A stretch of 64,000 bases of DNA. Source: Candidatus Sungiibacteriota bacterium. GTDB taxonomy: Bacteria; Patescibacteriota; Minisyncoccia; Sungbacterales; HO2-52-23. The stretch spans positions 60,342 through 124,341 of the forward strand of contig JACPBG010000002.1 of the NCBI GenBank assembly GCA_016180435.1. The letters are read 5' to 3'. The position numbers and the translations under genes were made by a program. The notes under the pieces are model-generated. The model had not been told where the DNA came from. It made no database searches and saw nothing but the letters and a program-made list of their open reading frames with translations. Position 1 is the first letter of the stretch. Each line of letters starts with the position of its first letter. Positions 1-64,000 of the stretch are shown here, piece after piece.

Positions 1-947
1 TTCCTAACCCGGATGTGATGTGTAACCGTCATATTAAGTTCGGGCTGTTTCTTAAACGTGCTCTGAAAGAGGGGGCGGATTTTATAGCGACCGGACACTA
101 TGTGCGCTTAAGCGCAAGAACTAAGAGCTTAGAACTTAGAACTAAGAAAAATCTGATGCTAAGTTCTAAGTCCTATATTCTAAGTTCTGCGGCCGATGCC
201 GCCAAGGACCAGTCCTATTTCCTTTGGACTCTTGCGCAAGACCAATTAAAACATTGTCTTTTTCCGATCGGGGAATACACTAAGCCCGCGGTACGGGAAA
301 TGGCGCGAAAATTCGGTTTGCCGGTTGCGGAAAAGCCGGATTCGCAAGGAGTGTGTTTTATCGGGGAATTTGACATGAAAGAATTTTTAAAAAAGCGGAT
401 TCCAGAATCGCGCGGACCGGTTGTGACAACCAGCGGCAAAAAAGTGGGGGAGCATGAGGGGCTTTCGTTTTATACCATTGGACAGCGACATGGGATGGGG
501 ATTGGGGGCCGCCCCGCAGAGCGGGGCGAGCCTCGCCCCAAAGGGGCGGGCGGGATTCCATATTATGTCGTGGCTAAGGATTTTAAAACCGACACGCTTA
601 TTGTCGGAGAGGGGCCTTATGACGAGAAATTATTCAAGAAAGAACTTATCGCCACAAATGTAAATTGGATTTTCGGGAAAGAGCCAAAATTACCTTTAAA
701 ATGCGAGGCGCGAATTAGGTATCGCCAGCCGTTACAACGCTGTCGCGTTGAAGCAAATAAAGAACTTAGAACTAAGAACTTAGAAAGAAAACTAAGTTCT
801 AAGTTCTATATGCTAAATGCTTGCCGCGTCAAAGTTATTTTTGATGCGGTACAACGCGCCGTAACTCCCGGCCAGTCAGTGGTATTTTATCAGGGAGATG
901 AAATGTTGGGGGGCGGAATTATTTACCCCGTTAGAGATGCGGAATAA
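1..947 (+). CDS. mnmA: tRNA 2-thiouridine(34) synthase MnmA, 5'-truncated at window edge; carries three in-frame repeat insertions
   Basis: ORF 15..947 is open to the window start. Contains GADFIATGHYVR, KDQSYFLW, ARIRYRQ and VTPGQSVVFYQGDEMLGGGII, typical of the MnmA C-terminal half. Confidence 0.85.
   Translation, partial: PNPDVMCNRHIKFGLFLKRALKEGADFIATGHYVRLSARTKSLELRTKKNLMLSSKSYILSSAADAAKDQSYFLWTLAQDQLKHCLFPIGEYTKPAVREMARKFGLPVAEKPDSQGVCFIGEFDMKEFLKKRIPESRGPVVTTSGKKVGEHEGLSFYTIGQRHGMGIGGRPAERGEPRPKGAGGIPYYVVAKDFKTDTLIVGEGPYDEKLFKKELIATNVNWIFGKEPKLPLKCEARIRYRQPLQRCRVEANKELRTKNLERKLSSKFYMLNACRVKVIFDAVQRAVTPGQSVVFYQGDEMLGGGIIYPVRDAE
113..190. repeat. TAGAAC-family palindromic element inserted in frame in mnmA (extra peptide RTKSLELRTKKNLMLSSKSYILSS)
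   Basis: agaactaagagcttagaacttagaactaag...ctaagttctaagtcctatattctaagttctg; the same unit family occurs in intergenic copies elsewhere in the window. Confidence 0.7.
508..561. repeat. GC-rich palindromic element (GGGGCGAGCCTCGCCCC core) in frame in mnmA (peptide RPAERGEPRPKGAGG)
   Basis: cagagcggggcgagcctcgccccaaaggggcgggcgggattc; a near-identical copy lies in gdh at 54571 and an inverted copy at 52578. Confidence 0.7.
759..826. repeat. TAGAAC-family palindromic element, second in-frame copy in mnmA (peptide NKELRTKNLERKLSSKFYMLNA)
   Basis: aaagaacttagaactaagaacttagaaag...ctaagttctaagttctatatgc. Confidence 0.7.
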
Positions 948-1096
948 AATAATGCTGGCGTGGATACATTTGATTGCGGAACAGATATTATTCAAAGTTT
1001 TATCTTGTACTAAATCTCTAACGACGGGGTTGACTCTTAAATCGGCTTATGCTACATTGCGTCCAGTACTTTAATTTATATACAGAGGATAAAGTC

Positions 1097-1723
1097 ATGG
1101 AAGAGAAGAAAAGCACTAACGTAAAGCGCGGAGAGTGGTTGAAATTTGCGTATGACGTCTTTCAGAAAGCTAAGGGGGAGGGCCTTCCTTTTATTTCTCC
1201 GTCCAGTTTTGTAACCAGGGTAACGGAGTTTGCGGGAAAGTCAGACCGGAATTATAAACATCTTTACCAGATTCCCGGGCTTAGGCGGGCTGTTGATTTT
1301 CTTTTGCAGTGCGGAGCAATTGAGCGCATAGAAATAGAAAAAGAAGAAGGTAATGCGCATGGTTTTCGTATTACCGCGAAAACTATTTTGCCTGAAGTGC
1401 TTGCGGCCGAGTTTAATTCTATACGGGTACAAAAGAAGACGCGAGCATCAGAGCAGACCGATTCTGAGGATGTTTCAACCTTAGAGCTTGTTGGTCAGGT
1501 GGTTCTGGAACTTGCAAAACTTGAAAAAGTAAGAGAAGAACGTCTTCAGGCGGCCGAAGATGCGGTTAGCAAGTTGCGTTCGGATGCGTCCGGTGCGCTG
1601 GCGTTATCTAGGCATGCCATGGAGCTCCGGCAGAATCTTGTTGACGCATTGCAGAAGTTGCGTGCGCAAAATTCATCCAGCCAACCCGTTGTAAAAATGC
1701 GGCGTGCGAGACAATCAGTATGA
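1097..1723 (+). CDS. hypothetical protein with coiled-coil C-terminus
   Basis: ORF 1049..1723; start taken at ATG 1097 behind AGAGGA. Its stop overlaps the rpoD start by 4 bp (ATGA). Confidence 0.45.
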
Positions 1724-3297
1724 GAATCAGATCACTTATCCGGGAGCCATCAGTTCAAGAACTAATCCGTCTTGCCGTACAGGACGGATTTATTACAAGA
1801 GAATATTTGTCCTATCTTCCTGTAAAAGTACTTTCTTGGGATGACGCACCCGGCGTTCTTGCTGATTTGCTTATTGGTGCGGCGTATCCATTCAAACTCT
1901 TGGATGTTAAAACAAATATACGGAAAGCGAGTGTTGATGTTTTTGACCGCGGGCCGTTACGCATACGAGATGATGATATATTGCCGGGCGGCGAAATTGA
2001 CTTTGAAGATGATGCAGAGGTTGAGCCGGAAGAAAATGATCTTCCAGGCAGTGCGGTTCCGAGCAAGAAGTCCGATGTTGAGTCCTATATTTTAATGCGA
2101 TATCTTACCGAGACCAGAAAAATTCCGCTTCTGAAAAGGGACGAAGAACTGCAAGGGTTTATGCAGTATGAAGAAGAAAAAGAGCGCCTGCTGCAGATCT
2201 TTCTGGAATTTGCGGAATTTCGCGAATGGGTGATTGGGCGAATTGAAAGTATTTATGTCCAAAGCGCGGTTCAAGACGAGGATGGCATTGAAACAGAGGA
2301 GGAAGAGGAACTCGACAAACCGGAGAAAAAATACGCCCCCATCCTTGATGCTTTTCGTTCCATTCATGATGAAATTATTCTTCTGGAATCAGGCGAACCA
2401 TATCCGGGCGCGCAAAAAAGCGTTTATGAAAATTTGCGTACTGCGGCAAAATTATTCGGGCAGTGCGGAATAAATCCGGATATGTTTGAGTTCGAAAATT
2501 GGGCGGTACGCCTTCCCGTGGATAAAGCGGCTTTTGACAGGGCCTATAAGGCCATGGTTTTGCGTAGAAATATGTTGGCCGAACCCAATGTCCGGCTGGT
2601 AATAAGTATTGCCAAGAAATACAAGCACGGAAGATTGTCGTTTCTGGATAGGATTCAGGAGGGAAATACGGGACTTTTGAAAGCCGTGGACAGGTTTGAA
2701 TATCAAAAGGGGTTTCGTTTTTCCACCTATGCTACCTGGTGGATTCGCCAGTCCGTTGATCGTGCGATTTACGATACCGGAAGCACCATCCGCATTCCCA
2801 TACATAGGCGGGAAGGCATGCGGAAAGTTTTTAAAGCCATAGAGAAACTTAAACGGCGCTACGGATATCAACATGAGCCGACCTTGAAAGATATAGCAAG
2901 ATTACTCGGATGGCCCGTTTGGGAAGTTCAGAAAAATATGAATATCGTCGGCGAGCCGTTAAGTCTGGATGTGGCCATAGGAGATTCGGGCGAAGATACG
3001 CTAGGGGATTTTCTGGCTGACGACAAAATTGATCGCCCGCATGATTCCGCAGATTGCGCAAACAGGAGGCAAAAACTGGACCGCTTTATTTCACGTCTTC
3101 CGCCGCGTGAAGAAATAATTGTGCGTTTGCGGTTTGGTTTCTCGTTTAGGGGCAAGCAGGAGCAGTGGACACTTGAGGAGCTGGGTAAAAAATTCGGAAT
3201 GACCCGTGAGCGCATCAGACAGCTTGAGGACAAAGGCATCCAGAAAATCAAAGATTTCATGCAAAAAGAAGGAATTCGCGAAGAAGATTTTTGGTAA
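1720..3297 (+). CDS. rpoD: RNA polymerase sigma factor, sigma-70 family (RpoD-like)
   Basis: Region 2 [48 protein letters not shown] and region 4 [20 protein letters not shown]. Confidence 0.9.
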
Positions 3298-3302
3298 ATT
3301 TA

Positions 3303-3326
3303 AGACCGACAGTTCGGTCTTTTTTA
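3303..3326 (+). terminator. rho-independent terminator after rpoD
   Basis: agaccgacagttcggtct followed by tttttt. Confidence 0.65.
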
Positions 3327-3407
3327 ATTGTCCTCGAGACGCCCTTGTATTTTATAGTAGATTATGGTAAGCTAATTTCAGTAAATTTCCAATCTGGGGA
3401 GATAAAA

Positions 3408-3914
3408 ATGCGCAGATCAAAGGTAAAGGTGGAGACGAAAAAGGTGAAGCACGAGTGGGGGAAAAATCGCATGGTGGTTTTGGAAGCTGGCGAGAATTTG
3501 GACCTCGGTAAGCTCTTTGAAAAGGACACTCTTGTGTCCCATGAGTATTGGGATTCGCTTAAAAGAAAAATGCAGCTTGATCCGGAAAAACAGCTTTTGT
3601 TTGCGGTGTTGGAAGACGCAGTGCATTGTTTTCAGAAATATATTAGTTTTTCCAGCCGGAGAGGCCGCACACTTTTTTTAGACGCCGATACCTGGATTCA
3701 GGAAAAAGACGCAAATGACCTGTTTTCGTTTGAGGGCGTTTGCGATCATCTCGGATTTGATGCGGATTATGTTCGGGAGGGTCTGAATCGTTGGAAAGAG
3801 CGGAATCGGTGTCCGGTAGAAATCCAGGTGAGCCGGAAAAGAAGAGGGCGTAAGCTGCGCGATCTTACGGTTTTTGAAGTATATGAAAAACCACCAAATG
3901 CGGCGGTTGTATAA
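3408..3914 (+). CDS. hypothetical protein
   Basis: ORF 3291..3914; start taken at ATG 3408 behind GGGGAG. Confidence 0.45.
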   Translation: MRRSKVKVETKKVKHEWGKNRMVVLEAGENLDLGKLFEKDTLVSHEYWDSLKRKMQLDPEKQLLFAVLEDAVHCFQKYISFSSRRGRTLFLDADTWIQEKDANDLFSFEGVCDHLGFDADYVREGLNRWKERNRCPVEIQVSRKRRGRKLRDLTVFEVYEKPPNAAVV

Positions 3915-3960
3915 TGCAGCCGTCTTTTTTTATCCCCGATTTTATGATATAGTGTGGACT

Positions 3961-5811
3961 ATGAATGCAGATGAATTACGTCAAAAATTCCTGGATTTTT
4001 TTGAGAAAAACGGACATACAGTTGTGCCGTCGTCCTCCCTGATTCCCGATGACCCGTCAGTTCTTTTAACAACCGCCGGCATGCAGCAATTCAAGCCATA
4101 TTATTCGGAGCTTGATCCGGAAAAAACTATACATCCGTCCCTTGGAAAACCGATTGGAAAAAATGTGGTATCCGTGCAAAAATCGTTTCGTACTTCGGAC
4201 ATTGACGAGGTGGGAGACGATTCCCATCTTACATTTTTTGAAATGTTGGGCAATTTTTCGTTTGGCGGATATTTTAAAAAAGAAGCGATTACATTTGCGT
4301 TTGATTTTATCACCAAGGAATTAAGAATTCCGATCTCTTTTGTAACTGTATTTGAGGGATCGCATGGTGTTGCCAAAGACGAAGAATCCCGCGCTATTTG
4401 GAAAAAACTTGGTGTTTCGGATGTGAGGGAGCAGGGGATTGAGGATGTGTTCTGGGGACCGACCGGATCAGCCGGACCATGCGGCCCCACCACCGAAATT
4501 TATTGCGAAAATGCGGCAGGCGGAAAAGCGGAAATTTGGAATATTGTTTTTAACGAATTTTATTTTCCCGGCTCGCGAGAGGAACTTTTGTCCGGTTCGT
4601 CCGGAAAATCGCTTGAGCGATTGAAAACTCCGGGCGTGGATACCGGCATGGGATTGGAACGCCTCGCGATGATTGCGCAGAACAAGAAAAATATCTTTGA
4701 GACGGATTTGTTTGTGCCTTTTTTCGAACTGTTGCCATCCGAATTGCCTGAACGCGAAAAAAGGATTATCGCGGATCATCTGCGCGGAGCCGTTTTTTTA
4801 ATAGCCGATGGTGTGCGTCCTTTGAATAAAGAAGCAGGATATATTTTGCGTCGTCTTATGCGACGAGCCTTAGTTTATGAATATAAATATAAAATTTCTC
4901 CGGAATTTTTCATCTCAATTATGGGTGAAACCATTTCTAATTATGGGAAATTTTATAGCCAACTTGTAAAGGAAAGTGAAAATATTCGGATAGAATTTGA
5001 AAATGAGCGAAAAAAATTTAGGAAATTATTACCTCACGGTTTGATACAAATAAATCATCACATTGCTTTAGATCAAGAGTTATTGAAAAAAGATTCTCCT
5101 AATATAAATAAGGAAAGGGCATTATCTGGTTTTCAGGCGGGTTTATTCGCATTTGATCTTTTTCAAGATTCCGGTTTTCCTACCGAAGTGAGTAAAGAGT
5201 TATTTGAACAAGCCAACTATGATCTTACTCGCTTTGAGGCGGGTGTCCTGGAGAAAGCTAAAAAACACCAAGAGATTTCGCGTCGGGGCACCGAAAAAAA
5301 ATTCGGGGGGCATGGATTATTGCTGGACACCGGGGAACTTAAAGCCGCGGATGAAAATGAATTAAAAATCGTAACGCGGCTCCATACCGCAACCCATATG
5401 CTCCAGCAGGCCTTGCGGGAGGTTTTAGGGCCGGACGTGCATCAGGCCGGATCGGACATTACCGTGGAGCGCACGCGGTTTGATTTCACGTTTCAGCGAA
5501 AACTGACTTCCGAGGAGATAAAGCAGGTGGAGGATTTGGTTAATCAAAAAATAAAAGAGGATTTGCCTATGCAAAAAAAAGTGCTTCCGAAGTCGGAAGC
5601 GGAAAAAACCGGCGCGCTTTATTTTTTCAAAGAAAAATATCCGGATCCGGTGAATGTTTATTTTATCGGGAAAGATTTGGAAAATGCTTGGAGCAAAGAA
5701 TTTTGCGGAGGTCCGCATGTAATGCATACCGGCGAGATCGGTAAATTTAGAATTGCTAAAGAAGAAGCAGTGGGGGCGGAAGTTCGTAGAATCCGTGCGG
5801 TTGTGGAATAA
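3961..5811 (+). CDS. alaS: alanine--tRNA ligase, compact form lacking the C-terminal C-Ala domain
   Basis: N-terminus MNADELRQKFLDFFEKNGHTVVPSSSLIPDDPSVLLTTAGMQQFKPYY; GPTGSAGPCGPTTEIY; editing-domain motifs HTATHMLQQALREVLG...HQAGS and CGGPHV. Start taken at ATG 3961. Confidence 0.85.
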   Translation: MNADELRQKFLDFFEKNGHTVVPSSSLIPDDPSVLLTTAGMQQFKPYYSELDPEKTIHPSLGKPIGKNVVSVQKSFRTSDIDEVGDDSHLTFFEMLGNFSFGGYFKKEAITFAFDFITKELRIPISFVTVFEGSHGVAKDEESRAIWKKLGVSDVREQGIEDVFWGPTGSAGPCGPTTEIYCENAAGGKAEIWNIVFNEFYFPGSREELLSGSSGKSLERLKTPGVDTGMGLERLAMIAQNKKNIFETDLFVPFFELLPSELPEREKRIIADHLRGAVFLIADGVRPLNKEAGYILRRLMRRALVYEYKYKISPEFFISIMGETISNYGKFYSQLVKESENIRIEFENERKKFRKLLPHGLIQINHHIALDQELLKKDSPNINKERALSGFQAGLFAFDLFQDSGFPTEVSKELFEQANYDLTRFEAGVLEKAKKHQEISRRGTEKKFGGHGLLLDTGELKAADENELKIVTRLHTATHMLQQALREVLGPDVHQAGSDITVERTRFDFTFQRKLTSEEIKQVEDLVNQKIKEDLPMQKKVLPKSEAEKTGALYFFKEKYPDPVNVYFIGKDLENAWSKEFCGGPHVMHTGEIGKFRIAKEEAVGAEVRRIRAVVE

Positions 5812-5859
5812 AATATAAGCGTTGTCACGGACAGTGACAACGCGCAATCCTTTCGTAGC

Positions 5860-6245
5860 TTTCTTGACCTCCGAAGTTTTAACGAAGTAGGTAGCGAAGT
5901 CTGAATACGCCACCCGTCTGGCGTATTCAGAAAGAAACAAAAGCCCCGCGAATGCGAGACTTCTGCCTGATCTCAACGTAATACGAGATACAGGATTATC
6001 ACCTAATTGTATTGTAGCAGATCATAATATTCTGTCAATAGCGGGGCCTGTGGATATCCTTGAAGCGGTGGAGGTGCGGGGAATTGCACCCCGGAGATCA
6101 TGGGTGATAATCCTGAACTCGCACTACGCCACCCCCACCGCAGATTCAGAATATCAGGACGAGTGATTATTGTAAATAATTCCTGTGGCATTTCGAGTAG
6201 TGGGAAAAGTGTATGAAGTGTCATAGTGATTAAATGGTGTTAGAG
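5860..6245. ncRNA. structured non-coding region, candidate ncRNA of unknown class, with a tRNA-like T-arm/acceptor mimic on the - strand (~6067-6136)
   Basis: No ORF. Long-range inverted repeats caggattatcacc (5989-6001) / ggtgataatcctg (6092-6104), gccccgc / gcggggc, and a 12-bp hairpin ctgaatacgcca...tggcgtattcag. On the - strand, GGGGGTG...CGGGG-TGCAATT-CCCCG-CACCTCC-A resembles an acceptor plus T-arm. Confidence 0.3.
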
Positions 6246-6252
6246 TATACGT

Positions 6253-6597
6253 ATGTCTATAAAAATCATTAAAAACAAAATATTTAAATCCGAGCTTTCG
6301 GAAATTGCCCAAAATCAATTCGGCGATTTTGTGAAAGCTGTGGTGGACATAAAAAAAGGGATAATGGCAGTCGGCGGTGAACTTCATGCTGATGAAGAAG
6401 CCCTGCTTTTAGAAGATGGCTCCCGGCAAGAAAATTTGTGGGGCATAAATTTGTATCCGAATAAAACCGCCAAGGATCGGATTGAATTTAATTCCATGAT
6501 AAATGTCCGGCCGTCCCAGGGAAATCGTTCGCGAGGGGTGGAGAATCCGGATATTCAGGAGAAGATAAAAACAATAGTTAAAAAGTTAGTTTCTTGA
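6253..6597 (+). CDS. hypothetical protein
   Basis: 114-aa ORF with coding-like composition; no recognisable motif. Confidence 0.45.
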   Translation: MSIKIIKNKIFKSELSEIAQNQFGDFVKAVVDIKKGIMAVGGELHADEEALLLEDGSRQENLWGINLYPNKTAKDRIEFNSMINVRPSQGNRSRGVENPDIQEKIKTIVKKLVS

Positions 6598-6601
6598 TGC
6601 C

Positions 6602-6931
6602 ATGCCCTTAGTACATAAAAATTTAGCGCGCGGAGCATGGCATAAACTCTCTTTAATTGAGCAATTGGCAAATATAGGCAGTGAAATAAGCCGTGCCCGG
6701 AATTGGCAGAATAAGGATCAGGGTATTTTTGAAAATGCGGTGTTAAGGGCGCTTGAGCTTTTTGATCTGACCCTGGCTGATCCGCGCTGGCGCGGCCGGC
6801 TGCGAGAAATAGCGCGGACACGAGAAGTATTTTTGGATGCGTTATCCGGCGGCAAAGAATATCAAAGTTCGCTGGATGACCTGGATCGATATTTTCTAAG
6901 TTTTGCCTATTGCGCCCGTTTAAATTTATAA
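6602..6931 (+). CDS. hypothetical protein
   Basis: 109-aa ORF beginning 5 bp after the previous gene. Confidence 0.4.
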   Translation: MPLVHKNLARGAWHKLSLIEQLANIGSEISRARNWQNKDQGIFENAVLRALELFDLTLADPRWRGRLREIARTREVFLDALSGGKEYQSSLDDLDRYFLSFAYCARLNL

Positions 6932-6957
6932 AAGAACGGCCATTTAATATAAAGCCA

Positions 6958-7491
6958 ATGATTCATTTCATCACCGGGAACAAGGATAAATTTGAGGAAA
7001 TAAAAGCGATTTTGCCCGAAATCGAGCGGATGAAAATTGATCTGCCGGAAATTCAGGAAATTGACGCCCATGAAATCATCCGGCAAAAATTAGAAAGCGC
7101 GCAAAAGCACGCCAAAGGCGAGTTTATGGTAGAGGACACCTCGCTTTATTTGGAATGTTTGAATGGTCTGCCCGGACCTCTGATAAAATGGTTTTTGAAA
7201 ACTATCGGCGTCGGGGGTTTAGCGGGCTTGGCAGAGAAATTGGAAAATACGAAAGCAGAAGCGAAGACCGTTATTGGATATATGAGTGGCAGTGGAGAAA
7301 TTAGATTTTTTGAAGGAATCGTAAAAGGACAGATTATTTCTCCGCGCGGGGAGAAACGTTTTGAGTGGGACCGGATTTTTAGGCCCGATGGTCATGATAA
7401 AACATTTGCCGAAATGGGAATGGAGGAGAAAAATAAGATCAGCATGCGCCGGATTGCGGTGAATAGATTAAAGAAGTTTTTGAAAGCGTAA
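6958..7491 (+). CDS. rdgB: non-canonical purine NTP pyrophosphatase (Ham1/ITPase, RdgB family)
   Basis: MIHFITGNKDKFEE, VEDTSLYLECLNGLPGP and FEWDRIFRPDG match Ham1-family motifs. Confidence 0.75.
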   Translation: MIHFITGNKDKFEEIKAILPEIERMKIDLPEIQEIDAHEIIRQKLESAQKHAKGEFMVEDTSLYLECLNGLPGPLIKWFLKTIGVGGLAGLAEKLENTKAEAKTVIGYMSGSGEIRFFEGIVKGQIISPRGEKRFEWDRIFRPDGHDKTFAEMGMEEKNKISMRRIAVNRLKKFLKA

Positions 7492-7844
7492 GTGTACGAA
7501 TAATAAACGAATTACTTAACGAATTTGAACGAATCACGAATACATAAATAATAAAAAGTGTAGAACCCCCGGGAGCACGAGGCTCGCGGGGGTTCAACTT
7601 GGCTAGGCGTATTTCTACGCCGGCGCCGACGACCTAGGTTAACGCATTCAAATTAAACGCGTTTTTGGTCTTCACGTCATGGTTCCTCCTTTCTTTGGCC
7701 TCCACACGTCGTGTGGATAGGGTAACGATGACACTTCAAGAACCATTTTTAAGTATACTCTTCGTATATTTATTGTCAAGTCGCATAAGAGGGGATAGCC
7801 CTGCTTTTTTGTTTACCCGCCTTACTATATAATAGAAATAAGCC

Positions 7845-9041
7845 ATGTTTTCTTTATTTAAAAACAGAAAAGCGCCCTTATACGCAGCTATAGACGTCGG
7901 ATCCCATGCGGTAAAAGCCGTTATTTTCGAGAAGACGCGGGATAAAAAAAATCCCAAGGTTTTGAAAAAAATAATCATGAAGCTGCCTCCGGCATTTGAG
8001 CCGATTCGAATGGTGCATAAGCTCCGGGAGATACTTTTCGTAGTGGTAAAGGAACTTGGGCGCATTCCGGAGAAATTGGTGATCGCGTTCGGGACATCTC
8101 TGGCCGCGCATACGTTTGAGGTCTGGAATGCGGGTACGCTGTCGGCGGAAGAGGTATCGGCCGAGGCACTTGGCCGTTTATTCAAAAGTATCGCCGATTC
8201 GCATATATCGGCCGGACGTTTTATTTTCGCCTATCCCATTGAGGCCTTGGTCAATGGATATACGGTTGCATATTTTAAAACCGGAAATTGGATTTCGGCG
8301 GGTCTTGGAAAAAACGGCGCGTCAGGCGAGATATTTAAAAAAATAGCATTGTATCCGGGCAGTGCCATAAGTTTTCGCGCCTTGATTCTCACTTGCGCTG
8401 AAGACGTGGGCGAGGGTCTGCTTAATTTAAAGAAAAGTTTCGGGGGCATGCCGATTGAGTTTATCCCCATATCTTTTGCGCATCAGCATGCCGCTACGCG
8501 GGTTTTGGGATATCGCGATGTCATGCTGATTGATATTGGCGGGGAAATGACGGTTTTGGCCGAGATTCAAGAATCCGTGATCGGCGAAATCGCTTCAATC
8601 GAGGTTGGCGGCAGGAATTTTGTACGCGGAATTGCGCGGGTAGCCGGGATTTCCTTTGATGAGGCCGAGGATTTGAAGCGCCAGTATGCCAGCGATCAAA
8701 TCAGCGAGGAGCGAAAAAAAATGATCCGCTCATTCATAGGGCAGGAAGCAGATTTTTGGAAAAAAAAGTTTTTGGAATCGCTGGATGCGTTTTATCGCCT
8801 CGGACCCCTGCCGCCCGAGGTCCTGCTTTTCGGAGGCGGCTCAAACCTGGAGGATATTGCCTCATATCTCCGCGAAGGCGGATGGCTGGAAGATTTTTCG
8901 TACGCGAAATCAGCTACGGTACGATTGATGCGCGGCTCCGATTTGTTCGATGGATCATCCCTGAAAGGTTTTTTACAGGGTCCGGATGAATTTGCTATAG
9001 GGTCGCTGATTCATTATGCGTTGGAAGAATCAAATCACTAA
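7845..9041 (+). CDS. ftsA: actin-like ATPase, divergent cell-division protein FtsA-like
   Basis: N-terminal AAIDVGSHAVKAVIFE and later MLIDIGGEMTVLAEI...EVGGRNFVRGIARVAGISFDEAEDLKRQYA resemble FtsA phosphate and adenosine motifs; ~400 aa. Confidence 0.55.
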   Translation: MFSLFKNRKAPLYAAIDVGSHAVKAVIFEKTRDKKNPKVLKKIIMKLPPAFEPIRMVHKLREILFVVVKELGRIPEKLVIAFGTSLAAHTFEVWNAGTLSAEEVSAEALGRLFKSIADSHISAGRFIFAYPIEALVNGYTVAYFKTGNWISAGLGKNGASGEIFKKIALYPGSAISFRALILTCAEDVGEGLLNLKKSFGGMPIEFIPISFAHQHAATRVLGYRDVMLIDIGGEMTVLAEIQESVIGEIASIEVGGRNFVRGIARVAGISFDEAEDLKRQYASDQISEERKKMIRSFIGQEADFWKKKFLESLDAFYRLGPLPPEVLLFGGGSNLEDIASYLREGGWLEDFSYAKSATVRLMRGSDLFDGSSLKGFLQGPDEFAIGSLIHYALEESNH

Positions 9042-9052
9042 TTTTTGCGAAA

Positions 9053-10675
9053 ATGTATAAAAAAGTACCCACCGATGGAATTCGGAAAAAATCAAAACCC
9101 AATCGGCTGGAATCAATTCCGGTAGAGGATCCGTTTGTGGAGCCGTCCACCGAGTTGATACCCGCCGCCGTGCAGGAAAAAATCCAAGAAGGAGCGGAAG
9201 CGCTGGAGCGTTTTATGCGTAGAAAAAGCATGCCCGCTGCAGATATGGAGAGGGCCGAAGAAGAGGAGAATTCGGTTGCTCCGGAAGAGAATCCATCCGA
9301 AGGGATGGAAACCGTTTCCTCGCCCGAAGGAGAAATTTTGATCATTGAACCGCCCCCTGATCAGATAACTGTTACGGATGAAGATCAAGACGGCTGGAGA
9401 AAAATGCAGGTGATTCGCGGCTGGCTCGCGCGTGTCGCTATTTTGGTTTCTAAAAAATTCTTTACGCGCAGAAACGCCGAACCGGAAGAATCCCGGCCGA
9501 GCAATTTTATTTCCCAGTCCCGTAAGATAATGAGCATTAAGGGCGGGATAATAACGGGATTGGGGGCGGTAATAATTATTTTTATTCTTTTGTCCACGGT
9601 TTTTGCGCGGCTTACGGTGCATATATCGCCGCGGGCGGAGCAGATAAATATTCGCGATGTAACGGCTCTTTTTGATGCGTCAGTAGTCAAGCTTATGCCC
9701 GAAAAAAAAGTTATTCCGGCCGAACGGCTTGAATTCACCCGGAATATTTCCAAGGAATTTGAAACAACCGGCAAGGAACTTGTGGAAGAACGCGCCCGAG
9801 GAAAAGTAAAAATTTATAATCGTTTCAGTTCCTCACCCCAAGGGCTTATCGCCAATACAAGATTTCTAACCGATTCCGGAGTTTTGTATCGATTATCTTC
9901 GGCAGTTATTATTCCGGGCGCTAAAATAGAGAATGGATCAATTGTTCCGCAATTTATTGAGGCCGAACTGCTGGCGGATAGTGCGGGTACGGAGGCTAAT
10001 TTGGATGGCGAGATCCGTCTAAATATACCTGCTTTTAAAGGGGGGCCGAAGTATGATGGATTTTATGCTATGGCATCTGCCGGATTTTCCGGGGGGTTTG
10101 AGGGAGAGGCGCGGGTCATTTCGAAAGAAGATCTTTCGGCGGCTGAGAAAGCCGTTACCAAGACCGTTTTTGATGAACTGCGTGATGAGATGAAGCGGAA
10201 AATTCCACCAGAATTTAAATCTGTTGAGGAGTTTTCCGAAACAGAAATTACGAAAGTTGTCTCGCCGCAGGCGCGTATGCGGACCGAGAAGTTCGTAGTG
10301 GAAGCATCTGCCCGCGGGCGCGTACTTATTTTCCGCGAGCGCGACGTCCGTGATTTGGTGCGTTTCATTGTTATCGGAGATGATGCCTCCAAAAAATTGG
10401 TGGATCAATCCGCAGAATTAAATTATAGGATTCGCAGCGGAGATTTGAAGTCCGGTCGGGTTGAAGCCGTAATAAACGGAAAGGTTCGAACGGAATTTAT
10501 CATTCCGCGGGAATCTCTTGTACAGGATTTTCTGGCTAAAAAAGAGGGGACTATCGCCGAAATAATGAAGTCCCGAGCCGATATCGCCGGATTCCGTATA
10601 TCAATTTTCCCGCCGTGGCGGGCCAGCGCTCCCGGTAATCCGGATAAAATAAAGTTGATCGTGGAGGGACAATAG
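9053..10675 (+). CDS. membrane-anchored hypothetical protein: acidic N-terminus, one TM helix, large C-terminal domain
   Basis: TM segment IITGLGAVIIIFILLSTVFA; no recognisable enzymatic motif. Sits where a divisome partner is expected, directly after ftsA. Confidence 0.45.
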   Translation: MYKKVPTDGIRKKSKPNRLESIPVEDPFVEPSTELIPAAVQEKIQEGAEALERFMRRKSMPAADMERAEEEENSVAPEENPSEGMETVSSPEGEILIIEPPPDQITVTDEDQDGWRKMQVIRGWLARVAILVSKKFFTRRNAEPEESRPSNFISQSRKIMSIKGGIITGLGAVIIIFILLSTVFARLTVHISPRAEQINIRDVTALFDASVVKLMPEKKVIPAERLEFTRNISKEFETTGKELVEERARGKVKIYNRFSSSPQGLIANTRFLTDSGVLYRLSSAVIIPGAKIENGSIVPQFIEAELLADSAGTEANLDGEIRLNIPAFKGGPKYDGFYAMASAGFSGGFEGEARVISKEDLSAAEKAVTKTVFDELRDEMKRKIPPEFKSVEEFSETEITKVVSPQARMRTEKFVVEASARGRVLIFRERDVRDLVRFIVIGDDASKKLVDQSAELNYRIRSGDLKSGRVEAVINGKVRTEFIIPRESLVQDFLAKKEGTIAEIMKSRADIAGFRISIFPPWRASAPGNPDKIKLIVEGQ

Positions 10676-10683
10676 TTTGCCGC

Positions 10684-10712
10684 TTGACCTCCTAATATTT
10701 ATTTGTTAATAT
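10684..10712 (+). promoter_or_regulatory. sigma-70-type promoter upstream of infA
   Basis: TTGACC, 17-bp spacer, TAATAT. Confidence 0.55.
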
Positions 10713-10736
10713 AGTTTATACGTTTTTATATACTGT

Positions 10737-10952
10737 ATGAAAAAAGAAAAAAATTATAAGGAGGGTATAGTCAATGAAAATTTACCGAACACGTTTTTTA
10801 AAGTTACGCTGGATGACGGCCGGGAAATTTTGGCCCACCTATCAGGAAAAATGCGCCTGAATTATATTAAAGTTCTTCCCGGGGACCGGGTGCGGATGGA
10901 AATGACGCCCTATGATGAGACTAAGGGGAGGATAGTACATCGCTTGAAATAA
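10737..10952 (+). CDS. infA: translation initiation factor IF-1
   Basis: [63 protein letters not shown]. Confidence 0.9.
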
Positions 10953-10957
10953 TTTCA

Positions 10958-11071
10958 ATTTCAGACACGACTCAACCGCTCCGGCGGCGGTCTCGCTAAG
11001 GGTCGGACAAATTTTCGTCCCGATTGCGATCGGGATGATCCAAGCAAATTTGTCCTCCCATTGTCTGAAAT
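10958..11071 (+). repeat. repeat family A copy 1: ~115-nt structured element with terminal TTTCAGACACG...CATTGTCTGAAA and conserved CTAAGGGTCGG core
   Basis: Near-identical to 14068..14181; 23851..23956 is a diverged copy with compensatory changes; degenerate copies near 30228, 30975 and 34295. Confidence 0.7.
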
Positions 11072-11106
11072 TTAAATTATTTCCTCGCTTATTTTTTAAA
11101 AAATGT

Positions 11107-11223
11107 ATGAAGGTACAAGCTTCCGTAAAACCAAGATGCGCCAAGTGTAAGACGGTCCGACGGAAAGGTCGGCTGTTTGTTATATGCCGCGTAAATAAGA
11201 AGCATAAGCAGAGGCAGGGATAA
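11107..11223 (+). CDS. rpmJ: 50S ribosomal protein L36
   Basis: [38 protein letters not shown]. Confidence 0.85.
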
Positions 11224-11243
11224 GGCTCTTACGAGCCAGCATC

Positions 11244-11307
11244 AAGAACTAAGATTTTAGAACTTAGCAAATTTTCTAAGTTCTAAGTTCTGGGTTCTAA
11301 GTTCTAT
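11244..11307. repeat. TAGAAC-family palindromic element, intergenic copy between rpmJ and rpsM
   Basis: atcaagaactaagattttagaacttagc...ttctaagttctaagttctgggttctaagttctat. Confidence 0.7.
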
Positions 11308-11309
11308 TT

Positions 11310-11696
11310 GTGAGAATTGTAGGTATTAACATTCCGGATAATAAAAAAATAGAATTTGCCCTCCCGTATATTTACGGGGTTGGTTTGCCGGCTGCGCGTA
11401 AAATTCTGCGCTCGTCCCAGGTTGATCCGCAAAAAACCGCAAAAGATCTGACTCCGCCGGAGATAAACCGCATTCGCGAGATTATTGAGCGAAATTATAA
11501 AATCGAGGGTGACTTGCGCCGCGATATCATGTTAAATATCAAGCGCTTGAAGGAGATTCAAACTTATCGCGGGGCGCGCCATATCCGCGGGCTCCCGGTA
11601 AGAGGCCAGCGAACCAAAACAAATTCCAGGACGCGCCGCGGCAATGTGCGTAAAACCATGGGATCGGGAAGAAAACCAGCAGCAAGCCCCACTTAA
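11310..11696 (+). CDS. rpsM: 30S ribosomal protein S13 (GTG start)
   Basis: MRIVGINIPDNKKIEFALPYIYGVGL...YRGARHIRGLPVRGQRTKTNSRTRRG. Confidence 0.9.
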   Translation: MRIVGINIPDNKKIEFALPYIYGVGLPAARKILRSSQVDPQKTAKDLTPPEINRIREIIERNYKIEGDLRRDIMLNIKRLKEIQTYRGARHIRGLPVRGQRTKTNSRTRRGNVRKTMGSGRKPAASPT

Positions 11697-11699
11697 AAT

Positions 11700-11786
11700 A
11701 AAGCACTTAGAACTTAGAACCTAGAACTTAGTAAATCTGCTAAGATCTAAGTTCTTGAATGCTAAGTTCTATGTTGCGAAGCAACA
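11700..11786. repeat. TAGAAC-family palindromic element plus mini-hairpin ATGTTGCGAAGCAACAT abutting the rpsK start
   Basis: aaagcacttagaacttagaacctagaacttag...ctaagatctaagttcttgaatgctaagttctatgttgcgaagcaacat; begins right after the rpsM stop. Confidence 0.7.
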
Positions 11787-12230
11787 TTGGGTAAAAAGCG
11801 TATCATAACTAAATCTACCGAGTCATCCGAATCGAAAAAATCCGATAGCCAGCCGCCAGCCGGAATTTCGGTAACGCGGCGTGGCATACTGCGCGGTTGC
11901 GCTTATATTCAGGCAACTTATAATAACACCATTATTACCATAACCGACGAAAAGGGCGGCGTGATAGCGTGGTCTTCGGCCGGGTCCGTTGGATTTTCGG
12001 GAACCAAGAAAGCCACTCCGTTTGCAGCAGCGCGAGTCGCGGAATTCCTTGCTGAAAAAATGCGTAAAGCCGGTATTCAGGAGCTTATGGTTTTTGTAAA
12101 AGGGGTTGGATCAGGGCGTGATTCGGCGATTCGTGCGCTTGCCAATCAGGGGTTTGCCATTTCGCGCATCAAAGATATTACCCCCATCCCGCATAACGGG
12201 CCGAGACCCAGGAAACCAAGAAGAGTATAA
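11787..12230 (+). CDS. rpsK: 30S ribosomal protein S11 (TTG start)
   Basis: [50 protein letters not shown]... Confidence 0.9.
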
Positions 12231-12323
12231 AGCACTTAGAACTTAGAACCTAGAACTTAGAATTTATAATTAAAGTATTTACTAAGTTCTAAATACTAAG
12301 ATCTAAGTTCTTTTGCGAAGCAA
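12231..12323. repeat. TAGAAC-family palindromic element plus mini-hairpin TTTTGCGAAGCAAA immediately 5' of the rpsD ATG
   Basis: agcacttagaacttagaacctagaacttagaattt...actaagttctaaatactaagatctaagttcttttgcgaagcaaATG. Confidence 0.7.
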
Positions 12324-12944
12324 ATGCCAAAGGTATTAGAAAAAGTAGAAAGGCGTCTTGGCGAAAAACTCTTTTTAAAAGGGGATCGTTGCGCTGGGCC
12401 GAAGTGCGCGGCAGTTCGCCATCCGAGTCCTCCGGGGATTCACGGCAAAACCCGCCGTCGCGCTCCTTCGGAATTCGGACAATATCTGCAGGGAAAACAA
12501 AAGGTTCGTTTTCTGTACGGTCTTGACGATCGTGATTTAAATCGGTATGCTAAGAAAGCCGAATCAATGCGCGGCGCATTTGCCGCGAAATTTTTGCAAT
12601 TACTTGAGCGGCGTCTTGATAACGTGGTGTTTCGTTTGGGATTTACCGGGTCGCGCCGGTCAGCGCGCCAAGCCGTATCACACGGCCATATTAGGGTGAA
12701 TGGCCGGCGTGTCAGTGTGCCGTCGTATCAGGTTAAAATCGGTGAAGTTGTTTCCATAAATCCCGGCGCCCGGCAAAGTTCTCATTTTGCCGATTTGGAA
12801 CATCGCTTGAAAAAGTATACTCCGCCCGTTTGGCTCGCTTTGGAAAAGGATCAAGTTGCGGGCAAGGTTGTCGGGTCCGCCGAATCAGATATGTCCGGAA
12901 CGTCCGGCGAACTTATAAAAATAAAAGAGTTTTATTCGAGATAA
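12324..12944 (+). CDS. rpsD: 30S ribosomal protein S4
   Basis: MPKVLEKVERRLGEKLFLKGDRCAGPKCA...VVFRLGFTGSRRSARQAVSHGHIRVNGRRVSVPSYQVK. Confidence 0.9.
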   Translation: MPKVLEKVERRLGEKLFLKGDRCAGPKCAAVRHPSPPGIHGKTRRRAPSEFGQYLQGKQKVRFLYGLDDRDLNRYAKKAESMRGAFAAKFLQLLERRLDNVVFRLGFTGSRRSARQAVSHGHIRVNGRRVSVPSYQVKIGEVVSINPGARQSSHFADLEHRLKKYTPPVWLALEKDQVAGKVVGSAESDMSGTSGELIKIKEFYSR

Positions 12945-12950
12945 ACACTA

Positions 12951-13074
12951 GACAGTGATGCCAATCCGATGCGAATTTAATGCCAATTTGGCGAATTGCG
13001 AATGAATTTAAAGATTAGCAATTTGTAGATTAGCATTTTATTTGTAGATTTGCATCATTGCGTGCGAAGCATAT
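12951..13074 (+). repeat. repeat family B copy 1: conserved ~120-bp leader upstream of rpoA
   Basis: gtgatgccaatccgatgcgaatttaatgccaa...ggcgaattgcgaat...agcaatttgtagattagcat...tttgtagatttgcatcattgcgtgcgaagca; second copy at 29548..29671 ends the same way before the frr ATG. Confidence 0.7.
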
Positions 13075-14043
13075 ATGAGTATTCCACTTCCTTTAGCACC
13101 GAAGGCCGTTAGCGAAGAAGGAAATCGCGCTGTTTTTGATATAGAGGGGCTTTATCCGGGTTACGGCCATACCATCGGCAACAGTATGCGCCGCGTTTTA
13201 TTGTCATCTTTGCGTGGCGCGGCTATAACGTCCGTAAAAATAGAAGGCGTTTCCCACGAATTTTCTACTATAGAAGGAATTATGGAAGATGCGGTGGAGA
13301 TCATTCTAAACTTGAAACAGCTTCGTTTTCGCTTATATCAGGAAGAACCGGTCATGATCTCTCTTTCGGTTAAAGGCGAGCGGGAAGTAATCGGCAAGGA
13401 CTTTAAACTCCCGTCACAGGTGGAATTAATCAATCCGGATTTGCATATAGCGACTATTTCGTCCAAAAAATCCGGTTTGAGCATGGAGGCCACTGTGGAG
13501 GCGGGCATGGGTTACATTCCGGTGGAGGAGCGCACCAAGGAAAAAGTTGAAATAGGCGTGATCGCTTTAGATGCCGCATTTTCTCCGGTTCGCTATGTAA
13601 ATTATGATGTAGAGAATATGCGAGTCGGAGATCGCACCGATTATAATCGTCTGCGCCTTACCGTTGAGACTGATGGCTCGATTACTCCGCGTGAGGCATT
13701 TTTGCAGGCGGCCAGTATATTGGTTGAACAATTTTCCGTTCTAATCAAGGAAATGGAATCAAGTTCGGTAGAAATTGCACCTTCCGAAGAATATGCGCGG
13801 GGCGTATCCGAAGAGGCGGAAAAATCCGCCGGAGGCGAGGAGGATACATCCAAAATGAAGCTGGATGATCTGAAGTTATCCGGGCGCACCTTGAATATTC
13901 TGAAAGAATCCGGTATCAAGACCGTGGGAGGCCTTTCGCGTAAAAAAGAATCGGCGCTTCGGGAACTTGAAGGGATGGGGGATAAAGGGATGCAGGAAAT
14001 AAAGAAAGCGCTTGGAAATTTTGGAATTACTTTGAAGCCGTAA
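13075..14043 (+). CDS. rpoA: DNA-directed RNA polymerase subunit alpha
   Basis: LYPGYGHTIGNSMRRVLLSSLRGAAITSVKIEGVSHEFSTIEGIMEDAVEIILNLKQ; C-terminal domain present. Confidence 0.9.
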   Translation: MSIPLPLAPKAVSEEGNRAVFDIEGLYPGYGHTIGNSMRRVLLSSLRGAAITSVKIEGVSHEFSTIEGIMEDAVEIILNLKQLRFRLYQEEPVMISLSVKGEREVIGKDFKLPSQVELINPDLHIATISSKKSGLSMEATVEAGMGYIPVEERTKEKVEIGVIALDAAFSPVRYVNYDVENMRVGDRTDYNRLRLTVETDGSITPREAFLQAASILVEQFSVLIKEMESSSVEIAPSEEYARGVSEEAEKSAGGEEDTSKMKLDDLKLSGRTLNILKESGIKTVGGLSRKKESALRELEGMGDKGMQEIKKALGNFGITLKP

Positions 14044-14067
14044 TATTATAAATCTTCGGCTAATTTG

Positions 14068-14181
14068 ATTTCAGACACGACTCGGCGGCTCCGGCGGCCG
14101 CCTCGCTAAGGGTCGGACAAATTTTCGTCCCGATTGCGATCGGGACGATCCGAGCAAATTTGTCCTCCCATTGTCTGAAAT
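14068..14181 (+). repeat. repeat family A copy 2, upstream of rplQ
   Basis: tttcagacacgactcggcggctccggcggccgcctcgctaagggtcggacaaattttcgtcccgattgcgatcgggacgatccgagcaaatttgtcctcccattgtctgaaa. Confidence 0.7.
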
Positions 14182-14250
14182 CAAAATAGCCTCGATTTAA
14201 TCCAAGCTAATTACGAATTCTAAAATTTCCAACGCTAACGATGAAAAAAT

Positions 14251-14595
14251 ATGAGGAAGTTGAAAAAAGGGAGAAAATTTGGGAGAGAACGGGATCAAAG
14301 GAGGGCGTTACTTAAAAGTCTCGCCTCCTCATTTTTTATTGCGGGACGAATGAAAACAACGGAAGCCAAAGCCAAAGAACTCCGCCCGTATGTCGAGAAA
14401 TTCATTACCCGAGCCAAGGATCCGACACTCGCAAATCGAAGATTCATGCTGCGTTTTTTTTCGAGCGCAATTGTTGATAAAATTATTAAGCGTGGTGAGG
14501 AAATGCGTGAGAGAGCCGGAGGATATACCAGGGTTATTAAATTGGGACAGAGAAAACGAGATAGCGCGAGGATGGCGATATTGGAATTTGTTTAA
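14251..14595 (+). CDS. rplQ: 50S ribosomal protein L17
   Basis: RKFGRERDQRRALLKSLASSFFIAGRMKTTEAKAKELRPYVEKFITRAK. Confidence 0.9.
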   Translation: MRKLKKGRKFGRERDQRRALLKSLASSFFIAGRMKTTEAKAKELRPYVEKFITRAKDPTLANRRFMLRFFSSAIVDKIIKRGEEMRERAGGYTRVIKLGQRKRDSARMAILEFV

Positions 14596-14667
14596 AGAAC
14601 TTAGAACTTAGAACTTAGAACTTAGATATCTACTAAGTTTTAAATGCTAAGTTCTAAATGCTATGCG
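14596..14667. repeat. TAGAAC-family palindromic element plus mini-hairpin TGCGATGGAGCATCGCA spanning the rplM start
   Basis: aaagaacttagaacttagaacttagaacttagatatctactaagttttaaatgctaagttctaaatgctatgcgatggagcatcgca. Confidence 0.7.
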
Positions 14668-15009
14668 ATGGAGCATCGCATTGATGCAGCTAATCAAATA
14701 CTCGGACGTCTGGCAACTCGCGTTGCGGTTCTTTTGCGCGGTAAAGATCGGCCTGATTTTGATCCGGCGCGTTTTTCCGATAACAAGGTGGCGGTTCATA
14801 ATACCGATAAAATGCGCGTGACCGGAAAGAAGATGCCGCAAAAAAAATATCGGCGGCATTCCGGTTACCCCGGCGGCTTGAAAGAAGAAGCGCTTGAGCG
14901 CCTTTTCGCACGCGACTCGCGTGAGGTTTTGCGCCGCGCGGTTTTAGGGATGCTCCCGAAAAATCGCCTGCGCAGTAGATGGATAAAGAATCTGATACTA
15001 CGTAAATAA
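14668..15009 (+). CDS. rplM: 50S ribosomal protein L13
   Basis: HRIDAANQILGRLATRVAVLLRGKDRPDFDPARFSDNKVAVHNTDKMRVTGKKMPQKKYRRHSGYPGGLKEE. Start taken at ATG 14668 inside the hairpin; the ORF track starts at 14644. Confidence 0.85.
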   Translation: MEHRIDAANQILGRLATRVAVLLRGKDRPDFDPARFSDNKVAVHNTDKMRVTGKKMPQKKYRRHSGYPGGLKEEALERLFARDSREVLRRAVLGMLPKNRLRSRWIKNLILRK

Positions 15010-15026
15010 CAAATGGTAAATGGCAG

Positions 15027-15061
15027 ACAACTAACAACTAACAACTAACAACTAACAACTT
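15027..15061. repeat. tandem heptamer (ACAACTA/CAACTAA) x ~4.5 directly upstream of rpsI
   Basis: acaactaacaactaacaactaacaactaacaact. Confidence 0.8.
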
Positions 15062-15066
15062 AGGGT

Positions 15067-15666
15067 ATGCCAAAGGCAATTAAGAAAAAAATAGAAAGTA
15101 AGCCCGTGGAAAAAGAAGCGGAAACGCCGAAAAAGAAAGTTGAAGAAAAAGAAAATAAGATTAAAACCGCGGTGAAAGTAAAAAAACCTTCTAAACAGGG
15201 GGCAGAAGTTCCGGCACAAGAAATCTCGTCAGGATTCTCGGAACATAAAACGGATAAAGCAGAAAAGCCCAAAAAACCGGAGCGTTATTTTGAGGCGGTG
15301 GGCAGAAGAAAAACCGCAGTGGCTCGCGTGCGGTTATTTACCCGGCCCGGGGACTTTACGGTAAATGGCAGGTTATACAGTTTATATTTTCCGACTTTAA
15401 CGCTCCAGCAAATTATTGAGGATTCGTTGAAGAAAATGAAGCTTTTGGGAAGATTCAGGGTGTCAATTAAGGTCTCCGGCGGAGGAACTCATGCCCAAGC
15501 CGAGGCCATTCGCCACGGACTCGCGCGCTGTTTGGTTAAATTCAATCCGGATTTTCGCAAGCGTTTGCGACGTGCCGGATACATTACACGCGACCCACGC
15601 GCCAAAGAAAGGAAGAAATTCGGCTTGAAAAAGGCGCGTAAAGCTCCGCAGTGGGCGAAGCGGTAA
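15067..15666 (+). CDS. rpsI: 30S ribosomal protein S9 with ~75-aa Lys/Glu-rich N-terminal extension
   Basis: C-terminal YFEAVGRRKTAVARVRLF...GGGTHAQAEAIRHGLARCL...RDPRAKERKKFGLKKARKAPQWAKR is canonical S9; N-terminus MPKAIKKKIESKPVEKEAETPKKKVEEKENK... is low-complexity. Confidence 0.85.
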   Translation: MPKAIKKKIESKPVEKEAETPKKKVEEKENKIKTAVKVKKPSKQGAEVPAQEISSGFSEHKTDKAEKPKKPERYFEAVGRRKTAVARVRLFTRPGDFTVNGRLYSLYFPTLTLQQIIEDSLKKMKLLGRFRVSIKVSGGGTHAQAEAIRHGLARCLVKFNPDFRKRLRRAGYITRDPRAKERKKFGLKKARKAPQWAKR

Positions 15667-15810
15667 TTGCGCTCCCCAGACACGCTGTCTGCATCAATGT
15701 TTATGAGGATTTTTGAAAAACACGGGTTCACGACAAAAGTATGAGAAGCGCACAAATAGCACCGCATACGCGGCGTCTTCAGGGATTTGAAAATAACTGA
15801 ATTTGAACAA

Positions 15811-15836
15811 TAGCCGCGATGACCGCGGCTATTGTG
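15811..15836 (+). terminator. hairpin, candidate terminator or boundary of the r-protein transcription unit
   Basis: aatagccgcgatgaccgcggctattg. Confidence 0.4.
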
Positions 15837-15897
15837 TTATTATTACTTCTATGTTACTATTATTTCGGTTCATTTTCATAAATTATGGAGGAAGCAA

Positions 15898-16932
15898 ATG
15901 AGTGATAGGAAAGCACCGTATGACACCAATGAAGGAATTCAGCGTGCCGTCAAAACGTTGCATAAACTTAACGAGTTGGTGGCGAATCGCCATAGGGCTG
16001 GGTATGAAAGACATGAACGACTCAAGGAATTCTATGTCCTTGGACGGTGGCGTACTGACTCTTGTGGCAATTTTGGAAAGATCATCTCTGAGTTTATCCC
16101 GAAATTAAAGTTCCCCCAGATCCCCGACGTTTTAACCAACGAAGAGTTTTGGGCATTCTTGGGGGCGCAAGGGCTTGATGTTGAGAAAACCTTTGTTTCA
16201 AGCGGAATGTCGAACGACCTACCGCCTGATGACATCGTATGTTGTGTTTGCCAGCAGTCGTGGACTATTGAAAATTGCCATGACGTAGTTATCACCCATC
16301 AGCATCAGGATTTTTCATTGTCAGAGTTCGTTGGGAGACAGCTTTGGGAGGTACAACGGGTATACGGTATGCGAATTGATGCTTGCTACCGTATGCAGCC
16401 AGACATTCTTATTCGTAACGATCGATTCATTGATCTACGTCCGGAGCCAGAATTTGAAACGCTCAAAAGGAATGAGCATGGATGGGTGGGCAAAGAAGAT
16501 GGAGTTACGGAAAACTATGTGATTCAGTCAGGTGATGATGGGTTTTTCAACGTCTGGCATTTTCATCATCATGCGTGTAGTCGGAAAAAGCTCGAAGCTG
16601 ATATGCGGCAGCAATTCCGTGATGTACTCACAAAAGCGGGTTTTGCTAACACAATCCTCAAGTCAATTCCGAATCAGTATTGCCCATGTGAGCATTGTGC
16701 TCCGTGGTTCGTGGTACGGACTGAACATGGTACATTTACGATCGGATGGCGAAAGCGCGTCATCAATATCGATTGGAAGGCGACTGGTAAGAACTTTCTG
16801 CCGCTTTTCGACGATCAGGACGTTACGAAAGACAACCACTTGATTCATGCATGGGGTTACGAAAAAGCTACTGAATATTTTACGAGGATTAAGGGGTTTC
16901 TCATTCAGTCCGAGGCGTTAACTCAACGTTAA
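15898..16932 (+). CDS. Cys/His-rich hypothetical protein, putative metal-binding, unknown function
   Basis: ORF 15832..16932; start taken at ATG 15898 behind GGAGGAAGC. Contains CCVCQQSW, HQHQD, WHFHHHACSRKK and CPCEHCAPW. Codon usage unlike neighbouring core genes. Confidence 0.5.
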   Translation: MSDRKAPYDTNEGIQRAVKTLHKLNELVANRHRAGYERHERLKEFYVLGRWRTDSCGNFGKIISEFIPKLKFPQIPDVLTNEEFWAFLGAQGLDVEKTFVSSGMSNDLPPDDIVCCVCQQSWTIENCHDVVITHQHQDFSLSEFVGRQLWEVQRVYGMRIDACYRMQPDILIRNDRFIDLRPEPEFETLKRNEHGWVGKEDGVTENYVIQSGDDGFFNVWHFHHHACSRKKLEADMRQQFRDVLTKAGFANTILKSIPNQYCPCEHCAPWFVVRTEHGTFTIGWRKRVINIDWKATGKNFLPLFDDQDVTKDNHLIHAWGYEKATEYFTRIKGFLIQSEALTQR

Positions 16933-16938
16933 ACAAGA

Positions 16939-16967
16939 CTGCCTGGCTCTGCCAGCAGTTTTTATTT
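16939..16967 (+). terminator. rho-independent terminator after the Cys/His-rich gene
   Basis: ctgcctggctctgccagcag followed by tttttatttt. Confidence 0.7.
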
Positions 16968-17136
16968 TCAAAAACCTAAAGTCCACCACGCCTCAAAGCA
17001 TTGCAGTGGGCGAAGAGATAGACTAGCTTTCGTATGTTGACCCCAAAGACCGAACTAAAAAGTTTGGTCTTTTGGGTGAGGGGTAGGCGGGGAAGACCGA
17101 AATATTCTTGAGTCTTGGGTGGGGAAAAGCCCCTAC

Positions 17137-17193
17137 TTGACAAATTACCGGGATTCCCGGTAAGATTAATTTAATATCTAATTCCCGGTATTT
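17137..17193 (+). promoter_or_regulatory. candidate promoter with operator-like palindrome upstream of the GHKL ATPase gene
   Basis: TTGACA (17137-17142); palindrome ACCGGGATTCCCGGT in the spacer; half-site ATTCCCGGTA repeated at 17181-17190 just before ATG 17194. Confidence 0.45.
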
Positions 17194-18156
17194 ATGAAAA
17201 TATATCTTCCCCATAGTGCATTTTTAGGGAATATTGATCCATTCCTGGCGGCCTTTGACCCTAGCCATAAGGAAAAGCTCGAAATTACCGCTAATAAAAA
17301 TTGGATTTTTGTTCACCCCGTTGTATTAGCAATGGTAGCGGCGTTAGGTTTAACAGTTTATCGAAAAAATATTAAATGTGAAAAGATAGTGGCACGTTCG
17401 GGTCACTACCTTGAAAGGATGGGTTTATTCAAATTTCTTGATATTAAATCAGGGATGAAGATAACCGAACACGATCCATCGGGGCGATTCGTTCCACTAA
17501 CACAGATAAAAACCTCTGAACAACTCACAAAGTTTCTAACCGAAATGATTCCACTGCTTCATTTAGAACCTCGACATGCCGAACCAATCAAATATATTAT
17601 TAGTGAATTGGTGAGAAACGTGTTAGAGCACGCTCGTGCACCACAAGGAGCTATCGTATCTGCTCAATATCATGCAAAAAATAAAACAATTCGCATAGGA
17701 ATAGTTGATCGTGGTAGTGGTATAAAAAGCACAATTAATCAATCATGGGATGCAAGTAATGATCTTGAGGCTATTAAGTTGGCACTTATGCCGGGAGTTA
17801 CAGGAACTACAAAAAGAGAAGGCGGAACAGAACAAAATGCTGGAGCAGGTTTATTTTTTATTAAATCAATTGCTTATGTGAATCGTAATTTTTTTATGAT
17901 CTATAGCGGAAACGCAATGTATAAACTTCTGAAAAGAAGTGGCGCTAAAAAAATTATGCTTCATGCTAACCCCAATCTTGACAGACACTCAGAAAGAAAT
18001 AACTTACCTTATTGGGATGGTACGGCGGTGGGTGTAGATATTTCTTTAGATACTACACAAGAATTTACTGCACTTCTTGATCTTATAAGAGATACTTACT
18101 CGGAGGCAGTTAAAGAGCGTAAGCGTAATAGATATAAAAGGGCTAAATTTATTTAA
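17194..18156 (+). CDS. GHKL-superfamily (histidine-kinase-like / RsbW-like) ATP-binding protein with ~110-aa N-terminal domain of unknown function
   Basis: N-box ELVRNVLEHA, G1 IGIVDRGSGI, G2 GAGLFFIKS. Low GC (~37%) versus ~48% in flanks. Confidence 0.6.
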   Translation: MKIYLPHSAFLGNIDPFLAAFDPSHKEKLEITANKNWIFVHPVVLAMVAALGLTVYRKNIKCEKIVARSGHYLERMGLFKFLDIKSGMKITEHDPSGRFVPLTQIKTSEQLTKFLTEMIPLLHLEPRHAEPIKYIISELVRNVLEHARAPQGAIVSAQYHAKNKTIRIGIVDRGSGIKSTINQSWDASNDLEAIKLALMPGVTGTTKREGGTEQNAGAGLFFIKSIAYVNRNFFMIYSGNAMYKLLKRSGAKKIMLHANPNLDRHSERNNLPYWDGTAVGVDISLDTTQEFTALLDLIRDTYSEAVKERKRNRYKRAKFI

Positions 18157-18161
18157 ATATT

Positions 18162-18449
18162 ATGGTTACTATCGAACTTTTTCCCTTAGTGGGGGGCTTT
18201 GCGGAAAACAAGGATATTGCAAGAGACATAAGACGAGACCAAATTCTTCCAGCTCTGAAGAATGGAGAAAGTGTTGTCTTGGATTTTAGTGGCATAGAAT
18301 CTACAACACAATCTTTCGTTCACTCCTTAATTAGTGATGTAATGAGGGAATACGGGAGTGACGTTATGGATAAATTAGTATTTAAAAATTGCAGTGAAAC
18401 CATACAAAAAATCATCAGTATAGTTGTGGACTATATGCAGCAAACATAA
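18162..18449 (+). CDS. small STAS-like (anti-sigma-antagonist-like, DUF4325-like) protein, probable partner of the upstream ATPase
   Basis: 95 aa starting 6 bp after the ATPase gene; VVLDFSGIESTTQSFVHSLI resembles STAS-like folds. Assignment is from memory of the family and is tentative. Confidence 0.4.
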   Translation: MVTIELFPLVGGFAENKDIARDIRRDQILPALKNGESVVLDFSGIESTTQSFVHSLISDVMREYGSDVMDKLVFKNCSETIQKIISIVVDYMQQT

Positions 18450-18590
18450 TTTGTCTCAGTTAAAGACGTATTACGGTTCGCCCTGCGGAATTTTTTATAC
18501 GGACTTTTTATTTTCTCGCGTAAATTTTATTTGAAAAAACGCGAAAATAAAATGTCATCCGAAAGGATGACGTTTCTATATAGATACGCC

Positions 18591-19148
18591 CTAATGATAT
18601 GGAGAAAATGTCGCCTCTTTTAATCGCCAGTGTAATTTTATTCCCGCTTGATCTTCCGCAAAAATATCTTTCACGAAGTTGTCGAAACGAGCCGAGAATG
18701 GATACTTTTGCAAAGTAAGGTCGGCCAGAAGATGCAGCTTGTCTATCGGAAAGCGCTTCAGGCAAAATACATATGCCTCGGCAATGTCTGATCTTGAGCA
18801 TCCCTCGTCCCTTTCCCGCGGCCAGATACGATGCAGTACTGAAATCATCTTCAGTTTAAATTCGGAGTTTCCGAACCGCAAAAGAAAAAGAAGGAGCTGG
18901 CGGATTGTTCCTGCAAAAAAGATTTCCCAGCTCCTGCTTTTTCGTGCGGCTGAACCTTGTTTATAAAGACCCAATTTCCACCATAGTTCGGCGGGTCTGC
19001 TGTCCGGCATTTTCAGCACTTTCCATTGATATAACATCCAGTCAAGAACGCCGGGAACTGCAACCTCTTTTTGATAGCAGATTTTTTCTAAATCATGAAG
19101 CGCCAGTGGATACTTCTTTTTAAAAGTAGCACTTGTATGCCAAGGCAT
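18591..19148 (-). CDS. hypothetical protein, possibly an all-helical (heme-oxygenase/TenA-like) fold
   Basis: 185-aa ORF; RBS AGGAGA upstream of its ATG on the - strand. Confidence 0.4.
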   Translation of the reverse strand: MPWHTSATFKKKYPLALHDLEKICYQKEVAVPGVLDWMLYQWKVLKMPDSRPAELWWKLGLYKQGSAARKSRSWEIFFAGTIRQLLLFLLRFGNSEFKLKMISVLHRIWPRERDEGCSRSDIAEAYVFCLKRFPIDKLHLLADLTLQKYPFSARFDNFVKDIFAEDQAGIKLHWRLKEATFSPYH

Positions 19149-19274
19149 TTATTTATCTCCTATAGCTGGTATGAGCTTCACACAAGATAACAAAAAAACG
19201 TTATTTTGTCAATCTTGCAAAATAGTACAGATTATGCTATTTTAGTTTTAGTTCATTTTTCGCGTAGGTGCAAT

Positions 19275-19514
19275 ATGTCTAGTTGGCTGGATACGGAAAA
19301 AGGTCAAGAATTTTTCAAAAAAGCCTTTGAGGTTGCCGATTTGCCGGAGGTTGATGGAGATGTCTTGGAGCAAGGCACATACACCAACCGTCAAATCGCC
19401 GAAAAAGCCGGAAGCCCAGAAAAATTGCTGTCATTGCTTATGAATGTATCCGGTGATCGGGCGACGAAAAGATCGATCCTTAGTTTCGCCGTGGAAATGG
19501 ATTTAGAAGATTAA
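19275..19514 (+). CDS. hypothetical small protein
   Basis: ORF 19206..19514; start taken at ATG 19275 (MSSWLDTEKGQEFF...). Confidence 0.3.
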   Translation: MSSWLDTEKGQEFFKKAFEVADLPEVDGDVLEQGTYTNRQIAEKAGSPEKLLSLLMNVSGDRATKRSILSFAVEMDLED

Positions 19515-19554
19515 GTTTAGTAAGTTTTACCGCATGGTTTGCCCTGCGGCTTTT

Positions 19555-21375
19555 TTATTTAATAAACCGTTCCGCCTGCAGGGACCAAAGGCGTTTATAA
19601 ATTCCGCCGCGTGCGATTAAATCCAAATGTGTTCCTTCTTCCGCTATTTTTCCGCGGTCTATTACTATAATTCGATCCATCTGCATGATGGTGGAAAGGC
19701 GATGGGCAATTACGATCGCGGTTTTTTTCTTAAGCAAATTTTTTAAGGCATCCTGAATCAGCGCCTCTACTTCCGAGTCCAAACTTGAGGTTGCTTCGTC
19801 TAAAACCAAAATCGGCGTGTTGGCGAGGATGGCCCGCGCAATTGCTACTCTTTGCCGTTCTCCGCCGGAAAGTTTTACTCCGCGTTCTCCCACGTATGTG
19901 TCATAGCCATAAGGAAGCCGTGAAATAAATTCATGGCAGTGCGCTTTTTGGGCCGCATCCATGATCTCTTTTTCGGTCGCATTCAGGCGTCCGTAGCGTA
20001 TATTTTCGGTAAGGGTGCGGTGGAATAAAATGGTATCTTGCGGCACCAGCGCAACGGATGTGCGTATGCTGTCTTGCGTTACTTCGGCAATGTTTTGCCC
20101 GTCAATCATTATTTTTCCATTATTTATATCATGGAAACGCAAAAGAAGCGTTACCACCGTGGTTTTTCCGGCGCCGGATGATCCGACCAGCGCAATTTTT
20201 TCTCCGGGCTTGACGCGTAAACTGAAATTTTCAAGCACTTTGCGCTTATCATGAAATCCGAAAGTAACATTTTCAAATTCAACCATACCCCGGGAAACCG
20301 CAAGTTTTTTTGCGGAAGGCGCATCTTTTATATCCGGAGGTGTATTTAAAATTTCCACCATTTCAGCCGCATCGGCAAGCGACTCATAAACTCGGCGCAC
20401 CACCCGGCCAAAGTCCCAGATTCTGTGAAATAGCACGATCAAATACCCTTGAATCAGGGCAAAATCTCCGACGGTAACCTGGCCGCTTGACCAGAGCCGG
20501 ATCCAGGCATAAAACAAACCCACTTCAATTGCGATCATGAGAAGCGCTTGAATCCCGTCAGCTGCTTCTCCGATGCCCCATCCCCAAAAACGCAGGCGTT
20601 TTAATTCATTCATGACGTTACGGTAAATAGTTTTTTCATGATCATAATTGGAAAATAGTTTTATGGTAATGACGTTAGTCAGGGCGTCGGAAAGCGTTCC
20701 GGTTGCTTCCGAGTCCTTTTCGGCCCGGGCCCGGTCATATTTTAATTTCCAGCCCGCGATAAAATAATAGATGACTCCAAAGAGCAAAATCCAGATTGCC
20801 AAAGCAATTCCGAGGACGATGTGGCGTTTGAAAAGAACAATAAGTATCCCGGTAACTATGACAAAAAGCGGAATGATGCTGAATAAAATCTGATCGGTTA
20901 TCTCCTCAAACGAACGGGACAGGCGCGCCACCTTTCTTACCAGCGATCCGGTGAAATTGTTTGTAAAGAAGCGGTGCGAGTGCCCGAGTAGATTTGAGAA
21001 AGCGGTCAGGGACAGGTCATTCATCACGTTGGCCCGCATATATATATTTGCTATGCCGAACAGACGATGTATGGTCCAGCGCGATATTTCCAAAGCCGCG
21101 ATAATGCCGAGGATCCACATGAGTTGGCGGTTGATTTCTGCCGCTTGAAGCGCCGTATTCGTAACCGTGTCAAGAAACATTTTTAAGAACCAGGGCATGG
21201 TTACCGCAATAATCTGCATCGCGATTGCGGACAAGAAGACCACAATCGATGTCCCGGGATATTTTCGGGCGTGTTCCCAAAATACCCGCCATATCAGGCG
21301 AAGTGTATGGCGGTTTAATTCCGGCTTTTTTATTTTGGCGGATGCCAATTGCGTCATAACTCGATTTTTTTCCAT
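19555..21375 (-). CDS. ABC transporter, fused permease/ATP-binding protein (MsbA-like exporter)
   Basis: Six predicted TM helices; Walker A GSSGAGKTT; signature LSGGERQRVAIARAIL; Walker B ILVLDEATSSLD. Confidence 0.9.
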   Translation of the reverse strand: MEKNRVMTQLASAKIKKPELNRHTLRLIWRVFWEHARKYPGTSIVVFLSAIAMQIIAVTMPWFLKMFLDTVTNTALQAAEINRQLMWILGIIAALEISRWTIHRLFGIANIYMRANVMNDLSLTAFSNLLGHSHRFFTNNFTGSLVRKVARLSRSFEEITDQILFSIIPLFVIVTGILIVLFKRHIVLGIALAIWILLFGVIYYFIAGWKLKYDRARAEKDSEATGTLSDALTNVITIKLFSNYDHEKTIYRNVMNELKRLRFWGWGIGEAADGIQALLMIAIEVGLFYAWIRLWSSGQVTVGDFALIQGYLIVLFHRIWDFGRVVRRVYESLADAAEMVEILNTPPDIKDAPSAKKLAVSRGMVEFENVTFGFHDKRKVLENFSLRVKPGEKIALVGSSGAGKTTVVTLLLRFHDINNGKIMIDGQNIAEVTQDSIRTSVALVPQDTILFHRTLTENIRYGRLNATEKEIMDAAQKAHCHEFISRLPYGYDTYVGERGVKLSGGERQRVAIARAILANTPILVLDEATSSLDSEVEALIQDALKNLLKKKTAIVIAHRLSTIMQMDRIIVIDRGKIAEEGTHLDLIARGGIYKRLWSLQAERFIK

Positions 21376-22460
21376 AATTTGTTTCTTCTTAAATATATGG
21401 ACCTTGGATAATCGGCGGCAGTCACCAGTTCATCAATTCTTTCACTGATCAGCTCGCCGGTATTTCTTCCTCCGCGTCCGTCAATCTCGGTAAAATATAC
21501 TCCGTCTTTGGTGAGCATGACAATATGAGCGTCGTCGTAATAATACCAGCGCGCATCCAGAATCGGTTCCTGCAGGGTTATAATCTGTTCTATTAGGCCC
21601 TTTTTTTGAAACGGCTGGTATTCATTATCCTGCAGCCATAATATTTCTATACTGTTTTCTTTTTTTAAGATAAGTTTTTCTCCTTCCGTATCAAATGAAA
21701 TTGCTTTAGCGCCTCCGGCCAGGGGTTTCAATTCATTGGTTTCACTTTCTATTATAAAAAGTCCTCCGCCGGCATCCAAAATCGCCAATTCGCTGCGCGG
21801 CGATATGAAAAATTGCGCCGGTATTTTGTCAGAAAGGAAAAATCCCGGTCGGCCCAGCGTTTCAATCATCCCGTTACTATTTAATTTTGCCGCAAAACCG
21901 GCTTCGGTAATAAAAAATATAGCGCCGTCGATATAGGCAAATGAATTCACTCCGGGTGTCAGCACGGTTGTCGTGGCGCGGCCGTTTAGCACGCGGTCTT
22001 CAACCAGATTGTTTTTTTTATCAAGCCGAATTTTACGCGCGGAAGTGGTAGTCGCCAATCCCAAAGATATGATTTCGTCGCGTGTTGCCGTGGCGGTCAT
22101 GACCGGTGAGGGGATCAGGATGACATTTCGTATTTCGGTTACGGCGGCTTTTTCCACGGTTACGGTTTTTGACCAAGGCCGGTAATTTTCCTTTTCCAGA
22201 CGTAGCAGATGTATGCCGGGCCTGATTTCGGTCAATAGCGCCCCGCCGGAAAAAATTGATGTCTCTTTCTGAAATTCGTTGTCCAGAAAAATTGAGATGC
22301 TTGCGATCGTGGATTTTATAAAAATACCGCCGCGCTGCTCCAGCGAGCGTGATGATAAATTGATCGTATAGCCGAGCGAATGAGCAATTACTATCGGCAA
22401 AAGCACGATAAATGCGGCCAGCAGGAGATAAAAAATTTTTTTTCTGGTTGCCAGCTTCAT
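21354..22460 (-). CDS. membrane-anchored hypothetical protein
   Basis: N-terminal TM helix FYLLLAAFIVLLPIVIAHSL; no catalytic motif recognised. Confidence 0.45.
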   Translation of the reverse strand: MKLATRKKIFYLLLAAFIVLLPIVIAHSLGYTINLSSRSLEQRGGIFIKSTIASISIFLDNEFQKETSIFSGGALLTEIRPGIHLLRLEKENYRPWSKTVTVEKAAVTEIRNVILIPSPVMTATATRDEIISLGLATTTSARKIRLDKKNNLVEDRVLNGRATTTVLTPGVNSFAYIDGAIFFITEAGFAAKLNSNGMIETLGRPGFFLSDKIPAQFFISPRSELAILDAGGGLFIIESETNELKPLAGGAKAISFDTEGEKLILKKENSIEILWLQDNEYQPFQKKGLIEQIITLQEPILDARWYYYDDAHIVMLTKDGVYFTEIDGRGGRNTGELISERIDELVTAADYPRSIYLRRNKLWKKIEL

Positions 22461-22517
22461 ACTTATATTGTAGCAATTTTGCGGGCGTTTGAAAATAACG
22501 CCTTTTCACGCTACGAT

Positions 22518-23831
22518 ATGTTTATGTCTGTAGATAAATTTATTATTAAGGGCGGTAAGCCGTTGGCGGGTGAGATTGAGGTACGCGGATCCAAAAATGC
22601 CGCGACCAAATTGATGATTGCCTCACTTCTTACGGATGAGCCCTGTGTTATTGAAAATGTCCCGCTGTCGCAGGATACGGATATTACTTCAGAACTTTGC
22701 GGGAAAATCGGAAGCAATGTGGAGCTTGATCGTGATTTACATGCGATTAAAATCCATACGCCGAAGGTCTTGCATCCGGTTGTGCCGGAATTATCGCGGA
22801 AAAATCGCATACCCGTACTGGCTATCGGGCCGCTTTTGCATCGTACGGGCATTGCGGAAGTACCGGTGCTGGGCGGGTGCCCGATCGGGCACCGTCCCAT
22901 AAATTTTCACGTCGAGGCATTGTCTAAAATGGGGGTAGAGGTTGAGCGCCGGCCGCAATCATATTTTGCCAAGACCTCGGAGATCCATGGAGCTGAAATA
23001 GACCTTCCGTTCCCGTCTGTCGGCGCTACCGAAAATATAATCTTATTTGCGGTACTTGCCCGCGGGAAAACATTGATCCGGAATGCGGCCGTGGAGCCGG
23101 AAATTTTCAATCTGGTTGAGATGCTTCGCGGGATGGGAGCTGAAATTCTTTGGAGATCTGACGAGAGGATCATAGAAATAGAGGGAGTAAGCCGGCTCCG
23201 CGGAGTTTCGATAGAAACAATTCCGGATAGGAATGAGGCGGTATCATTTGCCGTGGCCGCCCTGGCAACCGGCGGAGAGGTTTTTGTGCGCGGGGCGCGC
23301 GAGGATCATCTGAAATCATTTATTGCTAAAGCGGTTGATGCGGGGGGATCGGTCTTTGTGCAGGATGGCGGCATTAAGTTTAAAGCCGGTAAGCGGTATG
23401 GGCCGGTTAAAATTGAAACCTCGCCACACCCGGGATTTATGACTGATTGGCAGCAGCCGTTTTGCGTTCTCTTGACGAAGGCGGACGGAGAATCAATAAT
23501 ACATGAGACGGTTTATGAGGATAGATTTGGTTATGTAAAGGATTTGACCCGCATGGGGGCGCGGATTGAGGTATCGGATAAATGTTGGGGTGATATGAAA
23601 TGCCGGTTTGCGGGCGTCTCCGCCATGCATAGTATCAGTATTAACGGGCCATCCCGTCTTCATGGGACAGATATTACCATGATTGATATCCGCGCCGGCA
23701 TGGCGCATATCATTGCCGCGCTTTCCGCTGAAGGAGAGTCGGTTATTACGGGGATTGAACACATTGATAGGGGATATGAGAAGATTGAGGAGAGGTTAAG
23801 AAAATTAGGGGCGGAAATTAGGAGGGTGTGA
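22518..23831 (+). CDS. murA: UDP-N-acetylglucosamine 1-carboxyvinyltransferase
   Basis: DKFIIKGGKPLAGEIEVRGSKNAATKLMIASLLTDEPCVIENVP. Start taken at ATG 22518; the ORF track start at 22380 is upstream. Confidence 0.9.
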   Translation: MFMSVDKFIIKGGKPLAGEIEVRGSKNAATKLMIASLLTDEPCVIENVPLSQDTDITSELCGKIGSNVELDRDLHAIKIHTPKVLHPVVPELSRKNRIPVLAIGPLLHRTGIAEVPVLGGCPIGHRPINFHVEALSKMGVEVERRPQSYFAKTSEIHGAEIDLPFPSVGATENIILFAVLARGKTLIRNAAVEPEIFNLVEMLRGMGAEILWRSDERIIEIEGVSRLRGVSIETIPDRNEAVSFAVAALATGGEVFVRGAREDHLKSFIAKAVDAGGSVFVQDGGIKFKAGKRYGPVKIETSPHPGFMTDWQQPFCVLLTKADGESIIHETVYEDRFGYVKDLTRMGARIEVSDKCWGDMKCRFAGVSAMHSISINGPSRLHGTDITMIDIRAGMAHIIAALSAEGESVITGIEHIDRGYEKIEERLRKLGAEIRRV

Positions 23832-23850
23832 TTATCGCTCGGCATTTCGT

Positions 23851-23956
23851 TTTCAAGACACGCAAATTTTTGCCAGCGCAAAAATTTGCTAAGGGTCGGC
23901 GAAGTTTTCCGCCAAAGGCGGAACCATGCAAACTTCGCCTCCCATTGTCTTGAAAA
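23851..23956 (+). repeat. repeat family A copy 3 (diverged, compensatory substitutions keep all stems)
   Basis: ttcaagacacgcaaatttttgccagcgcaaaaatttgctaagggtcggcgaagttttccgccaaaggcggaaccatgcaaacttcgcctcccattgtcttgaa. Confidence 0.65.
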
Positions 23957-24014
23957 CAAAATGCTTCGCATAATTTCAATCTTTTGGTGAGAGGAGAGGA
24001 AAAGGAGCAATTTT

Positions 24015-25025
24015 ATGTTTATTAGAAAAATAGGAATTGATCTTGGCACTGCCAACACCTTGGTGTTTGTGCCCAAAAAAGGGGTGGTGGTGAATGAGCC
24101 ATCCGTGGTTGCGGTTTCCAAATACGAGAACGCGGTTTTGGCCGTGGGAAATGAAGCGCGGGATATGATCGGCAGAACACCCGAAACCATTGTGGCGTAC
24201 CGTCCTTTGCGGGATGGAGTTATTGCGGATTATCGCGTGACCGAGGCCATGTTGCGCTATTTTATTTCCAAAGCCAGCGGCCGGGTTCGGCTTTTTCGTC
24301 CGGAAGTAATGGTTTCGGTGCCGGCCGGAGTCACATCCACCGAGCGTCGGGCCGTGATTGAAGCTACGGTGCAGGCCGGGGCCAAGGCCGCTTATGTGGT
24401 AAAAGAGCCGGTGTTGGCCGCCATCGGCGCCGGAATCCCTATTAATGAGCCGGCCGGACATATGGTGGTGGATATTGGCGGAGGCACATCGGATGTGGCG
24501 GTTATTTCACTTGGCGGAATAGTGGCATCCACTTCGGTAAAAGTTGCCGGAAACAAATTGGATCAGGCCATTGCCGATTATATCAAGCGCCATTATAATC
24601 TTGCGATCGGCGACCGGACTGCGGAAAATATGAAAATAAAAATTGGGTCAGCCGTGCCTATGGATGATCCAAAAATGAAAATGGAAATCAAGGGGCGCGA
24701 TTTGATGTCCGGTTTGCCGCGCACCATAGAGATCCATTCTATGGAAGTTACCGAGGCGATTTCGGATGAGTTGGATGAGATAATCCATGCGGTAAAATCC
24801 GTTTTGCATGATACTCCGCCCGAACTCGCGGCAGATATAATGGACCGGGGAATTGTAATGACCGGAGGCGGATCGCTTCTGCGAAATATTGACGAGCTGG
24901 TATTTCAGGAAACCGGCGTGCCGGCGCATGTGGCGGATGAGGCGCTTTTATGCGTGGCCAAGGGCACCGGAATCGCTTTGGAGCATTTGGATGTTTATAA
25001 ACGCAGTATCATGTCTAAGCGGTAA
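24015..25025 (+). CDS. mreB: rod shape-determining protein MreB, orphan paralog
   Basis: IGIDLGTANTLVFVPKKGVVVNEPSVVAV...VVDIGGGTSDVAVISLGGIV. Confidence 0.9.
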   Translation: MFIRKIGIDLGTANTLVFVPKKGVVVNEPSVVAVSKYENAVLAVGNEARDMIGRTPETIVAYRPLRDGVIADYRVTEAMLRYFISKASGRVRLFRPEVMVSVPAGVTSTERRAVIEATVQAGAKAAYVVKEPVLAAIGAGIPINEPAGHMVVDIGGGTSDVAVISLGGIVASTSVKVAGNKLDQAIADYIKRHYNLAIGDRTAENMKIKIGSAVPMDDPKMKMEIKGRDLMSGLPRTIEIHSMEVTEAISDELDEIIHAVKSVLHDTPPELAADIMDRGIVMTGGGSLLRNIDELVFQETGVPAHVADEALLCVAKGTGIALEHLDVYKRSIMSKR

Positions 25026-25161
25026 AGCGCGGCTCCCTTGGTATATTACAGAAAAAAGACGCTCGCAGGGTGTTAAATCTTTAAATTCTTAAATTTTAGC
25101 GATCCCATTACTTACTGTTATAAAAAATAGTTCCCGAGTTAAGTTAAGGGACTACCCTTGA

Positions 25162-25812
25162 ATGATAATAAAAAAATTTTTACATTCCTGTATTTTACTT
25201 GAGGAACAAGGGCGAAGACTCCTTATTGACCCCGGTGATATGTCGTTTTTCGAGAAGAAAATATCACCCGAAGATATCGGTGGGGCGGATGTTATAGTTT
25301 TTACTCATAGGCATAGTGACCATTTAGATCTAGACATATTAAAAAAATTTTTAAGTTTGAAACAAGCTAAAATTTTGGCTCATGAAGAAATTGGTAAAAA
25401 ACTAAAGGAGTCGGATATTCCATACACATCGATATCTGCGGGTGAGACGAAAATAGTTGAAGGATTTACTATCGAAACAATTGAGGCGCCGCATGGACAT
25501 GGTTTAAGTGTGCCCTCGCCGTATAATCTCGGCTTTAAAATAGACAATGCATTTTTTCATCCCGGCGACTGTGTCTCGTTAGAAAACATTGAAACTAAAG
25601 TTTTGGCACTTCCCGTTATGGGTTCTTGGATGCGTTTTCCGGAGGCAGTATTATTTGCTAAACGAGTAAAGCCACAGTATGTAATTCCTATTCATGATGC
25701 ACTTATTGGGGACGTATTCATTGATAGGGTTTACGACTATTATCGAGGGCCATTAGAAAAAGACGGCATTTCCTTTTATCAGCTTGGATTAGATAATTCG
25801 CTTGAGATATAA
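25162..25812 (+). CDS. MBL-fold metallo-hydrolase
   Basis: VIVFTHRHSDHLD (HxHxDH motif). Confidence 0.65.
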   Translation: MIIKKFLHSCILLEEQGRRLLIDPGDMSFFEKKISPEDIGGADVIVFTHRHSDHLDLDILKKFLSLKQAKILAHEEIGKKLKESDIPYTSISAGETKIVEGFTIETIEAPHGHGLSVPSPYNLGFKIDNAFFHPGDCVSLENIETKVLALPVMGSWMRFPEAVLFAKRVKPQYVIPIHDALIGDVFIDRVYDYYRGPLEKDGISFYQLGLDNSLEI

Positions 25813-25909
25813 CCCCATGTCGCTAACATTAAATTGAATACTTGGAGAAAAGAATGGTTTGCTGAAGACAGCCGTCTTCGGTGGGTAGTATTAAAATATT
25901 TTAAATTTT

Positions 25910-26302
25910 ATGTCGCGTGAAGGATTACAACCAATTGTTCCGGAATCCAATCCGGCGGTTAAGAAATTAAGCCCGCATGAGATAAGTGCGCAAAAAGTGC
26001 GTAAAGAATTTAATGAGAACGTGCAAGATGTTTTACCGCTGGTTAAACGTGCGCACTCTTTGAAAGAGCTTTGGCAAGCAGTTGATACCATAGAAAAATG
26101 GAGGAGTGACGTAGATCTTGCCAAAGATCAGGGCCAAGATATACCAGATCCGCGCGAGGACGAACAAGTAATGAAAGAATATTTGCTTCGATATACGTCA
26201 GGACCGCATCGGGATATTTCTCCGATTTTTAAAGAAGGAAGAAATATATTAAAAGACGAAGTCGCGAAAAAAATTAAAGAACTGGGATTATCTGAGAAAT
26301 AG
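25910..26302 (+). CDS. hypothetical protein
   Basis: 130-aa acidic ORF. Confidence 0.35.
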   Translation: MSREGLQPIVPESNPAVKKLSPHEISAQKVRKEFNENVQDVLPLVKRAHSLKELWQAVDTIEKWRSDVDLAKDQGQDIPDPREDEQVMKEYLLRYTSGPHRDISPIFKEGRNILKDEVAKKIKELGLSEK

Positions 26303-26322
26303 TCAAAGAATTCCTCAATTTT

Positions 26323-26703
26323 ATGTCTGGAGGAAATCCATTTAAAGGATTAAAACTTAAACCAGCGCAGGAGAAAGAAGAAGTTAAAGAACAACCGGCT
26401 CCGGCGCCGCGGATTATCACCAAGCCAAAAAAATATTTGGAATCCGTGGGCATTACTGATTATACCTACGAAGAAAAAGCGGACGGAGTGCATTTTTATA
26501 TTAAGTTGTCCCCGGAAGACATGGAGGAAAAAATAAAACAAGCTCGATATGTTATTAATGCGCCGCCGTTAACTCCATTTCAAAGAGAAAAGTTGTTGCC
26601 ATTTGTAAAATTGATGAAACAGGATAGGAAGCTTGATTGTAAAGTTTTAGACGGAAATGCGTCCCGTCCCAATTTATTGGAGGTAGTTGTCTTTAAAAAG
26701 TAA
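26323..26703 (+). CDS. hypothetical protein
   Basis: 126-aa ORF. Confidence 0.35.
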   Translation: MSGGNPFKGLKLKPAQEKEEVKEQPAPAPRIITKPKKYLESVGITDYTYEEKADGVHFYIKLSPEDMEEKIKQARYVINAPPLTPFQREKLLPFVKLMKQDRKLDCKVLDGNASRPNLLEVVVFKK

Positions 26704-26727
26704 ACCACCCGACTGGATGTCGGGCGG
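26703..26727 (-). terminator. terminator hairpin of paralog P1, conserved with the one after P2
   Basis: - strand: cgcccgacatccagtcgggtgg followed by tttacttttt. Confidence 0.55.
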
Positions 26728-26760
26728 CGATATGATGGGAAAGGATGGCGGGTTTTGTGA

Positions 26761-27153
26761 TCACGAGGCGGTGATATTTAGAAAAAATCCGTCGGGATGA
26801 TGCGTGATAGAAAGACCCGGGCCAGTGGTGCGAAGGAAAAGGTTTCCTTCAAGATCGGGATTCTCGGCAAACGTTTTACGCGTTTTCCGTTCAAGCACTG
26901 GCAACCTGCATAGGTCTGGAATATCCAGGCCGGTAGCGCCATCTATCACGCTTAGATAGAAATCCGCACCATCCCTTTCTATCCGTATGTTCGCATCTCC
27001 ATCGGTAAAAATAGTGACTGCGTCTATACCTATTGTAGGAGAGAGCACGCGATGGAGTGATGTTGCGACCGCATCCGTTCCTCCCATCAAAACCAGTTGT
27101 CCGTCCTCGTCCTTAAACTGGGATAATATAGCCCTGAGATTTGTGAGATCCAT
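26761..27153 (-). CDS. hypothetical protein, paralog P1 of 31390..31875
   Basis: ORF 26761..27186; start taken at ATG 27153 behind GAGGAGG. Shares IFTDGDANIRIERDGADFYLSV with P2 (LVTDGDADITIIRRDDELFYVTV) and a similar N-terminus. Confidence 0.45.
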   Translation of the reverse strand: MDLTNLRAILSQFKDEDGQLVLMGGTDAVATSLHRVLSPTIGIDAVTIFTDGDANIRIERDGADFYLSVIDGATGLDIPDLCRLPVLERKTRKTFAENPDLEGNLFLRTTGPGLSITHHPDGFFLNITAS

Positions 27154-27170
27154 ATGTAAAAGTCCTCCTC

Positions 27171-27199
27171 TGACTAAGATACCCAAATTATACTATAAT
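27171..27199 (+). promoter_or_regulatory. sigma-70-type promoter for holB
   Basis: TGACTA, 17-bp spacer, TATAAT; GTG start follows 17 nt later. Confidence 0.5.
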
Positions 27200-27215
27200 A
27201 GTATTTAAAAGTCAA

Positions 27216-28199
27216 GTGATTATCGGGCACGAACGGCAAATTGAATATCTGGAAAAAATCATAAGACGCGGGCGCATGTCCCACGCCTATTTATTTTTTG
27301 GTCCGGAACATGTAGGAAAATTCGCATTAGCCAAGGAAATTGCGCGTGTTTTAATGTGCCCGAATAAGAATAAGATCGGCGATGCCGGAGACGGATGCGC
27401 GGATTGCCGTCAAATTGAACAGGATATTCATCCCGGCGTAATAATTCTTGATATTGAACACACTCTTGTCTCCAAGAAAGAAATTCGTAAAGACATTCCG
27501 ATTGAAGATATACGGGAACTGAAACGCCGATTTTCTTTTGCTCCGGAGCAAGGAAAGTGGCGGATCGCTATAATTAATGAAGCGGAGAAATTAAGTGCCG
27601 AGGCCGCCAATGCGTTTTTGAAATTATTGGAAGAGCCGGGAGCGCGGACTCTTTTTTTGCTGGTAAGTTCGACGTATGATTCGGTTTTGCCGACCATTGT
27701 TTCGCGCGCCGAGCCGCTTAGATTTTCTTTGGTGTCAGATGCGATTTTGCGTGAATTTTTAGAACAAAAAAAGATAAGTCAAGATCAACGGGAATCTATT
27801 TTGAAACTTGCGGCCGGGCGCTCCGGGATTGCCATAAGATCCGTCGAGGATCCGTCTTATTTCATAAAACAGAAAAAAATACGGGATGAAATTGAATCAA
27901 TCCTCTCGTGCAAAGATATTCCGTCGGCTCTGGCCCTTACCGAGCGGGTTGCCAAAGACAAGGAGATGTTGAAAACCGCGGCTGATTTTTTGATCCGTTC
28001 ATTGCGCGATAACATCATCGCAACCATTCTGGAGTCCAAGACGTATCATACCAAAGTGGGACGGCTTAAAGAGATCCACCGCATTCTTTCCATAATAGAG
28101 TCCACCAACGTCAATCCGCGTCTGGCTATGGATGTGATGTTGATGGAGGCGTTAACCACTAACAGCACGAACAGCTTTGTCTATGGGTTTAGGTTGTAG
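27216..28199 (+). CDS. holB: DNA polymerase III delta-prime subunit (clamp-loader AAA+); last ~20 codons supplied by repeat E
   Basis: MSHAYLFFGPEHVGKFALAKEIARVLMCP...GCADCRQI; SRAEPLRF. Confidence 0.8.
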   Translation: MIIGHERQIEYLEKIIRRGRMSHAYLFFGPEHVGKFALAKEIARVLMCPNKNKIGDAGDGCADCRQIEQDIHPGVIILDIEHTLVSKKEIRKDIPIEDIRELKRRFSFAPEQGKWRIAIINEAEKLSAEAANAFLKLLEEPGARTLFLLVSSTYDSVLPTIVSRAEPLRFSLVSDAILREFLEQKKISQDQRESILKLAAGRSGIAIRSVEDPSYFIKQKKIRDEIESILSCKDIPSALALTERVAKDKEMLKTAADFLIRSLRDNIIATILESKTYHTKVGRLKEIHRILSIIESTNVNPRLAMDVMLMEALTTNSTNSFVYGFRL

Positions 28200-28275
28200 A
28201 TGCCGGTATGGCGGGAGGGTTTTAGGCATAAGGCCCTAAAACTAATACCCTAAAACCGGACCGGCTTCTAAAACA
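28140..28275. repeat. repeat family E copy 1 (~130 bp), inverted relative to 43141..43270
   Basis: Reverse complement of 28165-28275 aligns base for base, with few mismatches, to gttttagaagccagtctggttttggggtattagttttaaggccttatacctaaaaccc...gcatctacaacctaaacccatagacaa at 43141. Confidence 0.7.
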
Positions 28276-28292
28276 TACACCTCATAACAGTT

Positions 28293-29543
28293 TTGTTGGT
28301 GTTGTTTGCGAAATTGAGAATTTTACTTGCTATTTTAGTTGTTATACTTGTAATTGTCGTTGTCTTCCCGTTTGTTTTGAATATGGCAGGTTTATCTGCG
28401 CCGCAGTTTGCTTTCGTAGGAGATGCGGCAAGCGAACGCGCCGGTGAAGCCGGCATATGGCGTTCGGAAAACGGCGGCATATCCTGGAAAGAAATAAGAT
28501 TTCAAACCGGAGGCAACCCATTGCCGTTATCCATCCATGATTTGACGTTCCATCCCCATTATCGCGATACAGTATTGATGGGAACGCGGGGAAATGGACT
28601 TTGGAAAAGCGATAATAACGGCATGTCATGGAAAAGAATCAATGACCGCGCGGGTATTTTGCAAAATAATGCGGATATTTACGGGGCGGCAGTAAGTCCG
28701 GCAAGCCCCGCGGTTTGGTATGTGGCTGCATATCAAAACGGCCGCGGGGAAGTATTGAAGAGTTTGGACGGCGGATCAAGTTTTGCAAAGATATATCATT
28801 TAAACGGGGGCGGAATTCCGATTGTCGGCCTATTCGCATATGCCGATAATTCTGAGCGGGTTCTTATTGCTACGGCCAATGGCGGTTTTTTGCAGACAAG
28901 CGACGGAGGCGCAAGTTGGGGATCCGTTTCATGGAGTTCCGGAAATATTACAGCCATACGCGTGAACCCGGCAAACCCGGACGAAATAATTATTTGGATA
29001 GCCGGAGGTAAAATAATGCGCTCGCAAGATGGCGGCCTGACTTGGCGTAGTGTTAATTCACCGGACCGGGGCGAAACTTCCGGGATGTTTTCGTATAATG
29101 GTCCGCGCGTGGGACAAGAATCCGCCGGTTTGAGTACTGATTCCTTGCCGCCGGATAATTCATCCAAGCCGGGTTTTCAATTTGATCTTGGAGCGATTTT
29201 TTCACCCTTGAATAAGGGATCCGATGATTTTATAATAAGTCCATCGGATAGGAGAGCGCGTTATTTAAAATCCGGAAGTAATATTTATCGTTCGGGAGAC
29301 GGCGGCGGCTCATGGAATCCGGTCCACACCTCGCTTTCTCCGCGTACGCGTTTGGATGCGGTTGCCGTTGATCCGTTCAATGCTGATAATGTTTTTTTTA
29401 CAGCGTCCGGGGAATTTCATAAGAGTACGGATGGCGGCGCTACGTGGGAAATGCGCGATTTGCCGCCCAATATGAAGGGAAGAATTAGAATATTACGGAT
29501 AAGTACGCATAATCCAGAGATAATGTTTGCGGTGACACAATAA
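28293..29543 (+). CDS. BNR/Asp-box repeat protein, membrane-anchored (Ycf48/sialidase-like beta-propeller)
   Basis: Seven S-x-D-x-G-x-T/S-W boxes: SENGGISW, SDNNGMSW, SLDGGSSF, TSDGGASW, SQDGGLTW, SGDGGGSW, STDGGATW; N-terminal TM. Confidence 0.7.
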   Translation: MLVLFAKLRILLAILVVILVIVVVFPFVLNMAGLSAPQFAFVGDAASERAGEAGIWRSENGGISWKEIRFQTGGNPLPLSIHDLTFHPHYRDTVLMGTRGNGLWKSDNNGMSWKRINDRAGILQNNADIYGAAVSPASPAVWYVAAYQNGRGEVLKSLDGGSSFAKIYHLNGGGIPIVGLFAYADNSERVLIATANGGFLQTSDGGASWGSVSWSSGNITAIRVNPANPDEIIIWIAGGKIMRSQDGGLTWRSVNSPDRGETSGMFSYNGPRVGQESAGLSTDSLPPDNSSKPGFQFDLGAIFSPLNKGSDDFIISPSDRRARYLKSGSNIYRSGDGGGSWNPVHTSLSPRTRLDAVAVDPFNADNVFFTASGEFHKSTDGGATWEMRDLPPNMKGRIRILRISTHNPEIMFAVTQ

Positions 29544-29547
29544 AAGC

Positions 29548-29671
29548 AGTGATGCCAATCCTATGCGAATTTAATGCCAAGCTGGCGAATTGCGAATAAT
29601 TATTAGCATAATTAGCAATTTGTAGATTAGCATAAGATTTGTAGATTTGCATCATTGCGGTGCGAAGCACA
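29548..29671 (+). repeat. repeat family B copy 2, leader upstream of frr
   Basis: agtgatgccaatcctatgcgaatttaatgccaagctggcgaattgcgaat...tttgtagatttgcatcattgcggtgcgaagcacaATG. Confidence 0.7.
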
Positions 29672-30214
29672 ATGCTGGAGTTTAAAGTAAAACTTGAAAA
29701 AATAATTGAGCATCTCAAAACCGAGATCGCGTCTTTGCGCACCGGACGGGCAAGTCCGGCGCTGGTGGAGGATTTGGAAGTGGATTATTACGGCGCCAAG
29801 ACCCCGTTAAAAGCCGTGGCAGCAATTTCCTCTCCCGATGCTCGCCAGATTTTAATTCAGCCCTGGGATAAAAATGCGGTTCAGCCCATTGAGCGCGCGA
29901 TTCAGTCCTCGTCACTCGGGTTAAATCCTATTACGGATAAGGATTCCATCCGCCTTTCAATTCCTTCGCTTACCGAGGAGCGCAGAAGAGAGCTCACCAA
30001 AATTTTGGGGAAACACCTGGAAGAAGCGCGGATTGCGGTGCGGCGCGATCGGGAAGAAATGTTGAGAGAAATTGATAAACAGGAGAAAGACAAAAAAATT
30101 TCTGAAGATGAAAAATTCAGGCAGAAGCATGAAGCGCAGAAGATAATTGATGAGATAAATAAAAAAATAGAGGATATGGGGAAGGCGAAAGAGAAGGAGA
30201 TTATGACGGTATGA
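29672..30214 (+). CDS. frr: ribosome recycling factor
   Basis: MLEFKVKLEKIIEHLKTEIASLRTGRASPALVEDLEVDYYGAKTPLKAVAAISSPDARQILIQPWDK. Confidence 0.9.
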   Translation: MLEFKVKLEKIIEHLKTEIASLRTGRASPALVEDLEVDYYGAKTPLKAVAAISSPDARQILIQPWDKNAVQPIERAIQSSSLGLNPITDKDSIRLSIPSLTEERRRELTKILGKHLEEARIAVRRDREEMLREIDKQEKDKKISEDEKFRQKHEAQKIIDEINKKIEDMGKAKEKEIMTV

Positions 30215-30227
30215 TGTATTTGCTTAG

Positions 30228-30400
30228 ATATTTCAATTTTCAAACACGATTTGCTCGGAAACTACTTTTAAAAAACTTCGCGCCGACCCACCGTGTCGGC
30301 GCTCATCACGGGTCGGCCTCACTCGTTTCGCTTCGCTCAACACCGTGGCCGTTCGGCCTCCCAGTGTTTTTAAAAGCAGTTTTCCTCGCCTGCTGTATTG
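30228..30400. repeat. degenerate family-A-like structured element
   Basis: tttcaaacacg...cgggtcggcc...ggcctcccagtgtttttaaaag parallels the A-family termini and core. Confidence 0.35.
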
Positions 30401-30431
30401 TTTCAGTTAATTTTATTCAAGGGAGGTAGAT

Positions 30432-30463
30432 GGGTTTGCTGAATGTAGCCGCCTGCGGCTTGT
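30432..30463 (+). repeat. conserved motif GGGTTTGCTGAATGTAGCCGC plus hairpin, copy 1 of 3
   Basis: gggtttgctgaatgtagccgcctgcggcttgtttgt; preceded by GGGAGG; copies at 31251 and 34452. Confidence 0.55.
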
Positions 30464-30532
30464 TTGTAATATTCAATAAATTATGATATTATATTTAGGT
30501 TGCCGCTATATGGGCGCAAAAGAGGAGGTTCT

Positions 30533-30961
30533 ATGTTAGGAACCGTATTTCTGCTTTTGGCTATTTATCAGATTAAGCACTTTCTTGCCGATTTCCCTTT
30601 ACAAACGGAATATATGTTGGGCAAATTTAAGGATGGCTGGGGGTTTCTGCCGCCTCTCTTGGCACATGCAGGCGTTCACGCGGTCTTTACCATAATTATC
30701 GTGGCATACTTTAGTGGATCATTATATTTGGCGTTCGCGTTGGGGGTATTTGACTTTGTCATACACTTTTTTATGGATAGAATCAAAGCCGGCGGTAAAT
30801 ATCTTGGCCGATATAAAGCGCTTACTGCCAAAGAATATATATTGGCAACTCCAAAACAAAAGCAACATAACAAATTCTTCTGGTGGTCATTGGGTTTGGA
30901 TCAAATGGTTCACCACTTTACACATTACACGATAATTGTTTGTATAATCACATTGCCATAA
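30533..30961 (+). CDS. DUF3307-like small multi-pass membrane protein
   Basis: MLGTVFLLLAIYQIKHFLADFPLQTEYM...; four hydrophobic segments. Start taken at ATG 30533. Confidence 0.45.
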   Translation: MLGTVFLLLAIYQIKHFLADFPLQTEYMLGKFKDGWGFLPPLLAHAGVHAVFTIIIVAYFSGSLYLAFALGVFDFVIHFFMDRIKAGGKYLGRYKALTAKEYILATPKQKQHNKFFWWSLGLDQMVHHFTHYTIIVCIITLP

Positions 30962-30974
30962 GCAATATGGTTTC

Positions 30975-31090
30975 TATTTTTTGTGTCGAATCAGATTCGG
31001 CACATTTCATTTTAAAACACGTTCGGTTCGTTCAGCGACGAACCTCACTAAGCATCCGGCGATTCGCCGAGCACTCAATTTATCCCAAAA
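30975..31090. repeat. degenerate family-A-like element
   Basis: ttttaaaacacgttcgg...ctcactaagcatccggcg... resembles tttcagacacg...ctcgctaagggtcggcg. Confidence 0.25.
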
Positions 31091-31250
31091 TAGTTCCCGA
31101 GCCAGTCGAGGGACTACCTTTAGGGAAGTAAGTGTTGTAACAATAGGTTGAGTGTTCGGACCATGCCGAATCGCTTTCTGATTGTTTTAAAATCATATTG
31201 CCTCAGACCGCATCGCTCGCTTAAAATTTTTACTCAATGAAGAAAAAAGG

Positions 31251-31283
31251 GGGTTTGCTGAATGTAGCCGCCTGCTTGTCTAT
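31251..31283 (+). repeat. GGGTTTGCTGAATGTAGCCGC motif, copy 2
   Basis: gggggtttgctgaatgtagccgcctgcttgtc. Confidence 0.5.
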
Positions 31284-31331
31284 CCGAAGTCGAAAGGCAT
31301 AGGAGGGCGGCGGCCTCTTATATAAAAATTC

Positions 31332-31356
31332 CACCCGACTGGATGCCGGGTGGCAC
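31332..31356 (-). terminator. terminator hairpin of paralog P2, conserved with 26703..26727
   Basis: - strand: cacccggcatccagtcgggtgg followed by aattttt. Confidence 0.55.
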
Positions 31357-31389
31357 ATATTGATTGCGGCGGCGGAGGCGGGGAAACTA

Positions 31390-31875
31390 TTACTTCCAAG
31401 ACACGCTTGCGTTACAGCCGTAGCCAATCGCGCAACTGTAGGCCATCGCGGTTTTTGTATGGCTGAGAGAAATACTGTAATCTCTGGTGGCAAGTAGAAG
31501 AGAAATACCACGATCGTTAAGGAAGATTTTGAATGCATTCTCGACGTCCTCTGCTCCGCCTATATATGATTCTTTAAACGGGTGCTGTGTGCGGGCCGTA
31601 GAAATAACAGGCGGTTGGTCAAGGGGGAATATAGATTTTCCGTCTTCCTTGTTATCCACGGTTACATAGAAGAGCTCATCATCCCTGCGGATGATAGTGA
31701 TGTCGGCATCGCCATCCGTTACTAACTTTATTTTTGGCCTACGGAATCTGTTGTCGAGGAATTGCCTCAATTCCATCTGGCAGTTACCCCCAAATTGTGT
31801 CGGTTGATGACTGTTGTCACTGGTTATGGCCTCCAAAACGCGCATATTATTCAATCGCATGGCATCTAAATTCAT
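31390..31875 (-). CDS. hypothetical protein, paralog P2 of 26761..27153
   Basis: RBS AGGAGG 8 nt before the ATG; shares the TDGDA-I-I motif and an M-N/D-L N-terminus with P1. Confidence 0.45.
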   Translation of the reverse strand: MNLDAMRLNNMRVLEAITSDNSHQPTQFGGNCQMELRQFLDNRFRRPKIKLVTDGDADITIIRRDDELFYVTVDNKEDGKSIFPLDQPPVISTARTQHPFKESYIGGAEDVENAFKIFLNDRGISLLLATRDYSISLSHTKTAMAYSCAIGYGCNASVSWK

Positions 31876-31925
31876 AAAAGAACCTCCTAAATTTGATTAC
31901 ATCATCATAACAAATTTTAAATCAA

Positions 31926-32666
31926 ATGTCAATAGTTCGGAAAAAACAGCGGTTGGAGGAGATACTTATAGAAAAAGGATTGGCAACGGATAAAAAAGAG
32001 GCGTTTATTATGGTTACCGAAGGGAACGTGTTGGTGGACGGCGTTAAAATGGTTTCTCCGGCGCAGATGGTGAAGCCGGATGCGGAAATTAAAATTCGCG
32101 GCCATTTGCAATACGTGGGAAGGGGAGCGCTGAAACTTGCAGGCGCGCTGGAAAAATTCGGGAAAGACGTTTCCGGTAAAATTTGTGCGGACATCGGGTC
32201 GGCCACCGGAGGATTTACGGAGGTTTTGCTGCAGCATGGAGCAAAAAATGTCTATGCCATTGATACTGCCCAGGGAAAACTTGCGCCGAAACTTCGGGAT
32301 GATCCGCGTGTTTTCGTAATGGAGGGAATGGATGTGCGCGACATAAAAGAATTGCCTGAAAAAATTGATATCGCTGTAATAGATATATCGCTTATTCCGC
32401 TTGAAGGTATTTTGCCGTCAATCAAGAAATTTCTAAAGGAAGGCGGAGAAGTGATTGCGCTTTTCAAGCCGCAATATCAGACCCGCAACCCGAAATTATT
32501 GCGTCACGGTATCATAAAGGATGATGCGGCGCGGCAAGGGCTGCTGGATGATTTTGTCGTATGGGCAAAAGACAGCGGATGGGATATAATTGGACAAATG
32601 GTGTCGCCGATTAAAGGAGGAGAAGGAAATACGGAATTTTTGCTTCACCTAAAGCAAAAATTATAG
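31926..32666 (+). CDS. tlyA: TlyA-family rRNA 2'-O-methyltransferase (S4 domain plus FtsJ-like MTase)
   Basis: RLEEILIEKGLATDKKEAFIMVTEGNVLVDG; DIGSATGGFTEVLLQHGAKNVYAIDTAQGKL. Confidence 0.8.
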   Translation: MSIVRKKQRLEEILIEKGLATDKKEAFIMVTEGNVLVDGVKMVSPAQMVKPDAEIKIRGHLQYVGRGALKLAGALEKFGKDVSGKICADIGSATGGFTEVLLQHGAKNVYAIDTAQGKLAPKLRDDPRVFVMEGMDVRDIKELPEKIDIAVIDISLIPLEGILPSIKKFLKEGGEVIALFKPQYQTRNPKLLRHGIIKDDAARQGLLDDFVVWAKDSGWDIIGQMVSPIKGGEGNTEFLLHLKQKL

Positions 32667-32738
32667 AATATTTAATTGCTCTAATTATTTTACTTGACCT
32701 GATAATTTTAAATTTTATGATTCTTAAAAACAATTTAT

Positions 32739-33056
32739 ATGCCTAAAGAAAATAAATTCAACAAGCCTTCAGAAGAAATCTTTCCCCGGCCTGAGAAGAA
32801 AGTGGTTTTTCTTATGAAACTAAGAAAAGAACTAAAAGTGTTTAGTGATTCGGTATTAGTAATCGATATGGCGAAATATAACGAAGAAAATAACCCACAC
32901 GGGGAAAGAGCAGACATAGCTGTATTGGTAAAGAAAAATCTTAAAGATGTAAAAGATTATCTTGAGGGCGAAGCTGGATTTAAAATAATAAGGGAAGGCC
33001 CAAGCCCAATATTTAGTAAAGATGATACTGCGTTTTGGCTCAAGATAACCGATTGA
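32739..33056 (+). CDS. hypothetical protein (AT-rich)
   Basis: 105-aa ORF; no motif recognised. Confidence 0.3.
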   Translation: MPKENKFNKPSEEIFPRPEKKVVFLMKLRKELKVFSDSVLVIDMAKYNEENNPHGERADIAVLVKKNLKDVKDYLEGEAGFKIIREGPSPIFSKDDTAFWLKITD

Positions 33057-33095
33057 AGTGCCGTATGGGCGGCTTCTATTTTAGTCGAAGTAATT

Positions 33096-34166
33096 ATGAT
33101 TACACTTATTCTTATTATTGTCGTAATTAGTATCCTCATTTTGGTCCACGAATGGGGTCATTTTTATTCGGCGCGGCGCCTGGGCATTAAAGTCGAGGAA
33201 TTCGGATTCGGGTTTCCGCCCAAAGTTTTTTCCCGTGTTAAAAACGGCATTACTTATTCTTTCAATCTTCTGCCTTTCGGCGGTTTCGTAAGGATTTTCG
33301 GGGAACACGGAGAAGGCGAAGGAGAAACGGATAGTTTTATTTCCCGCCCGCCCTGGCAAAGATTCATTATTCTGGGCGCGGGAGTATTTATGAATTTGGT
33401 GCTTGCCTGGGTATTTTTTAGCGCAGGCAGCGTTGCCGGGGTTCCGCGTCTTAGCGATGATGAAAATTTATCCGGCGTACCCGTGTCTATTATAGGGGTT
33501 ATGCCCGATTCTCCGGCTATGCAGGCCGGCATAAGATTTGGGGATGCGATTTTTGAACTGCGCTCGCGTGATATCTCGCTTCGGGTTGAGACGGAGGATG
33601 ATGTGCGGGATTTTGTTGCGGCATATCGCGGCGAGGAAATAACCATGGTACTTAAGCGGGGGAGCGAAATCCGCGAGGTATTTCTTAGGCCGAGGGTAAA
33701 TGTTCCGGAGGGAGAGGGGCCAATCGGAGTGGCGCTGGGCAGGATTGAATTTATAAAGACATCTTGGTATCTGGCGCCGATTGAAGGCGGGAGGGTTTTG
33801 GTCAGGACAGTGAGCGCGACTGTATCGGGTTTTTGGGAATTAATCAGGGAGCTTGCGGTATCCGGCCGGGCTCCGGTTGCGGTTTCGGGTCCGGTTGGGA
33901 TTTTTTTTGTGGCTGATGATACGCGCTCGCTCGGTGTTACTTACTTTCTGCAATTTATCGGGATTTTGTCGGTGAATTTGGCGATTTTGAATTTTTTGCC
34001 TATTCCGGCGCTGGATGGAGGCAGGGTGCTGTTTTTGGTGATAGAAAAAATAAAAGGCAGCCGCGTGGATCCCCGTGTTGAGAATATGATCCATGCCGCG
34101 GGATTTGTGCTTTTGGTGGTTCTTATGATTTTGGTGACGTATCGGGATGTTGTAAAGATTTTGTGA
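33096..34166 (+). CDS. rseP: RIP site-2 zinc metalloprotease RseP-like
   Basis: HEWGHF (HExxH) in TM1, PDZ-like middle region, C-terminal NFLPIPALDGG. Confidence 0.85.
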   Translation: MITLILIIVVISILILVHEWGHFYSARRLGIKVEEFGFGFPPKVFSRVKNGITYSFNLLPFGGFVRIFGEHGEGEGETDSFISRPPWQRFIILGAGVFMNLVLAWVFFSAGSVAGVPRLSDDENLSGVPVSIIGVMPDSPAMQAGIRFGDAIFELRSRDISLRVETEDDVRDFVAAYRGEEITMVLKRGSEIREVFLRPRVNVPEGEGPIGVALGRIEFIKTSWYLAPIEGGRVLVRTVSATVSGFWELIRELAVSGRAPVAVSGPVGIFFVADDTRSLGVTYFLQFIGILSVNLAILNFLPIPALDGGRVLFLVIEKIKGSRVDPRVENMIHAAGFVLLVVLMILVTYRDVVKIL

Positions 34167-34294
34167 TGGGAAAAATTGTATTTTGCTCGGCAACATTATT
34201 TTGAAACATTTTTATTCGCCCTGCAGCCATAAATTTTCCAGAACTCCTATTCGGACAAAAATAATCGCTTCATACCCCGCATTTTTTAACGGGC

Positions 34295-34345
34295 TTCGGC
34301 CGCTCCGGCGGCGGCCTGCAGGGTCGGCGACTCGCTCATGCGTAA
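34295..34345. repeat. partial family-A element (5' half)
   Basis: cggccgctccggcggcggcctgcagggtcggcga versus ccgctccggcggcggtctcgctaagggtcggaca. Confidence 0.4.
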
Positions 34346-34451
34346 TCATACCGAACCTACGTTAATGGAAAATTTCCGGCAAACAGGGCTCGCTTTATTT
34401 GATTTTTAGAATCAAATTGTCTCGTTGTAATTTTTCCTCATTGTGGAGTAG

Positions 34452-34491
34452 GGAGTTTGCTGAATGTAGCCGCGTTGCGCGGCTTTTTTAT
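34452..34491 (+). terminator. GGGTTTGCTGAATGTAGCCGC motif, copy 3, forming a terminator
   Basis: gggagtttgctgaatgtagccgcgttgcgcggcttttttatt. Confidence 0.55.
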
Positions 34492-34502
34492 TGATTTTTA
34501 AA

Positions 34503-34544
34503 CTGTATCTAAAATTACGCTTAAGCGTAATTTTAGATACAGTT
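34503..34544. promoter_or_regulatory. perfect 20-bp-arm palindrome, operator or terminator candidate
   Basis: ctgtatctaaaattacgcttaagcgtaattttagatacag. Confidence 0.5.
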
Positions 34545-34621
34545 ATTTCTGTGGAAAACTTTGGTTGAAAGTATTATGGGTGCGTGCTATTATCCTTTTC
34601 AGATCGTTGAGGAGTATTGAT

Positions 34622-34876
34622 ATGAAAGAACAGCCGAAGCAAATTCCGCATCCGAGAGACGGAAAAGTGTGGGTTAATGAGACAACCGAGGCTTGGCGTA
34701 AAGATGAGTGTTTGTGTCTGAACGGGTGTGCGAATATGAAACCCGGTCAGCCGGATCATTGCCAGATCGCCCAGCGTCTTTTTGATGCGTGCGTAGATGG
34801 GCGAGCGGCGCTTATGGTTACGCGCTGCGGTCTCTATAAGCCGGTCAAGGCGGACCCCGTGTTAACTTGTTCATAA
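34622..34876 (+). CDS. small Cys-rich hypothetical protein
   Basis: ORF 34565..34876; start taken at ATG 34622 (MKEQPKQIPH...); 8 Cys in 85 aa. Confidence 0.3.
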   Translation: MKEQPKQIPHPRDGKVWVNETTEAWRKDECLCLNGCANMKPGQPDHCQIAQRLFDACVDGRAALMVTRCGLYKPVKADPVLTCS

Positions 34877-34908
34877 AAAAAGCGGGCAGAAAATTCTGTC
34901 CGCTATTA

Positions 34909-35439
34909 TTATTTTACTTCAATTTGGATTTCATAAGAGAAGAGCACTTCCTCGCTCTTCACGACTCGGAAACGGATGACAGCATCTCCGAATGCCATCT
35001 TTTTGGAAATGTCGCCGGGTATCGAGATTGAATAATGGTTTTTTCCTCCATCGGTTTGAAAATCATCCCAAAGTATTCGCACTCGGTTTTCGTCGTTCTC
35101 TCCCTTTTCGATAACCTCGTGGAGAAATGTACATTTTTTTTCACTCCGGCGCGAACAAGGACTTTTTAAGCCGTCTCGGAGTGTGATTGCTATCCATACT
35201 CTGTATTCATCGCCGAGATATAAATATGTTTTGGGAAGTGGGGCGTGAATGAGGTGGATGGGTTGACTATTGCGGACTTGAAAATACCCATCCATCATCT
35301 GGAAAATGTATTGCTCTTGCGGTTTTTCTTGCGCAAGTGCTAAACGGAGTGTTAATTGTCCTGCAAACGCGAAGAGCGTAGAAATAAAGGCAAGTGCGAT
35401 TGAAAACCGATGCCATCGTAGAGTCAATTTTGTTTTCAT
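34909..35439 (-). CDS. secreted or membrane-anchored hypothetical protein
   Basis: ORF 34909..35505; start taken at MKTKLTLRWHRFSIALAFISTLFAFAG (signal-peptide-like). Confidence 0.4.
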   Translation of the reverse strand: MKTKLTLRWHRFSIALAFISTLFAFAGQLTLRLALAQEKPQEQYIFQMMDGYFQVRNSQPIHLIHAPLPKTYLYLGDEYRVWIAITLRDGLKSPCSRRSEKKCTFLHEVIEKGENDENRVRILWDDFQTDGGKNHYSISIPGDISKKMAFGDAVIRFRVVKSEEVLFSYEIQIEVK

Positions 35440-35603
35440 CTTTTTTCCGCCACGTGAAGGTACTATTGAAATGGTATGGCTGGGGATAAATAAAGTCAAA
35501 TACAAATACTTGCATTGTTAGTACAGTTATGCTATACTGTAATGTATAAGCTTAGTATTAAAACAATATAGGTCTTAGATATCAACATTTCTGTTGATGT
35601 TGA

Positions 35604-35706
35604 CCCCGTTAGAAAGAAACAAACATAGTAGTTCCAAAATTCCAAGCAATTTTTAACACAAGCCACGAATACGGCAATTAAAAACCTTTGTTTTTTTCTA
35701 ACGGGG
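35604..35706. repeat. repeat family D copy 1: CCCCGTTAGAA...TTCTAACGGGG terminal inverted repeats around ~80 nt of unique sequence
   Basis: ccccgttagaaagaaac...tttttttctaacgggg; same termini at 61000..61105 with unrelated interior. Confidence 0.6.
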
Positions 35707-35716
35707 TTGAAAGGCC

Positions 35717-35835
35717 ATCCATACTCCCAACTTTTTGCATCCGGAGTTTCAGCTTATGATTCAGCAATGAATTAAGACGCTAAAGGTATACGAAATCCTA
35801 CAGCAAATAGAGCACGGCTGCAAAAAGTTGGGAGG
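35717..35835. repeat. long hairpin: 15-bp inverted repeat enclosing ~80 nt
   Basis: ctcccaactttttgc ... gcaaaaagttgggag. Confidence 0.5.
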
Positions 35836-36003
35836 ACAAGTTTTAAGAGGAGCGAGGTCGTTAATAGTCAGAAAATTCGAAATTCGAATAATGAAATTCG
35901 AAACAAATCCCAAATCATAAATTCAAATGTTTCAAACGTTTAGAATTTAGAATTTTGATATTGTTTAGAATTTAGAATTTAGAGTTTCGGATTTAGTATT
36001 ATA

Positions 36004-36204
36004 GTGGCTTTTCAAGATCAACAGGGAGGATTCCAGGATGATCGCCCGAAATACGACATCACCTGTTCCAAATGTGGTAATCAAGGAACGGTTCCGTTCC
36101 CGCCCACACCGGGACGCGATGTCTTCTGCCGCGATTGTTTCCGTCAGAATAATCCGAATCCCCGCCGCGAATTTCGCGGACGCGGAGGATACGGATCAAG
36201 ATAA
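36004..36204 (+). CDS. small zinc-ribbon protein (CxxC-x17-PPTP-x5-CxxC, YacG-like pattern), standalone version of the ribbon found in the large Cys-rich paralogs
   Basis: CSKCGNQGTVPFPPTPGRDVFCRDC parallels CQNCKNEF...VPPPTWCPECR at 38815 and 41377. GTG start with no RBS. An overlapping frame (36038..36235) has a strong RBS (GGGAGGA) but a non-protein-like product. Confidence 0.35.
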   Translation: MAFQDQQGGFQDDRPKYDITCSKCGNQGTVPFPPTPGRDVFCRDCFRQNNPNPRREFRGRGGYGSR

Positions 36205-36301
36205 ATCTAAAGGCCGGGCATTGTCCGGCTTTTAGATTTATCAATCTCTAAGTTCTAATCTCTAATTTCTAATAAAACACTAAAAATGTTATTATAGCAG
36301 A

Positions 36302-37531
36302 ATGCGTTACGATTATCTCATTATAGGCGGAGGCATTGCCGGAGTTACTGCGGCCGAAACTATCCGGGAGGAAGACGCCCAAGCCACTATTGCCCTTGTT
36401 TCGGAAGAAACGCATCCTTTGTATTCAAGAGTCATGCTGCCGCGCTATCTAAAAAGAAAAATCCAGCGTGAGCAGCTTTTTTTGCGGACCGAGCATCAAT
36501 TTACCCAAAAAAGCATTGATTTACGGCTGGCGCAGGAGGTTTCATTTGTTGATACTAAGCGCGGGGAGATCGGATTGGTGAACCGCGCGATTCTTGGTTT
36601 TAAAAAACTTTTGATCGCAAGCGGAGGCCGGGTAAAAAGCATTCCGGAGAATTTGCGCGGCGAATTTTCATACCGCCTGCAAACTCTTGAGGATGCCGAC
36701 CGGCTTTTTAAGAATTTATATAAAATCACAAGCCCGATCGTAGTCGGATCGTCTTTGATCAGCTTGGAATTATTGGAAATTTTTGCCGTTCACAAAACCC
36801 CTCCCGTAGTTTTGGTGCGCGGCCCGCATTTTTTTCGGGAATTTTTGGACGCATCCGGCGCTGAAATTCTTCATGCCAATTTCCGGGCACACGGCATTGA
36901 CGCGCAATATAATACGACCGTAACGTCGGCCGAACCGAAGGATAACATGCTTAAAGTGCTGACCAGCCGGTATAGTGAAATAATTTGCGATGCCATGGCG
37001 TTTGGCATAGGCATTGAGCGAAATATTGGATTTCTGCATGGATCAGGAATAGAATGCGGGAAGGCCGGCGTCAAAACCAATGAGTTTTTGGAAACAAATG
37101 CCGAGGGAGTTTTTGCCGCCGGGGATGTTGCGGAATTTCAGGATGTTATTTCGGGCAAGCAACACGTTGTCGGCACCTGGACCAATGCGTTTTTACAGGG
37201 CAAGTGTGCGGGCTTGAATATGGTCGGAAAGCGGGAAATATTCAAGCGTGTTTCCTCGTATTCCATAACCAATCTCGGATTTCACATTACGATACTGGGC
37301 GAATGCGATGGTGAAGGAGTAGAGGATATTATTCGGATTGATTCGGCGCACAGGCAATATGAGCGTTTTTTTCTCAAAGATGGAATTATCTGCGGCACGG
37401 CGCTTATCAATCGTTTTCCGGATAAGCCCATTTTGGCAAAACTTATTGAAACCAGAACTCCGGTTGGTGAATACGCGGAACAATTGCGTGATTTCAGATT
37501 TGACATCGGGAGTATTCCGGTGATACAATAG
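36302..37531 (+). CDS. FAD-dependent pyridine nucleotide-disulfide oxidoreductase
   Basis: MRYDYLIIGGGIAGVTAAE (GxGxxG); second Rossmann motif IVVGSSLISLE; GDVAEF. Confidence 0.8.
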   Translation: MRYDYLIIGGGIAGVTAAETIREEDAQATIALVSEETHPLYSRVMLPRYLKRKIQREQLFLRTEHQFTQKSIDLRLAQEVSFVDTKRGEIGLVNRAILGFKKLLIASGGRVKSIPENLRGEFSYRLQTLEDADRLFKNLYKITSPIVVGSSLISLELLEIFAVHKTPPVVLVRGPHFFREFLDASGAEILHANFRAHGIDAQYNTTVTSAEPKDNMLKVLTSRYSEIICDAMAFGIGIERNIGFLHGSGIECGKAGVKTNEFLETNAEGVFAAGDVAEFQDVISGKQHVVGTWTNAFLQGKCAGLNMVGKREIFKRVSSYSITNLGFHITILGECDGEGVEDIIRIDSAHRQYERFFLKDGIICGTALINRFPDKPILAKLIETRTPVGEYAEQLRDFRFDIGSIPVIQ

Positions 37532-37611
37532 TTTTAAATTCACGAATCTAGCCCGAATTTTATTCGCGAATATTCGCGAATTTAATTCGTGATTGATTAG
37601 CGAAAAATTTT

Positions 37612-38352
37612 ATGGACGACATTGAATCACAAAACGAAGTAAAAACAGATGATAAAAAAGAAAATACATTTTTAATTCCGGCGTCAATCATTGTGGCCGG
37701 TGTTCTGATTGCGTTTGCGGTCTTTTATTCCGGACGCGGAGGAAATATGGCACCGTCGCGTCAGCCATCCGCGGCAAATAACACAGCACCCGCGGCTCCG
37801 GTTATCTCGGGAGATTTGGCTGATGACGATCCCACGCTTGGCAATCCGGACGCCCCGGTTACCATGGTTGAATTTAGTGATTTTCAGTGTCCGTTTTGCC
37901 GTTCCATGTGGCGCAATATCCTGCCGCAAATAAAAGAAAATTACATAAAAACCGGAAAAGTTAAATTTGTATACCGTGATTTTCCGTTAACATCCATTCA
38001 TCCCGGAGCAGAACCAGCGGCTTTGGCCGGCGAGTGTGCGGATGAGCAGGGAAAATTCTGGACTTTTCACGATAAAGTTTTCGAGGAACAGGATAAAAAA
38101 GGGCAGGGAACAGTGGAATTTGGCGCAGCGGATCTGAAACAATGGGCGCGCGCGGCAGGTTTGGATGGAGTTCAATTTGATTCTTGTCTGGGTTCGCGCA
38201 AATATGCGGATGAGGTTGCAAAGGACTTGCAGGACGGGGTAGCCGCCGGAGTTACCGGCACGCCCGCGACCTTTGTGAACGGCCGTTTGATTTCCGGCGC
38301 CCTTCCGTATGCGCAGTTTGAAGCGATAATTGAGGAGGCGTTCAAGAGATAG
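37612..38352 (+). CDS. DsbA-family thiol:disulfide oxidoreductase, membrane-anchored
   Basis: N-terminal TM; FSDFQCPFCR active site. Confidence 0.8.
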   Translation: MDDIESQNEVKTDDKKENTFLIPASIIVAGVLIAFAVFYSGRGGNMAPSRQPSAANNTAPAAPVISGDLADDDPTLGNPDAPVTMVEFSDFQCPFCRSMWRNILPQIKENYIKTGKVKFVYRDFPLTSIHPGAEPAALAGECADEQGKFWTFHDKVFEEQDKKGQGTVEFGAADLKQWARAAGLDGVQFDSCLGSRKYADEVAKDLQDGVAAGVTGTPATFVNGRLISGALPYAQFEAIIEEAFKR

Positions 38353-38401
38353 AATTAATTGGGCAATGGTAATTTATCTGGTAACGTGATATAATGGGTT
38401 T

Positions 38402-38617
38402 ATGAAGAAAACATATTTTACATCAGTTATATGGAAAGAAGGAAAATATTATGTTGCCCAGTGTCTTAATATTGATGTATCAAGTTTTGGTAAAACCAAA
38501 CGTGAAGCTCTAAAAAATCTGGAAGAGGCAGTGGAACTTTATTTGGAAGATAAACCGATTCGCGTTCAACGTGTTGTTTCGCCGTCTATTGTGGTGAGAG
38601 AATTGCAATATGCCTAA
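38402..38617 (+). CDS. hicB: HicB-family antitoxin (UPF0150-like)
   Basis: YYVAQCLNIDVSSFGKTKREALKNLEEAVELYLE. Confidence 0.65.
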   Translation: MKKTYFTSVIWKEGKYYVAQCLNIDVSSFGKTKREALKNLEEAVELYLEDKPIRVQRVVSPSIVVRELQYA

Positions 38618-38822
38618 GTTGTTTTCATCGCGGCGTGTCATTCAGGTCCTGGAGCGCCAGGGCTTTGTTTTTATTTCTCAACGGGGAAGTCACGCCAAAT
38701 ATCGCAAAACCGGTCCGCATACATTTACCGCGATTGTCCCTGTTGGGAAAAAGGAGATTCCACACGGAACTTTTCGTTCTATTGTACGCCAATCAGGATT
38801 ACAGGAGGAGAATTTTGAATAA
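38610..38822 (+). CDS. hicA: HicA-family toxin (YcfA-like)
   Basis: VLERQGFVFISQRGSHAKYRK...VPVGKKEIPHGTFRSIVRQSGL; overlaps hicB by 8 bp. Confidence 0.65.
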   Translation: MPKLFSSRRVIQVLERQGFVFISQRGSHAKYRKTGPHTFTAIVPVGKKEIPHGTFRSIVRQSGLQEENFE

Positions 38823-40593
38823 AATTATAAGCAATCAAGAAACAAAAATCTGTCAAAATTGTAAAAACGAGTTCACCATTGAATCGGTTGACTTTGCATT
38901 CTACGAAAAAATCCGTGTGCCGCCGCCCACCTGGTGTCCGGAGTGTAGGATGGTGCGGAGGATGGTGTTTAGAAACGAGCGCAAACTTTTTCGCATAAAA
39001 AGCGCGAAATCCGGCAAAGAAATTTTATCGTTAAATCCGCCGGAAGCCGGTGTTGCGGTTTATGATGAAAAAGAATGGTGGTCGGATGATTGGGATGCCC
39101 GAGAATACGGGAGAGAATATGATTTCTCGCGGCCGTTTTTTGATCAGTTTTTCGAGTTGTCGAGGGTTGTTCCGCGTTACAGCCGCGATGTCCTGAATAT
39201 GGTCAATAGCGATTATTCCGCCAATGCCGCTGATCTAAAAAATTGTTACCTTTTGTTTAACTCAAATTACAGCGAGGATTCTTCATACGGAAACGCCGTG
39301 GATAAATCACATTTTTGTTTTGATAATTCGCATATTCAAAAATGTGAAAGATGTTACGAGTCATTTTGGCTGGCAAATTGTTACCAGACCCATTTTTCCT
39401 CCAAGTGCGAGGATTGCCAGAGTGTATGGTTCTCAAAAAATTTACGCGGATGCAGCAATTGTTTCGGATGCGTGAATCTGCGCGGGAAAAATTACTGCAT
39501 TTTCAACAAGCAATATTCCAAAGAAGATTATATCAAAAAGTTGGAATCGTTTTCTTTGCATACTTTTTCCGGAATCACGGCAGTAAAGAAAACGGCGCTG
39601 GATTTTTGGTTAAAATTTCCCAACAAATATATTGAGGGCGTTAAAAATCTAAATTCATCCGGGGAATATGTTACGCATTCCAAAAATGTGCATCATGGTT
39701 ATTTGGTGCGTGAAGGGGAAGATTTGCGCTATGTCCAGTATGTGCAGCTGCCGCCCTCTAAAGATCTGATGGATATAACTGTCGGAGGGAACGGCATGGA
39801 ATTATCATATGAAAATGCGACAAGCGGTTGGGGCAGGGTTTATAACTTGAAATTTTGTGCGGAATGCTGGCCGGAGGTTCGGGATATGGAATATTCAATG
39901 TTTTGTACCTCATCCTCCAATCTTTTCGGGTGCGTGGGTCTTCATAAAAAAGAATTTTGCATTTTAAATAGGCAATATACGAAAGAATCCTTTGACCAGC
40001 TCAAGATAAAGATTATTAAACATATGGATGAAATGCCATATGTTGATTCGCGCGGCCGGGCGTATAAATATGGGGAGTTTTTTCCGCCGGAATTGTCGCC
40101 GTTTGCCTATAATCAAACTATTGCCATTGAGCATTTTCCTTTAACCAAAGAAGAAGCCGAGAAAGCGGGGTACAGATGGCAGGAGCCGACAAGGCGCGAA
40201 TATGAAATAACCATGACTGTGGATGAAATTCCGGATTCGATCAGGGATATCCGCGAAGACATTCTAAAAGAAGTTATTCAATGCGCGAGTTGCAAACGGG
40301 CGTATCGCCTGATACGTTCCGAATTGGAATTTTTGAAGAAAGAAGGCATTCCGGCGCCCAGAGTTTGCATTGACTGCCGGCATGACGAGCGTATCAGCCA
40401 AAGAAACAAAGCAATTTTTTATTCGCGCCGATGCGCGTGCAGCGGCCAAAATTCCGGGAACGGGGCGTATAAAAATACTGCTACTCATTTCCATGGTCCA
40501 AATCAGTGCCTTAATGAATTTAAAACAAGTTATGCGCCGGACAGGCCGGAGATAGTGTATTGCGAAGCGTGCTACAATTCTGAAGTTGTATAA
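38815..40593 (+). CDS. large cysteine-rich multi-zinc-ribbon protein, paralog A (~592 aa), unknown function
   Basis: TTG start behind AGGAGGAG, overlapping the hicA stop. N-terminal ribbon CQNCKNEF...VPPPTWCPECR, C-terminal ribbons CASCKRAY...CIDCR and YCEACYNSEVV; central Cys repeats. Collinear homolog of 41377..43101. Confidence 0.6.
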   Translation: MNKIISNQETKICQNCKNEFTIESVDFAFYEKIRVPPPTWCPECRMVRRMVFRNERKLFRIKSAKSGKEILSLNPPEAGVAVYDEKEWWSDDWDAREYGREYDFSRPFFDQFFELSRVVPRYSRDVLNMVNSDYSANAADLKNCYLLFNSNYSEDSSYGNAVDKSHFCFDNSHIQKCERCYESFWLANCYQTHFSSKCEDCQSVWFSKNLRGCSNCFGCVNLRGKNYCIFNKQYSKEDYIKKLESFSLHTFSGITAVKKTALDFWLKFPNKYIEGVKNLNSSGEYVTHSKNVHHGYLVREGEDLRYVQYVQLPPSKDLMDITVGGNGMELSYENATSGWGRVYNLKFCAECWPEVRDMEYSMFCTSSSNLFGCVGLHKKEFCILNRQYTKESFDQLKIKIIKHMDEMPYVDSRGRAYKYGEFFPPELSPFAYNQTIAIEHFPLTKEEAEKAGYRWQEPTRREYEITMTVDEIPDSIRDIREDILKEVIQCASCKRAYRLIRSELEFLKKEGIPAPRVCIDCRHDERISQRNKAIFYSRRCACSGQNSGNGAYKNTATHFHGPNQCLNEFKTSYAPDRPEIVYCEACYNSEVV

Positions 40594-40785
40594 TGAAAGC
40601 ACGCGGAGTCCCGCCTCAATTCAAGAATTGATTTTGTATATAGATGTAGTAAGCCGAAGGCGTTGCTGCGCTATGATCCTAATTTTACTGCTGACTTCGC
40701 ACGGAATTGAGGCGGACGAAAATTGCTACAATAATGAAGTGGTATGATGTTTGACCGTTATATCTATGTTTGTTATTATTGAACC

Positions 40786-41013
40786 ATGGCTAATCATAAG
40801 CGACAATTTGTACATTATGATCCGGAGGCTGACGTTATTGCCATGTATAACGGTAAGGGGCGTGAAGAGGAGTTCGTGGAAGTGGCGCCCAATGTTTCTT
40901 TAGAATTAGACAAAAAAGGGTCGGTAATCGGTATTGAAATTTTGAACGCATCTAAAGTGTTGCGTCCTTTTTGGAACTCATTGCGTAAACGGCAATCTTC
41001 TTACATAAAGTAA
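40786..41013 (+). CDS. DUF2283-like small protein, candidate antitoxin partner
   Basis: VHYDPEADVIAMYNGKG...ELDKKGSVIGIEILNAS. Confidence 0.5.
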   Translation: MANHKRQFVHYDPEADVIAMYNGKGREEEFVEVAPNVSLELDKKGSVIGIEILNASKVLRPFWNSLRKRQSSYIK

Positions 41014-41304
41014 ATGGAAGTTCGCTACAGTCAACATCTTGAAATTCGTCTCACAATGCGCGGCATACCACACGAGTTGCCGCGCATTGTATATGAAAAT
41101 GCCAAGCGGCGGTTTCATGATACTGACTCGGATCTTGACATTGCGGTGCTGCGTACCGCTTTTTACGGACGGCAACGGGATGTTGTGGTTGCCTATCGTA
41201 TATATTCAGATTATGTTTTGCTGATTACTATCCACCCACTTAAAGAAGGACAATTCGAAAACCGGATTCGCTCTGGACGTTGGACGGAGATTCCATCGTT
41301 ATGA
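41014..41304 (+). CDS. DUF4258-like small protein, candidate toxin partner
   Basis: Begins 1 nt after the previous stop; HLEIRLTMRGIPHELPRIVYENA...VVVAYRIYSDYVLLITIH. Confidence 0.45.
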   Translation: MEVRYSQHLEIRLTMRGIPHELPRIVYENAKRRFHDTDSDLDIAVLRTAFYGRQRDVVVAYRIYSDYVLLITIHPLKEGQFENRIRSGRWTEIPSL

Positions 41305-41376
41305 GTTGTGATGTAAAAGAATATTTACCCTCCCAAATTTTACAAAGTAAAACTTGGGAGGGCGGGCGAAAAAAAT

Positions 41377-43101
41377 ATGACACGACAATGCCAAAATTGT
41401 AACCAGAGCTTTGAAATTGCCCCCGAGGACCTTTCGTTTTACGACCGCATTCATGTCCCGCCGCCCACCTGGTGTCCAAGATGCCGGTTTCAGAGACGGC
41501 TCGCATTTTTTAATTTAACCGCGCTTTACAAGCGAAAATGCGATCTTTGCGGCGAGGAAAAAATTTCCATTTATCGTCCGGATGCGCCTTATAGAGTTTA
41601 TTGTCCGCCCTGCTGGTGGTCGGATAAGTGGGACCCTATGCAATATGGACGTGATTACGATTTTTCACGATCGTTTTTTGAGCAATACGCTGATCTTGTG
41701 CATGAGGTCCCGCACTGCGGCTTGGCAACTGACCATACGACGGTCATCAATTCAACCTATACCAATCACGCCGGAAATCTCAAAAATTGCTATTTGTTAT
41801 TCCAGGCGGATTTTAATGAGGACTGCGCGCACGGAGTATATGTTAAAAATTCAAGGTCCACGCTTGATTCCTCATTGATATTGAAATCCGAACTCTGCTA
41901 TGACTCCATGCACTCATATAAAAATAGCCATTGTGCGGGACTGCGAAGCCAGGTGACCAATTCGCTTGATTGTTACTTTCTCAAGGACTCATTTAATTGC
42001 CAGTATTGTTTTGCATCCGCCAATTTGCGAAATCGGAAGCATGTTATTTTTAATAAGCAATATTCTCCGGAAGATTATTTTAAGGAAATCGCGAGATGGG
42101 ATTTAGGTTCGTACGCCAAGTATCAAGAGATCAAATGTCTTGCCGAGGCGCACTGGAAAACTTTGCCGCCCAAGCCGCATATGGATGATTTTTCCGTAAA
42201 TTCATCGGGCAGCCATTACTTCCAGTGCAAAAACTGCAAGGATTGTTTTGAGGTGTGGGGCGAGGCCGAAGACAGTAAGTTTCTTTTTATGCTTTCCATT
42301 CCTCCGTTGAAAGATTGTTACGACGTATCAACCTGGGGCAATAATTTGCAGTTATCGTATGAATCATATGCAGTGGGCGAGCAGGGCGCCAATCTTAAAT
42401 TTTGTGCGGAGTCGGGTATCAATGCGCATTTACTGGAATATTGCAAGTTTACATTCGGAGGGGTGGAGGATTTCGGATGCGTTGGGTTGCGAAAGAAACA
42501 ATACTGTATCTTGAATAAACAATATACGAAAGAGGAGTATGAGAAAATGGTGCCAAAAATCAAGAAGCATATGGATGAAATGCCGTATATTTCAGAAATC
42601 CGAAATCCGAAGCACGAAATCCGAAAGATAATATATAAATACGGGGAATTTTTTCCGATAGAATTGAGTCCGTTTCCTTATAACGATACTGTGGCGCATA
42701 ATTTTTTCCCGCTTACCAAAGAAGATGCGTTGGCACGGGGATATAAATGGGGCGATAAAGAAAAAAGAGCTTATCCCATCACAATAAAGGCAAGCGATCT
42801 GCCGGATCATATCAAAGATGCGCCAGGTACCATTTTACAGGAAGTGATAGAATGTGTTGCATGCGGCCGGGGATTTAGAATCATTCCGATGGAGTTTAAA
42901 TTTTTACGAAAAATGAATTTGCCTTTGCCTCGGCAATGCCCGTTTTGCCGGATTGATGAGAAATTCACACTGTGGGTTAAAGATTTACGGGTTATCCCGC
43001 GGACGTGCGATAAGTGCGGCACATCGCTCACGACCAATTACACGCAAGAGGAAGCCCCTGTGATTTATTGCAAAGCATGCTATAATAATGAAGTAATATA
43101 A
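41377..43101 (+). CDS. large cysteine-rich multi-zinc-ribbon protein, paralog B (574 aa)
   Basis: RBS GGGAGGG; CQNCNQSF...VPPPTWCPRCR; CVACGRGF...CPFCR; YCKACYNNEVI; shares GCVGL, KHMDEMPY and YKYGEFFP...ELSPF blocks with paralog A. Confidence 0.6.
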   Translation: MTRQCQNCNQSFEIAPEDLSFYDRIHVPPPTWCPRCRFQRRLAFFNLTALYKRKCDLCGEEKISIYRPDAPYRVYCPPCWWSDKWDPMQYGRDYDFSRSFFEQYADLVHEVPHCGLATDHTTVINSTYTNHAGNLKNCYLLFQADFNEDCAHGVYVKNSRSTLDSSLILKSELCYDSMHSYKNSHCAGLRSQVTNSLDCYFLKDSFNCQYCFASANLRNRKHVIFNKQYSPEDYFKEIARWDLGSYAKYQEIKCLAEAHWKTLPPKPHMDDFSVNSSGSHYFQCKNCKDCFEVWGEAEDSKFLFMLSIPPLKDCYDVSTWGNNLQLSYESYAVGEQGANLKFCAESGINAHLLEYCKFTFGGVEDFGCVGLRKKQYCILNKQYTKEEYEKMVPKIKKHMDEMPYISEIRNPKHEIRKIIYKYGEFFPIELSPFPYNDTVAHNFFPLTKEDALARGYKWGDKEKRAYPITIKASDLPDHIKDAPGTILQEVIECVACGRGFRIIPMEFKFLRKMNLPLPRQCPFCRIDEKFTLWVKDLRVIPRTCDKCGTSLTTNYTQEEAPVIYCKACYNNEVI

Positions 43102-43140
43102 ATAATTGCGAACAGCGCGAACCGAATTGTTATAGAGTGT

Positions 43141-43270
43141 AAGTTTTAGAAGCCAGTCTGGTTTTGGGGTATTAGTTTTAAGGCCTTATACCTAAAACCC
43201 CATGACTATACGGGCATCTACAACCTAAACCCATAGACAATTCAGATGTTAGTGCTGTTAGTGTTTCATT
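43141..43270. repeat. repeat family E copy 2, upstream of the glutaredoxin gene
   Basis: See 28140..28275. Confidence 0.7.
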
Positions 43271-43276
43271 AAATAT

Positions 43277-43510
43277 ATGGCTAATGTAAAAATCTATACC
43301 ACTCCATCCTGCGTTTACTGCAAAATGGCCAAGGAGTTTTTCAAAAATAATAATGTCGCGTATGAGGAAAAAAACGTGGCCCAAGATGCGGCGGCGCGGG
43401 ATGAGATGATTCAAAAATCCGGCCAGCTCGGGGTACCGGTCATAGACATTGACGGGAAAATTATCGTGGGATTTGATCAGCCGGAGTTAAAAGAAGCGCT
43501 TCATATATGA
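43277..43510 (+). CDS. glutaredoxin-like protein (NrdH/YruB family)
   Basis: VKIYTTPSCVYCKMAKEFF...GVPVIDIDGKIIVGFD. Confidence 0.75.
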   Translation: MANVKIYTTPSCVYCKMAKEFFKNNNVAYEEKNVAQDAAARDEMIQKSGQLGVPVIDIDGKIIVGFDQPELKEALHI

Positions 43511-44058
43511 GCGGCAAGATATTTTGGTTTATTATAGCGATTGTTATGGCCGCGGGGGTTGTTTATTATATTTTAAGCTGGCGCGGAGCGGTTGATATGC
43601 CTGTCCCTCCGACGGCTAAGCCAATGCCGGAATTAATCTTTAGCGATTATGAGGGGAAGATTGTTAATTTATCCGAATTTCGAGGCCCGCTTCGCTCTCG
43701 CGAAAGCGAGGCGAGCAAGCCGTTGATAATAAACGTCTGGGCTTCATGGTGTTCATATTGTAAAAAAGAATTATCGGATTTTGCCGTAATCCAGCAGGAA
43801 TTCGGTGAAAAAATCACGGTGATTGCGATTGATCGCAGAGAAACGCCCGAGGCCGTTAAAAAGTATTCCGATGATCTGGGCGTGACCGGAAAAATTATTT
43901 TACTGCTTGATCCGGATGATTCTTTATATAAAGCCATCAGTGGTTTTTCCATGCCCGAAACCTTATTTGTGGACCGTGAAGGATCTATTCGTTATCATAA
44001 GCGCGGCCCCATGGAGTTAGAAGAAATTAGAAGGAGGGCGCAGAAAATTTTATTATAA
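43507..44058 (+). CDS. TlpA/ResA-like thiol-disulfide oxidoreductase (redoxin), membrane-anchored; in-frame GC-rich repeat near the active site
   Basis: N-terminal TM; VWASWCSYCKKE. Confidence 0.75.
   Translation: MSGKIFWFIIAIVMAAGVVYYILSWRGAVDMPVPPTAKPMPELIFSDYEGKIVNLSEFRGPLRSRESEASKPLIINVWASWCSYCKKELSDFAVIQQEFGEKITVIAIDRRETPEAVKKYSDDLGVTGKIILLLDPDDSLYKAISGFSMPETLFVDREGSIRYHKRGPMELEEIRRRAQKILL
43684..43716. repeat. GC-rich palindromic element, family 2 (GCTTCGCTCTCGC...GCGAGGCGAGC), in frame in the redoxin (peptide PLRSRESEAS)
   Basis: ccgcttcgctctcgcgaaagcgaggcgagcaag; second copy nested in repeat C at 63738. Confidence 0.6.
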
Positions 44059-44076
44059 AAAGTAAGTATTAATGTT

Positions 44077-44835
44077 ATGGAAATAATTCGATGTCAAAAT
44101 AATATGGATGCGTTGCGGCGCGCTGGTAATGTGATCAATCTTTCTTTTGAATCCTGCGAGCCGAGTCCGGCGCTTTTTCTCGTATCCGGCGGGTCTGCTT
44201 TCCACTTGCTCAAAGGAATAAATATCGGGCATTTCGGCGCTCGTATAACCATAAGCGTTTTGGATGAGCGCTACAGTCCGGACATTTCTGCCAGTAATTT
44301 TTTGTCTCTGCAAAGTTCTTCATTTTATCTTCAAGCCCAGCAGGCCGGCGCCGTCTTTTTGCATCCCTGGGGCGGAAAGACCAATGATGTTATCGCTGAA
44401 GAATGGCGTCAGGGCAAGGTACTTGAGGGATTGCAGGAAAGCGTCCGTTCGTACGAATCAGAGCTTCGCGCTTGGAAAGAGGCGCATCCGGACGGGAAAA
44501 TTTTTGCAACGCAAGGCATTGGAAACGATGGACATACTGCTGGCATTCTGCCGTATCCGGAAAATCCGGCGTTATTTCATAAAATATTTGAGGACGGAGA
44601 AAAATGGGTGGCGGGGTATGATACCACGCCGCAAAAAAGTTTGACTCCTTTGCGTATCACTTTGCGCTTGCCTTTTTTGCGCAACGAAATTCACCAATCA
44701 ATCGTATATGTTGCAGGCGAGGACAAAAGAATTGCGCTTGAAAGAGTATTGCAAGATTCCGGATCGCTGGCTGAAACACCGGCGCGTATTTTGCGTGAGA
44801 TGAAAGATGCCCGCATATTCACCGATATTGCCTAA
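44077..44835 (+). CDS. 6-phosphogluconolactonase-like (NagB/RpiA/CoA-transferase-like fold)
   Basis: FLVSGGSAFHLL and ISVLDERYSPDISASN resemble Pgl/DevB motifs. Confidence 0.5.
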   Translation: MEIIRCQNNMDALRRAGNVINLSFESCEPSPALFLVSGGSAFHLLKGINIGHFGARITISVLDERYSPDISASNFLSLQSSSFYLQAQQAGAVFLHPWGGKTNDVIAEEWRQGKVLEGLQESVRSYESELRAWKEAHPDGKIFATQGIGNDGHTAGILPYPENPALFHKIFEDGEKWVAGYDTTPQKSLTPLRITLRLPFLRNEIHQSIVYVAGEDKRIALERVLQDSGSLAETPARILREMKDARIFTDIA

Positions 44836-44838
44836 ATT

Positions 44839-46032
44839 ATGTCTAAAATATCCACTCCGGGGCTTATTATTTTAGGGATTGCGCTTATTGCTGGAAGCGC
44901 GTACTGGTTTTGGCTTGATGATATTAAGCCACGGCTTGCGGATAATGATAAAATTGTCTGTATTCAAGACGCTAAACTCTGCCCCGACGGTTCAAAAGTC
45001 GGCCGCACCGGCCCGAGTTGCGAGTTTGCGTCTTGCCCGCCGCCACCCGTAGACCCGTCAAAAATTAAGGTTGATGATCATCAAGATGATATTTCGTATC
45101 TGCCAAGTTCCATATCCGGCTGGAAAAAATATAAGAACGGCAAATATGGTTTTGAATTTGATCTGCCTGAAGAATGGAGTGTCAAAGATGCCACCGGTGG
45201 TTTGCTGTCAAAAGGTAGCACGGAAAAATTTTATACCGCTTCGCCCGTACCTTATGACCATATTTTCGCCGTTTTAATTAAAACGAAATCCGTAGAAGAA
45301 TTAATTCAGCCGTATAAAAATAATTTAAACGCCGATCTCAATCAAAAAATTTTAGGAATTGAAAATATCGAAAAATTCGGACACCATACCGTGAGATTAA
45401 GATTGCAAAATATAACTACGGGACAGAAATTTTCTGAATATTTCGTTCGGCCATTCGGGCATAATTGGACATTCATTATAATCGGCGAAGGTGACGTTAC
45501 GCATCCTTATCATGATGTCGGCAACGAAATTGTTAATACTTTTAAATTTGTTGAACCGATAGATACCTCAACCTGGAAAACCTATCGTAACGAAAAATAC
45601 GGGTTTGAGGTGAAGTATCCAAGAGAGTGGGGAGAGGTTAAATTTCAAGCATTTGATCGGCTTTCCGGAAGTTGTATTGCACAAGGGATTGTTATTCGCG
45701 GTTCATTTACAAATAAAAAATTAAATTATTTTTGTAGCGAGTCTTTAGATTACAAACCGTGCGGCGATAGAGGCGGCTCTGTTTGTGATATCAAGAACTT
45801 CACTATCGAGAACGGTCAAATAGCAGATAACTCAGGAGGTAAGTATGACATTCTAAAAAGCGTAAAAACCAGTTCCGCGGGCATTGAAGGATATATTTTT
45901 GTAGATCCATATGGAGATATAGTAGGAATCATTAAATTTACGCATGGCGAGCTAGGCACCATTTCTTTCGGTTCTTACGAAGATGTTTTAATTTTAGAAC
46001 AAATCCTTTCCACTTTTAAATTTTTGAAATAA
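44839..46032 (+). CDS. secreted hypothetical protein with internally duplicated domain
   Basis: N-terminal TM/signal; repeats WKKYKNGKYGFEFDLPEEW and WKTYRNEKYGFEVKYPREW. Confidence 0.4.
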   Translation: MSKISTPGLIILGIALIAGSAYWFWLDDIKPRLADNDKIVCIQDAKLCPDGSKVGRTGPSCEFASCPPPPVDPSKIKVDDHQDDISYLPSSISGWKKYKNGKYGFEFDLPEEWSVKDATGGLLSKGSTEKFYTASPVPYDHIFAVLIKTKSVEELIQPYKNNLNADLNQKILGIENIEKFGHHTVRLRLQNITTGQKFSEYFVRPFGHNWTFIIIGEGDVTHPYHDVGNEIVNTFKFVEPIDTSTWKTYRNEKYGFEVKYPREWGEVKFQAFDRLSGSCIAQGIVIRGSFTNKKLNYFCSESLDYKPCGDRGGSVCDIKNFTIENGQIADNSGGKYDILKSVKTSSAGIEGYIFVDPYGDIVGIIKFTHGELGTISFGSYEDVLILEQILSTFKFLK

Positions 46033-46076
46033 AGCGTCGGTTTGACGGAGAGCATTAAATTGTCTATTATAAATAT

Positions 46077-46286
46077 ATGAATACGGTTACTATACCTAAA
46101 AAAGAATACTATACTCTTGTGAGTCGTCAGGAAAAGATGGAAGAAGAGCTGGACATTCTGAAGACAATGGTTCGCGCCGAAATAGATGAGGGATATATAC
46201 GTCCTACAATATTGCGCCGCTGGGAGCGAATCAGCCGTGACCTTGACCGTGGAAAAGGGCGCGTATTTAATTTTCATGATGTATGA
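46077..46286 (+). CDS. small hypothetical protein translationally coupled to pgi
   Basis: 69 aa; stop overlaps the PGI/PMI start. Confidence 0.3.
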   Translation: MNTVTIPKKEYYTLVSRQEKMEEELDILKTMVRAEIDEGYIRPTILRRWERISRDLDRGKGRVFNFHDV

Positions 46287-47247
46287 CTCCATTAAAAATT
46301 TTAATCAGCAGTTTCTGTTTGAGCCGAAAATTGAGAATAAGGCCTGTTTGGGAAAATATGGGTATTTTGTGATTGCCGGAATGGGCGGATCTGGTCTTGC
46401 GGCAGAACTTCTTTTAACTTATGATCCGGCATTGCCTGTTATCATCCATAAAGATTATGGCCTGCCGGAAATTGCAATTCGAGACAGAAAAAAAACCCTT
46501 GTTATCGTTGATTCTTATTCGGGCAATACCGAGGAGGCGCTGGATGCTTTTAGGACGGCTCGAGCGCGTGGTTTTCCACTTGCCGCAATCTCTATCGGCG
46601 GCAAGCTTTTGGATCTGGCGCGTAAATATAACGTGCCGTACGTGCAGATGCCGGATATCGGGATACAGCCGCGGATGGGCCTCGGATTTAATTTTGGGGC
46701 GCTTCTTAAAATAATACGAAAAGAGCAGGCACTGGCTGCAACCAATAAATTATATAATTTTATTAATGCGTCGTTTTATCGTACAAAGGGGATTGTCTTG
46801 GCAAAAAAATTACGAAAAAACGTTCCGATTATTTACGCTTCAATGCGTAACCGCGCAATAGGATATGCCTGGAAAATAAAACTTAATGAAACCGGGAAAA
46901 TTCCGGCATTTGCGAATGTTTTGCCGGAACTTAATCATAATGAAATGAATGGTTTTGACTCGGTTTCAAAAACGCGGGAACTCTCCAGTAATTTTCATTT
47001 TATTTTCTTAAAAGACACGAAGGATCATCCGCGGATTCAATTGCGTATGAAAGTGCTTGAGAAGCTTTATCGTAGCCGTAAGCTTCCGGTGGAAATAGTT
47101 CAGCTGGCCGGGCGCAACCGCGCCCATGCCGTTTTCTCATCATTGCTTCTGGCGGATTGGACCGCGCTTTTCTTGGCCGAATACTATGGCGTTGAACCGG
47201 AACAGGTGCCCATGGTGGAGGAATTCAAGATTTTAATCAGCGAATAA
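46276..47247 (+). CDS. bifunctional phosphoglucose/phosphomannose isomerase (SIS domain, archaeal-type PGI/PMI)
   Basis: GYFVIAGMGGSGLAAELLL...; two SIS-like halves. Start taken at ATG 46276/46279. Confidence 0.65.
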   Translation: MMYDSIKNFNQQFLFEPKIENKACLGKYGYFVIAGMGGSGLAAELLLTYDPALPVIIHKDYGLPEIAIRDRKKTLVIVDSYSGNTEEALDAFRTARARGFPLAAISIGGKLLDLARKYNVPYVQMPDIGIQPRMGLGFNFGALLKIIRKEQALAATNKLYNFINASFYRTKGIVLAKKLRKNVPIIYASMRNRAIGYAWKIKLNETGKIPAFANVLPELNHNEMNGFDSVSKTRELSSNFHFIFLKDTKDHPRIQLRMKVLEKLYRSRKLPVEIVQLAGRNRAHAVFSSLLLADWTALFLAEYYGVEPEQVPMVEEFKILISE

Positions 47248-47273
47248 CGAATTTTTAACTTGATAATTTCGAT

Positions 47274-47413
47274 CAGCTTGCTGGTCGGTCATCATCGGTA
47301 GGTTCTCGACAGGCTCGAACAATATTTATAGTGAGCCGCGTCGAACTATTCTTCGAGCGAAGTCGAGAAGATACCTTTGATACCGACCTGCTTGCAGGTC
47401 GGAGGTTCATTAC
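47274..47413. repeat. repeat family C copy 1 (~140 bp)
   Basis: agcttgctggtcggt...ggtaggttctcgacaggctcgaacaatattt...tcgagcgaagtcgagaagatacctttgataccgacctgcttgcaggtcggaggttcatt; second copy at 63712..63848. Confidence 0.7.
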
Positions 47414-47425
47414 GGGAATAATTTT

Positions 47426-49030
47426 ATGAAATTTACCGATGATTTTATGGGATTTTTTGGGAAAAGACCTCGTTTAAAGGTTCTTTTTGTAACTTCCGAG
47501 GAAACGCCATTTGCCAAAGTCGGGGGTCTGGGCGAGATAATGTTTTCTTTGCCGAGAGCTTTAAATAAATTGGGGCATGATGCGCGGGTCATGATTCCGC
47601 GTTATGGCACGATTGAACGGCCTTTTCCCCCGTTTAGCATGGAATATGAAGGTCTGGATGTGCCTACGGCTCCGGAACAAAGCGGTACGCGCTTGATTTG
47701 TAATGTGCTTCGTTATGATCCGACGGATGATCCGCATGCTCCAGCCATCACTTATTTTTTGGAAAATAAAGAATATTACGAATTACGCTCCAATATTTAC
47801 GGATACAAAGACGATGCGGTGCGTTTTGCGCTTCTTGCGCGCGGTTGTCTGGAATTTTTAAATTCCGGAGGCGGCTGGCTGCCGGATGTTTTGGTGGCTA
47901 CCGACTGGATGACAGGTTTTTTGCCCAATTTTTTGGCGACGGATTACCGCGAATACAAAAAATTGCGGAAAATTGCCAGCGTATTTTCTATCCATAATTT
48001 GAATTCGCAGGGGCCGCAGGGCGATCATAGATTCGTTCCGGAATCCGATCTGGATAACGGCTATGGATCCATGCCGGATTTTTTTGATCCGCGCATGGAA
48101 AATATCAATGCGATGCGTCGCGGCATTCTGTATGCCGATGCCATCAATACGGTTTCGCAGAAATACGCGCAAGAGATTATGACCGAAGAATTCGGTGAGG
48201 GTCTGGATGGAATTTTGCGCGAACGGCGTGATCGCATTTTCGGAATTTTAAACGGGATTGATTACGAAACCAATAATCCGGCCTCCGATAATTATTTGGC
48301 CGCTAATTTTTCCGTAAAAAATCTGGAACGAAGAGGCGAAAATAAAATATATCTGCAGAAACATTTTGGTTTGCCGCAGGGTCAGCAGATTTTTTTATCC
48401 GGAATTGTCTCGCGGTTAACAAGGCAAAAAGGGTTCTCGTTATTTCCGCAGGTCATAGAATCTTTTCTCAAAGAAACTCGGTCGCAGATAATAATCATGG
48501 GTACGGGCGAGATTGAAATCATGACCTATTTTCAGGATCTTGAGAAAAAATTTCCGGATCAAGTAAGGGTGCGTTTGCAATTTGACGGAATATTGCCCCA
48601 TTTGATTTTTGCGGGAGCGGATGTGGTGTTGGTGCCTTCTAATTTTGAGCCCTCGGGTCTTACCCAGATGGAGGCCATGCGTTACGGAGCTATTCCGGTG
48701 GCGCGTCGCGTCGGGGGACTGGCCGATACAATTGAAGATTTTAATCCGGAAACCCTGGAAGGAACCGGTTTCCTTTTCGATGAATTTAATCCCATGGCAT
48801 TTTTGATCGCGCTTATACGTTCATTCGTAAATTGGAAGCATCATGCATCCTGGCGAAAGCTCCAATGTTCGGCCATGGAGAAAGATTTTTCCTGGGAAAG
48901 ATCGGCTAAGGAATACGAACGTCTTTTCTATCTTGCCGCGGATTTTCATGCCAGAAACGGCATAAAACCGCGTTATATTCCTTCGGATACTTCGCATCAC
49001 TTGACTCATGGCTTGAAGCCGGATTTATGA
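47426..49030 (+). CDS. glgA: glycogen/starch synthase (GT5)
   Basis: KVLFVTSEETPFAKVGGLGEIMFSLPRAL (KVGGL motif). Confidence 0.85.
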   Translation: MKFTDDFMGFFGKRPRLKVLFVTSEETPFAKVGGLGEIMFSLPRALNKLGHDARVMIPRYGTIERPFPPFSMEYEGLDVPTAPEQSGTRLICNVLRYDPTDDPHAPAITYFLENKEYYELRSNIYGYKDDAVRFALLARGCLEFLNSGGGWLPDVLVATDWMTGFLPNFLATDYREYKKLRKIASVFSIHNLNSQGPQGDHRFVPESDLDNGYGSMPDFFDPRMENINAMRRGILYADAINTVSQKYAQEIMTEEFGEGLDGILRERRDRIFGILNGIDYETNNPASDNYLAANFSVKNLERRGENKIYLQKHFGLPQGQQIFLSGIVSRLTRQKGFSLFPQVIESFLKETRSQIIIMGTGEIEIMTYFQDLEKKFPDQVRVRLQFDGILPHLIFAGADVVLVPSNFEPSGLTQMEAMRYGAIPVARRVGGLADTIEDFNPETLEGTGFLFDEFNPMAFLIALIRSFVNWKHHASWRKLQCSAMEKDFSWERSAKEYERLFYLAADFHARNGIKPRYIPSDTSHHLTHGLKPDL

Positions 49031-49054
49031 TTCCTGATTGTACGTTAATAAAAA

Positions 49055-49085
49055 TCACTCGAGCTTTCACGCGCGAGTGGATTTT
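49055..49085 (+). terminator. hairpin after glgA
   Basis: cactcgagctttcacgcgcgagtg followed by gattttgtt. Confidence 0.4.
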
Positions 49086-49454
49086 GTTACCCAACATTAA
49101 TTTCGTATTTTTTACCCCGTCTCGATCGAGTCCGTTCTTTCTAAAACTTCTTTTTCTTATGAATAATTAGTTTCTGCTGGTGGGACAATTCTTGACGTAA
49201 AAGGGAATATTCCGATTCATCACTTAGCTGGCAAGTTGTATAAAATGCCCGCCATAGTTCGTCAATTGTAAACCCCACCAAAGGTGCTAGGCAAGAATAA
49301 ACAGTAGAGAATTTGCCTCGCTTTAATGCTTTTTCTGCTTTTCTCAGTGTTCTATTCGCTTGACTAGAAAATAGCCAGAAACGCACGGAATTCCACATAT
49401 GTACCTTGGGTGAAATATTGTACTACCTTTAATATACATAGCCATGTGTCATAG

Positions 49455-50735
49455 TCAAGTTTTTTTCTTCTCGAGGATGCGTTTCTTGATAAAACTCAAC
49501 AATGAATCCGGATTTTTTTGCTGAATCTCCGCAAGATCCCAATCAAATTTTCCGCGTACATGGCGTCTCGTATCGCGCGGTACTCCGATCGTGGTATCAT
49601 TTTTCATTCCAATCTCGTCTCCGTAGTAAATAATCTGGCACCCAGGCAGATTAAACAGAATATCGAATGCGGTTTTGATTTTTTCCGGATTTTTTTTGAA
49701 AATATCTGCGATCCGCATGGATATTCCGTTTTCTCCGCTTTTAAATACGAATTTCCGTTCCGGATCGCAATATGCCAAAAATTCCTTTTGTTCCGTTTCG
49801 GTCATGGAGCCGAAGGATAGCTGGTCGTGACTGCGCAAGAAAACCGCCCAGCGGCAGTTCATCGGAATATTTTCGGATGCATTTACGATATCTTTAATCA
49901 AAGAAGCGTCGTTTTTTAATGCGGCCAGAAAAATCCGTTCCGCCAGGGGAAAATTATACGCCAAGTGGCATTCGTCCCCGGTTCCGTCGCCGAAATATTT
50001 TTTAATTTCATATATGGAGTCATGCGCTTCTGCCAGAAGTATCGTGTGGGGAGCGATTTTTTCAAGATGCGCCCGGATTTGTTTCAAGACCGCATGCGTT
50101 TCGGGAAGTCCTTTAGCGGCGGCATTCTCCTTTTTGATAAGATATGGAGCGGCATCTAATCTGAATCCGCTAACGCCTAAATTGATCCAAAAGTCCATAA
50201 TTCCCGATATTTCCGAAAATACTTTTGGATTGTTCCAATTTAAGTCCGGTTCTTCTCCGTAAAATGTGGCAAAATAGTAATCATTTGTTGCCGGATTGTA
50301 TACCCAATTCCTGGATTTTAGATGCGGAAATGTGTTAATAGAATTTTTTAGTTCTTCTCCGGTGTCGGACCAAAGAAAAAAATCGCGTTTTGGGCCGATT
50401 TTTGAATCTCGCGCAGCTTTGAACCAGGGGTGTTCCTGCGATACATGGTTCAGCACCAAATCAAGAATTACGTGAATTCCGCGCTGTTTCGCTTCGCGTA
50501 TGAATAGTTCAAAATCCCGTAAGGTTCCGAGTCCCGGCCGGATATTCCGATAATCAGAAACATCATATCCGTCATCTACCATGGGAGACGGGTAATGGGG
50601 AAGAATATGGATAGCGGTTATGCCCAGGGTCTGAAGATAATCAAGGCGTTCAGCCAGGCCGCGGAAATTATCCGCGAATTTATCCACATATAGTTCATAG
50701 AAAATGGCCGATTGCCACCATTTTGTTGCCTTCAT
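49455..50735 (-). CDS. GH13-family alpha-amylase/glucosidase-like enzyme
   Basis: GIHVILDLVLNHVS, GFRLDAAPY and EAHD match GH13 conserved regions. Confidence 0.8.
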   Translation of the reverse strand: MKATKWWQSAIFYELYVDKFADNFRGLAERLDYLQTLGITAIHILPHYPSPMVDDGYDVSDYRNIRPGLGTLRDFELFIREAKQRGIHVILDLVLNHVSQEHPWFKAARDSKIGPKRDFFLWSDTGEELKNSINTFPHLKSRNWVYNPATNDYYFATFYGEEPDLNWNNPKVFSEISGIMDFWINLGVSGFRLDAAPYLIKKENAAAKGLPETHAVLKQIRAHLEKIAPHTILLAEAHDSIYEIKKYFGDGTGDECHLAYNFPLAERIFLAALKNDASLIKDIVNASENIPMNCRWAVFLRSHDQLSFGSMTETEQKEFLAYCDPERKFVFKSGENGISMRIADIFKKNPEKIKTAFDILFNLPGCQIIYYGDEIGMKNDTTIGVPRDTRRHVRGKFDWDLAEIQQKNPDSLLSFIKKRILEKKKT

Positions 50736-50954
50736 AATTCCATAGTATCACTATTTCAAAGTCCGCAAAATTAGGTGTATAATAAAGACCTCCTGCATAA
50801 TAAGCTTTCGTGACGAAATTTCAGAATTTTGTGCGAAAACGGCGAAGCGCGAGGCGGCGTATATGGCATATATACGCCAACGAGCGATGAGCCGTTTGCA
50901 GCCAAAATTCTGAAATTGCAGTAGAAATGTTATTTTGCAGGAGGTCTTATGATT

Positions 50955-51800
50955 ATGGCATATATTTTTTTTGATCTTGGAGGCACTAAAACCCGGATAG
51001 CTATATCTTCCGACGGAAAACGGCTTGGGAAAGTTAAAGTTATACCAACACCGCGCGATGCGAAGAGCGGTATTACGGTTTTAAAATCGGTCGCGGAAGA
51101 GCTTGCGGCCGGAAAGAGAATCAAAGCGATCTGCGGGGGAATCGCCGGCTCTTTTGACCGAAGAAAATCGGTAATCGTGGGCGGGGGACCGAATATCAAG
51201 GGGTGGATGGGCGCGCATTTGAAAGAAAAATTTGAGAAAGCATTTCATGCGCCGGTGTATCTGGAAAATGATGCGGCTTTGGCGGGTTTGGGAGAGGTAA
51301 AATTCGGAGCGGGTCAAGGAAAAGAAATCGTTGCATATATTACGGTAAGCACGGGTTATGGCGGGGCTAAGATTATAAACGGAATTATTGATCCGCATGC
51401 CCGAGGATACGAACCCTCATATGAAATTGTGAATGCCATGGCGTATCGTAAAAGTTGGGATGATACGCGCCTTCGTATTTATCTTTCCGGCAGCGGCATA
51501 AAAAAACGTTTTCATAAAGACCCCGCATTAATAAAAAGCCGGGCTATACAAGACGAGTTGGCGTGCTGGCTTGCGGTTGCTTTGAATAACGTAATTGTGT
51601 TCTGGTCGCCGGATGTTATTGTGGTCGGAGGGTCGGTGATGAATATTATTCCTATGGCGCGTGTACGGGCGCATTTGGATAAAATCTATCAGCGCATCTT
51701 GCCTCCGCCGCCTATAAAAAAAGCCGCTTTAGGCGACCTTGGAGGGCTTTATGGCGCGCTTATATATCTGCAGCAGCAACGTATGAAGAAAAATTTGTAA
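50955..51800 (+). CDS. ROK-family sugar kinase (glucokinase-like)
   Basis: YIFFDLGGTKTRIAI...ICGGIAGSF...YLENDAALAGLGE. Confidence 0.7.
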   Translation: MAYIFFDLGGTKTRIAISSDGKRLGKVKVIPTPRDAKSGITVLKSVAEELAAGKRIKAICGGIAGSFDRRKSVIVGGGPNIKGWMGAHLKEKFEKAFHAPVYLENDAALAGLGEVKFGAGQGKEIVAYITVSTGYGGAKIINGIIDPHARGYEPSYEIVNAMAYRKSWDDTRLRIYLSGSGIKKRFHKDPALIKSRAIQDELACWLAVALNNVIVFWSPDVIVVGGSVMNIIPMARVRAHLDKIYQRILPPPPIKKAALGDLGGLYGALIYLQQQRMKKNL

Positions 51801-51829
51801 AAAAAGATAACCCGTGATATTTTATATAT

Positions 51830-52465
51830 ATGGCAGACACTAACTTTTCAAAAGGAGAATTAAAGAAAATACGCGCCACAGACGCACTTAAAAGAAAGAA
51901 ACTAAAGCGAATTATTTGGATTATCGCGGTTGTGGTTGTATTGGCGGGCGGAATCTATTGGATTGTGCGTTATAATAAAGAAAAAAAGGCGAACCTTCCG
52001 GGTATATTTTATACAGATGTGGGGCAAGACCATATTGGATTAAATGATGCGCCGCCCAAGCCCTATAGTTCCAATCCACCCTCATCCGGCGGGCACTACG
52101 GCCAGTGGGCCAATTGGGGCGTGTATGATTATGAAGTGAATGATAAGATATTTATGCATAACCTTGAGCATGGGGGAATTTGGATCGCGTACCGGCCGAC
52201 CGTATCACCGCCAATTATTGATGATTTGAAGGGAATCGTAAAAGAGTTCGGCGGATCAAAATTAGTTATGGCGCCGCGCTCGGCTAATGATGCGGATATC
52301 GCAATTGTATCGTGGGCCAGAGTTTTTAAATTTGATGTATCAGGGAAAAATTTGACCGATTCGGAAAAAGAGCAAATTCGCGCATTTTATCGGGGATTTA
52401 AAAATCGAGGTTTGGAATTTGTGCCCGACACCATGCCGGGAGTTGATCCGAAGAGTATTCAATAA
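51830..52465 (+). CDS. DUF3105-like membrane-anchored protein
   Basis: N-terminal TM; HNLEHGGIWIAYRP. Confidence 0.5.
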   Translation: MADTNFSKGELKKIRATDALKRKKLKRIIWIIAVVVVLAGGIYWIVRYNKEKKANLPGIFYTDVGQDHIGLNDAPPKPYSSNPPSSGGHYGQWANWGVYDYEVNDKIFMHNLEHGGIWIAYRPTVSPPIIDDLKGIVKEFGGSKLVMAPRSANDADIAIVSWARVFKFDVSGKNLTDSEKEQIRAFYRGFKNRGLEFVPDTMPGVDPKSIQ

Positions 52466-52553
52466 AAGCACTTAGAACTTAGAACTTAGAACTTAGAAAA
52501 ATAACTAAGATCTAAGTTCTTAATGCTAAGTTCTACGTTGCCGAGCAACGTTG
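52466..52553. repeat. TAGAAC-family palindromic element plus mini-hairpin CGTTGCCGAGCAACG abutting an in-frame TTG (vestigial trxB start)
   Basis: aaaagcacttagaacttagaacttagaacttag...ctaagatctaagttcttaatgctaagttctacgttgccgagcaacgttg. Confidence 0.7.
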
Positions 52554-52577
52554 TTGTATGACGTTATCATCATCGGC

Positions 52578-52620
52578 GGCCCGCCCCGATTTCTGTCGGG
52601 GCGAGGCTCGCCCACAACCT
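52578..52620. repeat. GC-rich palindromic element family 1, inverted copy interrupting the ancestral 5' end of trxB
   Basis: ccgccccgatttctgtcggggcgaggctcgcccacaacc is the reverse-complement core of the copies at 508 and 54571. Confidence 0.6.
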
Positions 52621-52621
52621 T

Positions 52622-53593
52622 ATGTTATATGATGTAATAGTGGTGGGCGGCGGACCGGCCGCAGTTGCGGCGGCGGTTTATTGCGCGCGCAAACGCCTAA
52701 AGACCGTATTGATTACCGAATCATTCGGCGGGCAATCTATTGTTTCGGATGATATTCAGAATTGGATCGGCGAGCCGCATATTTCCGGTTTTGATTTGGC
52801 TAAAAAATTTGAAGATCATGTGCGAACATATCCTGATGTGGTTGATATTAAGATGCCGGAAAGGGCGATGGAAGTAAAATCAATTAAATGTACGGACGAC
52901 ACCCGCAACTGCGATTTTCAGGTAAAAACCGAGCAAGGGAATATATATGAAGGAAAAGCGGTAATTCTTACTGCTGGCGCGAGCCGCCGAAAACTTGGCA
53001 TACCCGGAGAGGAAAGGTTAAACGGCAAAGGAGTGGCGTATTGTTCAACCTGTGATGCTCCGTTATTCTCCGGCAAAAAAGTCGCGGTGGTGGGTGGAGG
53101 AAATGCCGGGCTGGAAGCGGTGATTGATCTTTTCCCTTATGCCGAGGAAGTTTATCTGGTGGAATACGGGGAGGCATTGAAAGGCGATCCGGTTACGCAG
53201 GAGGAAATTAAGAAAAATCCGAAATTAAAAGCAGTTATTTTGAACGCGCAAACATTAGAAGTGCTCGGTGATAAATTCGTGGCCGGATTAAAATATAAGG
53301 ATCGCATAACCAATGAAGAAAAGATTTTGGAGGTTGACGGGATATTTGTTGAAATCGGCTCGGTTCCTAACTCCGAAATGGTTAAAGGTTTGGTGGACTT
53401 GGATAAATACGGGCAGGTGGTTATTGATTCCAAGCACGCCTCCACCTCGCATCCGGGAATTTTTGCCGCCGGAGACATTACGGATGATCCGTATAAGCAA
53501 AATAACATCTCGGCCGGGGATGCGGTAAAAGCCGCTTTGGGCGCGTATAATTATTTATTGCAGAGAAAAAAAGAGAGTCCGGCGAGCGAATAA
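52622..53593 (+). CDS. trxB: thioredoxin-disulfide reductase
   Basis: YDVIVVGGGPAAVAAAVY; redox-active CSTCDAPLF; GGGNAGLEAV. Confidence 0.85.
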   Translation: MLYDVIVVGGGPAAVAAAVYCARKRLKTVLITESFGGQSIVSDDIQNWIGEPHISGFDLAKKFEDHVRTYPDVVDIKMPERAMEVKSIKCTDDTRNCDFQVKTEQGNIYEGKAVILTAGASRRKLGIPGEERLNGKGVAYCSTCDAPLFSGKKVAVVGGGNAGLEAVIDLFPYAEEVYLVEYGEALKGDPVTQEEIKKNPKLKAVILNAQTLEVLGDKFVAGLKYKDRITNEEKILEVDGIFVEIGSVPNSEMVKGLVDLDKYGQVVIDSKHASTSHPGIFAAGDITDDPYKQNNISAGDAVKAALGAYNYLLQRKKESPASE

Positions 53594-53595
53594 AA

Positions 53596-53634
53596 AATGG
53601 CATCAAGTGATGTTATTGATGCCGTATAGCCTTT
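53596..53634. terminator. bidirectional hairpin between trxB and the convergent NUDIX gene
   Basis: aaaaaatggcatcaagtgatgttattgatgccgtatagcctttttt. Confidence 0.5.
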
Positions 53635-53966
53635 TTTATCATTCGTTTATATCGCCAATACATTTTTGGTAGCTCATGGATATTAAACCAGTTAGGAGAT
53701 AGTCCTACCCTTTTTTGTTTTTGCTTAAGTAGCCCGCCTATAATTCTTACGACAAAACAGAATTCCTGGTCAGTTACATGGTCCACCCTATTAGATGTTT
53801 TAACTATTAATTCGGTTTCTTCTGCAAATTCTCTACAAGTTGCTGCATTGGCGTCTTCCCCGATTTTTAATTTACCGCCGGGCGGCCTCCATGATCCATT
53901 TTCGTAAATGAGCAAAACGTATTTTTTTTCTTTATCAAGGCAGATTCCTCTCGAACTGTTTTTCAA
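53613..53966 (-). CDS. NUDIX hydrolase
   Basis: Nudix box GGKLKIGEDANAATCREFAEETEL. Confidence 0.7.
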   Translation of the reverse strand: MKNSSRGICLDKEKKYVLLIYENGSWRPPGGKLKIGEDANAATCREFAEETELIVKTSNRVDHVTDQEFCFVVRIIGGLLKQKQKRVGLSPNWFNIHELPKMYWRYKRMIKKAIRHQ

Positions 53967-54015
53967 TCCGGTCTCCTAGATGAACTGATAATAATTTTAT
54001 CATATTCATTGATTT

Positions 54016-64000: not shown

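Follow-up and report, generated by a model that had tools for sequence, protein, structure and literature searches.

Patescibacteria are tiny, symbiotic bacteria. A domain with the spacing CxxC-x17-CxxC has been shown experimentally to bind zinc in small proteins of M. mazei (PMC12704099). Patescibacterial genomes are also known to carry 5,713 VirD4 homologues (in 2,918 genomes), only 148 of which lie near virB4, and exaptation of these homologues for another role has been raised as a possibility (PMC12102498). Here, we analyzed a 64-kb window (64,000 nucleotides of contig JACPBG010000002.1 from a Candidatus Sungiibacteriota bacterium) that encodes two cysteine-rich proteins, ZR1 and ZR2. The best overall explanation, to which we give an even chance, is that these belong to a family of Patescibacteria whose members are pseudo-symmetric zinc-finger/solenoid proteins serving as adaptors or scaffolds together with VirD4-like ATPases.

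ZR1 (38815..40593, + strand, 592 aa) and ZR2 (41377..43101, + strand, 574 aa) align end to end with 40% identity (E 2e-150), in agreement with the sequence-only reading, which had described two collinear homologous ORFs. Clustering of the fetched loci places them in subfamilies “A” and “D,” respectively. ZR1 starts with a TTG codon at 38815, with AGGAGGA 5′ of the start at 38803–38809. That no characterized family had been recognized for either protein was borne out by profile and database searches, which gave no sequence match in Pfam, NCBIfam, PADLOC, PHROG, or the PDB. The two proteins are anciently diverged members of one very large, undescribed family, which comprises 5,137 clusters (50% identity) at E ≤ 1e-3 and 2,168 at E ≤ 1e-30; most of the best 150 listed cluster matches are 550 to 600 aa long and align to the full-length profile. 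When the 8,000 best candidates were scored for each query, at least 7,996 and at least 7,385 matches were obtained for the two proteins. The sequence blocks singled out earlier (VPPPTWCPxCR, GCVGL, KHMDEMPY, and YKYGEFFPxELSPF) correspond to columns conserved across the whole family.

Orthologs that are 55 to 80% identical occur in metagenome-assembled genomes named for many Parcubacteria-type candidate lineages. Among GTDB species representatives, 530 stretches were confirmed, and nearly all listed records carry Patescibacteria or generic names. Based on this genome scan, the family is almost restricted to Patescibacteria-named records, mostly of Parcubacteria/Paceibacteria-type lineages; no relatives were found in phage, plasmid, and IMG/VR viral-contig collections. 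The genes are under strong, housekeeping-like purifying selection, with dN/dS values of 0.10 for ZR1 and 0.05 for ZR2, compared with 0.05 to 0.21 for neighboring genes.

The proteins are built pseudo-symmetrically: a double zinc-finger module comes first, followed by two solenoid halves homologous to each other, a hairpin, and a second double-finger module. AF2 models were obtained for ZR1 (mf22d528811bd; pLDDT 86.1, pTM 0.86) and ZR2 (m22817ca18e4b; pLDDT 89.7, pTM 0.87), and hhalign supports both internal duplications (E 4e-35 and 7e-28, the latter for the homology between the N- and C-terminal double-finger modules, with a probability of 99.8%). On the + strand of ZR2, the N-terminal module, supported by Cys conservation and its homology to the C-terminal one, spans residues 1–85 (41377..41631). 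It is followed by β-solenoid half 1 with its cap motif and helix (residues 125–262; 41749..42162), the equivalent half 2 (residues 275–402; 42199..42582), a conserved β-hairpin (residues 403–447; 42583..42717), and the C-terminal module (residues 488–574; 42838..43098). Each half is closed by a helix and a cap with the family consensus NLRxKxYxIxNKxYSKEEY. In ZR2, the half-1 cap reads C208-x2-C211-FxxxNLRxKxxxIFNKxYSxEDY, and half 2 carries FGC368VGLRKKQYC377ILNKQYTKEEY, followed by KHMDEMPY. The hairpin contains the aromatic–acidic motif YKYGEFFPxELSPFxYNxT (family form YGEFFPxExSPFxYN), in which G423, P427, Y435, and N436 are invariant or near-invariant, and is a candidate partner-binding site. 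As judged by column entropy, conservation is highest in finger 1, both caps, and the hairpin, while variability and subfamily-specific differences are concentrated in the solenoids. The proteins are soluble, are approximately 570 aa long, and lack a described domain model; neither a signal peptide nor a transmembrane segment is present (161 members were checked for the latter).

All four Cys4 fingers are intact in ZR2. Finger 1 (C5/C8/C33/C36) is followed by a basic motif (R37, R40, and R41), and finger 3 consists of C493/C496/C521/C524; fingers 2 (C55/C58/C76/C79) and 4 (C544/C547/C565/C568) have CxxC-x17-CxxC spacing. The N-terminal finger also resembles an internal finger near residues 488–532 (E 3e-5). 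ZR1 has fingers 1, 3, and 4, the last interrupted by a 22-residue insertion containing HxH; none of the four finger-2 Cys is present. Conservation of the Cys quartets is 0.88 to 0.99 overall and 0.97 to 0.99 in finger 1. Finger 2 is either there or missing as a full set, being complete in 61% of members with phi values of 0.99 to 1.0 among C58, C76, and C79, so that the description of these proteins as multi-zinc-finger metalloprotein candidates stands. The C-terminal module gave subthreshold matches to zf_Tbcl, zf_Tbcl_2, and LIM, and the C-terminal CxxCYxxEV sequence is conserved. As for the central run of Cys-containing repeats noted earlier, Cys columns are indeed present; they are variable, have a strict 3-residue spacing, and lie inside the predicted β-solenoid. 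A standalone 66-aa CxxC-x17-CxxC finger protein (36004..36204, + strand; zf_Tbcl_2 1.4e-14, TIGR04272 9e-15) is encoded upstream, and its gene occupies the same place in the relative L086. Its description as the same ribbon was only partly right: it matches positions 53–86 of the ZR C-module HMM (E 0.002), and its counterparts are fingers 2 and 4, not the N-terminal VPPPTWCPxCR finger.

In a sample of approximately 200 members across some 80 loci, the usual form is a tandem array of 2 to at least 11 paralogs, the largest having 11 members within 21.7 kb. The usual neighbors are translation, cell-wall, secretion, and ATPase genes, the sole recurrent nonhousekeeping neighbor being an orphan VirD4/TraG-like ATPase, accompanied by a DUF8128 companion. 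In 20 of 80 loci (a count uncorrected for their shared ancestry), a Walker-A ATPase of this type lies at most two genes from a family gene, and at one locus ZR genes (Z) and ATPases (T) are interleaved in the order ZTZTZ. The CxxC-x17-CxxC finger is itself carried by 7 of 26 neighboring ATPases. The other 75% of loci have no ATPase adjoining a family gene within the fetched flanks, and the 64-kb window contains no VirD4-like gene.

From architecture and neighborhood, we suggest, with low confidence, that ZR proteins are zinc-stabilized, nonenzymatic adaptors or scaffolds working with these orphan ATPases. The LIM-like double fingers at both ends and the invariant hairpin would dock onto a common partner, and the variable solenoid faces would confer paralog-specific specificity. 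The finger-3 region is strongly basic (family mean net charge +5.4), and the partner could therefore be a nucleic acid or an acidic protein. The likeliest common partner would be the VirD4/TraG-like ATPase with its DUF8128 companion, given the interleaving in a quarter of the loci. If this is true, the role of the family would be to recruit different cargoes for the ATPase or present them to it.

An enzyme family, for example, an LbH-like transferase or a modifier of peptides or nucleic acids with its site in the YGEFFP hairpin or at the solenoid junction, is unlikely. Such paralogs would differ in substrate, which fits the high conservation, the many substrate-like subfamilies, and the placement of the genes among biosynthetic and housekeeping genes. 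Polar residues are conserved (D83, Q103, K136, E148, D164, D316, and N436), C208/C211/C368/C377 could make up an extra, fifth metal site, and residues 383–487 may hold an enzyme-like pocket. However, none of the 72 members scanned matched Hexapep or any other enzyme Pfam, and the conserved columns contain neither an invariant His nor a recognizable catalytic motif; most of the invariant residues are Cys, aromatic residues, Pro, Gly, or Asn, and most invariant positions are structural. Similarity to LbH is weak and does not go beyond the generic solenoid; the top match is curlin, which is nonenzymatic.

A cytoskeletal or structural polymer, modeled on curli or bactofilin, in which solenoid paralogs stack end to end into intracellular hetero-filaments, would suit arrays of many same-size paralogs, some of which adjoin FtsW, MurG, MurC, and M23 cell-division and cell-wall genes. 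It is nevertheless very unlikely: conserved caps and helices end both solenoid halves and folded finger modules sit at both termini, which normally blocks open-ended stacking, and genomes differ in copy number, from 1 to 2 up to at least 11, which would not be expected of a fixed lattice. There is similarly little likelihood that ZR proteins are cargo delivered outward toward a host by the neighboring VirD4-like coupling ATPases. These ATPases recurrently adjoin family genes, and the conserved extreme C terminus, CxxCYxxEV-COOH, could be a recognition signal, but effectors tend to evolve rapidly and to differ in architecture, unlike this uniform family under strong purifying selection. A protein with a rigid solenoid and three or four zinc-finger folds makes a poor secretion substrate, and patescibacterial VirD4 homologues are mostly away from virB4 (PMC12102498).

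The sequence-only reading had also placed both genes in a thiol-redox neighborhood. The flanking genes were confirmed by Pfam (Pyr_redox_2, DsbA/Thioredoxin_4, Glutaredoxin, and AhpC-TSA/Redoxin), synteny is maintained in two close relatives (L086 and L089), and each protein has 29 to 33 Cys, many of them free solenoid-interior thiols, as might befit a client, sensor, or partner of the FAD oxidoreductase, DsbA, glutaredoxin, or TlpA-like redoxin. The link is not supported across the family: neighbor homologues occur in only one or two of approximately 80 related loci (Pyr_redox in two, DsbA and TlpA in one each, and Grx in none), where the usual neighbors are those listed above, and two of the three loci concerned carry the names of the two candidate lineages in which close ZR relatives also occur. 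Moreover, each solenoid Cys is dispensable on its own, without co-occurrence, and hydrophobic, membrane-anchor-like segments lie at the N termini of DsbA and the TlpA-like protein, which suggests that these two act outside the cytoplasm, whereas ZR proteins lack any such segment. A redox-linked metalloprotein is thus highly improbable.

Both paralogs are preceded by a two-gene, toxin–antitoxin (TA)-like cassette on the + strand. Upstream of ZR1 is a 70-aa HicA toxin (38610..38822; PF07927, E 1.2e-15; phrog_353 “toxin” 2.7e-15), called as such before, whose stop codon (38820–38822) is overlapped by the ZR1 start. Its 71-aa HicB-like antitoxin candidate (38402..38617) is weakly supported, by DUF7387 (6.7e-6, under the Pfam cut-off) and a HicB-like PHROG (0.0025). 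Upstream of ZR2, the 75-aa DUF2283 protein (40786..41013; PF10049, E 1.6e-12) was correctly named and has its own sigma70-like promoter match at 40751–40779. Its 96-aa partner (41014..41304), previously termed DUF4258-like, matches no Pfam family at a threshold as loose as E ≤ 1; the pairing suggests a putative toxin. This pair recurs in L012 (E 1e-32 for the 96-aa partner) upstream of another ZR paralog, the ZR2 ortholog of a close relative is preceded by a different HicB_lk/HicA pair, and other TA genes lie in gaps upstream of family genes in L009, L018, and L077.

A defense or conflict module, in which the upstream TA pair controls, or is coupled to, a large ZR effector, is despite these arrangements extremely improbable, given the absence of PADLOC and PHROG matches and of relatives in phage, plasmid, and viral-contig collections, and dN/dS values of 0.05 to 0.10 with 55 to 60% identity across metagenome-assembled genomes named for many candidate lineages, which are atypical of conflict genes. 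A TA association in related genomes is likewise not supported: of approximately 80 related loci, 1 has homologues of the TA proteins encoded in the window, and 108 of 147 family genes (73%) have less than 150 bp upstream and therefore no room for a TA pair. TA modules near family genes elsewhere are of unrelated types and in either orientation, the pattern expected of opportunistic insertions. The HicBA cassette (approximately 478 bp, 38355–38832), which has its own promoter-like site, is a lineage-specific insertion, because in the closest relative (L086) DsbA directly abuts the ZR1 ortholog with no HicBA between; the DUF2283 pair is most likely an insertion as well. The TA genes are thus largely refuted as partners of ZR1 and ZR2 and read as recent, local insertions.

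Two minor observations concern the region between ZR1 and ZR2. The site upstream of ZR2 is, within this lineage, recurrently occupied by TA cassettes. Approximately 110 bp past the ZR1 stop lies a short relic that looks like a ZR gene 3′ end (40703..40747, + strand; ...DENCYNNEVV*). Of its last 27 nucleotides, 20 match the 3′ end of either ZR gene, and the same relic is found in L086.

ZR1 (38815..40593, 592 aa) and ZR2 (41377..43101, 574 aa), the two cysteine-rich proteins of the window, appear in the six-frame ORF list as long plus-strand ORFs. BLASTP aligns them end to end with 40% identity (E 2e-150), which confirms the two collinear paralogs of about 580 aa described in the sequence-only reading. 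The start of ZR1 is most plausibly the TTG at 38815, which overlaps the stop codon of the preceding HicA gene (38820-38822) and has an AGGAGGA sequence upstream (38803-38809). Searches of both proteins against Pfam, NCBIfam, PADLOC, PHROG, and PDB sequences returned at most weak zinc-finger noise, in agreement with the earlier statement that no characterized family was recognizable. When 72 members of the ZR family (all homologs of ZR1 and ZR2) were scanned one by one, zinc-finger matches alone were obtained, all sub-threshold. PDB sequence searches, whether with single sequences or a profile, found nothing beyond weak LIM-like similarity of the last finger, and PADLOC-DB yielded no family for ZR1, ZR2, or any of the four small toxin–antitoxin (TA)-like proteins encoded beside them. 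A full-text literature search found no domain model, structure, or describing paper for the family, whose sequences are public as "hypothetical protein". The closest mention, in Meheust et al. (PMC6744442), is a set of 20 mostly hypothetical Parcubacteria-enriched families that are left undescribed there.

AF2 models built from family alignments were confident, with a pLDDT of 89.7 and a pTM of 0.87 for ZR2, and 86.1 and 0.86 for ZR1. The layout that follows (ZR2 numbering) combines predicted secondary structure with conservation across 161 members. The chain opens with finger 1 (C5, C8, C33, and C36), whose second Cys pair lies at the start of a helix bearing R37, R40, and R41, and finger 2 (C55, C58, C76, and C79; CxxC-x17-CxxC spacing), followed by a short helical linker. 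Two β-solenoid halves come next, each closed by a cap motif: half 1 (about 125-228) by C208-x2-C211...NLRxK..IFNKxYSxEEY and a helix, and half 2 (about 275-382) by FGC368...YC377ILNKQYxKEEY and a helix with KHMxEMPY. A β-hairpin (403-447; YKYGEFFPxExSPFxYNxT) and an acidic linker lead to finger 3 (C493, C496, C521, and C524), in a region with a mean net charge of +5.4 across the family, and to finger 4 (C544, C547, C565, and C568; again x17 spacing), after which the chain ends in ...CYxxEV-COOH. Profile-profile comparison supported two internal duplications, residues 1-85 matching 486-574 (probability 99.8%, E 7e-28) and residues 125-262 matching 275-402 (probability 99.9%, E 4e-35); by BLASTP, too, the N-terminal finger resembles an internal finger near residue 490 (E 3e-5). 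The analysis thereby sets out an architecture of two duplicated modules, a twin solenoid with caps, and three to four predicted Zn(Cys)4 sites. Its building blocks, zinc fingers and β-solenoid, are familiar; neither the twice-duplicated architecture nor the family and its function have been described. ZR is an undescribed kind of protein, and the novelty lies in family and architecture, not in mechanism.

The four Cys4 fingers are putative zinc sites. In finger 2, 61% of members have C58, C76, and C79 together and the rest lack all three (phi 0.99-1.0), with C55 kept somewhat more often (79%); such an all-or-none pattern would be expected of a four-ligand metal site. ZR1 lacks all four finger 2 cysteines, as do 39% of members, and its AF2 model still retains the hairpin. 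The CxxC-x17-CxxC finger type is reported, in a study of purified small proteins from M. mazei, to bind zinc as measured by ICP-MS (PMC12704099). From the Cys4 patterns and these M. mazei data, we infer that ZR proteins bind zinc through structural Zn(Cys)4 sites. In subfamily A, to which ZR1 belongs, the first knuckle of finger 4 is interrupted by a 22-residue insertion with a conserved HxH (RxCxC...HxH....C; ZR1 residues 540-561, window 40432-40497), which might create a different or additional metal site.

The x2/x17/x2 spacing of ZR2 fingers 2 and 4 is exactly that of the zf_Tbcl type (zf_Tbcl_2 PF23477, zf_Tbcl PF13451, and TIGR04272), and the Cys columns of these fingers are either conserved or co-occur as a full set. 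The two Pfam models gave sub-threshold matches in 19 and 11 of 72 ZR members, and no member reached the zf_Tbcl_2/TIGR04272 cut-off (best E 9e-5 across the 72). Unlike in the zf_Tbcl type, the finger makes up only about 30 of some 570 residues in ZR proteins and always follows a longer Cys4 finger, CxxC-x24-CPxCR, with which it forms a fixed double module of 85 aa, present in two copies per protein. The 66-aa ORF at 36004, which the sequence-only reading took for a standalone copy of the same ribbon, is a full zf_Tbcl_2 member (E 1.4e-14, 53.9 bits against a Pfam cut-off of 27) and also matches TIGR04272; it is of the type of fingers 2 and 4 (CxxC-x17-CxxC), whereas the VPPPTWCPxCR finger is unmatched in it. 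LIM domains, known from eukaryotes, consist of two consecutive Cys-rich zinc fingers and serve protein–protein interaction. The 85-aa ZR module likewise comprises two consecutive fingers, and the last of these gives below-significance LIM matches (Pfam LIM in 7 of 72 members; PDB 1ctl, E 0.028), although the ligand spacing of finger 1 is not that of LIM. LIM may thus offer an analogy for a docking module that works on a similar principle, without implying membership.

Between these modules, the solenoid cysteines follow an exact 3-residue spacing. Each is variable (present in 15-80% of members) and swapped for Ser, Thr, Val, or Leu without co-occurrence; judged from sequence, they are probably interchangeable small repeat residues packed in the interior and not metal ligands. 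For these variable columns, the possibility of Fe-S or extra zinc sites was rejected, given this lack of co-occurrence and the replacement by Ser, Thr, Val, or Leu. Foldseek searches of the ZR model against PDB and BFVD gave no match at E<=1e-3, and the weaker matches concerned the solenoid alone. Here the likeness is to curli CsgA (8c50), insect and plant ice-binding proteins (3ult, 1m8n, and 1ezg), and the left-handed β-helix acyltransferases LpxA and GlmU, which share with the ZR core tight repeats with small residues (Cys, Ser, and Thr) at 3-residue spacing; one ZR paralog has a faint precomputed match to the insect AFP family. Identity to these known β-solenoids is 4-15%, over only about 100 aligned residues, and ZR differs from them in being cytoplasmic rather than secreted, and in that its solenoid is duplicated, capped, and placed between zinc-finger modules. 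No hexapeptide signature of the left-handed β-helix transferases was found (Pfam Hexapep), nor the secretion and curlin repeats of CsgA-type amyloids, and transmembrane-like segments were absent from all 161 members.

What kind of function would such a protein have? Invariant positions are mainly Cys ligands, aromatic residues, Pro, Gly, and Asn, with no invariant His and no recognizable catalytic motif. Conservation peaks at finger 1, the two caps, and the hairpin, and variability and subfamily differences fall in the solenoid bodies. Together with the LIM-like double fingers at both ends of the chain, this argues for a binding protein rather than an enzyme. An enzyme keeps some probability, since the cap residues C208, C211, C368, and C377 might form a site and an enzyme-like pocket might lie in residues 383-487. 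A filament former is hard to reconcile with the capped ends.

The family is large. With ZR1 and ZR2 as queries, more than 7,000 proteins each were retrieved among the 8,000 best candidates scored, and a profile run exhaustively against 1.84 billion cluster representatives gave 5,137 clusters at E<=1e-3 and 2,168 at E<=1e-30; the 150 best cluster matches listed are mostly 550-600 aa long and match the profile end to end. Scanning one genome per GTDB species confirmed at least 530 ZR stretches. Named matches are all "hypothetical" and come nearly all from metagenome-assembled genomes named for Parcubacteria-type candidate lineages (Sung-, Giovannoni-, Lipton-, Jorgensen-, Niyogi-, Nomura-, and Staskawicz-bacteria, and Paceibacterota). 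The 79 loci fetched likewise derive almost only from records with Patescibacteria lineage names or generic names; the odd labels (Babeliales, Bdellovibrionales, Curtissbacteria, and Gracilibacteria) could stem from errors in binning or naming. ZR1 and ZR2 have separate sets of orthologs, 55-80% identical, compared with 40% between the two paralogs, which places their duplication before the divergence of these lineages. A secreted effector, for its part, would be at odds with the uniformity of the family and with its level of constraint.

In other genomes, ZR genes typically stand in tandem arrays. A 621-kb contig (L003) carries at least 11 full-length paralogs within 21.7 kb, and other arrays have 4 plus 1 (L001) or 2 plus 1 (L005). 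Clustering about 200 members from some 80 non-redundant loci at a 45% identity threshold yielded at least 24 groups; ZR1 belongs to the largest, A, and ZR2 to D, and A and D are often close together. Array neighbors are core genes, namely SecF, a sigma70_r4/HARE-HTH protein, RpoA, ribosomal proteins, RluA, LeuRS, GluRS, MraY, FtsW, MurG, MurC, M23, and FtsE. The gap upstream of 147 ZR genes has a median of 57 bp and is below 150 bp in 108 of them. The few larger gaps hold CutA, an ArsR-type HTH, or sporadic, unrelated TA genes (HicA/UPF0150 on the opposite strand in L009, PemK in L018, and Gp49 with HTH_3 in L077), and no other small partner gene recurs between paralogs. Against orthologs in close relatives of the window (L086 and L089), dN/dS is 0.10 for ZR1 and 0.05 for ZR2, compared with 0.05-0.21 for the neighbors M50, Pyr_redox, DsbA, Grx, redoxin, PGL, and PGI; by this measure, ZR1 and ZR2 evolve as core genes, not as conflict genes.

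In the window itself, Pfam confirmed the FAD oxidoreductase, DsbA, glutaredoxin, and TlpA flanks that had been reported, and placed an M50 protease upstream of the redox genes. One could imagine ZR as a redox client of these thiol enzymes, but homologs of the redox genes occur in only 1-2 of about 80 loci, so the proposed thiol-redox link is not supported and the redox neighborhood is local.

The small genes preceding ZR1 and ZR2 are TA-like pairs of type II (HicAB, and DUF2283 with a partner), all on the plus strand. HicA (38610..38822) matches PF07927 well above cut-off (E 1.2e-15, 57.7 bits against 27) and overlaps ZR1 as described, whereas the HicB assignment is borderline (38402..38617; DUF7387 26.8 bits against a cut-off of 27.9, UPF0150 E 0.052, HicB-like PHROG E 0.0025). 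Similarly, 40786..41013 is indeed DUF2283 (PF10049, E 1.6e-12), but the supposed DUF4258-like gene, encoding a 96-aa protein (41014..41304), matches no Pfam family at E<=1, DUF4258 included, and is conserved only as the DUF2283 partner in one other locus (L012). Each cassette carries a promoter-like site of its own (TATAAT 38391-38396; TTGACC-17-TATTAT 40751-40779).

Comparison with close relatives argues against a fixed TA association. L086-L088 preserve the order M50 - Pyr_redox - DsbA - ZR1, with a ZR1 ortholog of 81% identity and 12 bp between DsbA and ZR1; nothing in them corresponds to window 38355-38832, which contains HicB, HicA, and the first six codons of ZR1. In L089-L091, whose ZR2 ortholog shares 78% identity, the place of DUF2283 and its partner is taken by a different HicB_lk/HicA pair. 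We conclude that intergenic spots before ZR genes gather varying TA cassettes in this lineage; the HicBA pair is an accessory insertion and the DUF2283 pair most likely another, both outside the conserved context of the family. The anticipated TA association elsewhere is absent: across about 80 loci, homologs of the window HicA/HicB occur in none and the DUF2283 pair in one. A defence or conflict module, suggested by the TA-like pairs before both genes, is contradicted by this lack of TA context at most loci, by core-like dN/dS, and by the lack of ZR relatives in IMG/VR, INPHARED phages, and PLSDB plasmids. For annotation, the lesson is that in CPR genomes a TA pair beside the gene of a large protein need not mark a defence island: the gene may be a core one next to which a cassette has inserted opportunistically.

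With the ZR family separated from the TA cassettes, its candidate partners are the orphan VirD4-like ATPases. Just one type of non-housekeeping neighbor recurs, a Walker-A VirD4/TraG-like ATPase that frequently comes with a DUF8128 membrane protein and lies at most two genes from a ZR member in 20 of 80 loci, some of which may share ancestry. Its genes are sometimes interleaved with ZR genes (ATPase T and ZR Z: ZTZTZ in L076, TZT in L051), and 7 of 26 such ATPases contain CxxC-x17-CxxC. No such ATPase lies within the 64-kb window; in the closest relative (L086 group), one follows the ZR1 ortholog by less than 1 kb, and beyond it come one more ZR paralog and another ATPase, this one with a zf_Tbcl_2 fusion. 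A gene string also recurs upstream of D-type ZR genes (L001, L008, L014, L016, L019, L020, and others; e.g., L016:66-5943): SecF-like, sigma70_r4/HARE-HTH, DUF8128 membrane protein, a small TM protein with an RxxxxH (HEPN-like) motif, a TrwB/VirD4-like ATPase (some with CxxC-x17-CxxC), and often CutA.

According to a 2025 survey, 2,918 Patescibacteria genomes contain 5,713 VirD4 homologues, only 148 of them near virB4, and its authors suggest as a possibility that these homologues were exapted for another role (PMC12102498). These P-loop ATPases have a fold unrelated to ZR and are linked to it by gene context. Drawing on the ATPase neighborhood, the shared finger motif, and this survey, we suggest, with low confidence and as a lead that is not established, that ZR proteins could be adaptors or clients of orphan VirD4-like ATPases. 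The invariant positions, the conservation pattern, and the terminal double fingers together fit a rigid, zinc-stabilized adaptor that would bind a shared partner through its constant parts and whose variable solenoid faces would set the recognition target of each paralog. A bolder version, which we consider unlikely as a whole, is that the family and the orphan ATPases (with DUF8128) make up an unrecognized, lineage-defining cytoplasmic machine of Paceibacteria, in which an exapted coupling ATPase would receive a different cargo, be it protein or nucleic acid, from each of 2 to more than 11 adaptor paralogs. If true, this would give a function to thousands of "stray" Patescibacteria VirD4 homologues as well as to one of the largest unannotated protein families of these bacteria.

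Much of bacterial diversity belongs to the Patescibacteria (CPR), whose genomes are very small and which have hardly any cultured members. ZR genes take up at least 3% of the 621-kb contig (11 genes), and the family is probably central to the working of Paceibacteria-type cells.

Several smaller features were seen around the window genes and their orthologs. About 110 bp past the ZR1 stop, a relic ending ...DENCYNNEVV* (40703-40747) resembles ZR 3′ ends (20 of 27 nt identical to either); it also follows the ZR1 ortholog in L086 and is probably the remnant of a lost paralog. Some 1.3 kb between the M50 and 66-aa finger genes (about 34170-35690) has no counterpart in L086 and holds a 103-aa ORF with Cys (34565..34876, +) and a 198-aa ORF (34909..35505, -), both free of Pfam matches. 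Between the 96-aa gene and the ZR2 start lies a near-perfect hairpin with a 17-bp stem (41327-41363) and no plus-strand T-run after it, which may be an inserted-cassette boundary or a regulatory stem-loop. Between the 6-phosphogluconolactonase-like and PGI genes, L089 has five small genes including a ParE toxin (4237-5868), and the window has a 397-aa PsbP_2-like gene instead (44839-46290); this is another variable, TA-gathering intergenic spot of the lineage.

For several ZR genes in other metagenome-assembled genomes (L012:8556-8738, L012:5846-5983, L033:5815-5979, and L036:5980-6129), the N-terminal finger lies in a separate short ORF in another frame, which could reflect 5′-end frameshifts, small insertions, or assembly errors. 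The ZR2 ortholog of L089 (613-2349; also L090 and L091, 11 contigs in all) has an in-frame TAG at a conserved Glu (FFEQ to FF*Q), so that a 105-aa double-finger ORF is separated from one of 468 aa. The part after the stop still has a dN/dS of 0.05 against window ZR2, and the gene looks like a functional split gene or a case of read-through, not a decaying pseudogene.
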